Shown here: positions 1 to 64,000 of the stretch, piece after piece
Layout of the letters: every line of letters begins with the position of its first letter
How positions within the stretch are numbered: the stretch's first letter is position 1
Origin: Candidatus Bilamarchaeaceae archaeon
Lineage (GTDB): Archaea > Micrarchaeota > Micrarchaeia > Anstonellales > Bilamarchaeaceae
DNA length: 64,000 nt
Reading direction: 5' to 3'
Assembly (NCBI GenBank): GCA_038870635.1
Contig: JAVZJR010000004.1
Span: 40,406 to 104,405, forward strand
The notes under the pieces: model-generated
Seen by the model: only the letters and a program-made list of their open reading frames with translations
Database searches by the model: none
What the model was told of the DNA's origin: nothing
Made by a program: the position numbers and the translations under genes

Positions 1-862
1 AAACCGTTACACTTTCAAACTCATGGAAAACAACATATTTGGCCAGTTCAAGAACAGGATTGTCTTCTACTTGAGGGGGGCAGTATGCTTTTTTCATTTT
101 CTCTTTTATTTCTTCTTTCGTGTCATGCACAAATATCGCTGTCCATGGTTTGCTTTTACTCATTTTAGCTGCAAGGGTTCTTTCTTCTTTATTTGTAGGA
201 TTGCTTATCTTGGGTGGTTCAGCAAGGCCCGGCAGCAAATGATGATGGATTGCAATTGGTTTCTTCCATCCTAGATGAGGGTATACTTCTCTAGCTAAAA
301 CATGGATTTTTCTTTGGTCCATCCCCCCATGCGCAAGATGCGCTCCTATTGCCACGATGTCTACTGCTTGCATTGGTGGATAAAAATACTGCGCCAGGTC
401 AAGTTTTTCATTTTCGCTTCTTCCCATTATTGTTAAGCATCGCGAGCAACGCGCAAGCGAAATTTGAAGAGAAAAACGCATAACATTCTTCCAGTAATCA
501 TCATTGTTGTGGTAGAGTTCACTTCCTAAAACTATCTCTGTTTTTGGACAAAAAAATTTGAATGCTTCTTTGTAATATTTAGCCGCTTTTAGTATTTTAT
601 CCCAATCGCCGCCGAGTTTCTTATTTAGTATGCTGTGCCAGTCAGCAAGAAGAACCTTAGTTTTGAATCCTGCTTCCGAAAGGTCGTTTATTTTGAATCC
701 ACTTAATATAAGAGTGCCGAGATGTAAATGGCCTGAGATTTCAAAACCTTGGTAGTGTACTGGTCTTTCTTCTCTTTGTAGAAGTTCTCTTAAATCAGCT
801 ATCGTCAATGTTTCTTCTATAGGCGCTCGCGTAACTAATTCTATTCTTTTTTCTATATCCAT
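1..862 (-). CDS. tyrS: Tyrosyl-tRNA synthetase (archaeal type), 3' end beyond the window edge
   Basis: Not in the ORF track. Manual translation gives MDIEKRIELVTRAPIEE...YQGFEISGHLHLGT...LADWH...YPPMQAVD...GGMDQRKIH...KMSKS (class I HIGH and KMSKS motifs). Confidence 0.95.
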   Translation of the reverse strand, partial: MDIEKRIELVTRAPIEETLTIADLRELLQREERPVHYQGFEISGHLHLGTLILSGFKINDLSEAGFKTKVLLADWHSILNKKLGGDWDKILKAAKYYKEAFKFFCPKTEIVLGSELYHNNDDYWKNVMRFSLQISLARCSRCLTIMGRSENEKLDLAQYFYPPMQAVDIVAIGAHLAHGGMDQRKIHVLAREVYPHLGWKKPIAIHHHLLPGLAEPPKISNPTNKEERTLAAKMSKSKPWTAIFVHDTKEEIKEKMKKAYCPPQVEDNPVLELAKYVVFHEFESVTV

Positions 863-929
863 GTAATGAGAATTAAAAGAATTGTTTATAAAATGTTTCA
901 TAAAAAAGTTAGAATGTTAAATAAGGTGT

Positions 930-1673
930 GTGGATATGGCTACCATGGCTTTTTCAAATAATGTTAGAAAAGAGGGAGAAAAACAGTTGAGTTTATCAAA
1001 TAAGCTAAAACCACAGTTAAAAAGATTAAAGGAGAAAATAGAGGAAATACCTTCTCGTTTGTCAAATAATTTCAAAAAAGTATTATTCTTTACTTTTGCG
1101 TCAGCTGTCCTTACCTTTTCTTGTGGTAAAGAAGAAAAAAATAAAGGTTGGCCACCAAGCGGATATGCTGATCTTTGCGTACCGCCTTCTGGAGAAATCC
1201 AAAAAATATGCGATGATGAAAATATAAAAACAGTGTATCTCGCCAATGTCCCAGAAGTTTTTGGTAATGATATGAGTGCTAAAAATTGTGAGGAAGTAGT
1301 TTTTAAGGGGAATATAAATGATTCTCCATATGAAGAATCTTCTAGATTTTGCGCTTGTAGAAATTGGTTGGAGAGAATGAATGGCGACCCAACAAATTGT
1401 GTTTATAGTTTAGATAAAACGTGTGATAAAAACTTCGGCGCAAGTGTAGCTGTTGGTGTGCCTGGAAGCACGACAATAAAAGTTCGAGACAACCAGGATA
1501 TATTTTTATATCACGACGCGTACACTGTTGTTGTTTGTAGGGCCGCAGGCTCTAAGTGCGAGGACGAAAGCGTTTCACCTAATATCCCCCCTTTGAATAC
1601 TTTTTGCGAGAATATTCTGCTAGAAGTTAAGTTTGTTCCTGCAGAAGGGTTCAAAGAGACTTCAAAAAAATAA
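930..1673 (+). CDS. Hypothetical Cys-rich, probably exported or lipid-anchored protein
   Basis: Basic N-terminus, then hydrophobic VLFFTFASAVLTFSC (lipobox-like) and many Cys; no recognisable family. Confidence 0.65.
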   Translation: MDMATMAFSNNVRKEGEKQLSLSNKLKPQLKRLKEKIEEIPSRLSNNFKKVLFFTFASAVLTFSCGKEEKNKGWPPSGYADLCVPPSGEIQKICDDENIKTVYLANVPEVFGNDMSAKNCEEVVFKGNINDSPYEESSRFCACRNWLERMNGDPTNCVYSLDKTCDKNFGASVAVGVPGSTTIKVRDNQDIFLYHDAYTVVVCRAAGSKCEDESVSPNIPPLNTFCENILLEVKFVPAEGFKETSKK

Positions 1674-1806
1674 GTTTGTTTTGTTTGCTTTTCTATGGGG
1701 GAAGTTGCTACCTCTTTTAAAATCTTTTGTTTTATTTTAGGTATGGAGAGAGATGAGAAAAGGGATTTTGTTTCTCATTCTGAATTTTTAATTTAGAGGT
1801 GTAAAA

Positions 1807-2436
1807 ATGGATAGAAGAATTGTTTTGCCAGGTGAAAAGATAGCCGAAGGCAAGTTTAGGATTCCTAATACCTATGTAGAAGGAGAAAATATCTATGCTA
1901 CGCTCGTTGGTTTTATTGATGAAAACAATCGATATGTACCAATAGAAAAAAGGTACAAACCAGAACCAGGCGAGCTTGTTGTGGGTGTTGTTACAGATGC
2001 TAGACATGCTGGTTATAGCGTAGATTTAAACTTACCTACAGAAGGTTTTATATCTACAAAATTTATGCACGCGACTCTTATGCTTGGTGATATGGTAATT
2101 GCTAGAATTCGTTCTATAGAGAGAAATGGTGTTATTGAATTGACTGATATTAAGAGACTGCCAAAAGGGAAAATAGTAACTTTTCCATCAGCTAAAGTGC
2201 CACGTTTAGTGGGAAAGCAAAATAGCATGCTTGATATAATAAAAAAATACGGTGGCGGGGATGTTGTTGTAGGTACTAATGGATATGTATGGATAAGTGA
2301 AAAGGCGAATATCCCCTTAATACTTAAGGTAATGGAACTTATAGAAGAGAAAGCGCATAAGCGCGGCTTAACAGATAGAGTTGTAGACTTCTTTGAGAAA
2401 GAGAAGGCTGCGAGAGCGCAAGGTAAGGTGGTATAA
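1807..2436 (+). CDS. rrp4: Exosome RNA-binding protein Rrp4
   Basis: IVLPGE N-terminus, S1 domain (RYKPEPGELVVG), KH domain (VPRLVGKQNSM, GTNGYVWI); directly before rrp41 and rrp42. Confidence 0.93.
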   Translation: MDRRIVLPGEKIAEGKFRIPNTYVEGENIYATLVGFIDENNRYVPIEKRYKPEPGELVVGVVTDARHAGYSVDLNLPTEGFISTKFMHATLMLGDMVIARIRSIERNGVIELTDIKRLPKGKIVTFPSAKVPRLVGKQNSMLDIIKKYGGGDVVVGTNGYVWISEKANIPLILKVMELIEEKAHKRGLTDRVVDFFEKEKAARAQGKVV

Positions 2437-3176
2437 TGGGCGCAAAATCTGACGTGAAGCTTATTGTTAATGGAAAGAGAATAGATGGAAGAAGTTCTGT
2501 TGATTTAAGAAAAATAAGAATAGAAGTTGGTGTTATACCTGAGGCTGATGGCTCAGCTTATATAGAGTGGGGCGGAAATAAAATACTATGCGGTGTGCAT
2601 GGACCACGTGAATGTATTCCACATCATGAGGCAAATCCATTTAGAGCAATAATAAAATGTAGGTATATGATGTCACCTTTTGCTTCTTTAGAAGAACATG
2701 GAAAAAGCGGGCCCAGTCGTAGAAGTGTAGAACTCTCAAAAGTTATACGTGAAGTTTTTGAGAATCTTATAATAGCAGAAGAATTTCCAAATACAGAAAT
2801 AAACATATACATAGATGTTTTGCAAGCGGAAGGCGGTACCAGGACTGCCTCAATAACAGCAGCGGCAGTGGCTCTTGCCAATGCGGGTATACCACTGCGT
2901 GATCTTGTTTCAGCAGTATCTGTTGGTAAGGCTGATGGCGAGCTTATTGTAGACCTTGGAAAGTTAGAAGACAATTTCGGCCAATCCGATATGCCGCTTG
3001 CCTTTTCTGCACGAGACAAAAAGATCTTGCTTTTGCAAATGGACGGTCTCTTAACAAAAGAAGAGATAAAAAGAATAATTGAATTGGCAGAAGAAGCATC
3101 TTCTAAAATTAATAAAATTCAAAAAGATGCACTTCAAAGGTACTATTATGAAGAAGAAAGAGATTTTGTTCTATGA
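2436..3176 (+). CDS. rrp41: Exosome subunit Rrp41
   Basis: RNase PH fold motifs RIDGR, ADGSAYIEWG, GPRE, QAEGGTRTA, QMDG. Confidence 0.96.
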   Translation: MGAKSDVKLIVNGKRIDGRSSVDLRKIRIEVGVIPEADGSAYIEWGGNKILCGVHGPRECIPHHEANPFRAIIKCRYMMSPFASLEEHGKSGPSRRSVELSKVIREVFENLIIAEEFPNTEINIYIDVLQAEGGTRTASITAAAVALANAGIPLRDLVSAVSVGKADGELIVDLGKLEDNFGQSDMPLAFSARDKKILLLQMDGLLTKEEIKRIIELAEEASSKINKIQKDALQRYYYEEERDFVL

Positions 3177-3185
3177 GGTGTTTAT

Positions 3186-3977
3186 ATGGGTACTGAAATA
3201 AAAGAAATGGTTATGCAAAAAATGCGCGCCGAAGTAATGACTGATCTTTTAGATAGAGGAGAAAGGCTTGATGGTAGGGAATTTGATGAGTATAGGCCAA
3301 TAAAAATACAAAAAAATCCCATAACAACAGCAGATGGGTCTGCATATGTGCGTATTGGTAATACTCAAGTTTTAGCTGCTGTTAAATTCGAAGTGGTTGC
3401 TCCTTTTCCTGATCGCCCAAAGGAGGGTGCTTTGATTATGAACGCAGAACACTTGCCAGTTGCCAATCCTTCATTTGAAGCAGGGCCGCCAGATGAAAAA
3501 TCCATCGAGATGGCAAGAACTGTTGATCGCGCTATAAGAAGTTCGGAAGCAATAGATTTAAATGAACTTTTCATAGAAGATGGAAAAGTTCTCGGTATCT
3601 TTGTAGATCTTTATGTTCTTGACCACGCAGGAAATTATACAGATGCAGCAACATTAGCCGCAACTGCTGCCTTGTTAAATACAAAAATGCCAAAAATTGA
3701 GGGCGGAGTTATAATAAGGGGGGAATACAAAGACTATTTGAAGCTAAGGGCATTGCCACTATCGACTACTTTCATAAGGGTAGGGAGACATTGGCTTGTT
3801 GATCCAACTGAATACGAGGAGAAAGTGCTTAATACTCGTCTTACAATTGCGACAACAGAAGAGCACGTTTGCGCTATGCAAAAAGCAGAAGGATGGGTTA
3901 CGAAAGATGAGCTTCTTGAAAGAATAGATGTAGCATTTAAAAAAGGTTCTGAACTAAGAAAATTACTTACTATATAG
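3186..3977 (+). CDS. rrp42: Exosome subunit Rrp42
   Basis: RLDGREFDEYR, FPDRPKEG, GPPDEKSIEMARTVDRAIR, VDPT motifs. Confidence 0.96.
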   Translation: MGTEIKEMVMQKMRAEVMTDLLDRGERLDGREFDEYRPIKIQKNPITTADGSAYVRIGNTQVLAAVKFEVVAPFPDRPKEGALIMNAEHLPVANPSFEAGPPDEKSIEMARTVDRAIRSSEAIDLNELFIEDGKVLGIFVDLYVLDHAGNYTDAATLAATAALLNTKMPKIEGGVIIRGEYKDYLKLRALPLSTTFIRVGRHWLVDPTEYEEKVLNTRLTIATTEEHVCAMQKAEGWVTKDELLERIDVAFKKGSELRKLLTI

Positions 3978-3987
3978 GTGCTTACTT

Positions 3988-4227
3988 ATGAGAAGCGAGA
4001 AGTATGGAGCAAGGATTAGAAAATTATATGATGCTGCCATAAAGGCAAAAAACACACGCTATGAATGCCCAAAATGCCACAAGAAGAATCTTAGAAGGAA
4101 AGGAACTGCCTTGTGGGAATGTAAATCTTGCGAAGCGAGATTTGCCGGCGGCGCATATTCTTTTAGGACAGAAGTTGGTGAAATAGCATGCAGATTGATT
4201 AGTGAGTATTCAAATATAAAACAATAG
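3988..4227 (+). CDS. rpl37ae: 50S ribosomal protein L37ae (eL43)
   Basis: KYGARIRK, CPKC...WECKSC...FAGGAY zinc ribbon; conserved position after rrp42. Confidence 0.95.
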   Translation: MRSEKYGARIRKLYDAAIKAKNTRYECPKCHKKNLRRKGTALWECKSCEARFAGGAYSFRTEVGEIACRLISEYSNIKQ

Positions 4228-4235
4228 GTGTTTTT

Positions 4236-4373
4236 ATGCCCGAATACAAGGACCAAAAAACTGGAGAAGTTGTAAAAATATCAATCGAAAAGGGTTTCAA
4301 GTTTCCAGCAACCGGTGCGAAGGTACTCTTAAAATCAAGACCACCAGTAGCAAAGGAGGTTAGTACTGATTGA
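4236..4373 (+). CDS. rpoP: RNA polymerase subunit P (Rpo12), cysteine-free variant
   Basis: Not in the ORF track. 45 aa MPEYKDQKTGEVVKISIEKGFKFPATGAKVLLKSRPPVAKEVSTD with an AGGTG SD. Sits in the canonical rpoP slot after rpl37ae and keeps the VLLKxRPPV signature. Confidence 0.85.
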   Translation: MPEYKDQKTGEVVKISIEKGFKFPATGAKVLLKSRPPVAKEVSTD

Positions 4374-4609
4374 TAGTTACAACATCAAGGTACGCGTCGT
4401 CCCGAGTTCGAAAAGAAGCGATTGAATTCGCTAATAATAAAAAAGCACTCTATATTGCGAGAGGAAAGAGAACGATAAATTCTATTGTTGATTTAGCTTG
4501 GAGAAAAGGGCATCATTTAATAATCATTTTTAGGGAGAAAAATGGAAAAGTAGCAGGATTTGATGAGATTGAGATAGATCAATGGGGTGACTGGAAGTGG
4601 AAAAAATGA
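4370..4609 (+). CDS. Short Brix-domain (Imp4-like) ribosome biogenesis protein
   Basis: MIVTTSR..S.R and ARGKRTI motifs of the Brix N-terminal half; canonical position between rpoP and pcc1. Confidence 0.75.
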   Translation: MIVTTSRYASSRVRKEAIEFANNKKALYIARGKRTINSIVDLAWRKGHHLIIIFREKNGKVAGFDEIEIDQWGDWKWKK

Positions 4610-4869
4610 AGTACTCGTCCGAGATTAAAGTGCTTTGCAGCGATGAAGAAGAAGCGAATAATATTATGGCAAGTATTTCTCATGAAGGTAAAGGAAGTGA
4701 TAGAGCAACTGCAAGAGTGAGCAGAAAAGGAAAAGAAATATCAATTAATATTGTTTCTGCAGACGCTACCGCTCTACGCGCTTTTATCAACAGCTTCTTA
4801 AGAGACCTTCAAGCTATTGAAGGAGTGGAGGCAACCGCTTCTACTTGCTCTAACAAAGATGTTTTATAA
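4606..4869 (+). CDS. pcc1: KEOPS complex subunit Pcc1
   Basis: SADATALRAFINSFLRDL motif; operon context. Confidence 0.88.
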   Translation: MKYSSEIKVLCSDEEEANNIMASISHEGKGSDRATARVSRKGKEISINIVSADATALRAFINSFLRDLQAIEGVEATASTCSNKDVL

Positions 4870-4908
4870 TATATTCTTTTGATTATTATGATTGTTTGAG
4901 GTGTTTAA

Positions 4909-5262
4909 ATGGCAGATAAAGAAGATGCAGAGTTTGGTAAATCACTTGCAGAATATGAAAATCTTGAAAAGCAACTGGAAGTTGTTTTAATACAGAAAAA
5001 CCAACTTTCCTTGCAGATAGCCGAGGCTAAGAATGCGCTTGAGGAATTAAAAGATGCGAAAGGAGAGGTTTATCGTTCTGTTGGTTCTTTGATACTGAAG
5101 ACAACAAAAGAAGAAGCAGAGAAAAAACTAAAAGAAAGATTAGAGCTTATGGAAGTGAAGCATAAGGCAATATCAAAAGAGGAAGAAAGACTAAAAGAAG
5201 CAGTCCTTAAACTTCAACAAACGCTAAAAGAAAAGATGGAGAAGTATGAGAAAAAATCTTAA
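4909..5262 (+). CDS. pfdB: Prefoldin beta subunit
   Basis: Coiled coils flanking the VYRSVGSLIL beta-hairpin. Confidence 0.93.
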   Translation: MADKEDAEFGKSLAEYENLEKQLEVVLIQKNQLSLQIAEAKNALEELKDAKGEVYRSVGSLILKTTKEEAEKKLKERLELMEVKHKAISKEEERLKEAVLKLQQTLKEKMEKYEKKS

Positions 5263-6202
5263 TGAGATTATCGCATATCTCAGAGATAAGAAAATTTTGC
5301 TTACTTCTCATCGGAAGCCAGATATAGATTCAGTTGTTTCTCTTTTTGTGTTAAAAGAACTTTTACCTAATGCGGTTATTGCCTTGACAAGCGAGAAAGA
5401 CGAGAGCGCAAAAAATTTAATTGACTATCTTGGTTTAGAATTTGAGGATTTAAATAAAATAAATCTTAGCGACTTTGATGGCTTAGTTGTTGCAGATACA
5501 TCATCCACTACCCTTGTGCCTATTGCAAAAGAAGCAAAAATTTTTCTTCTAATAGACCACCACCAAGCAGAGGGCAGAGACATAAAAGCAGATTTTGAAA
5601 TAATAGATTCTCAAGCCACAGCTACTTCTGAAATAATCGCCATTCTTCTCGAAGATGCTGGAATGCTTGATAAGATTTCAAAAAAAGCAATCTTTGCGCT
5701 TTGTTGCGGGATTGTTTTTGATAGTGCTCGTTTTAAATCTGCGAGAGCACAGACTTTCAAGATACTATCTAAACTAATGGAATTAGCTGAAGAAAGTTAT
5801 GAAAAGATAAGGGAATACGCAGAACCACCACGGAGAAGAGATGAACAACTTGCGATATTGCGTGGTTTTCAAAGATTAGAAATATACGAAATAAATGGGT
5901 ATGTAATAGCCACAAGCAATGTTGGAAGCAACGCAAGCGACACTGCATCCTTTTTAGCAGAGGTAGCTCATGTTTCTTTTGTTGCTGAATTTAAAGAGAA
6001 GGAGAACGAAACTCGTCTTTCTGCTCGTGCGGCCCATACTTTTCCCCTGCCTCTAAACGAGATTGCTGCACGCGCTGCTGATAAAATCGGGGGAAAAGGA
6101 GGGGGGCATAAAAAAGCAGCAGGCCTCTCAGTTAAAAATAAAAAACCATCAGAAGTTTTAAAGGCGTGTTTAGATGTTTTAAAAGAAGTATTTTCTAATT
6201 AA
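5246..6202 (+). CDS. DHH/DHHA1 family phosphoesterase
   Basis: HRKPDID, VADT, IDHH and GGKGGGHKKAAG motifs. Confidence 0.9.
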   Translation: MRKNLNEIIAYLRDKKILLTSHRKPDIDSVVSLFVLKELLPNAVIALTSEKDESAKNLIDYLGLEFEDLNKINLSDFDGLVVADTSSTTLVPIAKEAKIFLLIDHHQAEGRDIKADFEIIDSQATATSEIIAILLEDAGMLDKISKKAIFALCCGIVFDSARFKSARAQTFKILSKLMELAEESYEKIREYAEPPRRRDEQLAILRGFQRLEIYEINGYVIATSNVGSNASDTASFLAEVAHVSFVAEFKEKENETRLSARAAHTFPLPLNEIAARAADKIGGKGGGHKKAAGLSVKNKKPSEVLKACLDVLKEVFSN

Positions 6203-6928
6203 TTACTTTTTATCTTCATCTTTTTGTTTGTTTCTTTTTTCTTTCTCTTCCTGATATTTCAGTTCATCCTCAAACATTTTTCTTATAAATTCATCTCGAT
6301 TATTTTTATTTACATTTTTTCCATACAAATTTTTGATTTCTTTATTAAGGTCTTCTTTATTCTTTTCAGGTGAATGAATTATAACAAAATGACTATTCCA
6401 CAACATTAAGATATACACCGTATATTTTTTTCCGTTTATTCCTTTTCCTTCTATATACAATTGGCTACTTTTTTCCTCATCTGCTTGTAAGTTAAACTTC
6501 CCGTTTTTAAGTATTACTGGTGAGCTACATACAATTTCGTTGCTGCCATCTATTCCATCATACAAAATTTTACCATTTTTTGTGAGCAAAAAAATTCCTT
6601 TTTTGTAAGCTAATGCGCTTATGATTTTTTCTTTTACATTTTTGTCTTTTAATGAAGCGTACTCTTCCTTACCATTATTGTTTATTACAATTCCGTAACT
6701 TATTTTATGGGGAGTTATCGTTATCCTAAATTTAAGCCCGTTTTTTTCTATTTGCGTAGTGTGATTATTTTTTACTATAACAGAGAAAATACCCTCCTGG
6801 ATATTATCTTCTTTAAGCACTTCTTTTCGTTGGAACGTAATTTCGTTTTTATTAAGCTGTGAGAGTGCTTGCTGTTGATTGATGAAAAGAAGAGTCGCGA
6901 TTGTAGCTGCAAAAAGTTTTGTTCGCAT
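6203..6928 (-). CDS. Hypothetical exported protein
   Basis: Likely start MRTKLFAATIATLLFI (signal-like). The upstream part of the track ORF is an antisense shadow of gdh. Confidence 0.65.
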   Translation of the reverse strand: MRTKLFAATIATLLFINQQQALSQLNKNEITFQRKEVLKEDNIQEGIFSVIVKNNHTTQIEKNGLKFRITITPHKISYGIVINNNGKEEYASLKDKNVKEKIISALAYKKGIFLLTKNGKILYDGIDGSNEIVCSSPVILKNGKFNLQADEEKSSQLYIEGKGINGKKYTVYILMLWNSHFVIIHSPEKNKEDLNKEIKNLYGKNVNKNNRDEFIRKMFEDELKYQEEKEKRNKQKDEDKK

Positions 6929-7048
6929 TTTCTTACCATTTTTATTTATTGTTATAAAGTATTTAAAAACCTGTTTGCTTTTAACATAAGTTTTTAAGGC
7001 TTGGTTATAAAAATATTTCAACAAATTTTTTACTAGGAGATGACTACT

Positions 7049-8155
7049 ATGAGAAAGGAAGATGTCTTTGGGTTTGAGAAGGTAGTAGAAGTTTACGACC
7101 AGAAAACTGGTATGGAAGGTGTTTGTGTTATTCACAACACTGCGCGCGGGCCTGGAAAAGGCGGCATACGGATGGTGCCAGACGTTACAGTAGAGGAAGT
7201 AATGGGTCTTGCGCGAGCAATGACTTGGAAAAATGCTATGGCCGACCTTCCTTTTGGTGGTGCGAAAAGTGGAATAAAAGCAGACCCAACGAAACTCACT
7301 CCTGCTCAAAAAGAGACTATTGTTCGAGCTTTCGCCAGAAAAATATCCGAATTGATGCCTGAGCAATATATAGCAGGGCCAGATATGAATATGACAGAAA
7401 AAGAGATGGCGTATATCGCAGACGAGTGCAAAGATAACCGCGTCGTTACTGGAAAGCCCTCTGAGCTGGGCGGTCTTCCTCACGAATTAGGAAGCACTGG
7501 TTATGGTGTTGCCCTTGCAACTAAGGTTGCTGTCGAGCACGATGGCAAAAATCTTAGTGGTATGAAAGTTGCAATAGAGGGGTTTGGTAATGTTGGTACC
7601 TTTACAATGAAATTTTTAACAGAATGGGGGGCTACGGTGGTGGCAGTTTCAGATTCTAAAGGAACTATCTATAATGAAAAAGGTTTAGATTATCATAAAC
7701 TGATGGAAACCAAAGCAACAAAAAAGACTGTAACTGCTTATTCTGATGGAAAAGTTCTTGATGCGAAAGCACTTTTCGAATTAGATTGTGACATTCTTAT
7801 ACCTGGAGCTCGTCCTAATGTTATAACAATGAGCAACTATGAAAAAGTTAAAGCAAAATACATCTCAGAAGCAGCTAATCTGCCGATACCACACGATGTA
7901 GAATTGCTTTTAGCAAAAAAAGGAAAAGTTGTTCTGCCTGATTTTGTTGCTAATGCTGGCGGTGTTATAAGCAGTTGGTGCGAAACAGAAGGAATGAGCC
8001 CAACTGAGATGTTCTCTGTTGTGAAGGATAAAATAGAGAAAAACACAAAAATAATGTTAGAACGTGCAAAGAACCTTGAAACAAGAAAAGCTGCAATGGA
8101 AATAGCAAAAGAGAGAGTGGAAAGTGCGATGAGGTATAGGGGCTGGATAGCGTGA
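7049..8155 (+). CDS. gdhA: Glu/Leu/Phe/Val dehydrogenase (probably glutamate dehydrogenase)
   Basis: RGPGKGGIR, MTWKNA..LPFGGAKSG, GPDMN, VTGKP, EGFGNVG, PDFVANAGGV motifs. Confidence 0.92.
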   Translation: MRKEDVFGFEKVVEVYDQKTGMEGVCVIHNTARGPGKGGIRMVPDVTVEEVMGLARAMTWKNAMADLPFGGAKSGIKADPTKLTPAQKETIVRAFARKISELMPEQYIAGPDMNMTEKEMAYIADECKDNRVVTGKPSELGGLPHELGSTGYGVALATKVAVEHDGKNLSGMKVAIEGFGNVGTFTMKFLTEWGATVVAVSDSKGTIYNEKGLDYHKLMETKATKKTVTAYSDGKVLDAKALFELDCDILIPGARPNVITMSNYEKVKAKYISEAANLPIPHDVELLLAKKGKVVLPDFVANAGGVISSWCETEGMSPTEMFSVVKDKIEKNTKIMLERAKNLETRKAAMEIAKERVESAMRYRGWIA

Positions 8156-8739
8156 AGATTGTTATCATTGACAATGGCTCGCAATACACTCATTTGATAA
8201 AGAGAGGTTATCGCGATCTTGGTCATGCACCAGAAATAATAAACACAAAAATTCGCTATTCCGAAGTAGAGGAGGTTGTACGGAGTGCGGATGCTGTTAT
8301 CCTTTCAGGAGGCCCGAACTCCGTATACTTAGAGAAAGAAGAAACACTTTCGCGTACAATTGTAAGTAAAATAAGAGATGGCGAACTTAAAAAACCGTTA
8401 TTGGGTATATGTTACGGCCATCAAATGATAGGATATGTATGGGGCGCACCAGTGGCAAAAGGGCAAAGTGCAGAATATGGTGTTTGCGAGATTTTTGTCG
8501 ACGAAGAGAATACTCTTTTCAGTGGTTTGCCAAAAAAGTTTAAGGCTTGGGTTTCTCACTACGATGAGGTTAAGGAAATTCCAAAAGGATTTCGTGTTCT
8601 TGCCCATTCTTCTAATTGTAAAATAGAAGCTATGGCAAACGAGGAGAAAAAAGTCTACGGAGTTCAGTTTCATCCAGAGGTTTGGCATACCGAAAACGGG
8701 GAAAAAATTCTTCAAAACTTTTTGAAAATTATAGATTGA
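8152..8739 (+). CDS. guaAA: GMP synthase glutamine amidotransferase subunit A
   Basis: IDNGSQYTHLI, LSGGP, LGICYGHQ, QFHPEV (class I GATase triad). Confidence 0.9.
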   Translation: MKIVIIDNGSQYTHLIKRGYRDLGHAPEIINTKIRYSEVEEVVRSADAVILSGGPNSVYLEKEETLSRTIVSKIRDGELKKPLLGICYGHQMIGYVWGAPVAKGQSAEYGVCEIFVDEENTLFSGLPKKFKAWVSHYDEVKEIPKGFRVLAHSSNCKIEAMANEEKKVYGVQFHPEVWHTENGEKILQNFLKIID

Positions 8740-8743
8740 TTTT

Positions 8744-9292
8744 ATGTGGAAAGAGTTTAAAAAACAAAAATTAGCTGCTCTAAAAAAAGCAATTCACTTA
8801 GGGAAGGTAGATGAAGGGATAATCCCATTGCTCAATGAGATTAACAAGTATGAAAACTTAGTAACGACTTCTTCATGCTTTGGGCGAATAGTACTTTTAG
8901 AATTCGATCTTAAAGAAAGAAAAGCTACTGCTGAATTTTATAGAAAATGGCACAGGGAAGTAAGCGTAGAAGAAGTAGAGGCTGCTGTTTCTGAATATAA
9001 TAAAAAATTACCATTATGGTTTAAGGTTGAGCCGTTTATTCTTCATGTTTCTGCTGCAGACTACAAATCTGCGGAATGGTTTCTAAAAGTCGCAAGAGCC
9101 GCTGGTGTGAAGCGTGGTGGTATACAAGGCACTAATAAGGGAAAAGTAGCAATAGAAATCCAAGGAACAGTATGGATGTCCTTTCCAATTGATTGCGTCA
9201 CGGCCAAATGGAAAGAAGTTGTGAACGTTGCTAATAAAATGGTGCAAATAAATTTTTTACAATTAAAAAAATTAGAAAAGCTTTTAAAATAA
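8744..9292 (+). CDS. taw3: tRNA wyosine-derivative methyltransferase Taw3
   Basis: VDEGIIPLL..IN, TTSSCFGRI, KWH and EPFILHV motifs of the TYW3 family. Confidence 0.88.
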   Translation: MWKEFKKQKLAALKKAIHLGKVDEGIIPLLNEINKYENLVTTSSCFGRIVLLEFDLKERKATAEFYRKWHREVSVEEVEAAVSEYNKKLPLWFKVEPFILHVSAADYKSAEWFLKVARAAGVKRGGIQGTNKGKVAIEIQGTVWMSFPIDCVTAKWKEVVNVANKMVQINFLQLKKLEKLLK

Positions 9293-9324
9293 ACTAAACA
9301 AAAAGTTATTAATGGGGTTTTTGT

Positions 9325-10143
9325 ATGTTTAAGCAAAAAATAAAAAAAGAGCCACAACAACGTAGGGATATTGTTTTTAAAAAATTTGAGCCATTAATAG
9401 AATATAAATTAACAAAATTAGAACAAAGAATAGTTAAGATATTGCTTACTGCTGATGAACATCGCTGCCTAGACTTTTTGGAGGAAGTAATGAAAAAGGG
9501 CAAGGAAGAAGGCGCCCAGCTTGCCCTCAGTCTTGGCGATGGAGAGGTGACCTCAGCTAAATATGTAGAATTAGCAAAAAAGTTTGGTTTAGATGGTATA
9601 ACTTTAGAGATGCTTTTTAAAAGATGTGTGGATGCTGATAATACAATAGATATAAAGAAGTTAGTTATGTATGGGGGCCTTTTACCTTTTCACTACTTTA
9701 GTGACAGTATTATATCTGCTGGTTGGTGGGGCGTGCAGGATTCGCAAGATTCGGTAGAAATTAAATTACCATACCGGCATTTGGATTATTTGTCAACTAT
9801 ACCGACATTGCTTCTTTTAAAAGGACATGATCATGCGGCATATGTGGGAAAATTGAAAGCAAAGACAACAAGAGAAGTTTTTAGGGGAAATGTAATTCCT
9901 CCTAAATTTTTGCTTGATAGAATTGGACCACTCGAGGATAAGAATAATAATATTGACTTTTTGTTTTATGTGTATGAATTTACCGAAATGCCTCCTCGTA
10001 GTTCATACCAAATCAATATTAAAAAAAGCAAAGGCGGTATTTATGTAATTAATCCTGGTCCTCTTCTTTCTGACAAGCGATATGGTTTGTTGACTCTTGA
10101 TGAATCTCAATACATAATACAACTAAAATTTCTTCCCTCCTAA
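9325..10143 (+). CDS. Hypothetical protein
   Basis: 272-aa ORF with normal composition; no motif recognised. Confidence 0.65.
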   Translation: MFKQKIKKEPQQRRDIVFKKFEPLIEYKLTKLEQRIVKILLTADEHRCLDFLEEVMKKGKEEGAQLALSLGDGEVTSAKYVELAKKFGLDGITLEMLFKRCVDADNTIDIKKLVMYGGLLPFHYFSDSIISAGWWGVQDSQDSVEIKLPYRHLDYLSTIPTLLLLKGHDHAAYVGKLKAKTTREVFRGNVIPPKFLLDRIGPLEDKNNNIDFLFYVYEFTEMPPRSSYQINIKKSKGGIYVINPGPLLSDKRYGLLTLDESQYIIQLKFLPS

Positions 10144-10262
10144 GCCCAAGAAGTATGTTTAAAACACCGATATATTTATATGTTTTACAGCTTAATATAT
10201 AACGAGTAAAATAACTAAAATCTTAAATCAAAATACTCAAAAAATATACCGAGGTGAAACAT

Positions 10263-10571
10263 ATGACAGAAGCAAATGAACAAAAAACCACAGCACCACA
10301 AAAAACAGACAATGTAATTTTTGTGGGCAAAAAGGGCGCGATGGGTTATGTACTCGCTGTTGTTACTCAGTTCAACAACGGCGCTAAGGAAGTGACAATA
10401 AAGGCAAGAGGAAAACTTATCTCAAGAGCCGTTGATGTGGCAGAGATTGTAAGGCACAGATTTGTACCTGACTCGAAGATTGATAGAATAAACATCTCCA
10501 CAGAGGAGCTTACATCAGAAGATGGGTCAAAGAGTAAAGTATCTGCTATAGAAATTGTATTGAAAAAATAA
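10263..10571 (+). CDS. albA: DNA/RNA-binding protein Alba
   Basis: [35 protein letters not shown]. Confidence 0.96.
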
Positions 10572-10609
10572 ATTTTTTTTCTTTTTCTTATTTTTTTTAA
10601 GTTGATTAA

Positions 10610-11224
10610 ATGAAAATATTAGATCGTGATGGAATAATATCTGCTGCGATCTTGGGATTTTTGATAACTTATTTCGGAGGCTTTGATTATCTATTTTTTA
10701 TGTTTCTTTTTCTTTTTTTAGGAGTTATTGTGACAAGATATGAGCAACAGGTAAAGAAAGATATGGGCCTTTACGAGCATGAGAGAGGGGTAGAAAATGT
10801 TCTATCGAATGGTTTAGGCCCAACTCTATTCGCTATTTTTTCACCGCAATTTGGTCCTATCCCTTTTTTGGCTTCTGTTGCAGCAGTTACTTCAGACACT
10901 TTCGCTTCAGAGATAGGCGTGCTTGGTAAGTCCGACCCGATATTCCTCGGAAATCTTAAAAAAGCAAAACCAGGCACAAATGGTGCTGTCAGTAGTCTGG
11001 GGACAGTTGCTTCTGCAGTTGGCGCAATGTTGATTGGTGCTTTTGGAATGTTTGTTTTTAACCTAAACGCTAAGCAAGCATTTTTTATTGGGTTGGCCGG
11101 TTTTATTGGTTCTCTTGTTGATACACTAGTCGGGATACTTGAGGAGCGCGGCATTGGAACAAAGGGTACTACGAATTTTATTTGCTCTATTACAGGTGGT
11201 TTTTTAGGTTTATTAATAAGATAA
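10610..11224 (+). CDS. DUF92 (TMEM19/VTE6-like) membrane protein
   Basis: RGVENVLSNG, SDTFASEIG, PGTNGAVSSLG, GSLVDTLVG motifs; multiple TM segments. Confidence 0.88.
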   Translation: MKILDRDGIISAAILGFLITYFGGFDYLFFMFLFLFLGVIVTRYEQQVKKDMGLYEHERGVENVLSNGLGPTLFAIFSPQFGPIPFLASVAAVTSDTFASEIGVLGKSDPIFLGNLKKAKPGTNGAVSSLGTVASAVGAMLIGAFGMFVFNLNAKQAFFIGLAGFIGSLVDTLVGILEERGIGTKGTTNFICSITGGFLGLLIR

Positions 11225-11244
11225 TTCTCTTTTGGTGATTTTAT

Positions 11245-11946
11245 ATGAAGGCTATAGTTTTAGCTGGTGGCGAGGGAACTAGGCTAAGGCCTTATACTTA
11301 TGAAACACCAAAACCAATGTTACCGATAGGGGAAGAAAAAAAACCTATTCTTTATTATGTTTTGTTAAACTTAAAGCGCGCAGGAATAAAGGATATAATA
11401 ATAACGGTGGGTTATAAACATGAAAAAATTATAAAATATTTTGGTGATGGAAGTAAATTTGGTTTAAATATTTCTTACTCTATTGAGAAGGAGAAATTAA
11501 ATACTGCTGGTTCTATTTTACCTCTTAAAGATAAACTAAAAGAATCCTTTGTGGTGGTGATGGGCGACCACATAACAAACATAAACATTAAAGAACTGGT
11601 TGATAGCCACAAGAAAAGCAAGTGTATCTCTACTATTGCTTTGCTAAAGGGAAAGATACCTATAGAATATGGCGTGGCGGAAGTAAAAGATGGAAGGGTA
11701 GTTAAGTTTGAAGAAAAACCAGCCATAGAAAAGCTTTATAACACCGCGATATATGTTTTTGAGCCCGAGATTTTCGATTATATTAAAGAAAAAGAAGATT
11801 TCGCTAAAAATGTTTTTCCGCGATTGCTTGAGAAAAAAATACCGATAAATGCATACATATTTGAAGGTCTTTGGTATGATATTGGCAGAGTGGTTGATTA
11901 CGAGAAACTTAAAAAAGAATTGAAGATGTCTGAGATTTTTAAATAA
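11245..11946 (+). CDS. Sugar-phosphate nucleotidyltransferase
   Basis: LAGGEGTRLRPYT..PKPML, GDH, YGV, FEEKP, WYDIG. Confidence 0.92.
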   Translation: MKAIVLAGGEGTRLRPYTYETPKPMLPIGEEKKPILYYVLLNLKRAGIKDIIITVGYKHEKIIKYFGDGSKFGLNISYSIEKEKLNTAGSILPLKDKLKESFVVVMGDHITNINIKELVDSHKKSKCISTIALLKGKIPIEYGVAEVKDGRVVKFEEKPAIEKLYNTAIYVFEPEIFDYIKEKEDFAKNVFPRLLEKKIPINAYIFEGLWYDIGRVVDYEKLKKELKMSEIFK

Positions 11947-12931
11947 TATTTCCAAAAACGCCGGCGTACACCAAAACGACAATTGCTATTAGGATTTCAA
12001 ACGTAACTAAAACTCTAACTAAATTTTGTTCGCTTATTCCGTTAAAAACTTTCATAATTAACTGGCAAAGGCCCCGTACTTTTCCTCCTACTGGGTAAAG
12101 TTTTCCATTTCTATATTCGCCCCACCATTCTTTGCTTGGGAACTTGTTTGCTAATTTTATAAAAAAATCAATTACATATGGAATAAGTAAAAGCGCGCCT
12201 ATACTTTCCATATTTCCTATTATTACACCCGCGGCAAGAGTTGCACCTATTGACAGATTCCCAACATCACCAGGAAATGCTTTGGATGGGTAACGGTTGA
12301 AGATGTAGAAAGCAAAAAGAGCACCCAAAAAGGATATAAACATAAAGAGAGAAACTGTTTTACCAGAAAATGCTGCGATTATAGAAGCCGTGGTAAAGAT
12401 TACAATGCCCAAACTGCTTTCCAATCCATTAAAACCTCCGAGCATATTTGTAAGATTGGATGCAACTGCTATCCCTATAGGCACTAAAACTAAAAGATAG
12501 AAAATACCAAAATCAACACTTCCAATGAGAGGGAGGGTTATCTCTGTGCTGCCTGCTGCTCTTAATGCTATTAGAGGAATTGCGGCGAACAAAGGAAGAA
12601 ATGCTTTAACATATTGTGGTATATCAACTAAATCGTCTACTATCCCTATGAATGCTACTGAATGAACAACTATTAAACCAGCCAATAAATAAATGAGGTT
12701 TAATTCAAAATCAAAAAAAGTGTTGAGAATTATAGTGAGTAAAATCCCGGCCGTAAATCCAGCTATCATTGTTATACCGCCCATTTCTGCAACTTCTGGT
12801 TTAGCAGGTTTGTTTACGTCTTTTCCTACGATGCCGAATCTTTTAAGCCTCGGAATTAAAATACTCCCAAATCCAAATGTAGTAGCAAATGAAATTAATA
12901 AAACAAGTAGATATGCTATTAAACCATCCAT
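11939..12931 (-). CDS. aglH: UDP-GlcNAc:polyprenol-phosphate GlcNAc-1-P transferase (AglH/Alg7, MraY family)
   Basis: GKDVNK, EMGG, GIVDD, NLTNMLGGFNGLE, NRYPSKAFPGDVG. Confidence 0.88.
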   Translation of the reverse strand: MDGLIAYLLVLLISFATTFGFGSILIPRLKRFGIVGKDVNKPAKPEVAEMGGITMIAGFTAGILLTIILNTFFDFELNLIYLLAGLIVVHSVAFIGIVDDLVDIPQYVKAFLPLFAAIPLIALRAAGSTEITLPLIGSVDFGIFYLLVLVPIGIAVASNLTNMLGGFNGLESSLGIVIFTTASIIAAFSGKTVSLFMFISFLGALFAFYIFNRYPSKAFPGDVGNLSIGATLAAGVIIGNMESIGALLLIPYVIDFFIKLANKFPSKEWWGEYRNGKLYPVGGKVRGLCQLIMKVFNGISEQNLVRVLVTFEILIAIVVLVYAGVFGNII

Positions 12932-12932
12932 T

Positions 12933-14183
12933 TTATCTACCTCTTATTTTGTTTAAAATTTCCTTTGCAAAGTCCACGGAGAAATTTTTTTCTTCAGCCA
13001 ATCTTTGCGCAACAGCGTCTATTTCTTCTGTTGTGTTGGCGCCTGCTAATACAGCAATATTTCTCGCATGGAGCTTCATGTGGCCTGCTTGTATCCCTAC
13101 TGTTGAAAGGGCGTATAGGGCTGCAAAATTGTTTGCCAAACCAACACAAGCCATTGTCATTGCTAGTTCTCTTGCACTTTTTATTCCTAAAATTTTCAAA
13201 GCGATACGCGCTGTTGGATTGGTATTTATTGCACCACCAAAAATACCAACCGCTAAAGGTAGCTCTATTGTGCCTTTTAGGTGGCCCTCTGGCGTTTTTT
13301 CAAATTTAGTTAATGGATGGTATCCTCCGATAGATGCAAACGCATGCGCGCCTGCTTCTATCGCTCTCCAATCTTGCCCACAAGCAAGCGCTACTGCATC
13401 TATTCCATTCATTATTCCTTTATTGTGCGTTGCGCACCTGTAAATGTCCACTACTGCTAATTCATAACCATCTAATATAGCTTCTATCGCTTCTTCGCCG
13501 ATGACTTCTTTTTTCCAAATTGCACTTGCTCTAACCTTTCGCTTTACCGCAAGATTACTCAATATTCTAAGTCTTGCTTTTCCTTTACTGTAGTTTTCTA
13601 GCGTTGGCGCTATTCCTTCTAATATTGTGTTAATTGTGTTAGCACCCATAACATCTTTTACATCAATGTAAAAATAACAAACAAGCATTTCTCCCCGGCT
13701 AGTCCTTATTTTTTTTACTTCAAAATCTTTTATACCGCCCCAATAAGCAGGATTACCTTTGTAGAGTGCTGTTGCAATTTTTATTATTTCATCTTTTTTA
13801 TTTTCAAGTTCTTTTTTTGCCTTTGTCGCATTTTTAAGCTGTACTAATTGCACTTCACCTATCATGATAGACTCGTCTGCATCTGCGCTAAATCCTTCAG
13901 GTAATGCTAGTTTGGCGGCTTTGCATGCTCCAGCTACCACGGATGGTTCTTCTAATGCCATAGGTATTAAAACTTCCTTACCGTTTATCTTAAAATTTGT
14001 AGCGACTCCAAAAGGCAGATGCATTACTCCAATCACATTTTCTATCATTCTGTCAGCTATTTCGATTTCTAAGGCACCTGTTTTTTGTAATAATTCTATT
14101 TCATTTTCACTTAACTGTGTTTTTTCTTTTATTATTTTCACTCTTTCTTTTACTGTTAGCTTGTAAAAACCAGATAACTCCAT
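12933..14183 (-). CDS. mvaA: HMG-CoA reductase, class II
   Basis: Start MELSGFYKL; MIENVIG, EEPSVVAG, DVMGAN, THNKGIMNGID, GQDWRAIEAG, GIQAGHMKLH. Confidence 0.95.
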   Translation of the reverse strand: MELSGFYKLTVKERVKIIKEKTQLSENEIELLQKTGALEIEIADRMIENVIGVMHLPFGVATNFKINGKEVLIPMALEEPSVVAGACKAAKLALPEGFSADADESIMIGEVQLVQLKNATKAKKELENKKDEIIKIATALYKGNPAYWGGIKDFEVKKIRTSRGEMLVCYFYIDVKDVMGANTINTILEGIAPTLENYSKGKARLRILSNLAVKRKVRASAIWKKEVIGEEAIEAILDGYELAVVDIYRCATHNKGIMNGIDAVALACGQDWRAIEAGAHAFASIGGYHPLTKFEKTPEGHLKGTIELPLAVGIFGGAINTNPTARIALKILGIKSARELAMTMACVGLANNFAALYALSTVGIQAGHMKLHARNIAVLAGANTTEEIDAVAQRLAEEKNFSVDFAKEILNKIRGR

Positions 14184-14187
14184 CCTA

Positions 14188-14634
14188 TCACTCTCTCGCA
14201 AGCCGCGCGCATACGCGTTCAATATTTTTAAAGATTTCACTACTTCTTTTTTCATATATTTTTTTGAATATTTCTGCTAAATTTTGAGTACTTTCATCCC
14301 CAAAAAAATATTCTCCTTTTTTACGATTTATTATACCATTTTCTTTTAATCTTTCAAGATGATAATAAATTGCTTTAATGTTCTTTTCTGTGGCACCACT
14401 CTTCATCATTTTGTCTATTATATCTTTTGTTGTTGGTTTTTTGCCAGCAAAATGAAAATAAAGCAAAGTGTCAAGTAAATCTATGATGATTGTTCTACTC
14501 TCATTTGGGTTTATTAAACCTAAAGAAAGTGCGAGCCATCTTACTATTGATTTTCTTGCTAGTAGAACTTCCTCGGGAAGAGCCAACTCCCTCAAAAGTA
14601 TTTCTGACTTTATCAGTTTTGATTCTGGTATCAT
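14188..14634 (-). CDS. Winged-helix domain protein
   Basis: WLALSLGL N-terminal part and C-terminal wHTH (IYYHLERLKENGII.RKKGEY); start inferred at MIPESK. Confidence 0.7.
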   Translation of the reverse strand: MIPESKLIKSEILLRELALPEEVLLARKSIVRWLALSLGLINPNESRTIIIDLLDTLLYFHFAGKKPTTKDIIDKMMKSGATEKNIKAIYYHLERLKENGIINRKKGEYFFGDESTQNLAEIFKKIYEKRSSEIFKNIERVCARLARE

Positions 14635-14699
14635 GGGTATTTTTCGATGTAATGGCTTAAAAATGTAGTGCAATATGTGTTTAACCAAAAGGTGGTTTA

Positions 14700-15071
14700 A
14701 TGGTTGAACTTTCTGCGCGTGTGCACCCTGATGTGCTTTTTGCTTATTCGCAAAACTTTGTTAATTTAATAATACGTGTAGAGAATCATGACCCTTCTCT
14801 ATTTTGGTGCGAAATAGATATTAAGGTTCCTGAAAGCCTTTCGCTAAGTCCAACAAGCGACTTACAAAAAGGAAGAGTAAGGGTTGGTATACTCACAAAA
14901 AAAGAATTTATAGAGAAATTAGTTAAGATATTCGCTAATCAATATACTCCCCCACAAATCTACCCAATAATTATTACTCTTTATCTTTTTAATAAAGACG
15001 GAGTAATCGAAAGTAGGCTGGAAAAAAAAATAGAGATTAGATGTGAAGTAAAAAAAGAAGAAACACTATAG
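14700..15071 (+). CDS. Hypothetical protein (beta-rich, Ig-like)
   Basis: 123 aa with SD; alternating beta-strand pattern. Confidence 0.65.
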   Translation: MVELSARVHPDVLFAYSQNFVNLIIRVENHDPSLFWCEIDIKVPESLSLSPTSDLQKGRVRVGILTKKEFIEKLVKIFANQYTPPQIYPIIITLYLFNKDGVIESRLEKKIEIRCEVKKEETL

Positions 15072-15073
15072 TT

Positions 15074-15865
15074 CTAATTCTTTTTAGGCTTTCTTACCTT
15101 TTTTTTTATTTTTTTCTCAACGGCTGTTTTTTCCTCTTTTGCAGCACTTTCTTTTTTTGTTTCTTCAGGTTTTTGTTCAGGTTTTTGCTCTTCTTCTTTT
15201 TGAGTTATCTCCTCTTCTTTTATCGTTTGTTCTTTTTCTTTTTTCTCAATCTTGGTGTCATATTCTTCAAGTTTTTCAAAGAAGTTTATATCGTACTTAA
15301 ATTCATTATATGATTTTATTTTTCCTTGAGAAAGCATAACCTCTCGTGCTAGTATGTAAAATAACAATGCAAGCGACCTTCTTCCCTTATTGTTTATCGG
15401 TATAATTAAGTCTACAAATTTTGTTTCGTTATCAGTGTCGCATAGTGCAATTATAGGAACACCATTTTTTGCAGATTCCATAATCGCTTCTCGTTCTCCT
15501 TTTGGGTCGCATACAAGTATTAACTTTGGTTCTTGAAATTGCTTTGAGGAAAGGTTCGTGGTTGTGCCAGGAACAAATCGTCCTTGCAGTACGGGTATGC
15601 CTGTGAGTTTTGAGAATTTGCTTGCTGCATTACTTGAATAAACACGTGAAGCTACAATGAGTATGTCCGAAGGGGAGTATTTTGTTAGCAATTTCGCAGC
15701 AGCCATTATTCTCTCTGCAGTTTTTGTTAAATCTAATATATAGAGTCCATCATCTCTTTTCTTGAATATAAATTTCTTCATATCGTTTGTTTTTATCCTC
15801 GTTCCTATATGTACCCCTGCTTCCAAGAACATATCTTGGCTTACAGGCAAACCTGTTTTTTCCAT
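15074..15865 (-). CDS. rps2: 30S ribosomal protein S2 with charged C-terminal tail
   Basis: FLEAGVHIGT, GRFVPGT.TN, ALCDTDN, PINNKGRRSL; start MEKTGL after a GGTGA SD. Confidence 0.96.
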   Translation of the reverse strand: MEKTGLPVSQDMFLEAGVHIGTRIKTNDMKKFIFKKRDDGLYILDLTKTAERIMAAAKLLTKYSPSDILIVASRVYSSNAASKFSKLTGIPVLQGRFVPGTTTNLSSKQFQEPKLILVCDPKGEREAIMESAKNGVPIIALCDTDNETKFVDLIIPINNKGRRSLALLFYILAREVMLSQGKIKSYNEFKYDINFFEKLEEYDTKIEKKEKEQTIKEEEITQKEEEQKPEQKPEETKKESAAKEEKTAVEKKIKKKVRKPKKN

Positions 15866-15902
15866 ATCCTTATCACCCTCAATGTTCCTTACATCAAAAC
15901 AA

Positions 15903-16021
15903 TGGGGCCGCTGAGATTTATTCCACCTCTTTATTGAGGCACCAAGCACCAAAAAAGAGGCGCTTGAACTCAGATAACAAGCACCCCAAGCTTGCAGGAT
16001 ACCAGGTTACCTCACGGCCCC
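15903..16021 (-). tRNA. tRNA-Pro(GGG) with a 46-nt intron at 58/59 (15918-15963)
   Basis: Acceptor GGGGCCG/CGGCCCC-A; anticodon arm CAAGC-TTGGGGT-GCTTG; T arm CTGAG-TTCAA|AT-CTCAG interrupted by a hairpin intron with a BHB-like motif. Confidence 0.92.
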
Positions 16022-16028
16022 TTAAACA

Positions 16029-16223
16029 TTACACCCGTGGATATTTTATTATTGTATCCACCACATCTACGTGAGTTAAGAACATTCTTCTGCAACAGTA
16101 TCTGTTTATTCCTAATTCGTCCATTGCTATCTCTGGACCTTTTTCAGCAGCCAATTTTTTGTAGTCTGAATATAAATGACCAATTACACTTCCACAGGTA
16201 AAACATCTAACAGGAAATTCCAT
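16029..16223 (-). CDS. rpoN: RNA polymerase subunit N (Rpo10)
   Basis: MEFPVRCFTCG...RYCCRRMFLTHV. Confidence 0.97.
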   Translation of the reverse strand: MEFPVRCFTCGSVIGHLYSDYKKLAAEKGPEIAMDELGINRYCCRRMFLTHVDVVDTIIKYPRV

Positions 16224-16233
16224 TTTATCACCA

Positions 16234-16677
16234 TTATCTGTAGGATTTTTGGTATCTTGCTCTCGCTTTTGGTCCTTTGAATTTCTTTGGTTCCACTCTT
16301 CTTGAATCTTCAACTATCAAAGAGCGGTCGATTTCTTCGAATTTCTTTTTAAGTTCATTGCTGTTAAAATAGCCAACAAGTGCTTTTGCTATTGCTGTTC
16401 TTGCTGCTTGAGCTTGTCCCATCACTCCGCCGCCATAAACATTAACTGCTATGTCTATTGAATTTGCTTCTGGACCTAAATATTTCAAAGGTTCTGCTAT
16501 AATTTCTTTTATATATTTATTATTGAATGATTCCAGTAAGATATTATTCATTCTTATTTTACCACTCCCTGGTGTTACAACTGCGCGTGCAACACTTGTT
16601 TTTCTTTTTCCACGCGCTAAAAACGCTTTTTCTTTTTCTCTTTTTTTACTTTTCTTTTTAGTTTTTTTCTCAGTCAT
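16234..16677 (-). CDS. rps9: 30S ribosomal protein S9
   Basis: GKRKTSVARA, GGGVMGQA, GPKARARYQKSYR. Confidence 0.97.
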   Translation of the reverse strand: MTEKKTKKKSKKREKEKAFLARGKRKTSVARAVVTPGSGKIRMNNILLESFNNKYIKEIIAEPLKYLGPEANSIDIAVNVYGGGVMGQAQAARTAIAKALVGYFNSNELKKKFEEIDRSLIVEDSRRVEPKKFKGPKARARYQKSYR

Positions 16678-16682
16678 TATTA

Positions 16683-17099
16683 TCACCCTTTATATCCTAA
16701 TGATTTGCATAACTCCTCTATTGTGATGTGTTTTGCGATTCCATCATACTTTTCAGATTCTATTTGATTAGTGGCTGTAAGATTTTTAGGATTACCGCTA
16801 TAAAATATTATTCTTTTATACGCTTCTTTTCCTCTTTTTGTTTTCCAAGGTAGCATTCCTCTTATCATTCTTTTAACAAGGAGATGTGGTACTCTTGGCC
16901 ATTTTGCTGCGTGTTCAGGGTTAGCTTTATTTACTTGTCGTCTTCTTTTGAGGAATTTTTCAACTATTGATTTCTGATTTCCTATTATAACAAACTTTTC
17001 TGCGTTTATTACATGAATTTCTTCGCCAGAAAGTGCTTTTTTTGCTATTTTTGTCGCTATTCTTCCGAAAATATAATCTGTCGCGTCTATGACAATCAT
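16683..17099 (-). CDS. rpl13: 50S ribosomal protein L13
   Basis: IDATDYIFGRIA, INAEK, IRGMLP. Confidence 0.96.
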   Translation of the reverse strand: MIVIDATDYIFGRIATKIAKKALSGEEIHVINAEKFVIIGNQKSIVEKFLKRRRQVNKANPEHAAKWPRVPHLLVKRMIRGMLPWKTKRGKEAYKRIIFYSGNPKNLTATNQIESEKYDGIAKHITIEELCKSLGYKG

Positions 17100-17107
17100 A
17101 CAACCAC

Positions 17108-17479
17108 CTAAACTATTAATAAAATATCTTTTCCAGCAGGATTGATTTTGTATAATGACTCTATTGACATCGTTTTTCCACCTGCCGCTTCTATGGCTTT
17201 TTTTGCGCTTTCGCTGAATGCAAATGCGGCCACAGTTAATTCTCTGGTTATCCTGCCGGCCCCAAGAACTTTTCCAGGCACTATGACGTTTTTACCTGAT
17301 TCGCAATATTTTTCTAGTTTACTTATATTTACTTCTACTCTTTTTCTTCTTGGCTTTGATAGCTCATATGCTACCTTTTGCCATATTGGTTTTTTTTCTT
17401 TCCTTAAATTTTCAATCAAAGAAATCAAGAATGGATTTTCCTTTCTTGACTTAACCTTTTCTATGTCTGCTTTTTTCAT
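17108..17479 (-). CDS. rpl18e: 50S ribosomal protein L18e
   Basis: [29 protein letters not shown]. Confidence 0.96.
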
Positions 17480-17487
17480 AAAATCAC

Positions 17488-17524
17488 CGGCTCGCGCGGA
17501 TTTTTTAATCCGACTAAAACGCCG
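17488..17524 (-). promoter_or_regulatory. GC-rich hairpin 5' leader of the rpl18e operon
   Basis: Outer pair CGGC/GCCG and inner CGGATT/AATCCG, between a TTTAAAA box (~17550) and the GGTGA SD. Confidence 0.4.
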
Positions 17525-17584
17525 TTAGTAGAATTTATCTTAGAAAGTTTTTTAAATGTGCCCACAGGCTATTATTTGGTATTT

Positions 17585-20152
17585 ATGGAGAATCCAAAAG
17601 GTTTATCTAGTGCGGAAGCAAAGAGATTGCTTGAAAAGTTTGGGCCTAATTCTTTACCTGAGAAAAAAAGAAGACCGTTGTGGAAATTGTTTCTTGATCA
17701 ATTTCAAGATACAATGATCATTGTTCTTATTATTGCTGCTATCATTTCTTATCTTCTGGGCGAAGCAACAGATGCATTTCTTATCATTTTTATAGTTTTA
17801 TTAAACGGTGTATTAGGCTTTGTGCAAGAGTATAAAGCGGAGCAAGCATTCAAAGCTTTAAAAGCAATGCTCACGCAAAATGCTCGGGTATGGCGTGATG
17901 GTAAGCTAAAGTCTATTGATGTTAAAGAAATAGTCCCCGGTGATTTGGTACTTTTAGAAGCAGGCGACCGTGTTCCAGCCGATGGGGTTTTTGTTGAAGG
18001 TTTTTCTTTTGCATGTGATGAAGCAATGCTCACTGGTGAATCCGTGCCTGTACATAAAAAGAAAGATGACCGCGTTTTTATGGGAACGACTTGTTTATCT
18101 GGAAAAGGGCATATTTTGGTTGATAAGACAGGTGCTGCTACTGATGTGGGAAGGGTGGCGGAGTTAGTGCAGGAAGTCGAAGAGGAAAGAACCCCATTAG
18201 AAGTTGATTTTGAAAAACTCGGAAAATCTATTGCAATAGGCGTATTGGTCCTTTGTTTTTTTATTTTTGTTGCGGGGGTTCTACATGGTTTTGAAATATT
18301 TGAAATGTTTATAACCTCTATTAGTTTAGCCGTTGCGGCTATTCCTGAAGGCTTACCTGCTGTGTTAACCATAATCTTAGCCGTTGGAGTACAAAGAATG
18401 GCAAAAAGAAAGGCTTTGATAAGAAAATTAAAAGCAGTTGAGACTCTTGGTTGTACTACAGTTATCGCAACAGATAAGACTGGTACACTTACACGAAATG
18501 AAATGGTCGTTAAAAAAATTTATGTGAACAATCGCCTTATTGATGTTGACGGGATTGGTTATACACCAAAAGGCAACTTTTACGAGAAAGGAAAAAAAAT
18601 AACTATCGGTAAAGATGAAGAATTACTTTTAAGGATAGGGCTTCTTTGTAATTCATCATACTTGCGAGATGATGAAAAAAAAGGATGGCATATTATAGGA
18701 GATTCAACAGAAGGGGCTCTTGTAGTGCTTGCAGCAAAGGCAGATATGTGGAAAGACGATGCCTCTAAAAATTTTCCAGAAGTGGCAGTTTTCCCATTTG
18801 ATTCTGAAAGAAAAAGAATGACAACAATACATAAAATTGAGAAAGGACGGGTAGCATATTCAAAAGGTGCGCCCGAATCTATCATATCTGTTTCATCTTT
18901 TATATTAAAAAATAGCAAAAAAGTAAAACTAACACAAAAAGACAAAGAAGAAGTGCTAAACCTTGCAAATTCATTTGCTTCAGACGGTTATCGTGTACTT
19001 GCGTTTGCTTATCGTGAAATTGACCATATCGAACTTTCTGCAGATAAAGTTGAAAAGGATCTTGTATTTATCGGCCTGGCCGCAATGATAGACGCTCCCA
19101 GGCAAGAAGTAAAGGACGCCGTAGCTATGTGTAAATCTGCGGGTATAAAAGTAATCATGATAACTGGCGACCATCCATTAACTGCTAAGAATATAGCTGC
19201 TTATCTTGGCTTTTTTAATGGTAAGATGATGACGGGGGAGCAACTTGATAAAATAGGTGAAGATGAACTTCTTTCCATTGTTGATGAAGTTTCAGTGTAT
19301 GCAAGAGTAAATCCTACTCATAAGTTGCGTATAGTTGAAGCATTGAAAAGAAAAGGACATGTTGTTGCGGTTACTGGTGATGGAGTTAACGATGCACCAG
19401 CACTTAAAAAAGCAGATATAGGAATAGCGATGGGCATTACAGGCACTGATGTTTCAAAAGAAAGTGCAGATATGGTCCTTAACGATGATAATTTCTCTAC
19501 TATTGTTGCTGCTGTTGAAGAAGGTCGTGGCGTTTACGATAACATCAAAAAAACCATCACTTACCTGTTTTCTGGGAATATAGCGGAAGTAGCAATAATA
19601 TTTTTTGCTATAATGCTAGGTTTTCCGCTTCCACTTCTTGCCTTCCAAATACTATGGATAAACTTAATAACTGATGGTCTTCCTGCTCTTGCTTTGGCAG
19701 TGGAACCTATTGAGAAAGATGTGATGAAAAGAAAGCCGAGAAGTAGAAACGAATCAGTATGGAAGGATACCTATTTGTTTATCGTTGAAGCTCCACTTTT
19801 GCTTACAGCTATGTGTCTAGGCATATTCTTTTTTGAGCTTACATACGTAAATGATTTAGTAAGGGCTCAAACAATGGTTTTCACCATGCTTATTATGGGC
19901 GAAAAATTGCTTGCTTTTAGTGTGCGTCATTTAAATAAAACAGTAATTAATGATCTATTCTCAAATAAATGGTTAGTTCTTTTAGTAATCGTAACTACAT
20001 TAATTCATTTTGCTATATTGTACGTTGAAGATTTATCTCATATATTTAAAGTGGTGCCTCTCACTCTGTTTGATTGGGGGCTTATTTTTGTTTTTTCCTT
20101 TATCTTATTTTCTTACATAGAGCTTAGAAAATGGTTGTCTTATAAAAAATAA
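17585..20152 (+). CDS. P-type ATPase, type IIA (Ca2+-transporting-like)
   Basis: TGES, IPEGL, DKTGTLT, KGAPE, TGDGVNDAPALK, WINLITDG. Confidence 0.95.
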   Translation: MENPKGLSSAEAKRLLEKFGPNSLPEKKRRPLWKLFLDQFQDTMIIVLIIAAIISYLLGEATDAFLIIFIVLLNGVLGFVQEYKAEQAFKALKAMLTQNARVWRDGKLKSIDVKEIVPGDLVLLEAGDRVPADGVFVEGFSFACDEAMLTGESVPVHKKKDDRVFMGTTCLSGKGHILVDKTGAATDVGRVAELVQEVEEERTPLEVDFEKLGKSIAIGVLVLCFFIFVAGVLHGFEIFEMFITSISLAVAAIPEGLPAVLTIILAVGVQRMAKRKALIRKLKAVETLGCTTVIATDKTGTLTRNEMVVKKIYVNNRLIDVDGIGYTPKGNFYEKGKKITIGKDEELLLRIGLLCNSSYLRDDEKKGWHIIGDSTEGALVVLAAKADMWKDDASKNFPEVAVFPFDSERKRMTTIHKIEKGRVAYSKGAPESIISVSSFILKNSKKVKLTQKDKEEVLNLANSFASDGYRVLAFAYREIDHIELSADKVEKDLVFIGLAAMIDAPRQEVKDAVAMCKSAGIKVIMITGDHPLTAKNIAAYLGFFNGKMMTGEQLDKIGEDELLSIVDEVSVYARVNPTHKLRIVEALKRKGHVVAVTGDGVNDAPALKKADIGIAMGITGTDVSKESADMVLNDDNFSTIVAAVEEGRGVYDNIKKTITYLFSGNIAEVAIIFFAIMLGFPLPLLAFQILWINLITDGLPALALAVEPIEKDVMKRKPRSRNESVWKDTYLFIVEAPLLLTAMCLGIFFFELTYVNDLVRAQTMVFTMLIMGEKLLAFSVRHLNKTVINDLFSNKWLVLLVIVTTLIHFAILYVEDLSHIFKVVPLTLFDWGLIFVFSFILFSYIELRKWLSYKK

Positions 20153-20170
20153 TGAGTATGGATGGTATAT

Positions 20171-20320
20171 ATGGAAATCGCAGGGCTATGTGGAATATGC
20201 AAAAAACCCGCAAGGGCTTTGATTTCGTGTATGCTATGTGGCAAGTTAGTTTGCGCGCTATGCCATTTCCAAGGTGTGTGTAAGGATTGTAGCAAAGGTC
20301 GCCATCTGAATCAGAGGTAG
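20171..20320 (+). CDS. Small protein with four CxxC motifs (double zinc finger)
   Basis: Not in the ORF track. 49 aa MEIAGLCGICKKPARALISCMLCGKLVCALCHFQGVCKDCSKGRHLNQR; fills the gap between the ATPase and the exchanger. Confidence 0.8.
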   Translation: MEIAGLCGICKKPARALISCMLCGKLVCALCHFQGVCKDCSKGRHLNQR

Positions 20321-20323
20321 AAT

Positions 20324-21274
20324 ATGTTTTTTTTAGATCTTGCGCTTTTGTTGTTTTTTATTTTCGTTCTATCCAAAACGGCAGACTTCGCAGTTGAAAA
20401 CGCCGTAAAGATTTCTAGCTTTATTGGTTTGTCTAAACTTGCAGTTGGTTTGTTTTTAGTTTCAGTTCTTACCACTTTGCCAGAATTCACTGTATCTGTT
20501 TTATCTTCTTTGGCCGGTGCTGGAGAGATCGCAGCCGGTAATGTTTTCGGTTCTGTGGTGACTAATCTTATTCTTGTCTTAGGCTTTAGCGGTTTCCTGC
20601 ACGGTGTAAAATTTAGTAAAAACGAAATAAAAGAAATTTTTATTGCAATATTGCTGATTTTTGCGATTTCAGTTTATGTCTTATTTGGAATTTTTTTGAA
20701 AGATATAACACTAGATTGGATAGAAGGAGTAGGGTTTCTTTTAGTTTTCATTTTTTATTTCACTCATTTTATCAAGAAAAAAAGTAGTGAAAACGATTTG
20801 CACGTTGCAAAAAAAGAAGTTGCATTTTCTTTCATTATTTTTGTTTTTTCTATAATAGGTGTTATTTTGAGTTCAAATCTTTGTGTGGGATATGCATTGA
20901 AGATTGTTGAAGAAAGCAACTTATCCTCTGCTTTTATAGGTCTTACAATAATCTCGATTGGTACATCATTGCCAGAACTTTCGGTGATATTGCAAGCAGC
21001 GAAAAGAAAAGAATATGGTGTTGCTGTTGGGAATAGTATTGGGAGTAGTATCATAAACATAACATTTATACTGGGTGCTTCTTCACTAATCCGACCATTG
21101 GCTCTGCATTCAGTAACTTTGATCATCGGTGTTATATTTTCTATTATCGCTGCAGTTTTTTTGCTTTATTTTGGTGCGCACCGCCAAAATATAAGCAGAG
21201 GAAGTGGTCTAATTTTTCTCCTTTGTTACTTATTTTTCTTAGTTCTTCTTTTTTACTCAAATAACTATCTATGA
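20324..21274 (+). CDS. Na+/Ca2+ exchanger (CaCA, YrbG-like)
   Basis: Two alpha repeats: TTLPEF...GNVFGS and GTSLPEL...GNSIGS; about 10 TM segments. Confidence 0.92.
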   Translation: MFFLDLALLLFFIFVLSKTADFAVENAVKISSFIGLSKLAVGLFLVSVLTTLPEFTVSVLSSLAGAGEIAAGNVFGSVVTNLILVLGFSGFLHGVKFSKNEIKEIFIAILLIFAISVYVLFGIFLKDITLDWIEGVGFLLVFIFYFTHFIKKKSSENDLHVAKKEVAFSFIIFVFSIIGVILSSNLCVGYALKIVEESNLSSAFIGLTIISIGTSLPELSVILQAAKRKEYGVAVGNSIGSSIINITFILGASSLIRPLALHSVTLIIGVIFSIIAAVFLLYFGAHRQNISRGSGLIFLLCYLFFLVLLFYSNNYL

Positions 21275-21338
21275 CAAAAACATAGCATAGTTATATAAAT
21301 AGATTACATAAAACTAATATGCAGTTATGGGTGGGAAA

Positions 21339-23078
21339 ATGAAAAAGCTTATTTTATTTGCTTTCATAGTAGGTATCGCTTTTTTAGTGCTTGGTTGCTT
21401 GCAACAAGACGGTGAAAAGCAAACACAAAATCAAAATAGTGTTCAAGCACCAAAAGTTGTTGTGTTCTATGACCCTGCTAATGATGGGTTGGAGAAATTA
21501 ATAATGGAGAAAACAAAAAATCATTTGCCATCAGTTGCTTTTGATTTTAAGTGCGTTGATTTTACAAAGATTATGTACGGCCAAGCAAGCCAATCAGAGC
21601 AAAAATGTCTTATGGAAGATCAATCCTATCAACAGAATATGGATCTTTTTAACAACCTTCTCCAAAAAAACATGACTGCTGTTATTTATGTAAATAAAGA
21701 CGGAAATTATCTTCCAGTTCAAGTAGCAATCCATCCCCTAACTCTCGCAAAGAATATCTGTTCTTCTTATAACTATACTGAGTGTATCTATTTACCTCAA
21801 AATAAGCAATTAAAAGTTAAGGTTTATGCAAAAAATGCGAACGACATCCAATTTTATTCTCAATTGTTCTCAGTTCTTTCAAATTCTGGTCTTAATCTAG
21901 ACCAAGAGCTCAAAATAGCTGATGAAGATGGCGTGCAATCATTGAAAAAGTCTACTAATGCAAAATTCCTTCCAATAATGTTAATCGAAAATGGAGCAGA
22001 AGACGATAATTTTGTGTTGGATATGTACACTGATTATATAATGCAAAGTTCGTCACTTTTTGAAGCCAAAAAAATAGATGATGGCTATGTTTTCTATCCC
22101 AGGGGAGGCACGGCAGAGTACTATATCGGGGATGAACCTCTTATTGGAGCAAGTGCTTATGTTCCACAAGGAGAAACAAGTACGTATATAGGTATTTTCG
22201 ATGGTTTAAGTTTTGTAGGTGTTTACTTGAATACAACTTACAAAGAGCTCAACAAAAGTGCAGCAAATGATTTAGGTAAAAAAACAAATATTTCTTATTT
22301 ACCAATCTTAGTAATAGAATCCGATAACTTAACTGATAACCAGAAAAAAGTACTTGAGAGTCTTATAGCACAGCCATTACAGATACAAAGTGGTTTGGTT
22401 CTGTATGTTAAGCAAATTGATGGTGTTTATTATGCATATACTTCTCTTTCCTCGCCAGAGCTCTACATAGGAAAGAAGTTAGAGAAAGTTACACTTGATC
22501 TTTATGTCATGTCGCACTGTCCTTTTGGCATACAAATGCAAAAAGCTTTTGTACCGGTAGTTGAGGCTTTTAAGGACAGCGGTCGTTTACAAGTTAATAA
22601 TAAGTTTGTTTATTACACCATGCACGGTGATGAGGAAACAAATGACAATTTATATGAATATTGTGTAGGCGCAAAGGTGCCTGCAAAAGAATGGGATTTC
22701 ATAAAATGTTTTATAGAGAATAATGGCGACGAAAACAAATGTATGCAGAATCTTGGTATAGATAAAAACTTAATAGATCAGTGCGTTAGCGAATCAAAAG
22801 CAAAGTATAAAATAAGCGGTACTTCGTTCCCCATTTATGCAGAAGAAAACCAAAAGTACGGAGTGCAAGGTTCACCTACAGTTGTTTTTATGGGAAAGCA
22901 AGTGCAGTTGAATAGAAGTCCAGAGGCTATAAAAGAGTTTGTTTGCAGTATGCTTGAGGAACCATTGCCAGCAGCATGCAGCGCAAATTTAAGTAATAAT
23001 ATTGTAGCTTATGGTTTTGGTCCTATAGATAGTACTTCCTCGCCCTCTTCTGCTGGATCGGTAGGAAGTTGTGGTTAA
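21339..23078 (+). CDS. Lipoprotein with a C-terminal DsbA/thioredoxin-like domain
   Basis: MKKLILFAFIVGIAFLVLGC signal; LYVMSHCPFG and GVQGSPT (cis-Pro) motifs; internally repeated module. Confidence 0.8.
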   Translation: MKKLILFAFIVGIAFLVLGCLQQDGEKQTQNQNSVQAPKVVVFYDPANDGLEKLIMEKTKNHLPSVAFDFKCVDFTKIMYGQASQSEQKCLMEDQSYQQNMDLFNNLLQKNMTAVIYVNKDGNYLPVQVAIHPLTLAKNICSSYNYTECIYLPQNKQLKVKVYAKNANDIQFYSQLFSVLSNSGLNLDQELKIADEDGVQSLKKSTNAKFLPIMLIENGAEDDNFVLDMYTDYIMQSSSLFEAKKIDDGYVFYPRGGTAEYYIGDEPLIGASAYVPQGETSTYIGIFDGLSFVGVYLNTTYKELNKSAANDLGKKTNISYLPILVIESDNLTDNQKKVLESLIAQPLQIQSGLVLYVKQIDGVYYAYTSLSSPELYIGKKLEKVTLDLYVMSHCPFGIQMQKAFVPVVEAFKDSGRLQVNNKFVYYTMHGDEETNDNLYEYCVGAKVPAKEWDFIKCFIENNGDENKCMQNLGIDKNLIDQCVSESKAKYKISGTSFPIYAEENQKYGVQGSPTVVFMGKQVQLNRSPEAIKEFVCSMLEEPLPAACSANLSNNIVAYGFGPIDSTSSPSSAGSVGSCG

Positions 23079-23087
23079 TCTATATTT

Positions 23088-23417
23088 TTATCTTTCTTTT
23101 TGGATTTTTGTAATACGTATCCATTCATTGATTAATTCGTTCGCATTTCCTATCGAAATAACCATCAATTCTTCGCTTTCTAAACCTTTGTTTAATATTT
23201 CAGCAATTGTTGTTCCCAGCGCTGCATTATTTTCCTCTTTGCATCTATCCAAAAAGTAATCGAAGGCCGGTGCATATTTGTTGAATCTTTTTTTACTCTT
23301 GTCAATAACTTCAACTAATTTTTTTTCATATTTTCCTTGAAGTTTATGGTCACACGTTTTGAATATTGCAACCCATGTTTGTATTGTTTCATATGGTATT
23401 TTTCCTTTTGCCATCAT
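23088..23417 (-). CDS. Hypothetical protein
   Basis: 109 aa with GAGGT SD; helical; last gene of the orphan cluster. Confidence 0.65.
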   Translation of the reverse strand: MMAKGKIPYETIQTWVAIFKTCDHKLQGKYEKKLVEVIDKSKKRFNKYAPAFDYFLDRCKEENNAALGTTIAEILNKGLESEELMVISIGNANELINEWIRITKIQKER

Positions 23418-23443
23418 ATTAATTTACCTCTTATCTTATTTAA

Positions 23444-25351
23444 TTATAAGCTAATATAATTATAAATAAACGCAATGGCGTTGCGTACCCATGGTGGTAA
23501 ATCTTCTTTTTGGAGATGCCATTTGGCCAAAGTTTTATTAATATCTTCGATTAGTGAAACAACCATCTTCGCGGTTTTGTTATCTAGGCCCATTTTTTCG
23601 AGCATATAATTTGTTACCTTATCTTCAATTTCTTTTGGAGTGCCAAAAAAGATTTTACATTTAATACTCGTATTGCCTATTTTTATATCGACTTGAGTGC
23701 CCACTCGTTTTGCTATATCTTTCGCATTAGGTTCTTTTATCACGTAACTTAGCCCACCGTTTTGCAATATTTTATTTGCTTCCTCTCGTGTTATTCTACC
23801 TTTTTTAACTAATTCATTAATAACTGTTGCAGTTAAATAATCTGTATTAGTATGGCCAAGTTGATTAATAGTGGTGGGGCCAATCGCATTTAAGGATGGT
23901 TGATAAACACCTTTGCTATTTTGTAGTGTCATTTCACTGAAAGCATTCAATATTCTCTGATCTTCGAACTCTAAAACCACCTTCATTCCATAATGATATT
24001 CTTGGCCGGGTATTGCTTTTTCTAATTTAATGGTTGAGGGCGTTTCTTTTAAATTTTTTACAAACTCGATAATCTTATTTTTATTTTTTGGTGAAAGATT
24101 TTTTATTGAATTATGCAACTCAACATCGTTAATCAATTCTTCAATATTAAATAATTTTTCTTCTTTACCAATAGTATAATATATCTTTCCATTTTTTGCA
24201 AATACTGTAGCTTCTAGTATGGATGCTTTACTACATATTTTTTTTATATCGTAAATGTCAGTAAGATTATATTTTTTGAATATCTCATTAGCGGATTCTT
24301 CTAACGCTTTATTAATTTCTTGTTTAAGGTTGCTACTACCCAGTATTGCAATTTCATCCCCTATTTGTGTTACTCTTACAACATAGCCTTTATCAGAAAG
24401 TTTTTTCATCGCATTGAAATATACTTCAAGTCCAAGGTCGCCTAATTTTCTATCAACGTTGTTTAAAAGCCAGACCATGCTTTTATCGATTATAAAAATT
24501 TTTGTGTTTTTAGTGGCAAGCATTTCAATAACATCTTTGTTAAGGTTTACCAATTCTTCAAAGTTTTTATTAATTTTAGATAGCATTTCAAATATACTTT
24601 CATCTTTGTAGACTATGCTATTTCGAATTTCTGTAAGATTAGCTCTAACATTTTTGGGTATTTTTTGAACAAATTCGTCTATTTCATTAATTATAGTAGA
24701 GGTTATCTTTTTATTTAAAAGTTTTTGTATCGCGTAATTTGAAAGTGTTTTTTTTAGCCATTTAAAGGCAGGGATCGTGGCACCTAAAATTGCAATTGAG
24801 CCTATAATATAAAGGTTTAATTTATTTTCTGCCATCTCCCATTCCAGCCAGGCATTCATCAATGATGTTGGTAATCCAACGAGGGGAAGCGACTCTGTAA
24901 TATTCTTTATTGTTTCTCTCGATATTATTTGTTCTTTTTTATAACCCAAATAATCATACACTAACTCTTTTGCTTGCTCAATAAATTCTAATGGCTTTGT
25001 TGTTGATTGAATTACAAAATTCTTTATTTCTTCTGCACTTTGCCCAGCGCTTTTTTCGTTTAATTCTTTTATTATTTTGTCTAATTGTTCTGAAGCAGTT
25101 TTGAGGTTTTCTTTGGCGCTAATGAGCTGTATTTTATTTCCTGGCTCTTTTTCTAATTCGTTGATTTTACTGTTATAGTAATTTATAGTATTTTTAAGAG
25201 AATATAAGTAATTTATTGCAAGTATATAGGTGTGTAATTTATTGATTGGCTGTGTATGGTTGTCGTTAGTTTTTTTAATTTGTTGTGGCTGAGGAGTTAT
25301 TCCTTCTATACTTTTTATATTTTTTTCTATTTGACCCTTGTTGGTATTCAT
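23444..25351 (-). CDS. Orphan protein with a hydrophobic hairpin and degenerate GGDEF-like domain(s)
   Basis: IFIIDKSMVWLLNNVDRKLGDLGL...RVTQIGDEIAIL follows GGDEF motif spacing; second partial motif INQLGHTNTDYL. Confidence 0.55.
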   Translation of the reverse strand: MNTNKGQIEKNIKSIEGITPQPQQIKKTNDNHTQPINKLHTYILAINYLYSLKNTINYYNSKINELEKEPGNKIQLISAKENLKTASEQLDKIIKELNEKSAGQSAEEIKNFVIQSTTKPLEFIEQAKELVYDYLGYKKEQIISRETIKNITESLPLVGLPTSLMNAWLEWEMAENKLNLYIIGSIAILGATIPAFKWLKKTLSNYAIQKLLNKKITSTIINEIDEFVQKIPKNVRANLTEIRNSIVYKDESIFEMLSKINKNFEELVNLNKDVIEMLATKNTKIFIIDKSMVWLLNNVDRKLGDLGLEVYFNAMKKLSDKGYVVRVTQIGDEIAILGSSNLKQEINKALEESANEIFKKYNLTDIYDIKKICSKASILEATVFAKNGKIYYTIGKEEKLFNIEELINDVELHNSIKNLSPKNKNKIIEFVKNLKETPSTIKLEKAIPGQEYHYGMKVVLEFEDQRILNAFSEMTLQNSKGVYQPSLNAIGPTTINQLGHTNTDYLTATVINELVKKGRITREEANKILQNGGLSYVIKEPNAKDIAKRVGTQVDIKIGNTSIKCKIFFGTPKEIEDKVTNYMLEKMGLDNKTAKMVVSLIEDINKTLAKWHLQKEDLPPWVRNAIAFIYNYISL

Positions 25352-25413
25352 TTTTTCACATTCTTAAAATTTGTATAAATTCAATACTTCAATATAAATT
25401 TTAAATTTTTGTT

Positions 25414-25716
25414 TTAGGAATTTTCCATTTCTTTTTCATTTCTTATTCCTATCTGAAAATTTAAAATATCCCCATCAATTTTCAAGGTAATTGAGTAGTT
25501 ATTGTTATCTTTTTTCTTAACATTCCAACCAGTATAGGAACATTTTAATAGAAAGCTGCTTATATCTTTTTTAGAATTTTTACTTTCAGATAATACTCTT
25601 TCAACGGCCATATACTGTTTGTAGATAAAAGGGTTCTTTGTTCTTAATTCGTTTAATGATTCCTCTTTCCTACTTTTTGTGCGAATCTTTCCTTTATATT
25701 CCTCTACAACTATCAT
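25414..25716 (-). CDS. Hypothetical protein
   Basis: 100 aa, 2 nt downstream of the kinase-like gene. Confidence 0.55.
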   Translation of the reverse strand: MIVVEEYKGKIRTKSRKEESLNELRTKNPFIYKQYMAVERVLSESKNSKKDISSFLLKCSYTGWNVKKKDNNNYSITLKIDGDILNFQIGIRNEKEMENS

Positions 25717-25718
25717 TT

Positions 25719-26888
25719 TTATCTCTCCTTGGATTTTTTTATTTTTTCTATTTCCTGTGCACCATAACCATCAATAAAATATTTTTCAAAATTATTTTTG
25801 CATTTTTCAGTTAGTGTTGTTAATACTCTTTCTAAACCATCTACTCTATCGCTATAGGGGAGGGGCTCTTCTTTATCATTAAACCAAACATCTTCGAGAC
25901 TTCCTATCATTATTTTTGCTTTTTCGTTTTCATCTTTATAAATTAGCATTTCAAGTGGAGAATCGTGACCTATCCCCTTTTCGTGCATTTTTCGCAAAAT
26001 TACGCCGAGCTCATAAAATATGTCATTAAGAATTTCTTCTTCTAATTCTTTAATCATTTTTGATATCGTTTCACCCTTTTCACTTAATATAGTAAAGTTA
26101 CTTTTTTTAGTGTGTAGAATACTCACTACTTCTTGTGTTGAAAAACCAGCTTCTTTTAGCTTTTCTATTTTATTTATAACAAATGGTTCCCACAGGAGAA
26201 GCCTCTTGATAGAGAACTTTTTTCCGTTTTCCTCCAAGTTGGCCAAGAATCTGAATGTCTCGTTTTCGATTCCAGTAGCGTAGCGTTGATAATTATACGA
26301 TGCGCGATAATTTATTATATTTTGTTTTTTTTCTATTATTTCTTTCATTTGTGCAATCTTTTCATTAGTTAGAGATCCTATACTTGGGGTTTTATAAAAC
26401 TCGTCTAAAAATTTTTCAGATGGGATGGTGTCAAGAAAATTTTTAAAAAATCTGTTATGCTCTCTTGCTAAATTTGAGTTTGGAAAAAAATTAAAACAAC
26501 ATATCGGCTCAACAATTTCTTTAAATGCTATATTACCACCGTTGCTAATATATCGCGCCGTCATCTCCTCTTCATTAATTGTAGTAAAAGCTGATAGTGC
26601 CTTTATCCACAATTTTGTTAAAATAAGATGATGGGCTGGGATAGTTATATTTTTTTCTTCAATTTTTATATAAACTTTACAATCGCTTCTAAAAATTTTT
26701 CCGGCTGTACTTGCTACTTTTAATAATTCTTCTTCACCGACTTTTTTTTCTATATTGCATTTTTTTATTAAATCCTCAAAAATCTCTTTAAACTCATTAT
26801 AGTTTATTATTTTTTTTGGGTATTTAATAATGGGTTTTCTGTTAAAAAGTGCAATTGGGTTATCGTTTTTTTTGAATACACTCAACAC
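25719..26888 (-). CDS. Kinase-like (probably pseudokinase) orphan protein
   Basis: C-terminal ELGVILRKMHEKGIGHD..EMLI...IMIGSLED...FIDGY resembles the Bud32/Kdo/RIO-type C-lobe with degenerate catalytic motifs. Confidence 0.55.
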   Translation of the reverse strand: MLSVFKKNDNPIALFNRKPIIKYPKKIINYNEFKEIFEDLIKKCNIEKKVGEEELLKVASTAGKIFRSDCKVYIKIEEKNITIPAHHLILTKLWIKALSAFTTINEEEMTARYISNGGNIAFKEIVEPICCFNFFPNSNLAREHNRFFKNFLDTIPSEKFLDEFYKTPSIGSLTNEKIAQMKEIIEKKQNIINYRASYNYQRYATGIENETFRFLANLEENGKKFSIKRLLLWEPFVINKIEKLKEAGFSTQEVVSILHTKKSNFTILSEKGETISKMIKELEEEILNDIFYELGVILRKMHEKGIGHDSPLEMLIYKDENEKAKIMIGSLEDVWFNDKEEPLPYSDRVDGLERVLTTLTEKCKNNFEKYFIDGYGAQEIEKIKKSKER

Positions 26889-26940
26889 TATCCCTCCAAA
26901 CCATTATTACTCCTTTTTATACACATTTTTGGTGGTATCG

Positions 26941-26948
26941 TTTATAAA
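26941..26948 (+). promoter_or_regulatory. TATA box for the rps17 operon leader (may be shared with the divergent gene)
   Basis: TTTATAAA about 26 nt upstream of the first paired base of the structured RNA. Confidence 0.55.
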
Positions 26949-26973
26949 TGTTTCTGTTCAAATAAAAAACTCG

Positions 26974-27113
26974 CCGCATCTATTGATGAGCGAGCGGTGA
27001 TTGACGAACACCCCGCTACATTAGCGGAATTCGTCTTGAGCTCATAAATTGCTCCCTCACTCCTTTAATGGAGCAATTTATCCAAACGGCAAGGGCTTAA
27101 AGCAACGATGCGG
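26974..27113 (+). ncRNA. About 140-nt multi-stem structured RNA / 5' leader of rps17
   Basis: Stems CCGCATC/GATGCGG, ATGAGC/GCTCAT, GACGAA/TTCGTC, CCGCTA/TAGCGG and ATAAATTGCTCC/GGAGCAATTTAT in a GC-richer non-coding gap. Confidence 0.7.
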
Positions 27114-27126
27114 TTAGGTGAATTTA

Positions 27127-27432
27127 ATGGCAGACATGTGCGATGATAAAAAATGCTTTCAACACGGCACGGTTCGTGTTAGAGGGGGCGTTCTACAGGG
27201 AATAGTTGTTAGTACTAAAGGAAAGCGAACTGCAATAATAGAGCAGCGAAGAGCTAAAAAAATACCTAAATATGAAAGATGGGCTAAAGTTCGTTCAAGA
27301 GTACCAGCTCATAACCCCCCATGCATAAATGCACAGGTTGGTGATATTGTTGAAATAGGAGAAACAAGGAGATTGAGTAAAACTAAGGCTTGGACCATAA
27401 CTAAAATCTTAAAAAAAGGTGAGGCAAGATGA
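27127..27432 (+). CDS. rps17: 30S ribosomal protein S17
   Basis: CDDKKCFQHG, KYER, AHNPPCI, ETRRLSKTK. Confidence 0.96.
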   Translation: MADMCDDKKCFQHGTVRVRGGVLQGIVVSTKGKRTAIIEQRRAKKIPKYERWAKVRSRVPAHNPPCINAQVGDIVEIGETRRLSKTKAWTITKILKKGEAR

Positions 27433-27827
27433 AAGGTTTATCAAGTAATGTTGTAAAAACATTAATTCCTGGTGCATTGTTGGTTTGTGCTGATAATAGC
27501 GGCGCAAAGATTATATCTATAATAAATGTTTTGGGAAGAAGAGGAAAGCATGCGCGCTGCCCTGCAGCCGGAATTGGTGATATTGTAGTAGCGTCTGTTA
27601 AAAAAGGAAAGCCAGATATGATAAAAAAAGTAGTAAAGGCCCTTGTAGTCAGACAAAAAAAAGAATACCGCAGGCCAAATGGTATGCGAATCTGCTTTGA
27701 AGATAATGCAGCTGTCTTGATTAATGATTCTCTTCTCCCTGTTGGTACAGAAATAAAAGGTGTTGTCGCCAAAGAGATCGCCGAGCGCTATCCAAAAGTT
27801 GCAGCCGTAGCAGCAGGTGTTGTTTGA
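27429..27827 (+). CDS. rpl14: 50S ribosomal protein L14
   Basis: ADNSGAK, FEDNAAV. Confidence 0.97.
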   Translation: MKGLSSNVVKTLIPGALLVCADNSGAKIISIINVLGRRGKHARCPAAGIGDIVVASVKKGKPDMIKKVVKALVVRQKKEYRRPNGMRICFEDNAAVLINDSLLPVGTEIKGVVAKEIAERYPKVAAVAAGVV

Positions 27828-27836
27828 GGTGGAAAC

Positions 27837-28292
27837 ATGAAACCAGACACTGAAAGAAAAAAATATGTATTCGCAAAAATTCATAAAAAGAAAAAAAATA
27901 TGCATGTTCATCTTTCAAAAGAACTTAGAAAAAATATGAAAATAAAAAGAAGAGCGATTGGTATCAGAAAAGGTGATCGTGTTAAAATAATGCGTGGTAA
28001 ATACAAAGGTAGTGAAGGTACAGTTTCAAAGGTTAGTGTTGTAGATCGCGTTGTTTTTCTTGAAGGTTTTACTAGAAAAAATAGTCGTGGTAAGGAGATA
28101 CCAATTAAATTTCAGCCATCTAATCTTATGTTAATTAGTTTAACAGAGACAAAAGAACGTTCTAAGATTTTTGGTAGTGAAGCATTCCAGCAACCTAAAC
28201 AAACCAAAAAAACAAAATATGAAGAAAATGTTGAAAAGGCTTCTGCAGAGCCAAATTTAGAGGTAGTAAAAGAAGTTGAATCGAAAGGGTGA
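27837..28292 (+). CDS. rpl24: 50S ribosomal protein L24
   Basis: LSKELR, IRKGDRVKIMRG (KOW), PSNLM. Confidence 0.96.
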   Translation: MKPDTERKKYVFAKIHKKKKNMHVHLSKELRKNMKIKRRAIGIRKGDRVKIMRGKYKGSEGTVSKVSVVDRVVFLEGFTRKNSRGKEIPIKFQPSNLMLISLTETKERSKIFGSEAFQQPKQTKKTKYEENVEKASAEPNLEVVKEVESKG

Positions 28293-28297
28293 AAAAT

Positions 28298-29011
28298 ATG
28301 GGAAAGAGAGGTGGAACTCATCATATAAAAAGACTGGCTGCTCCAAAAGCCCTCTACTTATTAAATAAAAAGAAATACAAATGGGTTGTAAAACCAATGG
28401 CTGGCCCACATAATAAAGAGAGCAGCGTTCCTTTAGGTGTTCTTCTTCGTGATTTATTAAATATAACAAAAACCATGAGAGAGGTAAAAAAGATACTAAA
28501 TAAGAGTTTTATTAAAGTTGATAACGTCATCAGAAAAAATGAAAAATTTCCAGTCGGTTTGCTGGATGTTGTTTCTCTTGTTCCAGCAAATAAACACTAT
28601 CGCATTCTTGTTGATTCTAAAGGTCGTTTAAAACCCGTTGAGATAAACAAAGATACTAACTTAAAAGTTGCAAAAGTAATAAACAAAACTATTATTAAAA
28701 ATGGAAAAATGCTTTTTACTTTGCACGATGGCAAGAATATTCTTGGTGATAATCATATTTCTATAGGAGATAGTTTGGTTTTAGAGCTTCCATCTAATAC
28801 AAAGGAAAAAATTAAGTTAGTGCAGCACTTGAAGTTAGAGCCAGGGACTCGTTGTTACATAAGTAAAGGAAAACATGCGGGAAAAATTGTTACTTTTAAA
28901 GAATTAATAAAAAGAGCAAGTGGTAAAGAGGAGGCTTTAGTTAGTGATGGAAAATCAGATTTTATCACTGTGTCTAATTATGTTGTGGCTGTTGGTGATT
29001 ATCTATTCTGA
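28298..29011 (+). CDS. rps4e: 30S ribosomal protein S4e
   Basis: HIKRLAAP, GPH, FPVGLLDV, GKHAG. Confidence 0.96.
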   Translation: MGKRGGTHHIKRLAAPKALYLLNKKKYKWVVKPMAGPHNKESSVPLGVLLRDLLNITKTMREVKKILNKSFIKVDNVIRKNEKFPVGLLDVVSLVPANKHYRILVDSKGRLKPVEINKDTNLKVAKVINKTIIKNGKMLFTLHDGKNILGDNHISIGDSLVLELPSNTKEKIKLVQHLKLEPGTRCYISKGKHAGKIVTFKELIKRASGKEEALVSDGKSDFITVSNYVVAVGDYLF

Positions 29012-29020
29012 GGTGAAGGT

Positions 29021-29530
29021 ATGATTAATCCAATGAGAGAAATACTTATAGAAAAAGTGACTGTCAATATAGGTGTTGGTTCTCCTGGTGAAAGACTAGA
29101 TAACGCCAAAGAGCTTTTGAAAAGACTTACAGGAATGACTCCAGTTGAGACGCTGGCACGAAGACGTGAACCTGCTTTTAAAATAAGGCGAGGGATGCCA
29201 ATCGGTATAAAAGTAACTTTAAGAGGTAAAAGTGCACAAGATTTTTTAGAAAAAGCATTATCCGCAAAGAAAAAAATATTAAGAGAAAAATCATTTAACG
29301 ATGGTGGTAATTTTTCTTTCGGTATTGCAGAATATATCGATTTTCCTGGTGCAAAATACGACCCCGCTATAGGTATGTATGGTTTTGATGTTTGTGTTAC
29401 ATTGAAGAGAAGAGGCGCGCGTGTGGCTTATAGGAAACTGAAAAAATCGGTTATTGGGAAAAAACATCGCATAACAAAAGAAGAAGCAATAGATTTTGTT
29501 AAATCCAAATTTAATGTTAAAATTGAGTGA
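29021..29530 (+). CDS. rpl5: 50S ribosomal protein L5
   Basis: NPMRE..IEKVTVNIGVG, GNFSFGI.EYIDFPG.KYDP.IG. Confidence 0.97.
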   Translation: MINPMREILIEKVTVNIGVGSPGERLDNAKELLKRLTGMTPVETLARRREPAFKIRRGMPIGIKVTLRGKSAQDFLEKALSAKKKILREKSFNDGGNFSFGIAEYIDFPGAKYDPAIGMYGFDVCVTLKRRGARVAYRKLKKSVIGKKHRITKEEAIDFVKSKFNVKIE

Positions 29531-29535
29531 TTTTT

Positions 29536-29727
29536 ATGAATACTAAGAAAAAAGAAAAAGATAAGAGAGTTTATGGAAACATCGATAGATATAAAGGAAA
29601 AGATAGAAGAATCTGTAGAAATTGTGGAAATGCTAGGGGATTAATAAGAAAGTATAATCTTTACATTTGTAGACGTTGCTTCCGTGAAATAGGAGAGCAA
29701 CTTGGTTTTAGAAAATATGGTGGTTAA
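29536..29727 (+). CDS. rps14: 30S ribosomal protein S14 (zinc-binding)
   Basis: CRNCG...IRKYNLYICRRCFRE...GFRKY. Confidence 0.96.
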   Translation: MNTKKKEKDKRVYGNIDRYKGKDRRICRNCGNARGLIRKYNLYICRRCFREIGEQLGFRKYGG

Positions 29728-29728
29728 T

Positions 29729-30112
29729 ATGGTTGATTATCTAGCAGATGCTTTAAATACTATAAAAACACACGAATATGTAGGACAAAAGAGATGCACA
29801 ATAAAAGCAAGTAAGTTGGTCGGTGAAGTGTTGCGTATACTAAAAGAGAGAAAATATCTTAAGGATTTTAAGTTTATTGATGATGGACGTGGCGGATTGT
29901 TTGAAGTAGAGTTGGATGGTAGAATAAATAATTGCGGCGTTATAAAACCTCGTTTTCCAGTAAAAAAGAATGAATGGGCGAAAACAGAAGAACGTTATAT
30001 TCCTGGCGTTGGAATCGGTTTGCTAATAGTTACAACACCGTTCGGTATAATGACTAATGAAGATGCTGAAAATAGAAAAATTGGCGGAAGACTTTTAGCT
30101 TATGTTTATTGA
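29729..30112 (+). CDS. rps8: 30S ribosomal protein S8
   Basis: DYLADAL, DDGRGG, INNCGVIKPRF, GGRLLAYVY. Confidence 0.97.
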   Translation: MVDYLADALNTIKTHEYVGQKRCTIKASKLVGEVLRILKERKYLKDFKFIDDGRGGLFEVELDGRINNCGVIKPRFPVKKNEWAKTEERYIPGVGIGLLIVTTPFGIMTNEDAENRKIGGRLLAYVY

Positions 30113-30122
30113 GGTGAAGTAA

Positions 30123-30623
30123 ATGATAACTATCCCCAACGGCATTACATTTGAAATTAAAGATGACAAAATTACTGTAAAAGGTCCAAAAGGAAACGTA
30201 ACAAAGAAATTTCCTAAAACTTTAAAGGTTGAGAAAAACGGCAACTCTCTAAATATCATTAGTTTATCAAAAAAAGATGATGCCCTTGTAGGTACTTATG
30301 ACTCTATTTTAAAATCAATGATAGAAGGCGTCACAAATGGATATACAAAGAAGTTGAAGGCAATTTATGCTCATTTTCCTATTTCCTTCGAGGTAAAAGG
30401 TAGCAATATAATAATAAAAAATTTTTTAGGTGAAAAAAACCCTCGCTTATCTAAAATAGTAGGTGATGGTACTAAAGTTGAGGTTAAAGGGGCACAATTG
30501 ACAATTAGCGGTCCCGATAAAGAAGCAATTGGACAAACTATCGCTAACTTAAAAGCTGCACTTAAGATAAGAGAAAAAGACCCCCGTGTTTTTCAAGATG
30601 GTGTTTACGAGCTTGTTGAGTGA
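30123..30623 (+). CDS. rpl6: 50S ribosomal protein L6
   Basis: VKGPKG, YAHFP, NFLGEK, DPRVFQDGVY. Confidence 0.97.
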   Translation: MITIPNGITFEIKDDKITVKGPKGNVTKKFPKTLKVEKNGNSLNIISLSKKDDALVGTYDSILKSMIEGVTNGYTKKLKAIYAHFPISFEVKGSNIIIKNFLGEKNPRLSKIVGDGTKVEVKGAQLTISGPDKEAIGQTIANLKAALKIREKDPRVFQDGVYELVE

Positions 30624-30637
30624 TTAAGGTGAAAAAA

Positions 30638-31060
30638 ATGGTCGAAAAAAATAAAGATAAAAAAAATGCCTTAAAAAGACCAAAGAAAAAGAAAAAACCA
30701 ACTTTTAACGTTCTCAATTATGGTTTTTTTAAAGCAGTAAAAGATAGGTGGAGGAAACCGCGAGGTACTGCAAATAAAAAAAGAAGAAAAAAGAAATGGG
30801 CTGGCGCCTTACCTAAGATTGGCTACAAAAACCCGGCTAGTGTTGCTGGTCTAAGAGAAGATGGTCGCAAAGAGATTCTTATTCGTGGCTTGCCAGATTT
30901 AGAAATAATAAAAAATTCTACTCCTGAAGAACGAAGCAGAATATGCTTAAAGTTTTCTTCTTCTTTAAGCAAAAGAACAAGAGCAAAAATGGCAGAAATG
31001 ATTAAGGAATATGGAATAGAAATTGTTAATTTTAAAAAAGATGATTCTAAAGGTGGATAA
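30638..31060 (+). CDS. rpl32e: 50S ribosomal protein L32e
   Basis: KKPTF, WRKPRG, PKIGY; position after rpl6. Confidence 0.93.
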   Translation: MVEKNKDKKNALKRPKKKKKPTFNVLNYGFFKAVKDRWRKPRGTANKKRRKKKWAGALPKIGYKNPASVAGLREDGRKEILIRGLPDLEIIKNSTPEERSRICLKFSSSLSKRTRAKMAEMIKEYGIEIVNFKKDDSKGG

Positions 31061-31062
31061 TT

Positions 31063-31512
31063 ATGACATTTGATACTGTGCGAAGAATCGCGGCAGATAT
31101 TCTTTCTGTAGGTAAAAAAAGAATAAGATTCGCCACTGACAAACTTAGTGAGATAAAAAATGCAATGACAAGAGAAGACGTACGTAATCTCATAAATAAA
31201 AAGGCAATTACTATATTGCCAAAAAAAGGAAGGAGAAAAAAGAAAAAAAGAAAAAAGAGGGGAGAAGGTAGTATCAAAGGAAGTAAGTCTGGTAAAGAAA
31301 GAAAAAAAGAATGGATGGCACGTGTAAGAAGCCAAAGAAAATTGCTATCCTACTTAGTAGAAAATAATATTTTGAAAAAAGAGCATAAAAGGAATATTTA
31401 TTTAAAGATAAAAGGAAATTCTTTCAGAAGCAAAAGAGCTCTTCTGACTTATCTGAAAGATAACAATTTAATACCAAAAGATTTTGAGTTAAAAAAAGGT
31501 GATAAAAAATGA
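31063..31512 (+). CDS. rpl19e: 50S ribosomal protein L19e
   Basis: RIAADIL.VG, TREDVR.LI, WMARVRSQR, KGNSF. Confidence 0.95.
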   Translation: MTFDTVRRIAADILSVGKKRIRFATDKLSEIKNAMTREDVRNLINKKAITILPKKGRRKKKKRKKRGEGSIKGSKSGKERKKEWMARVRSQRKLLSYLVENNILKKEHKRNIYLKIKGNSFRSKRALLTYLKDNNLIPKDFELKKGDKK

Positions 31513-32003
31513 CAAGAGCAAGAGGTCCAAAGTTTGATGTTCCTTTTAGAAGAAGAAGGGAAAAGAAAACAGATTATAGGAAAAGGGCAGCGCTTCTAAA
31601 AAGCAATCTTCCAAGAATGGTTGTAAGAAAAACAAATCGACAAGTTATTGTACAGTTTTTTGAGTTTTCTCCAAGAGGTGATAATTGTTTAGTTTCGGTA
31701 GATGCAGTCCGTTTAAAGAAAATTAGCGGCTGGGAAATGAAGTGTAATTCTTGGAGTGCTTATTTGGCAGGGTTGCTAGCCGGAAAAGAAGCATTAAAAA
31801 AAGGAATAAAGGATTTTGTTTTAGATATTGGAAGACAAACTCCTACAAAAGGTTCCATTGTTTTTGCAGCACTTAAGGGTGCAGTGGATGCAGGTCTACA
31901 AACAAAATTTAGCGAAGAAGTTATCCCATTAGATAAGCTTGAAAATATCCCGGAAAAAATAAAAGGTATGTTTGAGGAGGCAAAAAATAAGATTGCTGCT
32001 TAG
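31509..32003 (+). CDS. rpl18: 50S ribosomal protein L18
   Basis: FRRRREKKTDY, AYLAG, LDIG, ALKGAVDAGL. Confidence 0.96.
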   Translation: MTRARGPKFDVPFRRRREKKTDYRKRAALLKSNLPRMVVRKTNRQVIVQFFEFSPRGDNCLVSVDAVRLKKISGWEMKCNSWSAYLAGLLAGKEALKKGIKDFVLDIGRQTPTKGSIVFAALKGAVDAGLQTKFSEEVIPLDKLENIPEKIKGMFEEAKNKIAA

Positions 32004-32027
32004 TTTTAATTTTTCATGGTGATTGTA

Positions 32028-32654
32028 ATGGTGGAAAAAGTAAAAACAATAGATAAAGAAAGCTGGGAACCAAAAACACGAATAGGAAAAATGGTAAAGG
32101 CAGGAGAGATAACAACATTTGAAGAAATTCTTAATATGGGTAAACCAATTCTGGAACCAGAAATAATAGATGTTCTTATGCCTGATCTTCAAGCTGAAAC
32201 ATTAGAAGTAAGAAGTACACAGCGTGTAACTGATTCAGGTAAAAGAACAAAGTTTCGCGTTACTGTTGTTATTGGAGATGGTAAAGGGCATGTTGGCGTT
32301 GGTGTTGGTAAAAGCGAAGAACTTAAACCAGCAATGGATTATGCAATTCGGGATGCAAAGAAAAAAATGATATCGGTACAAACTGGCTGTGGTTCATGGG
32401 AATGTCGTTGTGATCAACCCCATTCTATCCCACAAGCAATAAAAGGTAAGGAAGGAAGCACTGTTGTATATCTTAAGCCTGCCCCAAGAGGTTTGGGTTT
32501 GGCAACTAACTCTGTAGTTAAAAAAGTTCTTTCTATTGCGGGCGTTAGAGATGTTTGGGGCAGAACTTTTGGCGGTTCAAATACTTATAATATGGCTTTA
32601 GCTACAATAAAAGCGCTTGATGCGCTAAATAAGCTTAAGCCATCAGCAGAGTGA
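32028..32654 (+). CDS. rps5: 30S ribosomal protein S5
   Basis: WEPKTRIG, TDSGKR, GCGSWEC, PAPRGLGL. Confidence 0.97.
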   Translation: MVEKVKTIDKESWEPKTRIGKMVKAGEITTFEEILNMGKPILEPEIIDVLMPDLQAETLEVRSTQRVTDSGKRTKFRVTVVIGDGKGHVGVGVGKSEELKPAMDYAIRDAKKKMISVQTGCGSWECRCDQPHSIPQAIKGKEGSTVVYLKPAPRGLGLATNSVVKKVLSIAGVRDVWGRTFGGSNTYNMALATIKALDALNKLKPSAE

Positions 32655-32660
32655 TGAAAT

Positions 32661-33092
32661 ATGTTTGCAGTTATAAGAGTTAGAGGCATAAGGAAAATAA
32701 AACCCCGTATAAAAAAGACACTTGAACTATTGCGATTGCATAAACCAAACCATTGTGTTATTGTGCGAGATTCTCCAACTGTGAAAGGGATGTTGAATGT
32801 TGCAAAAGATTATATTGCTTATGGAGTTATTGACGATAAAATGATTGCCAAATTACTTTATAAAAGAGGCAAAATTGGTTCTATTTTCTTGCGCGATAAG
32901 ATAGATAAAAAAACAATAGAAGAAATAGCAAAGGAGATTTTTGAAGGCAAAAAGAAGGTTTCAGAAGTAGTTGATCCAGTATTCTGTCTTCATCCTCCAC
33001 GCAAAGGCTATAAGAATATAAAACTTCATTATCCGCGAGGAGATTTAGGAAGGCACGATGATATCAGTAAACTTTTAAATAGGATGTTATGA
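32661..33092 (+). CDS. rpl30: 50S ribosomal protein L30 (archaeal uL30)
   Basis: AVIRVRG, TLELLRL, LHPPRKG. Confidence 0.96.
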   Translation: MFAVIRVRGIRKIKPRIKKTLELLRLHKPNHCVIVRDSPTVKGMLNVAKDYIAYGVIDDKMIAKLLYKRGKIGSIFLRDKIDKKTIEEIAKEIFEGKKKVSEVVDPVFCLHPPRKGYKNIKLHYPRGDLGRHDDISKLLNRML

Positions 33093-33103
33093 GGTGAATA
33101 TTT

Positions 33104-33526
33104 ATGCCAAAAAGAAAAGAAAGAAAGAAGAGAAAATATCTTGGAACAAGGCATTGTGGGAGAGGTAATAAAAAGAAAGGAAGAGGTAGTGGAACTAAAG
33201 GCGGAACAGGAATGGCTGGAAGTGGAAAACATAAATTCACTTATATAACTGCCCATGCTCCAGATTATTTTGGGAAACGTGGTTTCGTTAGACATGGAGT
33301 AAAAAGCGATTACAATACCATCAATTTGTATGAGTTAGATGATTTAGCTAAAAAAGATCAACTCGAAAAAAAAGATGGAATATACTATTTCGAGTTTAAA
33401 GGGAAAGTGTTAGGTACCGGAGAAATAAAAATTCCAATTATTGTGAAAGCAAATGCATGGAGCAAAAAAGCAGAAAATAAGATAAAGGCCGCCGGTGGAA
33501 ACATCTCTAAGTTTTCAAATGAGTGA
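33104..33526 (+). CDS. rpl15: 50S ribosomal protein L15
   Basis: GSGTKGGTGMAG..KHK, FGKRGF, KVLGTG, KIKAAGG. Confidence 0.96.
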   Translation: MPKRKERKKRKYLGTRHCGRGNKKKGRGSGTKGGTGMAGSGKHKFTYITAHAPDYFGKRGFVRHGVKSDYNTINLYELDDLAKKDQLEKKDGIYYFEFKGKVLGTGEIKIPIIVKANAWSKKAENKIKAAGGNISKFSNE

Positions 33527-33532
33527 TGCTCT

Positions 33533-34978
33533 ATGGTAAATTTTTTTGACATAACAACAGCCATAACATCACACTTACCGGAAATAAAATCCCCTCCTGT
33601 TGCACCACCCGCCAAGGAGCGATTAATGTGGACTGGTATTGCATTAGTCCTCTATTTTATGATGTATTTTACAATTTGTTTTGGCGTTCAGCACGATCCT
33701 GCTTCTGCTTCTATTGATTTTCTTCAAACAATAACTGCTTCAAAGATCGGCGGATTGCTAACCGCTGGCATTGGCCCAATAGTTTTTGCTTCCATTTTTT
33801 TACAATTATTTAACGGCGCAGGTCTTTTGAATATTGACATAAAATCTAGAGAAGGAAGAAAGAAATTTCTTGAAGCCCAAAAAGTTTTGGCTATTATTCT
33901 TGCTTTTGTAGAGGGGGCGTTATTTGTTTTTGGAGGAAGGCTAGTGCTTATTTCTATACCTGGTATTGAACCTTTTTACTTGGGTCTTTTGGTGGTTTTT
34001 CAGATAGCGCTTGGTTCTATAATTGTAATCTATCTTGATGAAATATTAACGAAGTATGGTATAGGAAGCGCCGTAAGTCTTTTTATAGCCGCTGGTGTTT
34101 CGTATGCAATATTGTCTGGTTTAGTGGGTCTTGTGTTCGGTCAAAATGGTGTGCTTGAAACGGTGGCCGAAGGTGGTGCAGAAGCCATCCCAAATTCCAT
34201 TCTTGTTCTTTTACCTTTCTTGTTTACTATTTTAGTTTTTCTTGTTTGTGTTTATGCTGAAGAGATAAAAGTAGAAATACCTATTGCTTTTGAGCGTATA
34301 AGGGGACTTGTGCCTAAACTACCATTGAAGTTTTTTTACGTTTCTAACATTCCTGTTATATTCGCTAGTGCACTTCTTCTTAACATTCAAATTTTTGGTG
34401 GTGCTCTTGCTAATGCTAGTCTTGTAATTCCCGGTACAGATATAGATATAGTAAAAATAATAGCATATGTTTCGCCTTCTACTCATACTATACAAGATGG
34501 TATATTATATTACATAACGCCAATTTACTATGGTGGAAAAGACACTATGGCGCATTTCAATTATTTGCTAAACGGAGTATCTCCTGTATATGGTATACCT
34601 GAATGGGTGCATGCAATAACTTATTTATTATTCTTAACTTCTTTTTCGGTTATGTTTGGTCTCTTTTGGGTAGATATCGCAGGGATGGATGCTAAGAGTG
34701 TAGCCAACCAATTGTCAAGTTCTGGCCTGCAAATTCCTGGTTTTAGAAGAGACCCAAGAATGCTTGAAAGCATTTTGCAAAAATATGTCTATCCGCTCAC
34801 TGTTGTGGGTTCTTTTTCAGTTGGTCTTCTTGCAGGGTTAGCTGATCTCACTGGCGCACTTGGTACTGGTACAGGAATTTTACTTACCGTTGGTATATTG
34901 TACAGAATGTATGAACAGATGGAACAGATGAAGATGTTTGAGCTCTATTCTATGTTAGGGCAGGTAGTTGGTAAATAG
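33533..34978 (+). CDS. secY: Preprotein translocase SecY
   Basis: GIGPIV.ASI, KYGIGS, YVSNIPVI, IPGFRRD, GTGTGILL. Confidence 0.97.
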   Translation: MVNFFDITTAITSHLPEIKSPPVAPPAKERLMWTGIALVLYFMMYFTICFGVQHDPASASIDFLQTITASKIGGLLTAGIGPIVFASIFLQLFNGAGLLNIDIKSREGRKKFLEAQKVLAIILAFVEGALFVFGGRLVLISIPGIEPFYLGLLVVFQIALGSIIVIYLDEILTKYGIGSAVSLFIAAGVSYAILSGLVGLVFGQNGVLETVAEGGAEAIPNSILVLLPFLFTILVFLVCVYAEEIKVEIPIAFERIRGLVPKLPLKFFYVSNIPVIFASALLLNIQIFGGALANASLVIPGTDIDIVKIIAYVSPSTHTIQDGILYYITPIYYGGKDTMAHFNYLLNGVSPVYGIPEWVHAITYLLFLTSFSVMFGLFWVDIAGMDAKSVANQLSSSGLQIPGFRRDPRMLESILQKYVYPLTVVGSFSVGLLAGLADLTGALGTGTGILLTVGILYRMYEQMEQMKMFELYSMLGQVVGK

Positions 34979-34988
34979 GTGGTTGTTT

Positions 34989-35525
34989 ATGATAATTGTT
35001 ATGGGTTTGCCCGGGGCTGGTAAAACGACGGTTTTGCAAGGGCTACACGGAGACTACAAAATATTGAATTATGGCGACCTTATGCTTGAAATAGAAAAAG
35101 AAAAATTCGGTGTTAAGGACCGGGATGAAATGCGAAAACTTCCTATAGAAAAGCAAAAAGAAGCACAAATGCTCGTTGCAGAAAAATTATCAAAAATGAA
35201 CGAAAAAATAATATTAGATACGCACTGTTCAATAAATACTCCGAGTGGCTACTATCCTGGTTTACCATTTGATTTTCTGAAAAAACTGAAAGTTGAAAAA
35301 CTAATCTATATTACGGCACCAGCGGATCAGATATATGTTAGAAGAAATTCTGATCCTACTAGAAAAAGAGATGCGCAAACACTTGAAGAGATTTTAGAAC
35401 ACGATAACATAAACAAAAGTTATTTAGCGGCATACTCTGCCTTTACTGGTGCACCTGCTGCAATTCTTATAAATGCTCAAGGAAAGTTAGAAGAGACGCG
35501 GGCAAAGCTGAATTCTTTGCTTTAG
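34989..35525 (+). CDS. adkA: Archaeal adenylate kinase
   Basis: GLPGAGKTT P-loop, NYGDLM, RDEMRKL, DTH, GYYPGLP. Confidence 0.94.
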   Translation: MIIVMGLPGAGKTTVLQGLHGDYKILNYGDLMLEIEKEKFGVKDRDEMRKLPIEKQKEAQMLVAEKLSKMNEKIILDTHCSINTPSGYYPGLPFDFLKKLKVEKLIYITAPADQIYVRRNSDPTRKRDAQTLEEILEHDNINKSYLAAYSAFTGAPAAILINAQGKLEETRAKLNSLL

Positions 35526-35537
35526 AGGGATTTCTTA

Positions 35538-36815
35538 ATGATAGATATTGAATTAATTAGAGAAAATATAGATGTTGTTATTAAATCTTTGAATGATAGA
35601 AATCAGGTCAATCTAGTTCCTGTTGTCAATGAGATTAAATCTTTAGATGATGAGTGGAGAATAAAGAAAAAAGAAGAAGACAAGTTTCGTACGTTGAGAA
35701 ATCAATTAAGCAACAAAATAAATGAAAAGAAAAAGAAAAAAGAAGATTGTTCTTCAGAAATCGCAGAAGCTGCAGAAATAGCAAAAAAAATCGATAATAT
35801 AAAAATTGAAACAGAGGCTTTATTAAAAAAAAGAGATTTTTTACTGCTTACTATTCCAGCAATTCCTCATTCAAGTGTGCCAGTTGGAAAAGATGAAAAA
35901 GATAACGTTGAAGTAAGAAGGTGGGGTACGCCTCAAAAAAAAGCAGAAGATGTTCTTTCTCATTATGAGATTGGATTGAAAACTGATTTAATAGATTATG
36001 AACGAGGAGTAAAGTTAGCAGAACATCGGTTTTCTGTTTTAAAAGGTGATTTAGCAAAATTAGAACGCGCTTTGATAAATTTTATGTTATCTGTTCAAAT
36101 AACCCATGGTTATAAGGAATATGCTCTTCCGTATCTTGTGAATACAAAGACTATGACCGGAACAGGGCAATTACCCAAATTTGCAGAAGAATTATACAAA
36201 TGTAAAGATGATGATCTTTGGTTGATTCCGACAGCAGAAGTTCCGTTAACTAATCTTTATGCAGGAGAAATTATAGAAGAAAAAAATTTGCCTTTGAAAT
36301 TAACCGCATTCACTCCTTGTTTTAGAAGAGAAGCAGGTGCATATGGAAAAGATATTCATGGTTTGATAAGACAACATCAATTCGACAAAGTTGAATTGGT
36401 TAAAATAGCACATCCTGAAAATAGTTATGATGAGCTTGAGACTCTTACTTTAGATGCTGAGAGGATATTGCAGTTGTTAGATTTGCCTTATCGTACTGTT
36501 TTGCTGTGTACCGGTGATATGGGTTTTGCTTCTACTAAAACATATGATATTGAGGTATGGTTACCAAGTGAAAATAGATATCGTGAAATATCTTCATGCT
36601 CTAATTGTGGTGACTTTCAAGCAAGAAGGGCGAATATAAAGTATCGCGGTAAAGATGGAAAGCTTCACTATGTCCATACTCTTAATGGAAGCGGACTGGC
36701 AGTAGGAAGAACTCTTTTGGCCATCCTTGAGAATTATCAAGAAGATAAAAGCATAATAAAAATACCAAAAGTGCTGCAAGATTTTATGGGCAAGGAAGAG
36801 ATATCTTTGTTCTAA
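35538..36815 (+). CDS. serS: Seryl-tRNA synthetase (standard type)
   Basis: TGQLPKF, PTAEVP, FRREAG, RQHQFDKVE, EISSCSNC, HTLNGSGLA. Confidence 0.97.
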   Translation: MIDIELIRENIDVVIKSLNDRNQVNLVPVVNEIKSLDDEWRIKKKEEDKFRTLRNQLSNKINEKKKKKEDCSSEIAEAAEIAKKIDNIKIETEALLKKRDFLLLTIPAIPHSSVPVGKDEKDNVEVRRWGTPQKKAEDVLSHYEIGLKTDLIDYERGVKLAEHRFSVLKGDLAKLERALINFMLSVQITHGYKEYALPYLVNTKTMTGTGQLPKFAEELYKCKDDDLWLIPTAEVPLTNLYAGEIIEEKNLPLKLTAFTPCFRREAGAYGKDIHGLIRQHQFDKVELVKIAHPENSYDELETLTLDAERILQLLDLPYRTVLLCTGDMGFASTKTYDIEVWLPSENRYREISSCSNCGDFQARRANIKYRGKDGKLHYVHTLNGSGLAVGRTLLAILENYQEDKSIIKIPKVLQDFMGKEEISLF

Positions 36816-36853
36816 TCTGTCTATAGGAGCCATTCAAATTATTTATTTGAAAA

Positions 36854-36940
36854 TGAAAATATTGAGCCAATATTTCATGTGATTTTGTAGTGCTGTTTTT
36901 TCAGTATCTGAAAAACTTCTTATTTTATTTGGATCAATGT
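36854..36940. repeat. Direct repeat copy 1 (87 bp; 83/87 identical to 38365-38451)
   Basis: 61 bp perfectly identical (36880-36940 = 38391-38451); the other 26 bp carry four transitions. Confidence 0.9.
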
Positions 36941-36947
36941 TAAGATT

Positions 36948-38147
36948 TCATTTTTTCCAAGCAAGTGTAACCATCGCGAATTTTTTTTCAACTACTTGTT
37001 TTTCCGTAGTTCTTATGTACTTATGTTTTTTTCTTATGTCGTCTGGATTAACTTCAAAACCTGCCTTTATTATTTTTTCTTTTCTATGCTCATACGTTTC
37101 GTGGGCCTCAAAAATATTTAGTTCAACTTTAGTATTTGCGTCATAGTGTAGATTTTGCTGTATTGCTTTTTTTCTTTCCTCTTCTAAACGCTCATGCTCT
37201 TCTTTTAATCTTTTTACTAAATTTTTTATATACAATAACATACCTTCATTTCTTATTTTTTCATCTTCTTTTTTGTTATTCCAATATTGTACTATTTGGG
37301 GCCAGCTTGCTTTTTCGAAAAGATTGATAAAAGAGCACACTTTTTCCTCGTTTATACCAAGGCCTTCCTTTAATAAATAAGCAACGGTTTTAGGCTCATA
37401 CCATATTTCGCTATACCAATCACCTATAATCAAAAAACCATCTTTTTTTATGATATCGTTTATCATTCTTAGATAAGTAGGGAATGAATGATGATGAAAC
37501 ACTGCATTTGACACCACAATATCAAAAACACTTTTTTTTAGAAATTGCAGGTGTTGGTAGTCAGTTGCTGTTATTATTTGGTATTGCACTGTAGGATAAC
37601 TTTTTTGCATTATATCTACGAGGTGTGACGTTGATCTGAATGATGGTTCGATTAGATAAACTTCTATATTACTTAAGCCTCTTTTTCCTATTTCGTCATA
37701 TACCATACTTAATATCGTGGCTGTTGTTTCCCCTGTGCCTGCGCCTATATCAGCCATTATTAATTTTTTCTTGTTTTTTAATTTTTCTATTATTATTGGT
37801 GTTGCAATTTTTCCTATTTCTGTGTTCAATTGTTGGTTTCCTTCACCCAAGTTACTGTCAATAACTGCTTGATGGATCGCTCGGTAGACGGCATCATTTA
37901 CAACCCGCCACTCTTTTGAATATTCTTCTAGTGATTTTATTTCTAATTTTTGTTGAAGCTCCTTTTCTGATAGGTCTATGTCAATTCCCCAATTTTTTAA
38001 CGCTTGTGATGCTATTCTCAATATGCTACCAAGTTTTATAGGAAGGTCTTGTGTTATGGCTTTTATATTTTCATCTATAATTTCTATTTTTTCCATTATC
38101 TCTTCGTTTTTTTTGTTATTTTTAAGATTAGAGCTCATTATCATCAC
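36948..38147 (-). CDS. Class I SAM-dependent methyltransferase
   Basis: MADIGAGTG motif I, YLIEPS, FDIVVSNAVFHH, KKDGFLIIGDW. Confidence 0.85.
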   Translation of the reverse strand: MMIMSSNLKNNKKNEEIMEKIEIIDENIKAITQDLPIKLGSILRIASQALKNWGIDIDLSEKELQQKLEIKSLEEYSKEWRVVNDAVYRAIHQAVIDSNLGEGNQQLNTEIGKIATPIIIEKLKNKKKLIMADIGAGTGETTATILSMVYDEIGKRGLSNIEVYLIEPSFRSTSHLVDIMQKSYPTVQYQIITATDYQHLQFLKKSVFDIVVSNAVFHHHSFPTYLRMINDIIKKDGFLIIGDWYSEIWYEPKTVAYLLKEGLGINEEKVCSFINLFEKASWPQIVQYWNNKKEDEKIRNEGMLLYIKNLVKRLKEEHERLEEERKKAIQQNLHYDANTKVELNIFEAHETYEHRKEKIIKAGFEVNPDDIRKKHKYIRTTEKQVVEKKFAMVTLAWKK

Positions 38148-39307
38148 TCTTTAACGGTAGTGATAAGTCCTACAAAATCAGAAGACGGGTCTACTCTAAA
38201 TGGATTTTTGAAATTTTTTGGTAGTTTTAATATTCTTTCTATTTTTTGTTTATCTACTGTAAATTTATATTCTTTTAGTATTTCTATTCTTTCTTGGATT
38301 GTTGTGTGGGCGCGTAGGAAGTATATTGGTTTTATGTTTTTTAATTCCAATTCATGTAATTGTTTGAAAATATTGAACCAATATTCCGTATGATTTTGTA
38401 GTGCTGTTTTTTCAGTATCTGAAAAACTTCTTATTTTATTTGGATCAATGTCAAAATTTTGTGCAAATTTATTTACAATTTCGTTATTAGGACATATATT
38501 TTTAAGAAGGTTCACAACAAATACGGGGTACTCCCATAATGGAGAGAAATAATCTGCTATTATAAAGACTCCATCATCTTTAAGCACTCTTCTTATTTCC
38601 ATAAGATGGTCTGAAAATGGTTTGCAATGCATGTGAAAATAAGATATTATTAAATCGAATTCCTTATCTTTTTGAGTTACCATAAATTCATCATCAGTTT
38701 TATACTCTGCAGAATAACCGCCTCTTTTTGTTTCACTTATGTTTTTTAATCCATATATCGGCATTTTATTTATAGTTTCCTCAAGTTTTTTTTGATAAGG
38801 TTCTATAAGATAGAATTGTGTATTTTCAATTAGCGTTGGTTCTCTTTCTTTTAAAGTGTTAATTATGGCAAGTGGTACAGAAGCATTTCTGCTACCAATT
38901 ATACTTATTTTTATTAATTCATTTCTTTTTCTTCTTTTTTTTATAGCTTCAAAAGAAATCTCGCTTATTTTATTAACAAGTATGTTCGTATAGTGAGTGT
39001 ATGGTTGTACTATAAGGCCACGTGGATTGATTGTTTTTTCGTTTTGCTCATCTTGACGATCCTTATTAAAAAATTTGTTGAGTTCTTTTAAAAGTTCGTT
39101 TTTATTTTCTTCGGTCGCTTCAAAACCGTAGTTTTTATAATGTCTGCTTGATACTTTTAGCAAGCACCCCGGCCTAATCAATAAGCCACTTCCCTTAAAT
39201 AATTTTGTTATCTCTTCATTAAACGCTTTTATCTCACTTGCATCTGTTCTTATTTTACTTTTTTTGTTATTTTGGTTAAGATCGTTAATTTTTTTTATAG
39301 TGTTCAT
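38144..39307 (-). CDS. Methyltransferase-fold paralog with a degenerate SAM-binding motif
   Basis: ISIIGSRNAS in place of DIGAGTG; YLIEPY, FDLIISYFHMH, RVLKDDGVFIIADY. Confidence 0.75.
   Translation of the reverse strand: MNTIKKINDLNQNNKKSKIRTDASEIKAFNEEITKLFKGSGLLIRPGCLLKVSSRHYKNYGFEATEENKNELLKELNKFFNKDRQDEQNEKTINPRGLIVQPYTHYTNILVNKISEISFEAIKKRRKRNELIKISIIGSRNASVPLAIINTLKEREPTLIENTQFYLIEPYQKKLEETINKMPIYGLKNISETKRGGYSAEYKTDDEFMVTQKDKEFDLIISYFHMHCKPFSDHLMEIRRVLKDDGVFIIADYFSPLWEYPVFVVNLLKNICPNNEIVNKFAQNFDIDPNKIRSFSDTEKTALQNHTEYWFNIFKQLHELELKNIKPIYFLRAHTTIQERIEILKEYKFTVDKQKIERILKLPKNFKNPFRVDPSSDFVGLITTVKE
38365..38451. repeat. Direct repeat copy 2 (inside the degenerate methyltransferase gene)
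   Basis: Matches 36854-36940. Confidence 0.9.
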
Positions 39308-39391
39308 AAGACCACATAAATATTATTTTTTTGAAATAAAAATTTTAAAACTTACTTTTTTTATTTTTACCACATATTATGATTCGTGATA

Positions 39392-39492
39392 TGCGGCTGC
39401 CGGGATTTGAACCCGGGTCATAGGCTTTTTTCGCTTTTAGCTTGGGAAGCCCATATCCTGACCATTGTCTTTTTTATCTAGACTACAGCCGC
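39392..39492 (-). tRNA. tRNA-Gly(CCC) with two introns: 13 nt at 15/16 (39465-39477) and 16 nt at 37/38 (39427-39442)
   Basis: Acceptor GCGGCTG/CAGCCGC-A; T arm CCGGG-TTCAAAT-CCCGG. Removing both BHB-like inserts gives a 72-nt cloverleaf with anticodon loop TTCCCAA. Confidence 0.92.
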
Positions 39493-39500
39493 TTTTTTAA

Positions 39501-39968
39501 CTATTCTTCATTAGAAGCTTTTTGTTGAAGTTTTAACATTCTAGTTTTTACAGTTATTGGAATTGGAACCGCGACTTCTATGAGTTCGACTGTTACTTCT
39601 TCTTTAGATTCATCCACTTTTATCACTTTTGCTTGTTCTCCTTTAAACGGTCCACCTGTTATTTCTACAACATCGCCTGCGCTTAATGTTACTGCTGGTT
39701 GTTTTGATAATGTTAAAAGTTTTTTTATTTCATCTATTTGTATTGGTTGTGGTAGGAAACCTTTTACATGTTTTACTTTTTGTATTAATTTTGCAACAAC
39801 ATTTTTGTCAAATGCTTCTACAAAAATATAACCTTTTATATTTTCCAGGTGGGCTATAGCGTAGACATTTAATTTCTCATTTTTTGCTTTTTTTTCAAGC
39901 ATTTGCACAACTATTCTTTCTTGGCCAGTAGTTACTCTTACTGTATAGATCAAATAATCACCTTTCAA
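39501..39968 (-). CDS. spt5: Transcription elongation factor Spt5 (NusG)
   Basis: TTGQE, KGYIFVE, KOW motif GDVVEITGGPFKGE. Confidence 0.96.
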   Translation of the reverse strand: MKGDYLIYTVRVTTGQERIVVQMLEKKAKNEKLNVYAIAHLENIKGYIFVEAFDKNVVAKLIQKVKHVKGFLPQPIQIDEIKKLLTLSKQPAVTLSAGDVVEITGGPFKGEQAKVIKVDESKEEVTVELIEVAVPIPITVKTRMLKLQQKASNEE

Positions 39969-40126
39969 AATAAACTAAATATTACATATATTATCAAACC
40001 AACTGTTCCAAAAAGAAGAATGCCTAAGCCTGTGACCTTTGCGACTTCAGCAAATTCTTCTGCAGTAGGTTTTCTGGCTATAAGTAAGACACGGTGAATT
40101 CTTCTTAATAATTCTTTTATGTCCAT
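39965..40126 (-). CDS. secE: Protein translocase subunit SecE (Sec61 gamma)
   Basis: Not in the ORF track. 53 aa MDIKELLRRIHRVLLIARKPTAEEFAEVAKVTGLGILLFGTVGLIIYVIFSLF, between ftsZ and spt5. Confidence 0.93.
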   Translation of the reverse strand: MDIKELLRRIHRVLLIARKPTAEEFAEVAKVTGLGILLFGTVGLIIYVIFSLF

Positions 40127-40138
40127 CTACTTCACCTT

Positions 40139-41287
40139 TTAACCTATTATATCAAGATCTAATGTATCTATGTTTATTTCTTTTGTTCCTTCCTCATATT
40201 GAGGGAACCTTACGCCAGCGAGCACAACTAACACACGCATGGAGGTTTTTCTCATATCTTTTTCTATTCTAGACCCCCAAATTATATGCGCTTCAGGATC
40301 TATTCTTTTCGCAGTTTCTGCTACAACATATTCTGCTTCTTTCAGTGTCATATCTTCTCCACCAATAACATTTATTAATGCTCTCTTTGCACTTCTAAGG
40401 TCGGCGTCTAATAATGGAGAATTAAGCGCAGTTTCTACAGCGAGTTTTGCTCTTTCTTCTGGTTTTGCATCTATTGAAGCTTCGCCTAAACCAATGACTG
40501 CATAGCCGGCAGTGCTCAATATTGTCTTAAGGTCAGCAAAATCTACATTTACCAAACCAGAACGAGTTACTAGCTCGGTTATGCCTTTTACCGAACCTGC
40601 TAATACCTCATCGCAAACTTTGAATGCAAGATTAAGAGGAAGGTTTGGTACTAAATTAAGAAGTTTATCATTTTTTATTACTATGACTGTATCTACGTTT
40701 TTTTTCAATTTTTCTAAACCTTTTATTGCATTTTCAAATCTGACTTTTCCTTCCGATGCAAAAGGTAAAGTAACTACTGCAATTGTCAGCGCCCCATTAT
40801 TTTTTGCTATTTCAGCAATAATTGGTGCGCTTCCTGTTCCTGTTCCGCCCCCGAGTCCGCATGTTATAAATACCATAGAGGCATCTTTCAAAACTTCTTT
40901 TATTTCTGCAGCTGACTCTTTAGCCGCTTCTTCTCCTATGATTGGATTAGAACCTGCTCCACGTCCTTGTGTTAGCTTTTTTCCGAGAATTATCTTTTTA
41001 TGTGCTTTTATTTTAAGCAGGTGTCTTGCATCTGTATTCATCCCTATAAGTTTAGCTCCTTTTATCCCCATCTCGAAAAGTCGATCTATCGTATTTGTTC
41101 CACTTCCACCTGCACCAACGACGTATATCTTTTGTTCAGTTTCCGCTAAAAATTTTGCTATTTCTTCATCATCTGAATTTATTTCGGTTCCATCAGTGAA
41201 GTGAAACATGTCTTTTGCTATTTGTTTTCCCTGTTGTATGTTTTGAGTAGTACTTTCATTTTCTTTTTTTATTCCTTCTTCAGACAT
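40139..41287 (-). CDS. ftsZ: Cell division protein FtsZ (FtsZ1 context)
   Basis: GAGGSG, GRGAG, GLGGGTGTG, NVDFAD; ftsZ-secE-spt5 synteny. Confidence 0.97.
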   Translation of the reverse strand: MSEEGIKKENESTTQNIQQGKQIAKDMFHFTDGTEINSDDEEIAKFLAETEQKIYVVGAGGSGTNTIDRLFEMGIKGAKLIGMNTDARHLLKIKAHKKIILGKKLTQGRGAGSNPIIGEEAAKESAAEIKEVLKDASMVFITCGLGGGTGTGSAPIIAEIAKNNGALTIAVVTLPFASEGKVRFENAIKGLEKLKKNVDTVIVIKNDKLLNLVPNLPLNLAFKVCDEVLAGSVKGITELVTRSGLVNVDFADLKTILSTAGYAVIGLGEASIDAKPEERAKLAVETALNSPLLDADLRSAKRALINVIGGEDMTLKEAEYVVAETAKRIDPEAHIIWGSRIEKDMRKTSMRVLVVLAGVRFPQYEEGTKEINIDTLDLDIIG

Positions 41288-41510
41288 TTTTATCACCAAA
41301 ATTTGATGTCATATCATTATAGCAAAAAGTATTTAACTACTCCGTTAGGAAAATTGAGTTTTTCCTCTAAACATATAAACATAAGGTTTCTATTAATAAA
41401 TAGTAGATAAAAAATCCATTTTTGTTAGCCTACTGTCCTAAATGGTTTATAGCATAAAGGCGCAATATTTTTAAATATTCACTATAAAATAATCTGATAC
41501 TTTTGTTTTA

Positions 41511-41542
41511 GGTGGCAGTAGCTTGCATACTAGATGGCCGCC
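41511..41542 (+). promoter_or_regulatory. GC-rich hairpin 5' leader of the rpoH operon
   Basis: GGTGGC/GCCGCC with inner AGTA/TACT, immediately before the GGTGA SD. Confidence 0.35.
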
Positions 41543-41551
41543 GGTTGGTGA

Positions 41552-41830
41552 TTGGTTTTGAAAAGTAAGAAAAAGAAAAAAGAGAGTGTAATAGATGTCT
41601 TATCTTACCATCTTTCACCTAAAATGGAAATAGTAAAAGAGAACGTTAAAAATCAACTTCTTAATAAATTAAAAATAGACGATTTTACCCAACTTCCGCT
41701 TTTTAGGCACAATGACCCTGCTGTGAAAAAATTAGGTGCAAAGCCAGGCGATGTCATAAAGATTTATAGAGAGGATGTCACTGGTAAGTACGTTGTGTAT
41801 CGGTACGTAGTAGAATGTGAAGAGGATTAG
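41552..41830 (+). CDS. rpoH: RNA polymerase subunit H (Rpo5)
   Basis: HLSPKMEI, QLP...NDPAV..LGAKPGDVIKIYR...YRYV. Confidence 0.95.
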   Translation: MVLKSKKKKKESVIDVLSYHLSPKMEIVKENVKNQLLNKLKIDDFTQLPLFRHNDPAVKKLGAKPGDVIKIYREDVTGKYVVYRYVVECEED

Positions 41831-41875
41831 AATTGAAGTTTAATTTATTAATGTTTGTTTTTGGGTGGTGTGTAT

Positions 41876-43336
41876 ATGATTCCAGATTTGATTAATGCAT
41901 ATTTTAGAAGCAATAGTCTTGTTAATCAACAACTTCAATCCTATAACAAATTTATTGATGTTGGTTTACAATCAGTTATTGATAGTATAGGAAAAATACA
42001 AACTAATGTTGAAGGATTTGAGTTGAAACTTGGTAAAATTAGAGTAGAAAAGCCTAGATATTATGAAGTGAGAGGTGGCTACCGACCGATTATGCCTCAA
42101 GAAGCACGGCTTAGAAATATTTCTTATGCTGCACCAGTTTTTTTAGAGATAATCCCGGTTTTTAATGGTATCGAGCGACCTACTTATTCAGACGTTTTTA
42201 TTGGTGAAATCCCAGTTATGCTTAAATCTAAACTGTGTTATCTATTTGGCCTTAGTAGAAATGAACTCATTGAGAACGGCGAGGATCCAGATGACCCTGG
42301 CGGTTATTTTATTATAAACGGGAGCGAGCGAGTGCTTGTAAGTATAGAAGATTTAGTACAAAACAAACTAATGATAAATAGAGAAAAGAAAGGTACTATC
42401 GCTAAGATATTCTCAACTCGTCAAGGTTTTAGAGCACGCTGCGTTGTGGAGAGAAATGTAGAAGGTTTTTATACAGTTGAATTCCCATCCGCACCTCCAG
42501 GTATATCACTTGTTTCTCTTCTAAGAGTTTTGGGAATGGAAAAGGATGAAGATATAAAAAATGAATTTAGCCAGTCTCTTTTAGTACAAAACGATGTGGT
42601 CTTGAATCTTGAAGAGGAAAAGACAAAGACAAGGGACGAGGCAGTGGATGTTTTAAGTAGAAAACTGTCTCCTGGTCAACCTTTAGAATTTAGATTAACT
42701 AGGATGGAAAATCTTTTAGATAATTATTTGTTACCACACATCGGGGTTACCAAAGCAGAGCGTCTGGAAAAAGCAAGATATCTTATAAGGATGGCTGAGC
42801 GTGCAACCCTTGTAGCCCATAAGAAATTACCACAAGATGATAAAGACCATTACGCAAATAAAAGAGTAAAATTGGCCGGAGACCTTATGGAGGAATTATT
42901 TAGATATGCTTTTCAGTTTTTGGTAAAGGATTTGGTTTACCAAGCATCTCGTGCAGATGCACGAGGAAGAAGATTGCAAGTTCACACACTTGTAAGACAA
43001 GATGCTATGGCGGATAGAATAAGATACGCTATGGCCACAGGTAACTGGATTGCTGGCCAAACTGGCGTGTCTCAACTTCTAGATAGAGTGAGTTATCTTT
43101 CTACACTTTCTCATCTTAGAAGAGTTATATCGCCTTTAAGCAAAAAACATCCGCACTTTAAAGCAAGAGATTTGCATGGTACACATATTGGAAAAATCTG
43201 TTCCAATGAAACACCAGAAGGACCTAGTTGTTCATTAGTAAAGAATTTAGCAATTATGGCCGAAGTTTCGATAGGGTATGATGAAGATGAAATAATTAGG
43301 TTACTCCGATCTTATGATGTAAAGATGGAGGGTTAG
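41876..43336 (+). CDS. rpoB2: RNA polymerase subunit B''
   Basis: DPGGYFIINGSERV, DDKDHYANKR, ETPEGPSC.LVKN. Confidence 0.97.
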   Translation: MIPDLINAYFRSNSLVNQQLQSYNKFIDVGLQSVIDSIGKIQTNVEGFELKLGKIRVEKPRYYEVRGGYRPIMPQEARLRNISYAAPVFLEIIPVFNGIERPTYSDVFIGEIPVMLKSKLCYLFGLSRNELIENGEDPDDPGGYFIINGSERVLVSIEDLVQNKLMINREKKGTIAKIFSTRQGFRARCVVERNVEGFYTVEFPSAPPGISLVSLLRVLGMEKDEDIKNEFSQSLLVQNDVVLNLEEEKTKTRDEAVDVLSRKLSPGQPLEFRLTRMENLLDNYLLPHIGVTKAERLEKARYLIRMAERATLVAHKKLPQDDKDHYANKRVKLAGDLMEELFRYAFQFLVKDLVYQASRADARGRRLQVHTLVRQDAMADRIRYAMATGNWIAGQTGVSQLLDRVSYLSTLSHLRRVISPLSKKHPHFKARDLHGTHIGKICSNETPEGPSCSLVKNLAIMAEVSIGYDEDEIIRLLRSYDVKMEG

Positions 43337-43345
43337 GTGTTTAAT

Positions 43346-45166
43346 ATGTCCAAAAAAGAAAAAACAGCTGTTTATCTTAATGGAAAATTTATAGGTTATC
43401 ATCCGGATGGTAAAAGTTTAGCTCAAAGATTGCGTGAAAGACGAAGAATGAATGAACTTAACTATCAAGTGAACATCTACTATAATGCAAATATAAATGA
43501 GCTCCATATAGTAAGCGATAAAGGGCGTGTTAGGCGTCCTTACATCGTAGTGGAAAACGGTAAATCTAGATTAACACCAGAGATAATCAATCGTCTTAGG
43601 AATAATGAACTTACATGGAACCATTTAGTAAGGATGGGTATAATAGAATATCTAGATGCACTTGAAGAAGAGAATGCCTATATAGCTTCAAAGCCAGAGG
43701 AGTTAACACCAGAACATACTCATCTTGATGTTGATCCTGCGAATATATTTGGTGTAGTCGCATCTATTTTACCTTACTGCGAACATAACTCCTCCCCACG
43801 AATTACTATGGCATGTGCTATGAGTAAACAGTCTCTTGGTTTGTATAGTGCAAACTTTAATAGCCGTTACGATACGAGAGCTTATGTTATGTACTACCCA
43901 CAGGAACCTCTGGTGAGGACAAACGTCTATAATGCTCTTAATTTAAAAGAAAAAGCAGCCGGTCAGAATTGTGTTGTAGCTCTTTTGAGTTATAAAGGGT
44001 ATAATTTGGCGGATGCTATAGTGGTTAATAAATCTGCTGTTGATCGTGGTCTCTTGAGAACAGTAATGTTTAGAACCTATGAGACTGAAGAGAGAACTTA
44101 CCCTGGTGGGCAACGTGATATAATTGAACTTCCTACACCTGAAGTGAGCGGGTATAGAGGAGAAGAAGCCTATTCTCATCTTGATGAAGATGGTATAGTT
44201 ATTCCTGAAAGCGAAGTAAAAGGAAAAGACGTGCTTGTAGGTAAAACTTCACCACCTCGTTTTCTTGAAGAAATATCAGTTTTTGGTACTGTAGAGGAAA
44301 AAAAACGAGAAAGTTCCCTTGCATTAAAAGTTGGAGAAGAGGGTAAAGTTGATTCTGTGCTTGTAACTGAAAGTTCTACTGGTAATCGTTTAGTAAAAGT
44401 AAGAATTCGCTCAGTTAAAACTCCAGAAATTGGTGATAAGATAGCTTCACGGCATGGGCAAAAAGGTGTTATTGGTTTGGTAGTACCACACACTGATATG
44501 CCATTCACTGAAAGAGGTATTGTTCCAGATCTTATAGTCAACCCTCATGCAATACCAAGCCGTATGACTGCTGGCCATCTTCTTGAAATGCTTGGGGGAA
44601 AGGCTGGAGCAGTAGGCGGTTTGTTGATGAATGGAAGTTCGTTTAGTGGAAACAAAGAAGATGAATACAGAGAAATTCTTAAGAAAGCTGGCTTTGAAGA
44701 ATTTGGGGAAGAAGTACTTTATGATGGTATAACTGGAAAACCATTGAATGTTAAGATATTTGTTGGTGTTATCTATTACCAACGACTTCATCATCTCGTA
44801 AGTAATAAAATGCATGTGAGGAGTAGAGGCCCAGTGCAACTTCTTACCCACCAACCTACTGAAGGACGGGCACGTGAAGGAGGATTACGATTTGGTGAAA
44901 TGGAACGTGATTGTCTTATTGGTTATGGCGCAAGCATGTTAGTTAAGGAGAGGTTGTTAGAAGAAAGCGACAAAACAGTTCAACTAGTTTGTTCAGAATG
45001 TGGTTCAACAGCAACACACGATTTTGCTAAAAATAAAGATATATGTCCTTTGTGCGGTAGCGACAATGTCCAACCGATTGAAATAAGTTATGCATTTAAA
45101 CTACTTCTTGATGAGATTAAATCTCTTTATATTTTCCCGCGTTTAATTTTAAAAAAGAAGGGGTGA
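43346..45166 (+). CDS. rpoB1: RNA polymerase subunit B'
   Basis: GDKIASRHGQKG, NPHAIPSRMT, GGLRFGEMERD, C-terminal zinc finger. Confidence 0.97.
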   Translation: MSKKEKTAVYLNGKFIGYHPDGKSLAQRLRERRRMNELNYQVNIYYNANINELHIVSDKGRVRRPYIVVENGKSRLTPEIINRLRNNELTWNHLVRMGIIEYLDALEEENAYIASKPEELTPEHTHLDVDPANIFGVVASILPYCEHNSSPRITMACAMSKQSLGLYSANFNSRYDTRAYVMYYPQEPLVRTNVYNALNLKEKAAGQNCVVALLSYKGYNLADAIVVNKSAVDRGLLRTVMFRTYETEERTYPGGQRDIIELPTPEVSGYRGEEAYSHLDEDGIVIPESEVKGKDVLVGKTSPPRFLEEISVFGTVEEKKRESSLALKVGEEGKVDSVLVTESSTGNRLVKVRIRSVKTPEIGDKIASRHGQKGVIGLVVPHTDMPFTERGIVPDLIVNPHAIPSRMTAGHLLEMLGGKAGAVGGLLMNGSSFSGNKEDEYREILKKAGFEEFGEEVLYDGITGKPLNVKIFVGVIYYQRLHHLVSNKMHVRSRGPVQLLTHQPTEGRAREGGLRFGEMERDCLIGYGASMLVKERLLEESDKTVQLVCSECGSTATHDFAKNKDICPLCGSDNVQPIEISYAFKLLLDEIKSLYIFPRLILKKKG

Positions 45167-45171
45167 TGCTT

Positions 45172-48901
<3,730 letters not shown>

Positions 48902-48911
48902 AGGTGGTTTA

Positions 48912-49352
48912 ATGGCTAAGAAAAAAGAAGATGTTAATGAAGAAAAAGAAGTTGAAGAAGTAAAAGAGGAAGAGACTGAAGAAGTCGAAGAAGAAAAACC
49001 AAAGAAAAAAGAAAAGAAAGTGGTAAGAAGAAGGAAGACAAAAGAAAAAGAGAACCCGTTAATAGCAGCGATACGATTAACAGTAGAGAGTGGTAAAACT
49101 GAGTTTGGTGTTCGCAGTGGCCTATTTGCGTTCTTGAGTGGAAAAGCAAAGTTGTTTGTAGTGGCTGAAAACACTCCTGAAGAATATATGAAAAAAGTGC
49201 GCGAAGCCTCTGAAAAATCAAAAATACCGGTGATTGTATTCCCTGGTTCTAGTATGGAATTGGGTGCGGTTTGCGGAAAACCCTTCCCTGTTTCTGTGCT
49301 ATCTATTTATGATGTTGGCCACTCTAATATTATGGATTATGCCAAAAAGTAA
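48912..49352 (+). CDS. rpl30e: 50S ribosomal protein L30e with a charged N-terminal extension
   Basis: ELGAVCGKPFPVS..SI.D.G.S.I core; position after rpoA''. Confidence 0.93.
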   Translation: MAKKKEDVNEEKEVEEVKEEETEEVEEEKPKKKEKKVVRRRKTKEKENPLIAAIRLTVESGKTEFGVRSGLFAFLSGKAKLFVVAENTPEEYMKKVREASEKSKIPVIVFPGSSMELGAVCGKPFPVSVLSIYDVGHSNIMDYAKK

Positions 49353-49362
49353 TAGTGATTGA

Positions 49363-49827
49363 ATGGAACTGAATGAGCGCGGCCTTTCTCTTTTTACTTT
49401 ATTTGAAAGTATAACTAGTGTAATGCCACGTGATTACGCCGAGGCAGAGGAGACTATAATTTTTTTAGTTGATCCTTTTCAGCTTGGTCGCTCTATAGGA
49501 AAAAACGGTGTAAATGTAGATAAACTCAAAACAAAAATAAATAAGCGGGTTTTTGTTGTCGCTGATTCCGACGACCCCTCAACTTTTATAAGAAATTTTT
49601 TTAGTAATCTTAAGATTTTGGCGATTGAAGAAAGGAATGTTATGAATGAGCGCTCTTTTTTAGTTTATTTTGATGAGAAGGAACGTGGTCTCGCCATAGG
49701 CAAAAATGGTGAAAGAATAAAGATATTAAAAGAATTTCTTAAGAAAAAGTTCAATGCCACAGCACATGTTCGCACTCGTCGTGTGTTAGGAGAATCCTCT
49801 TCAGCCGAGGTGGCGGAATCCGGTTAA
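49363..49827 (+). CDS. nusA: Archaeal NusA
   Basis: Two KH motifs (SIGKNG, AIGKNG); position after rpl30e. Confidence 0.93.
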   Translation: MELNERGLSLFTLFESITSVMPRDYAEAEETIIFLVDPFQLGRSIGKNGVNVDKLKTKINKRVFVVADSDDPSTFIRNFFSNLKILAIEERNVMNERSFLVYFDEKERGLAIGKNGERIKILKEFLKKKFNATAHVRTRRVLGESSSAEVAESG

Positions 49828-49900
49828 CGCGTACGCCTGGAGATTCTGCTAGGAAGCGTATCCCCTCACGGGGTTAGGAGTTCAAATCTCCTCCTCGGCG
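49804..49900 (+). tRNA. tRNA-Ser(GGA) with a 12-nt intron at 37/38 (49843-49854); overlaps the 3' end of nusA
   Basis: Acceptor GCCGAGG/CCTCGGC-G; anticodon arm TACGC-CTGGAG|A-GCGTA; long variable arm CCCC/GGGG; T arm AGGAG-TTCAAAT-CTCCT. Confidence 0.93.
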
Positions 49901-49919
49901 CTTATACTATCATCACGTT

Positions 49920-50894
49920 TTATAGTTTAACTTGGTCTATTCTAAAATTTGTTAGAGGTTCAACATTTTTTATTTTATTTTTTGTTTTTTTTGCTTTTTT
50001 TCTCATTATAAAACCAGTGTACGCTATCATTGCACCATTGTCTCTATTATATTCATCTGGTGCAACCGCGAACTCTACTCCATCATCCTCGCACATTGTT
50101 CGAAGCATTTCTTGAAGTCTTTTATTTTGGGCTACGCCGCCGCATACCAACAATTGTTTCTTTTTTGTCAAAAAAAGCGCTCTTTCAGTCGCTTCACAAC
50201 TCATAGCAAAAGCAGTTTCCATAAGTGAAAACGCAACATCTTTTTTGTCTTTTTCCTTTGCAATTTTTTGCGCTTGCGTTAAGAGACCAGAGAAAACAAG
50301 ATTCATTCCTTTTACACTGTATGGCAATTCGATATATTTTCCTCCCTTAGAGAAACTTTCGAGTGCTGAGCCATGTCCTTCTATGCCTATGCTTCTTGCA
50401 AATGAGTCAAAAAGATTTCCCAAACCTATGTCAAGTGTTTCGCCTAGAATGTGATAACCTTTTTTTTCTTTTATAATTATTTGACTATTTCCACCAGATA
50501 GGTACAACACAAGCGGGTCTTTAAATCCAGAAATATGCCGTGTTATTTCTACATGCGCATGGCAATGGTTAACACCAACTAGCGGTTTTTTATATTTAAG
50601 AGAAAGATACTTCGAGGCAGCACACCCAACTGAGAGAGGCGCTCCAATTCCTGGCCCTTGAGAGAAAGCAAAAATATCAATATCTAATAGACTACAATTA
50701 CTTTTTTCCAATGCTCCTTTAAGAACTTCACCAAAAACTACTGCATGGTGGTCAGCCAATTCACGGGGAAGCATTCCTTGTCCTTTGGGGGGTTTGTAAG
50801 TATTTATTTCATTTGCTAATATTTTATCTTTCTCGGAATCATACACCCCAATTCCAAGAGTGTGAGCAGTACATTCTATTCCTAGTACTTTCAT
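49920..50894 (-). CDS. kae1: tRNA N6-threonylcarbamoyltransferase Kae1
   Basis: LGIECTAHT, SQGPG, VNHCHAH, LSGGNSQ, GETLDI, GGVAQN, DNGAMIA. Confidence 0.96.
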   Translation of the reverse strand: MKVLGIECTAHTLGIGVYDSEKDKILANEINTYKPPKGQGMLPRELADHHAVVFGEVLKGALEKSNCSLLDIDIFAFSQGPGIGAPLSVGCAASKYLSLKYKKPLVGVNHCHAHVEITRHISGFKDPLVLYLSGGNSQIIIKEKKGYHILGETLDIGLGNLFDSFARSIGIEGHGSALESFSKGGKYIELPYSVKGMNLVFSGLLTQAQKIAKEKDKKDVAFSLMETAFAMSCEATERALFLTKKKQLLVCGGVAQNKRLQEMLRTMCEDDGVEFAVAPDEYNRDNGAMIAYTGFIMRKKAKKTKNKIKNVEPLTNFRIDQVKL

Positions 50895-50897
50895 ATT

Positions 50898-51503
50898 TCA
50901 CCTCGCGTATAGCAATGCCAATACTGTTAAAAGATTAAAAAAGAGATGGATGGCTATCGGAGGTATTATGCTCTCGCTTTTTTTGTATATAACCCCTAAC
51001 ACAAAACCTATCGCAATAGTCCCAACAACTTCCATAAAAGAACCATAGAATATATGAAGAATGCCGAAAGCAAAACTGGAGCCGATTATTCCTATTCTTG
51101 GAACAAGGGCAGCTCTAAAAAGAAGTTCTTCAGTTATGGGGGCCACGATAACTGCGAATGGAAGTATCCAAAATGGAACTTTGTTTAATACATCAAAAAC
51201 CTTTTCATTATCTTTTATTCCTAAATAAGAGAAAATAATAGAAAGTAATAACATTACCGTCATAACTAATACAAAGCCACCTACAGAAAACAAAATAGTT
51301 TTTTTAACATTGGATGGCGGCACCCCCATCTTTTTCATTACTGTTTTTATATCGTCCCTTTCTTCCCAAAGAAGAACTAGAGATAATGAAAAAAAACAAA
51401 GATGGAGGAAGGCTTCATAAATGTAAGTGTCGTGATAGAAAACAAAAAATACAACGAAGAAGAGAAAAGCAAAAACAAATAAAAAAAAGAATAATTTTTT
51501 CAT
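50898..51503 (-). CDS. CPBP (CAAX/Abi) family intramembrane metalloprotease
   Basis: [23 protein letters not shown]. Confidence 0.9.
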
Positions 51504-51682
51504 TTTTTCTCAAAGTAGCCGCACTTACCGCATGACCGGCGATCTTTGTGTTCTGCCAAATGATAACCTGGGCCGCACTTTGGGCACATTTTGTGCTGTG
51601 CGTATGGTTTTATCTTTTTTTCAGTAGGTTTTGCCGGTGCCTTTGCTTGTCCTTTTGTTTCCTTTTTTTTCTCATCGGCCAT
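51500..51682 (-). CDS. rps27ae: 30S ribosomal protein S27ae
   Basis: [21 protein letters not shown]. Confidence 0.95.
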
Positions 51683-51697
51683 TATTTACCACCCTGT

Positions 51698-52024
51698 TTA
51701 CTTTTTAGCCGCTGCTTTTCCTTTTTTCTTTTCCTTTTTCTTTTTCTCTGCTAAACCCTCGCGTACAAGTATATAAAGCGGTTCTGTTTTCATCATCTTT
51801 TCTTTTGAATCATATGCGTGCACTAAAACATCTGCTTTTTTTGCCCCAAAGGTAGTTTTTACTTCCCTAAGTACAGCATTTTCGGGGTTTATCCCATTTT
51901 TTGTACAAATTGCTTCTTTTATCTCTTTTCTTGAAGGGGTAACGCTTTCATAAGAGATAGTGGCTGTGATTTCAATTCTTTCTAAAAGTTTATTTTCGTT
52001 CTTTGATATATTCTCAATATTCAT
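51698..52024 (-). CDS. rps24e: 30S ribosomal protein S24e
   Basis: ENKLLERIE, TPSRKE, TTFG, YDS. Confidence 0.93.
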   Translation of the reverse strand: MNIENISKNENKLLERIEITATISYESVTPSRKEIKEAICTKNGINPENAVLREVKTTFGAKKADVLVHAYDSKEKMMKTEPLYILVREGLAEKKKKEKKKGKAAAKK

Positions 52025-52044
52025 TGTATCACCAAATTTTTAGA

Positions 52045-52437
52045 TTATCTTATTCTTTCCATTTTTTTCTTTCCCATCGAACTCAATATTTCGACTTCTT
52101 TACCAGCTGCTGCATTAGGTAATAGTTCATCTGGCACTTCCATTTCATAAATTTCGTAAGTTTGGGTATCCATTACTTGTGCGGTCTTTCCATTCAATGA
52201 CATTATCTGAACTGTTTTTCTTTCGATTATGGGTACTTCAACATCTGCATCTGCCGGTGTTAGAAGAACTTTTTTTTGTCCTTCAAAAACACCTATGCCT
52301 GTTATTCTCATTTTTCCTGCGCCATGCTTTCCAGTTTTTGAAGTTTCAACCTCTACAACTTTACACGGTATTTCGTCTATTAAGATGTATTTTCCTACCT
52401 TTATATCTTTTGCACTAGCGAATGTTTTCTCCACCAT
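52045..52437 (-). CDS. eif5a: Translation factor aIF-5A
   Basis: SKTGKHG hypusine motif. Confidence 0.96.
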   Translation of the reverse strand: MVEKTFASAKDIKVGKYILIDEIPCKVVEVETSKTGKHGAGKMRITGIGVFEGQKKVLLTPADADVEVPIIERKTVQIMSLNGKTAQVMDTQTYEIYEMEVPDELLPNAAAGKEVEILSSMGKKKMERIR

Positions 52438-52494
52438 AAAAACACCTAACAAAACTTAAGATGTGAGAGTATTTAAAACATTAGTTTTTTAAAT

Positions 52495-53211
52495 ATGGTT
52501 ATGATCGTTGATTCCCATTGCCATCTCCAAGAGATAAAAAATTATTCTATCAAAGAGGTGGTGCCTGTTGTTTGCGGTTATTCTCATTCATCTAACATAA
52601 AAGCGGTTGAAATTGCAAAGCGTCTTTCTATTCCTTTTTCTCTTGGTATTGCTCCACAAAGTGTGATAAGGATAGATAATTTAGAAGTGCTTGATGAATG
52701 GATAGAATATATAAAAAAACAGAAGCCAAATGCAATTGGCGAGTGTGGGTTGGATTATCATTGGGCAAAAGAAAAAAAAGAGATAGAACGAGAACAGATA
52801 ACTTTTTATCGTATGGTTGAGCTTGCGGAAGAAATGAAACTTCCGCTTGTGATTCATGCAAGAAAAGCAACAGCAGATGTTATCGATACTCTTACTTTAA
52901 AAAATTTTTCTGAGAGGGTGATGTTTCATTTTTTTTCAGGAAGAGAGAAAGATGCAGAATGGGCAGTTGCCAATGACAGTTTGATATCAATAACTCCGCT
53001 TCATTCAAAGGAAAGAAGAGAAGTTATAAAGAAAACACCTCTAGAGAACATTGTTGTTGAAACTGATGCCCCTTATGTTGGTCGAACACCAGATGATGTA
53101 AAGGATGCCATAAGCTATGTTGCAGAGGTAAAGAATTTAGATTTTGATGTTGTTGCTGAGCAAACAGCAAAAAATGCTCAGAAATTTTTTAATTTTTCTT
53201 TTTTTGGGTGA
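52495..53211 (+). CDS. tatD: TatD family nuclease
   Basis: DSHCHL, IGECGLDY, IHAR, FHFF, ETDAPY. Confidence 0.93.
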   Translation: MVMIVDSHCHLQEIKNYSIKEVVPVVCGYSHSSNIKAVEIAKRLSIPFSLGIAPQSVIRIDNLEVLDEWIEYIKKQKPNAIGECGLDYHWAKEKKEIEREQITFYRMVELAEEMKLPLVIHARKATADVIDTLTLKNFSERVMFHFFSGREKDAEWAVANDSLISITPLHSKERREVIKKTPLENIVVETDAPYVGRTPDDVKDAISYVAEVKNLDFDVVAEQTAKNAQKFFNFSFFG

Positions 53212-53687
53212 TAGCTGTGTTTGATTTATCCCGTTTTTTTGGTAAGAAAAATAATATAGTTCTTTTAGTCGACGGACCTAACACAATAAGAAAGGCATTT
53301 CACTTAGACCTAAAGGAAATAAGAAAAGAAATAGGTAAATATGGGGAAATAAGAACTGCAAAGGTCTACCTTGACCAATACGCTTCTGATAAACTTATAG
53401 AAGCAATGGTTAATCAAGGATTCAAAGTTGTGATAACGACAGGGGATGTTGATGTTACGATGGCAATAGAGGGGATGGAATACGTTTTAGACCCCAATGT
53501 AAATATTATTGCCTTTATGACTCGTGATACTGACTACCTTCCTCTTTTGCACAAGGCAAAGGAAAGAGGAAAAAAGACCATAATCATTGCTACAGATTTT
53601 GCTTTTAGCGCCGCATTAAGGAATACTGCAGACATAGTAATACTTTTCAAAGAAAAAAACCAAGTGGAGCACATACATAATTCGTGA
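53208..53687 (+). CDS. NYN domain protein (PIN-like)
   Basis: LVDGPN, GDVDV, TRDTDYLP, FSAALRNTAD. Confidence 0.9.
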   Translation: MIAVFDLSRFFGKKNNIVLLVDGPNTIRKAFHLDLKEIRKEIGKYGEIRTAKVYLDQYASDKLIEAMVNQGFKVVITTGDVDVTMAIEGMEYVLDPNVNIIAFMTRDTDYLPLLHKAKERGKKTIIIATDFAFSAALRNTADIVILFKEKNQVEHIHNS

Positions 53688-53982
53688 TTTGATTTTTATA
53701 AGAAACGCTCAACACGATAATTTCTACTTTTTCTTTTTTTTGGAGTGGTGAAAGCCTTGCTCTACCTGTTTTTACCTCTACATATGTTGGTTTTCCCTTT
53801 TTTCCAGTGATTGGGTTAATTTTTCTTTCGACGTAATCACTTCCTCTTCCAGTTCGTTTAACTTCTCTTCCCATAGCTTCGCTTCTTGCCATTGCAATAT
53901 TTTCAAATAATGATCCACGTGCTTTGTTCATTTCAAGAGTATGTCGTTTTCTCTCTTTTTTCAAAAAATCAAAAAACCCCAT
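53647..53982 (-). CDS. Small PD-(D/E)XK nuclease-like protein
   Basis: RGSLFE...TGRGSDY...YVEVKTG...LSPLQ follows the E-D-ExK-Q pattern. Confidence 0.65.
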   Translation of the reverse strand: MGFFDFLKKERKRHTLEMNKARGSLFENIAMARSEAMGREVKRTGRGSDYVERKINPITGKKGKPTYVEVKTGRARLSPLQKKEKVEIIVLSVSYKNQITNYVCAPLGFFL

Positions 53983-54121
53983 ACGTCATCAATTAATATT
54001 TTAAGTGTTTTAATTTAAAAAATTAAGTAAGTAGAATTTATTCGGTTTTACAATGTTTTTTATATATTTTGTTTAAAAGAAATATGCGCATTGTTGTGCG
54101 CTTATAAGAGGCGGGATTTTT

Positions 54122-56218
54122 ATGATAAGTAAGATTAGAAAAAGAGACGGCAAGATAGTTGATTTTGACAAGGAGAAAATTGTGAATGCTATTTTTAAGG
54201 CAGCACAAGCAGTAGGTGGTAGTGATCGAGAGGAAGCAGAGCGAACCGCAAACTTAGTAGTAAAAATGATAAACGAGAAATTCAAGGATGATTATATACC
54301 TTCTGTCGAAGATATTCAGGATTTAGTTGAAAAAGCACTTATAGAGGCTGGACACGCTACTACTGCGAAAGCATACATTCTCTATAGGCACAGAAAAAAT
54401 GTCGAGCGCGAAATAAAGAAAATGCTTGGTGTAAAGGATGACTTAAAATTACCTCTTAACTCAATACAAGTTTTGGAAAGAAGATACTTAATGAAGGATG
54501 AAACTGGAAAGGTCATAGAAACGCCAAGCCAACTTTTTAGAAGAGTGGCTAAATTTATCGCCTCCAATGAGATTAATTACGGCGGCGACGATGCTTTAGT
54601 GGCAGAGTACGAGCAAGCATTTTATGAAATTATGACTAATTTTGAGTTTCTTCCAAATTCACCAACTCTAATGAATGCGGGTACTGATGTCGGTCAACTT
54701 TCTGCTTGTTTTGTACTTCCTGTTGAAGATGATATAGAAAAGATTTTTGATGCAGTAAAATACACAGCCATAATACACAAGAGTGGTGGTGGGACTGGTT
54801 TTTCATTTTCACGTTTGCGTCCAAAAGGAGATATAGTGAAAAGTACTGCAGGTGTTGCTTCCGGTCCGATATCGTTTATGAGGATATTTGATGTTGCAAC
54901 AGATGTAGTAAAACAAGGCGGAAAAAGACGCGGTGCAAACATGGGAGTGCTTGATGTTTGGCATCCTGATATAGAGGAATTTATAACGATGAAGCAAACA
55001 CCTGGTGTATTTGAAAACTTTAATGTCAGCGTTGCGGTAACTGATGAGTTCATGAGAGCAGTTGAGTCTAACGCTCCATTTATTTTAAGAAACCCACGTA
55101 CAAAAAAGCCTGTTCGTGAGGTAAACGCACGTAGTCTATTTAAGCTTATCGCATACAGCGCTTGGAAATCTGCTGAACCTGGTGTTCTTTTCATAGATGA
55201 GATGAATGCTAAAAACCCAACGCCTAAATTTCCTATATATTCTACCAATCCTTGCGGCGAAGTGCCAATGCCTGATTATGAATCGTGCAATCTTGGAAGC
55301 ATAAATCTTGAGAAATTTGTGGAGCTTGATTGGACACGCGGAAACTGGAGAAAAAAAGTTAATTGGAATAGGTTAAGGTATGTTGTTCGTCTTGCTGTTC
55401 AGTTCCTTGATAATGTTATTGACCTTAACAAGTTCCCCATACCACAAATAAAAGAGAGAACGCAATACAACCGAAGAATTGGGCTCGGGGTGATGGGATT
55501 TTCAAAAATGCTTTACAAAATGGGAGTTAGATACGGTTCAAAGGAATCGCTTGAAATTGCGGAGGAAGTAATGAAATTTATAACTGAAGAAGGAAGAAAG
55601 ATGAGCGTTGAGCTTGGTCGCGCAAGGGGTTCTTTTGCTGGATTTAAAGATAGTGTATGGGCAGGAAAATACAATGCTATGCGAAATGCAACCATAACCT
55701 CTATCGCACCAACAGGTACGATATCTATGATCGCCAATACTTCGAGTGGTATAGAGCCAACTTTTGCTTTGGCTTACATAAAAGAAGTTATGGATGGAAC
55801 AAAACTTTACTATACTGATGAAGTATTTGAGCATATACTTAAAATACGTGGTCTTTACACTCCTGAACTTATGCAAAGAATAATAGAAGAGGGAAGCATC
55901 CAAAATATAGAAGAAATGCCGCCTGAATTAAAAGAAGTTTTTGTGGTTGCGTATGATATAACACCAGAAGAGCACGTAAGACTTCAGGCAGCTTTCCAAA
56001 AATACACCGATCTTGCAGTAAGTAAGACAATAAACCTTCCAGAAAATGCTAGCGTGGAAGATGTAGAAAATGCTTACATGCTTGCGTGGAAACTGAAATG
56101 TAAAGGTATAACTATATACAGAGAAGGAAGCAGAGGTCCTGGTGTTTTCAGAAAGATAAAGAAAAGCGAAAACAAACAAATGGAAAATCAAAAAGTTGAG
56201 CAATTAAATAGTATTTAA
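54122..56218 (+). CDS. nrdJ: Class II (adenosylcobalamin) ribonucleotide reductase with an N-terminal ATP cone
   Basis: IRKRDGKIVDFD ATP cone; PNSPTLMNAG, SACFV, TNPCGE, CNLGSIN, APTGTIS, KGITIYR. Confidence 0.95.
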   Translation: MISKIRKRDGKIVDFDKEKIVNAIFKAAQAVGGSDREEAERTANLVVKMINEKFKDDYIPSVEDIQDLVEKALIEAGHATTAKAYILYRHRKNVEREIKKMLGVKDDLKLPLNSIQVLERRYLMKDETGKVIETPSQLFRRVAKFIASNEINYGGDDALVAEYEQAFYEIMTNFEFLPNSPTLMNAGTDVGQLSACFVLPVEDDIEKIFDAVKYTAIIHKSGGGTGFSFSRLRPKGDIVKSTAGVASGPISFMRIFDVATDVVKQGGKRRGANMGVLDVWHPDIEEFITMKQTPGVFENFNVSVAVTDEFMRAVESNAPFILRNPRTKKPVREVNARSLFKLIAYSAWKSAEPGVLFIDEMNAKNPTPKFPIYSTNPCGEVPMPDYESCNLGSINLEKFVELDWTRGNWRKKVNWNRLRYVVRLAVQFLDNVIDLNKFPIPQIKERTQYNRRIGLGVMGFSKMLYKMGVRYGSKESLEIAEEVMKFITEEGRKMSVELGRARGSFAGFKDSVWAGKYNAMRNATITSIAPTGTISMIANTSSGIEPTFALAYIKEVMDGTKLYYTDEVFEHILKIRGLYTPELMQRIIEEGSIQNIEEMPPELKEVFVVAYDITPEEHVRLQAAFQKYTDLAVSKTINLPENASVEDVENAYMLAWKLKCKGITIYREGSRGPGVFRKIKKSENKQMENQKVEQLNSI

Positions 56219-56254
56219 TAAAATATCATGAGAGATATTGTTGGAGTTGATTTT

Positions 56255-57361
56255 ATGAAAGTAACGGTGAGTGTGATAAAAGCTGATGTTGGAGGATGGC
56301 CAGGTCATTCGACTGTTCATCCTGAATTAAAAGAGGCCGCAAGAAAAAAATTAGAAGATGCTAAAAAAGATGGAAAAATAATCGATTACTATGTTGGCAG
56401 TTGCGGGGACGATATTGACCTCATAATAACTCACACAAAGGGAATAGATAGCAGTGATGTTCATGGTATTGCATGGGATGCTTTTAAGGCAGCTACAGAA
56501 GTAGCTAAAAAACTTAAACTCTATGGAGCCGGTCAAGATCTTCTTTCTGATTCTTTTTCAGGTAATGTTAGAGGACTTGGCCCTGGTGTTGCTGAGATGG
56601 AATTTACGGAAAGAAAGAGCGAGCCAATCATTGTGTTTTTGATGGACAAGACAGACCCAGGTGCTTTTAATCTTCCAATTTTCAAGATGTTTGCCGACCC
56701 ATTTAACACAGCAGGTCTTGTGATAGACCCAACTATGCCTGGCTTCCGCTTTGAAGTATTTGATATCTACAATAGCAAAAAGGTAATGATGACTGCTCCA
56801 GAGGAACTCTATAGTTTGCTTGCGCTTATCGGTGCAAAAAGTAAGTATGTGATAAAAAGAGTTTATCCAAAAGAAGGAGGAAAACTTCCTTCAGATGAGC
56901 CAGTTGCTGTTGTGAGCACAGAAAAACTATATCAAGTTGCAGGAGAGTATGTTGGAAAAGATGATCCGGCTGCAGTAGTGCGTGCTCAGGCAGGTTTACC
57001 AGCTGTTGGAGAAGTTTTAGAGGCTTTTGCTTTTCCTCATCTCGTTGCAGGTTGGATGCGCGGTTCTCACAACGGTCCACTAATGCCATGCGCAGCTGAA
57101 GATGCTACTCCGTCGAGATTTGATGGGCCACCACGTGTTGTTGCTCTTGGTTTCCAACTTGCAGAAGGCAAACTTGTTGGACCGGTTGATATGTTTAAAG
57201 ACAAATCATTTGACGAAGCAAGAAGAAAAGCTATAAAAATTGCAGATTATATGAGAAGACACGGTCCGTTTGAACCGCACAGACTTTCTTCTGAAGAGAT
57301 GGAGTACACTACCCTTCCTAAAGTACTTGAGAAATTAAAAGGAAGGTTTGAAAAAATATGA
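56255..57361 (+). CDS. fbp: Bifunctional fructose-1,6-bisphosphate aldolase/phosphatase
   Basis: IKADVGG, GDD, LYGAGQDLL, YVGKDDP, GWMRGSH, RFDGPP, RHGPFEPHRL. Confidence 0.96.
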   Translation: MKVTVSVIKADVGGWPGHSTVHPELKEAARKKLEDAKKDGKIIDYYVGSCGDDIDLIITHTKGIDSSDVHGIAWDAFKAATEVAKKLKLYGAGQDLLSDSFSGNVRGLGPGVAEMEFTERKSEPIIVFLMDKTDPGAFNLPIFKMFADPFNTAGLVIDPTMPGFRFEVFDIYNSKKVMMTAPEELYSLLALIGAKSKYVIKRVYPKEGGKLPSDEPVAVVSTEKLYQVAGEYVGKDDPAAVVRAQAGLPAVGEVLEAFAFPHLVAGWMRGSHNGPLMPCAAEDATPSRFDGPPRVVALGFQLAEGKLVGPVDMFKDKSFDEARRKAIKIADYMRRHGPFEPHRLSSEEMEYTTLPKVLEKLKGRFEKI

Positions 57362-57843
57362 TTGAACTTCAAAAAAATCTTCCCTTTTTTATTCTTGTTT
57401 TTGTTTTAGTTTTTTTAATCGTGCTTGTTGCGGCTTTTCTCTACACTCAATTTTTTGTTGAAAAACGAAGAATAACGATAATAAATGATGATGGTGAAAG
57501 GATAGAGGTGAATGTTGAGATAGCCGCAGACCCGATAAAACATTCTAGAGGTTTAATGTTTAGAAAGCATCTTGAAGAAGAGGAAGGAATGCTATTTATT
57601 TTTGAAAAGCCAGGGAGATATGGTTTTTGGATGGTTAATACTACAATACCTCTTGATGCAATATTTTTTGATGATAGAAGAGATGTAGTCGATATAATAA
57701 CCATGGAGCCATGCGCTTCTTTAGTAGAACAATGCAAAATATATACACCAATTTCAGATGCAAGATATGTTCTTGAAGTAAACAAAGGATTCGCCACTAA
57801 AAATAAGATTGGAAAAAAAAGTAAATTTATTTTTGAGGGGTGA
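57358..57843 (+). CDS. DUF192 family protein with an N-terminal TM anchor
   Basis: RGLMFR, GMLFIF, FWMVNT.IPLD, YVLEVNKG. Confidence 0.9.
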   Translation: MIELQKNLPFFILVFVLVFLIVLVAAFLYTQFFVEKRRITIINDDGERIEVNVEIAADPIKHSRGLMFRKHLEEEEGMLFIFEKPGRYGFWMVNTTIPLDAIFFDDRRDVVDIITMEPCASLVEQCKIYTPISDARYVLEVNKGFATKNKIGKKSKFIFEG

Positions 57844-58492
57844 TTTTATTAAGAAAAGGTTGTTTTTGTTTGCGTTTTTTTCTTTTTTAATTTTTTTTGG
57901 GTGTATTGATCAAAGATTGCAAGACTTTAACAGCGCTGTTTCTAATAAAAGTAACGCACTTGCAATTTCCTATATAATAAAAAACTGTGAAGGTGGTGGA
58001 CCGGTTGATGACGTTGGTTTTTTATTTGTTAAAAAAGAAGACGGTACGCTCTATATAAAACAAAAAGAAAATTATGTGTGCTGCGCAAATATTACAATAA
58101 CGATGGAAGTTGATAACAATAGCAAAATTATCAGGCTTTATGAGGAGAATATTGGAGATTATTGCAGGTGCATATGTCCTTTTGAAGCAGAAATAAAAAT
58201 AGAAAACTATAACGATTATCCAGTAGAAATATATGGTATAAAATATAAGAATGTTTATAACTACAGCCTTTTACAAGAATGGCCAAACGCAAAAGATTGT
58301 TATAGGGATAGTGATTGCGTAAACACGCCAGATTGCTGCCATCAAAGTTCAAATAAGTGCATTGCAAAAAAAGATATAAAAGAATGGCCTAAGTGTGAAG
58401 GTATTCCTTGTACTGAAGAATGCAGGCCGTGTATATCCTGCTCTTGTATTGACAATAAATGTGTGTCTAATTTTGTTGGTGGTTGTTGTTAG
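57809..58492 (+). CDS. Cys-rich lipoprotein (start uncertain, possibly ATT at 57848)
   Basis: KKRLFLFAFFSFLIFFGC lipobox-like signal; NYVCCA, CRCIC and a C-terminal multi-Cys module. Confidence 0.7.
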   Translation: MEKKVNLFLRGDFIKKRLFLFAFFSFLIFFGCIDQRLQDFNSAVSNKSNALAISYIIKNCEGGGPVDDVGFLFVKKEDGTLYIKQKENYVCCANITITMEVDNNSKIIRLYEENIGDYCRCICPFEAEIKIENYNDYPVEIYGIKYKNVYNYSLLQEWPNAKDCYRDSDCVNTPDCCHQSSNKCIAKKDIKEWPKCEGIPCTEECRPCISCSCIDNKCVSNFVGGCC

Positions 58493-59136
58493 TTTCCTTC
58501 CAATATTTTTTTTATTTGTAAGAATGCGAGGTCTTCTGGGTAACCACCAACATACTCCCCTTTACCTTCATTTATAACTGTTTTTGGCACACCGCTTACA
58601 CGGTACTTTCTTGAGAGTTCTTGGAATTCCATTGCCTCATAAACGTATCCTTTTACTTTGCTACTCCCTATGGCAAGTTTCATTGCAGTGTATGCTGAAG
58701 TAGGACAATGCGGGCACATTGGCGTTACAAAAACTTCTATTTTTGTTTGGTCGTTTTTTCTTTCAAAATAAGCACTTGCCTCTGCATTAATGGCAGCTGC
58801 TCCGCCAGCTATTTTTAGCACTTCAATGAAGGCTCCAAACTCATAACCTGAAGGTATACCGTAGTATCGCGGATCTCCTTTTACAAAGCTACCGCGTATT
58901 AAAATCACAGGTGCTTCATTAACTCCATAGGTTTTTGCTACTTCCAATTCTTTATCGATATCGTGTATCTCTACACTTATCTTTTTAGAAGTTTTTGCAA
59001 TAGCTTCTAAGAGTTCTTTTATATGGCTATTCATAGGCGCATTTTGTTTCTCAAAATAGATGAGTTTAACATCATTTTTGAGATCTTTTAGTTCATTCTC
59101 TACCTGTTTTATAGTTCCTTCATCCAAAATCCCCAT
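58489..59136 (-). CDS. Protein disulfide oxidoreductase (PDO / AhpF-NTD-like) with a single CxxC
   Basis: GIPSGYEF, VFVTPMCPHCP, EAMEF, VSGVPKTVIN. Confidence 0.88.
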   Translation of the reverse strand: MGILDEGTIKQVENELKDLKNDVKLIYFEKQNAPMNSHIKELLEAIAKTSKKISVEIHDIDKELEVAKTYGVNEAPVILIRGSFVKGDPRYYGIPSGYEFGAFIEVLKIAGGAAAINAEASAYFERKNDQTKIEVFVTPMCPHCPTSAYTAMKLAIGSSKVKGYVYEAMEFQELSRKYRVSGVPKTVINEGKGEYVGGYPEDLAFLQIKKILEGN

Positions 59137-59146
59137 TTTTTTCACC

Positions 59147-60028
59147 TCAAATTTTTTTAATGTCTTTAAGGATATCATTTCCAGTTAACATTTCATAAGC
59201 TTTTCGGTATAGTATAGATGTGTTTTCAATAACATCTTTCGGCAATGGCGGTGGTGGCGGATTCTTATCCCAACCGCTTCTTTCAAGGAAATCACGCACA
59301 AATTGTTTATCCATACTGACAAGATTTCCTTTTTCGTATTCTTCTTTTAGCCAATATCTACTTGAATCCGGTGTCATAGCTTCATCTATTAATATGACTT
59401 CTTCTCCTAATACTCCAAATTCAAATTTTGTGTCTGCAAGGACTAAACCACGCGAGAAGGCGTAATCATGGCCAACTTTGTAGAGCTTTAATGAGGTTTC
59501 TTTTATTTTTTCAGCAATCTCTTTTCCTACTATTTTTGTTGCTTCTTCAAATGAAATGTTTTGATCGTGTCCTTCTGCAGCTTTTGTTGAAGGGGTGAAT
59601 ATTGGCTCATTTAGTTTATCGCCATTCTTTAGTCCAACAGGCAATTTTATTCCACAGACACTTCCGCTTTTTTGGTATTCCTTCCAGCCACTGCCAGTTA
59701 TGTAGCCGCGTACAACACACTCTACTTTAAGCGGTTTGGCTGGTTCTACCACCATGCTTCTTCCTTTTAGGTATGCCGGTAATTCTTTCGGTATTTCTAA
59801 AGTTATAAAGTGGTTTCTTATTATGTGTTTTGTTTTTTCAAACCAGAACTTTGAAAGCATATTTAAAACTATTCCTTTGTAGGGGATACCCTCGTTAAAA
59901 ACCACATCGAAAGCACTTAATCTATCTGTAGCTACCATTAATAACTTGTCATTCAGTTTGTATGTTTCCCTTACTTTGCCTTTTCCTATTAACGGGAGTG
60001 GCAATTCTGTTTTTGTTATAATCTCCAT
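59147..60028 (-). CDS. purC: SAICAR synthase
   Basis: GKVRE, TDRLSAFD, ECVVRGY, FTPSTKA, DTKFEFG, TPDSSRYW, DKQFVRD. Confidence 0.96.
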   Translation of the reverse strand: MEIITKTELPLPLIGKGKVRETYKLNDKLLMVATDRLSAFDVVFNEGIPYKGIVLNMLSKFWFEKTKHIIRNHFITLEIPKELPAYLKGRSMVVEPAKPLKVECVVRGYITGSGWKEYQKSGSVCGIKLPVGLKNGDKLNEPIFTPSTKAAEGHDQNISFEEATKIVGKEIAEKIKETSLKLYKVGHDYAFSRGLVLADTKFEFGVLGEEVILIDEAMTPDSSRYWLKEEYEKGNLVSMDKQFVRDFLERSGWDKNPPPPPLPKDVIENTSILYRKAYEMLTGNDILKDIKKI

Positions 60029-60048
60029 GCTTCTACCAACCTCGAAAT

Positions 60049-61419
60049 TCAGGATTTTGTTAATACTTCTATACCCTCTGGTACTTTATTTACATTTCCT
60101 GTTTTTATACCAACAAGTACCTTTACTCCCTGCTTTGCCGCAAGGTCAACAAGGCGCTGCGTGATTATCCCGTCAAATATCACTACTCTCGCGTCTCTTA
60201 ATTCGTTTAGCTTTTTTATTACATCTCTTACTGGTACTTCACAAATTCTTTGGTTTGCGGCGTTGTATATCCTTGCATTAAGTGTGTTGCTTAATTGATC
60301 TAGTTCTTCTAGTAATTTTTCTTTTGGTGGGATAGCGCTTTCCTCTCTTGTTTCCACTTGAGGAGGTGCTAATATTGGTTGTTCCTCATGAGGCGCTAAA
60401 AATACCGGTTCCTTCTTTTTTTCTGTTTTAATTTTTTGGTGTTGTGATGGAGTTGAATAAGGGGTTGGTCCTGTTTCTCTTTTTTGTACTTTTTCTTCAT
60501 CACTTTCTATTACCTGTTCTTCATACATTGGGAAAGACTTGGGCTCTTCACGATAGATTTCTTTTCTTCTTCTCGCCATTTTGGCTGCCCCTTCTACTTC
60601 TGTTTGTTCAAATGGTACCTTTCCACGCAGACATTTTATAAGTTCTTTTCTTGTTAATTCTTCTACTTCTAAACCAGTGGGGGCGCGGGCTATAAAATCT
60701 ATTTCAACGCCGCCTTGGATAAGTTCGTTTAGTATTATATCTCCTCCTCTGTCTCCATCTAAGAATATGGTGACCTCTTTTCTTTTTGATAACTCCACTA
60801 TTGTTCTAGGAACTTTCGCACCTTGAATTGCTATCACATTAGTTATGTCGTTTTTTAATAGGTTTATGACATCTGCGCGTCCTTCTACCAGTATAAGTTC
60901 ATTGGATTTATCAATTCCAGGCCCAGCAGGTAATCTCTCTGGTCCATATTCAACTATCTCCGCTGTTTTTATTTCCTCTCTTATCATTTCAGTTATTTCT
61001 TTGCTCTCTGGTATTTCAGTTAAGATAAGGTTTCTCAATAAGTTTTTTGCTCTATCCACCAACATCTTTCTCTTTAAGCTTCTTGTATCTTCTACTTTTG
61101 TAACTTCTAACTTTGCTTCGCATGGTCCAACCCTATCTACTGTTTCAAGTGCGGCCGCTATTATGCACGTCTCTACCATATCTAAACTACTTGGTATTTT
61201 TATGGTTCCTACTGTCTTTCCATTTTGTGGTTTTAATTCAACTTCTATTCTTCCTATTCTTCCATTTTTTTGTAAGTCTCTTAGGTCAAGTTCGTCACCA
61301 AGTAATCCTTCTGTTTGTCCGAATATCGCACCAACTACATCTGGTTTGTCTACTAACCCATCTACTTCTACATTTGTATAAACCAAATACTTTACTGTAT
61401 CTATATATGTTTTTGCCAT
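60049..61419 (-). CDS. dnaG: Archaeal DnaG
   Basis: DVVGAIFGQTEGLLG, LVEGRADV, DGDRGG, FDGIITQRL. Confidence 0.96.
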   Translation of the reverse strand: MAKTYIDTVKYLVYTNVEVDGLVDKPDVVGAIFGQTEGLLGDELDLRDLQKNGRIGRIEVELKPQNGKTVGTIKIPSSLDMVETCIIAAALETVDRVGPCEAKLEVTKVEDTRSLKRKMLVDRAKNLLRNLILTEIPESKEITEMIREEIKTAEIVEYGPERLPAGPGIDKSNELILVEGRADVINLLKNDITNVIAIQGAKVPRTIVELSKRKEVTIFLDGDRGGDIILNELIQGGVEIDFIARAPTGLEVEELTRKELIKCLRGKVPFEQTEVEGAAKMARRRKEIYREEPKSFPMYEEQVIESDEEKVQKRETGPTPYSTPSQHQKIKTEKKKEPVFLAPHEEQPILAPPQVETREESAIPPKEKLLEELDQLSNTLNARIYNAANQRICEVPVRDVIKKLNELRDARVVIFDGIITQRLVDLAAKQGVKVLVGIKTGNVNKVPEGIEVLTKS

Positions 61420-61420
61420 T

Positions 61421-61792
61421 TTACTCACCTACCTCATCTTTTACTTTTTCATATCTTTTTTTTATGTCCTCAAAATATCGGAATTGTAAAAGTTTTGCAA
61501 GCTTAATCCGGGTTTCACAGTCAACTTGCATATTCCCTTCCAATTCCTCCTTTATCATTTTGGCTAATTCATTACCCGCTTGGTCCAAGTCAGTCGCCAC
61601 TATGACTTTTTTTGCAGAAACGATATCGCGTATTTGATTTTTCCTGCCTGCGACGGCGATGACATCTTTGCAACCAAGAGATTCTAAAGCCTCTTTATCT
61701 CTCTTTCCTTCAACTAACACAAGGTTTTGTCTAAGTTCAGAAAGAGTATTTTCAATTTTTTCCATTTCTTCCTTCGTTATCTTTTTTTTCAT
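61421..61792 (-). CDS. Small TOPRIM domain protein
   Basis: LVEGKRD, ATDLDQAG. Confidence 0.9.
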   Translation of the reverse strand: MKKKITKEEMEKIENTLSELRQNLVLVEGKRDKEALESLGCKDVIAVAGRKNQIRDIVSAKKVIVATDLDQAGNELAKMIKEELEGNMQVDCETRIKLAKLLQFRYFEDIKKRYEKVKDEVGE

Positions 61793-61829
61793 TTCCCTTA
61801 CCTAGGGATCGTACAGAATTAGTAGGAGT

Positions 61830-61889
61830 GCTGTGCATTGTTGACACGCCTCTCATTGCTTTAAGCTCTGGCGGCCATCCATGCACAGC
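61830..61889 (-). ncRNA. About 60-nt structured RNA with a k-turn-like apex upstream of toprim-dnaG
   Basis: GCTGTGCAT/ATGCACAGC 9-bp stem, TGGC/GTCA, CGCC/GGCG; apex GA-GCT-TAA-AGC-AAT-GA. Confidence 0.6.
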
Positions 61890-61897
61890 CGTAAGCA

Positions 61898-62329
61898 TTA
61901 TTGTAATGCTGCTTTTTCTTCTATGAGGTCTATTACTAATGGAAATATTTTCATTATGTCTCCTTCGCTTATTATCCCAACAAGTTCATTATACTCGTTA
62001 AGGACTGGAAGGCGTTTTATCTTATTATCTCTCATTGCTTTTGCTGCTTCCTCTAAAGGAGTATCTGCTTTTATCACTCTGAGTGGTTTGGACATTATCT
62101 CTTCTACTTTTGTTTTTTTAGCATCTTTTTCTTTTGCAATAAGCTTATGAACAATATCTCTTTCAGTGATTATTCCTTTTGCTTTTTTGTTTTTTATATC
62201 ATCTACTACTATGACTGAACCAATGTTGTATTTTTTCATAAGCTTAGCTGCTTCTGTAATGTCCTTTCCATAAGGAACGATAACAACTTTTTTTGTCATT
62301 ATGTCTCCTACTTTCAAATCTGATCCCAT
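61898..62329 (-). CDS. CBS domain pair protein
   Basis: VGDIMTK, GIITERDIV, VEEIMSKP, IKRLPV, GIISEGDI. Confidence 0.93.
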   Translation of the reverse strand: MGSDLKVGDIMTKKVVIVPYGKDITEAAKLMKKYNIGSVIVVDDIKNKKAKGIITERDIVHKLIAKEKDAKKTKVEEIMSKPLRVIKADTPLEEAAKAMRDNKIKRLPVLNEYNELVGIISEGDIMKIFPLVIDLIEEKAALQ

Positions 62330-62370
62330 GTTTTAGATATGTGAATGTAAGGTTTTTAAAAGTGTGTGTA

Positions 62371-62568
62371 ATGTTTGCTTCTAAAACTGATGAGAGTTAT
62401 TGTGATAGCATAAGCAGTATAGACTGGAAGTATAGGTGTATCGGCTGGGCCAGATGGAATAAGGCAATGGAATCTGACGGCGTATTCTTGCTCAAGGAGT
62501 GCAAAGGCAATTCAGATTGTGAAATGTTGGTCCTCTATGATATGGAAAAATGGGCCGCGAGGAATTAA
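62371..62568 (+). CDS. Possible short Cys-containing gene or gene remnant
   Basis: MFASKTDESYCDSISSIDWKYRCI...ECKGNSDCE; pattern resembles small Cys-repeat proteins; no clear SD. Confidence 0.3.
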   Translation: MFASKTDESYCDSISSIDWKYRCIGWARWNKAMESDGVFLLKECKGNSDCEMLVLYDMEKWAARN

Positions 62569-64000
62569 AACAACAAAAAATCAAAAAATCTATTCTTTAG
62601 CATCTTCGCCCCTGCCTTTCTAAGGAGTTTTGCAGTTTCTGTATGACCTTCTTCGAGAGCGTACATCAGTACCGTCTTGCCATTCTCATCTTTAGCGTTT
62701 ACATCAGCTCCTGCTTTTATAAGAAGTTCTGCAATTTCTGTATAACCTTCCTTGGCAGCATACATCAGCACCGTCTTGCCCCAGTTAGTTTTTGCATTTA
62801 CATCTGCTCCTCTTTCTATAAGAAGTTTTGCAGTTTCCGTATGACCATTTCCGGCAGCATACATCAGCACCGTCTTGCCCCAGTTAGTTTTTGCATTTAC
62901 ATCTGCTCCTCTTTCTATAAGAAGTTTTGCAGTTTCCGTATGACCATTTCCGGCAGCATACATGAGTGCTGTTTTACCATCCTTATCTTGAGCGTTTACA
63001 TCTGCTCCTCTTTCTATAAGGAATTCTGCAATTTCTGTGCAACCTCCTATGGCAGCAGACATCAGTACCGTCTTGCCCCCCCAAATTTCAGCATTTACAT
63101 CTGCTCCTCTTTCTATAAGGAGTTTTGCAATTTCTGTACGACCATATTCGGCAGCAGACATCAGTACCGTCTTACCACACTTATTTTGAGCGTTTACATC
63201 TGCTCCTGAGTCTATAAGGAGTTTTGCAATTTCTGTACGACCATATTTGGCAGCAGACATCAGTACCGTCTTACCACACTTATTTTGAGCGTTTACATCT
63301 GCTCCTGAGTCTATAAGGAGTTTTGCAGTTTCTGTACGACCATATTTGGCAGCATACATGAGTGCTGTTTTATCATAATCATCTTTAGCATTTACATCTG
63401 CTCCTCTTTCTATAAGAAGTTTTGCAGTTTCCGTATGACCATTTTCGGCAGCATACATGAGTGCTGTTTTATCATAATCATCTTTAGCATTTACATCTGC
63501 TCCTCTTTCTATAAGAAGTTTTGCAGTTTCCGTATGACCATTTCCGGCAGCAGACATCAGTGCCGTCTCGCCATTATTCCTATCTTCAGCATTTACATCT
63601 GCTCTTGCATCTATAAGGAGTTTTGCAACTTCTGTATGACCTCTCCAGGCAGCAAGCATCAGTGCCGTATAGCCCCCGCCAGTTTTAGCGTTTACATCTG
63701 CTCCTATTTCTATAAGGAGTTTTGCAGTTTCTGGATAACCATTTTCGGCAGCATACATCAGTGCAGTCTTGCCATAATCATCTTTAGCGTTTACATCTGC
63801 TCCTATTTCTATAAGGAATTCTGCAATTTCTGTGCAACCTCCCATGGCAGCAAACATCAGTACCGTCTTGCCATAATCATCTTGAGCGTTTACATCAGCT
63901 CCTGCTTTTATAAGGAGTTCTGCAATTTCTGTATAACCTTTTACGAGAGCACACATCAGTGCCGTCCAGCCATCCTCATCCTTAGCGTTTACATCTGCTC
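62565..64000 (-). CDS. Ankyrin repeat protein (at least 14 repeats), 5' end beyond the window edge
   Basis: 33-aa repeats GADVNA..xxGKTxLMxAAxxGxTExAKLLIE; frame stays open to the window edge. Confidence 0.95.
   Translation of the reverse strand, partial: ADVNAKDEDGWTALMCALVKGYTEIAELLIKAGADVNAQDDYGKTVLMFAAMGGCTEIAEFLIEIGADVNAKDDYGKTALMYAAENGYPETAKLLIEIGADVNAKTGGGYTALMLAAWRGHTEVAKLLIDARADVNAEDRNNGETALMSAAGNGHTETAKLLIERGADVNAKDDYDKTALMYAAENGHTETAKLLIERGADVNAKDDYDKTALMYAAKYGRTETAKLLIDSGADVNAQNKCGKTVLMSAAKYGRTEIAKLLIDSGADVNAQNKCGKTVLMSAAEYGRTEIAKLLIERGADVNAEIWGGKTVLMSAAIGGCTEIAEFLIERGADVNAQDKDGKTALMYAAGNGHTETAKLLIERGADVNAKTNWGKTVLMYAAGNGHTETAKLLIERGADVNAKTNWGKTVLMYAAKEGYTEIAELLIKAGADVNAKDENGKTVLMYALEEGHTETAKLLRKAGAKMLKNRFFDFLLF
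62754..62951. repeat. Exact 99-bp tandem duplication within the ankyrin gene
   Basis: 62754-62852 is identical to 62853-62951; other near-identical 99-bp pairs lie further along. Confidence 0.85.

Follow-up and report, generated by a model that had tools for sequence, protein, structure and literature searches.

A conserved leader hairpin upstream of rps17 in an archaeal spc-type operon as a candidate S8 feedback site

The spc-type ribosomal protein operon in the analysed stretch of archaeal DNA (64,000 nucleotides, referred to as the window, from a genome of 859 kb) is preceded by a leader containing a 33-nt hairpin, which is very probably a real, uncatalogued leader element found throughout one family of Micrarchaeota. 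The unit that recurs in relatives is this hairpin only (RA[HAC]Y, variable stem, R[A/G]UY); the 140-nt envelope first drawn around it is not the conserved unit. The hairpin resembles the binding site of ribosomal protein S8 in helix 21 of 16S rRNA and, judged from its letters and position, is considered with moderate confidence a candidate operator by which S8 would damp its own operon. Feedback of a ribosomal protein on its own operon is a textbook class of mechanism, and few cis-regulatory RNAs are known in archaea. The features of the locus are the following:

26941-26948, + strand: archaeal TATA box TTTATAAA, assigned from sequence; a TATA-like box stands before the core in most carriers.
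26974-27113, + strand: folded 5′ leader as first outlined, with an outer helix seen only in this genome.
26992-27043, + strand: predicted k-turn 7 bp below the core (C-stem GAGC 26992-95/GCUC 27040-43, bulge GGU 26996-98, G26999.A27039, A27000.G27038).
27003-27035, + strand: conserved core hairpin, 33 nt (lower helix GACGAA/UUCGUC, upper stem CCGCUA/UAGCGG).
27036-43/27093-27100, + strand: alternative 8-bp helix TTGAGCTC/GGGCTTAA, which excludes the C-stem of the k-turn.
27044-27081, + strand: 12-bp hairpin with a 14-nt loop holding CACUC (27058-62), a motif common to other leaders.
27116-27121, + strand: Shine-Dalgarno sequence AGGTGA of rps17, complementary to the 16S 3′ end of the same genome.
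27127-27432, + strand: rps17 (uS17) with ATG at 27127, first gene of the spc-type block.
29729-30112, + strand: rps8 (uS8), seventh gene of the operon, encoding the proposed ligand.

In many archaea rnp1 and SUI1 precede rps17. In the window's genome these two genes are located on a different contig, from which it follows that the operon is split at rps17 and that TTTATAAA is the sole evident promoter. The ORF upstream of the leader (25719-26888, minus strand) is divergent from rps17, and since it points the opposite way rps17 has no other evident promoter; the box at 26941 is likely the promoter of the rps17 operon. General archaeal promoter spacing predicts a transcription start at ~26966-26974 and a leader of ~160 nt. 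The block is arranged in the order S17-L14-L24-S4e-L5-S14-S8-L6-L32e-L19e-L18-S5-L30-L15-SecY and extends to 34978. Accordingly, the description of this locus in the first-pass annotation as a new start of the spc operon held, with rps17 heading a split-off block behind its own TATA box. Two large minus-strand ORFs diverge from the operon, at 25719-26888 (389 aa) and 23444-25351 (635 aa), and no NCBIfam family matched the 389-aa ORF. The leader is spanned by two DNA assemblies, with no change within it. The closest named relatives by S17 are Micrarchaeota records, and the motif is present in two of them (L034, L046). The S8 protein encoded in the window is typical (best match 1I6U, E 3e-40); it retains the arginine corresponding to M. 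jannaschii R124 and carries T-T-P in place of M. jannaschii S-T-T, the roles of the S8 residues being taken from PMC4176348.

The motif was first seen in the rps17 loci of 30 relatives as CGAA-CAC-C-variable stem-G-A-UUCG, and a first model (R1) was trained on 19 copies picked by eye. R1 found one significant copy in the own genome, matches in 27 of 151 genomes across the order and in 24 of 73 family genomes, the latter figure reflecting that searches with such short models miss weak matches. In untrained genomes 12 matches were obtained, ten of them in the family, all directly before rps17 and eight new in sequence; the other two were outside the family, weak and away from rps17. Of the 95 family genomes in which S17 was matched, 94 additionally supplied an rps17 upstream region. 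In the 59 regions that were new, 23 matches were obtained with the model; 20 were in the leader and the other three were chance rows. Among 71 family genomes whose rps17 is free-standing, 64 matched a strict descriptor (63 with a score of at least 10), a count that is partly circular because the descriptor was written after the sequences were seen; so did 4 of 23 loci where rnp1 or SUI1 abuts rps17, all with scores of at most 9.5. Its background in the own genome amounted to 14% of 6356 scanned segments, and to 3.2% at a score of at least 11.

The final set consisted of 67 copies from the 71 free-standing loci, representing 12 genera. Two probable chance matches (G030, G151) were dropped, two copies were moved and five were added by eye, with 7 of the 67 copies placed by eye; the free-standing loci without a copy were those of G019, G023, G030 and G151. 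A displaced copy was sought in 10 operons without the leader and none was found (best E 0.31). In one genome without an rps17 leader (G025) a 14-bp hairpin in the rps14-rps8 gap (L237:7235-7300) covers part of the rps8 Shine-Dalgarno sequence. Beyond the family, no leader site was found in 64 further rps17 loci, of which 51 belong to other families of the class and 13 are named records, some perhaps duplicates. A second model, R2, gave weak matches in 5 of 127 non-family genomes (E 0.009-0.047; chance alone would give ~6), and none of these was next to an spc gene. The class tallies possibly include the unpublished genome G233.

Covariation was scored as both-sided changes in the stems. The 19 training copies contained 52 such changes and the 23 untrained matches, three chance rows included, contained 61; in each case 0 of 500 shuffles reached as high a number, and slid controls gave lower counts. 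These counts ignore kinship, and related genomes are not independent samples. G-U combinations outnumbered A-C combinations in the stems (33 vs 9), which favours the sense strand as the RNA. The lower helix was predicted to be mostly open in 13 of the 67 leaders. A hairpin CGCCU...AGGCG located just after the core in eight leaders (L008, L018, L019, L020, L024, L025, L029, L114) shares bases with the 3′ strand of the lower helix, and in several of these leaders competition between the two is predicted. Moreover, a second core-like hairpin (A-CAC-U ... A-A-U) lies upstream of the main core in L083 (G147) and L142 (G168), forming tandem sites, and G146 has a looser version.

A scan against Rfam 15, one of the checks proposed together with the first-pass annotation, found no family for the leader; the window gave only a tRNA at 49804, the best local E was 7.2, and 20 loci of relatives gave only a tRNA. 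The tRNA at 49804-49900 contains extra bases in the anticodon arm and the variable region and is possibly intron-bearing. The earlier proposal of an undescribed ribosomal leader was thereby borne out: the element is conserved, possesses a secondary structure supported by covariation, is positioned before ribosomal-protein genes behind a promoter and is without a match in Rfam. The comparison of rps17 upstream regions, which had also been proposed, supported the 33-nt core hairpin but not the outer helix, the switch or the k-turn.

The fold of the 140-nt leader in the window was more stable than that of shuffled sequences (MFE -48.4, z -4.29, 1 of 200 shuffles equally stable). Several elements described previously were found in the sequence as described, namely the stems 27003-08/27030-35 and 27013-18/27022-27, the 12-bp hairpin 27044-55/27070-81 and the end of the leader just before the Shine-Dalgarno sequence, where GATGCGG (27107-13) is followed by AGGTGA. 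The stem assigned to 26986-91/27040-45 was rejected: it shares two bases with the 12-bp hairpin, has a probability of 0.0 and costs 5.6 kcal/mol if forced, and the pairing GAGC 26992-95/GCUC 27040-43 is taken instead. The letters of the outer helix CCGCATC 26974-80/GATGCGG 27107-13 are present but were seen in this genome only, and in the full leader the fold with the alternative helix is favoured (-54.4 vs -53.3; P 0.90, compared with 0.11 for the outer helix). The two folds, outer helix plus k-turn stem on the one hand and alternative helix on the other, thus differ by 1.1 kcal/mol, and the inner hairpin 27003-27035 is present in both (P 0.92-0.99). Switching, as suggested earlier, is energetically possible in this genome, but the alternative helix is absent from the folds of six leaders of the same genus. 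Coupling of the core to the Shine-Dalgarno sequence was not seen across the family leaders, and pairing of the 5′ end with the Shine-Dalgarno region is not family-wide.

The opposed GA/GA dinucleotides fit the k-turn consensus, but a k-turn with its C-stem was found in just 3 of 67 copies, those of the window's genome (G000), G001 and G003. A gene of the L7Ae family is present in the window's genome. The CACUC of the 12-bp hairpin belongs to a motif, CAYUC, that occurs outside the core in 39 of 67 leaders vs ~15 in shuffles, and in 7 of 7 leaders of the window's genus. It is located at 27058-27062 in the window and in leaders of genera g1, g15, g19 and g23, often reads RCACUCMA, and in most of the 39 leaders is located 31-38 nt upstream of the core or 21-38 nt downstream of it. 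Leaders of genus g19 (L076, L079, L080, L081, L119, L121) have a 5′ CCCGUAUU segment, followed by a hairpin with a conserved 7-nt loop, GACAUUG/UACAUUG, and then the core.

In the core, the loop CAC (27009-11) lies opposite A27029, next to a C27012.A27028 mismatch. The equivalents in helix 21 are A27008=A640, C27009=641, A27010=A642, C27011=C643, C27012=644, A27028=596, A27029=597 and U27030=U598. The A640-U598 pair, the unpaired positions 641 and A642, and C643 of the S8 site are found in the leaders, the window included. Among the 20 untrained leader matches A640, A642 and C643 were each found in 20 of 20 and U598 in 19 of 20, and according to PMC4176348 A642 is the only conserved base-specific S8 contact. 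In 27-28 of 30 genomes the family 16S helix 21 has the sequence AAGUC/GAUACU, the same as in E. coli 595-599/639-644. In 30 family 16S rRNAs helix 21 was the only widely matching site (25 of 30) when a consensus-fold filter was applied; this filter replaced a loose descriptor without structure filter, which gave many false long-range pairs. The E. coli spc operator (GAAACU ... AAGUC) has the 640 strand first, and the leader form RAHACY ... R(A/G)UY has the same permuted order. Across the 67 copies, position 641 was C in 50, U in 10 and A in 7, position 597 was A in 57, G in 9 and C in 1, and the pair 644-596 was C-G in 62, U-A in 4 and C.A in 1. Position 641 is U in the rRNA and A in the E. 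coli operator, and the four copies in which 644-596 has shifted from C-G to U-A, the rRNA pair, belong to two genera. The variants comprise six copies with GAUAC ... GUC, one with GAAAC ... GUC, G153 with GAAAC ... AAGUC and G015 with AAUAC ... AAGUU. The canonical G597 is distributed over three genera on a weakly resolved S17 tree (a quick version with many open forks), and two of the nine copies have the full AAGU; five of the nine were placed by eye and six come from one sub-clade.

The rRNA S8 sites of the window's genome (G000; L031, nt 594-598/678-683) and of G003 (L085) are off the family consensus, with CCGUC/GAUACC and CAGUC/GAUACC, and are also without the 596-644 pair, like the leader of the window. 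The 16S rRNA of the window's genome (L031, 1573 nt vs a 1478-position model) shows apparent insertions at ~455-510 and 605-645, one of them inside helix 21.

An rRNA mimic bound by S8 or S17 had been put forward earlier. S8 is the best candidate for such a ligand, by way of the inner hairpin, but S17 is without support and the 3′ segments are chance. These had been likened to the h19/h20/h25 region of 16S rRNA, a likeness that amounts to one 11-mer with one mismatch and was equalled by 331 of 500 shuffled leaders; with 2 mismatches, strings like GGGCYUAAAGC and like AACGAUGCGG were each present in 3 of the 67 leaders, among them that of the window. A stray rRNA was ruled out, as the 5S, 16S and 23S genes sit elsewhere in the genome.

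The leaders also depart from the helix-21 site. A597 in 57 of the 67 copies, including the window, removes the G597-C643 pair of the core triple, a pair invariant in the 30 family rRNAs, and the 597/641/643 triple is A/C/C in the majority of copies. For the 597-643-641 base triple, isosteric sets obtained by SELEX are summarised in PMC4176348. The second triple, formed by a bulged 595 and the 596-644 pair, is mostly missing: the bulge is absent in 54 of 67 copies, where the helix is continuous, AAG or AAA forms occur in 4 of 67, and the window has A596.C644. As read from these positions, the leader is not a fully canonical S8 site and would at best work like one.

A different protein of the operon as the ligand, most likely S4e through mimicry of the 16S helix-7 loop (UACC/GAU), is an unlikely alternative, though the strongest of those considered. 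Protein S16 binds helix 7. According to PMC11354259 eS4 replaces bacterial S16; rps4e lies within the operon, and helix 7 of the own 16S rRNA has UACC 111-114 facing GAU 224-226, oriented like the common form of the leader. Against this, the helix-7 loop in 30 family 16S rRNAs is U-R-M-C, with U invariant and A in 13 of 30, whereas in the leader C predominates (50 of 67) and the A is fixed; the rRNA thus keeps the U and varies the A, the reverse of the leader, and this first candidate for mimicry was weakened accordingly. Moreover, the lower closing pair is C-G in helix 7 and A-U in the leader, and the G597 and AAG variants match helix 21, not helix 7. A look-alike in 23S rRNA (1368/1350, 3 of 4 rRNAs) was rejected, being the junction of two hairpins and not an internal loop.

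The S8 operator known from the spc operon of E. coli and other Gammaproteobacteria is located at the rplE start (PDB 1S03; alignment in Fu et al. 2013, PMC3616713). Like that operator, the archaeal hairpin has an asymmetric loop matching helix 21 in permuted orientation relative to the rRNA (A-N-A-C-Y strand first, U598 strand second) and a variable distal stem, and its operon encodes S8. Unlike the E. coli site, which overlaps the rplE start, it lies in an archaeal untranslated region before rps17, four genes ahead of rpl5; it mostly has A597, is without bulged 595 and shows no sequence similarity outside the core, and binding is only predicted. Because the core is located 97 nt before rps17 and not over the rplE start, it falls outside the gammaproteobacterial operator family and at most works alike. 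Compared with the helix-21 site itself (E. coli 595-598/640-644; M. jannaschii complex 1I6U), A640-U598, A642 and C643 are kept, and some copies also share G597 (9 of 67) or U644-A596 (4 of 67), but the leader is circularly permuted, the triple is mostly A/C/C and the 595.(596-644) triple is mostly absent.

Among archaeal ribosomal leaders, PMC7247131 gives L1 and L7Ae as validated and S15-Halobacteria, S15-Methanomicrobia, eL15-Euryarchaeota and L4-Archaeoglobi as predicted. The present element is similar to these in being a structured 5′ leader before ribosomal-protein genes with covariation support, and differs from them in genes, ligands, lineages and structures. Table S1 of the same paper contains an S8 leader for Gammaproteobacteria only, and PMC10931766 calls spc control in other species unknown. 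A literature search, with subscription papers and bioRxiv supplements outside its reach, returned no archaeal S8 leader and no Micrarchaeota leader.

In the proposed mechanism, the operon would be transcribed from the TATA box and the core, whose fold is supported by covariation, would form in the transcript. Surplus S8 would then bind the core hairpin, and initiation at rps17 would be reduced, an effect that may be passed along the operon by translational coupling, in analogy with E. coli; several operon genes overlap or nearly abut. The output step, the weakest part of this scheme, would by the same analogy most likely be a block of translation initiation at rps17. The common A597 form would represent a weakened site, which suits a sensor meant to lose to the rRNA. 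Across the leaders the core sits 19-181 nt before the start codon. When it was forced or forbidden in the 67 leaders, predicted pairing of the Shine-Dalgarno sequence rose by more than 0.2 in none and fell in 2. Pairing of the 5′ end or of the CACUC motif with its own Shine-Dalgarno sequence was no better than with others. A conserved Shine-Dalgarno switch is thus unsupported by the folding of the 67 leaders and by the comparison of own with other pairings.

This lack of predicted Shine-Dalgarno coupling would also suit a conserved cis element with another job, such as mRNA stability, processing, ribosome recruitment or binding of a non-ribosomal factor, in which the S8 likeness is incidental or, in most copies, a decayed relic. 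The departure of the majority form from two features of natural S8 sites and the enrichment of CAYUC, which has no known partner, point the same way. However, the fixed letters are those that S8 reads, and the rarer variants shift towards the canonical S8 site in three genera, and we regard such an element as improbable, marginally more so than S4e as the ligand.

An independent ncRNA, named earlier as an option, is very improbable, also in the form of a box C/D-like guide carrying a k-turn. The separate TATA box, the pairing of the ends, UUGAUGA at 26983-89 and the predicted k-turn in this genome would fit such an RNA, but of the terminal boxes C and D the latter is missing, there being no sense-strand CUGA within 26974-27113; in addition, 3 of 67 copies have the k-turn, pairing of the ends is not family-wide and Rfam gave no match. 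It is unlikely because rps17, next to a divergent upstream ORF, has no evident promoter other than the TATA box at 26941. A DNA-level palindrome or a coding relic of rnp1, in which N-T ... I-P codons can spell AACACC ... GATTCC and of which one high-scoring look-alike inside rnp1 (L045) and weak ones inside rnp1 in abutting loci might be taken as signs, is already disfavoured to the point of being scarcely credible, as the stems covary with an excess of G-U, intact rnp1 lies just upstream of the leader in several carriers and the hairpin spans fall in all three frames (30/24/13).

If S8 does bind the core hairpin, an S8 operator would have evolved independently in a second domain of life, here in a DPANN lineage with small genomes, and the splitting of the operon would be tied to the acquisition of a new regulator. 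The 67 copies would then form a natural series of variants (641/597: C/A, U/G, A/G, A/A, U/A, U/C, plus AAG forms) that probes the needs of S8. More tentatively, and in our view doubtful as a whole, S8 operators may have arisen anew in archaea wherever the spc block gained a promoter before rps17, with the candidate site of this family lacking both the G597-C643 pair and the 595 bulge, which are regarded as essential (CAC opposite A), and the k-turn of the window's sub-clade adding L7Ae as a second input on the same hairpin. Elsewhere in the genome, outside the window, an element of ~75 nt is present in four copies of two near-identical versions (G000:C1:206603 (+), C2:43281 (-), C1:312558 (-) and C4:61 (+)), possibly the end of a mobile element.
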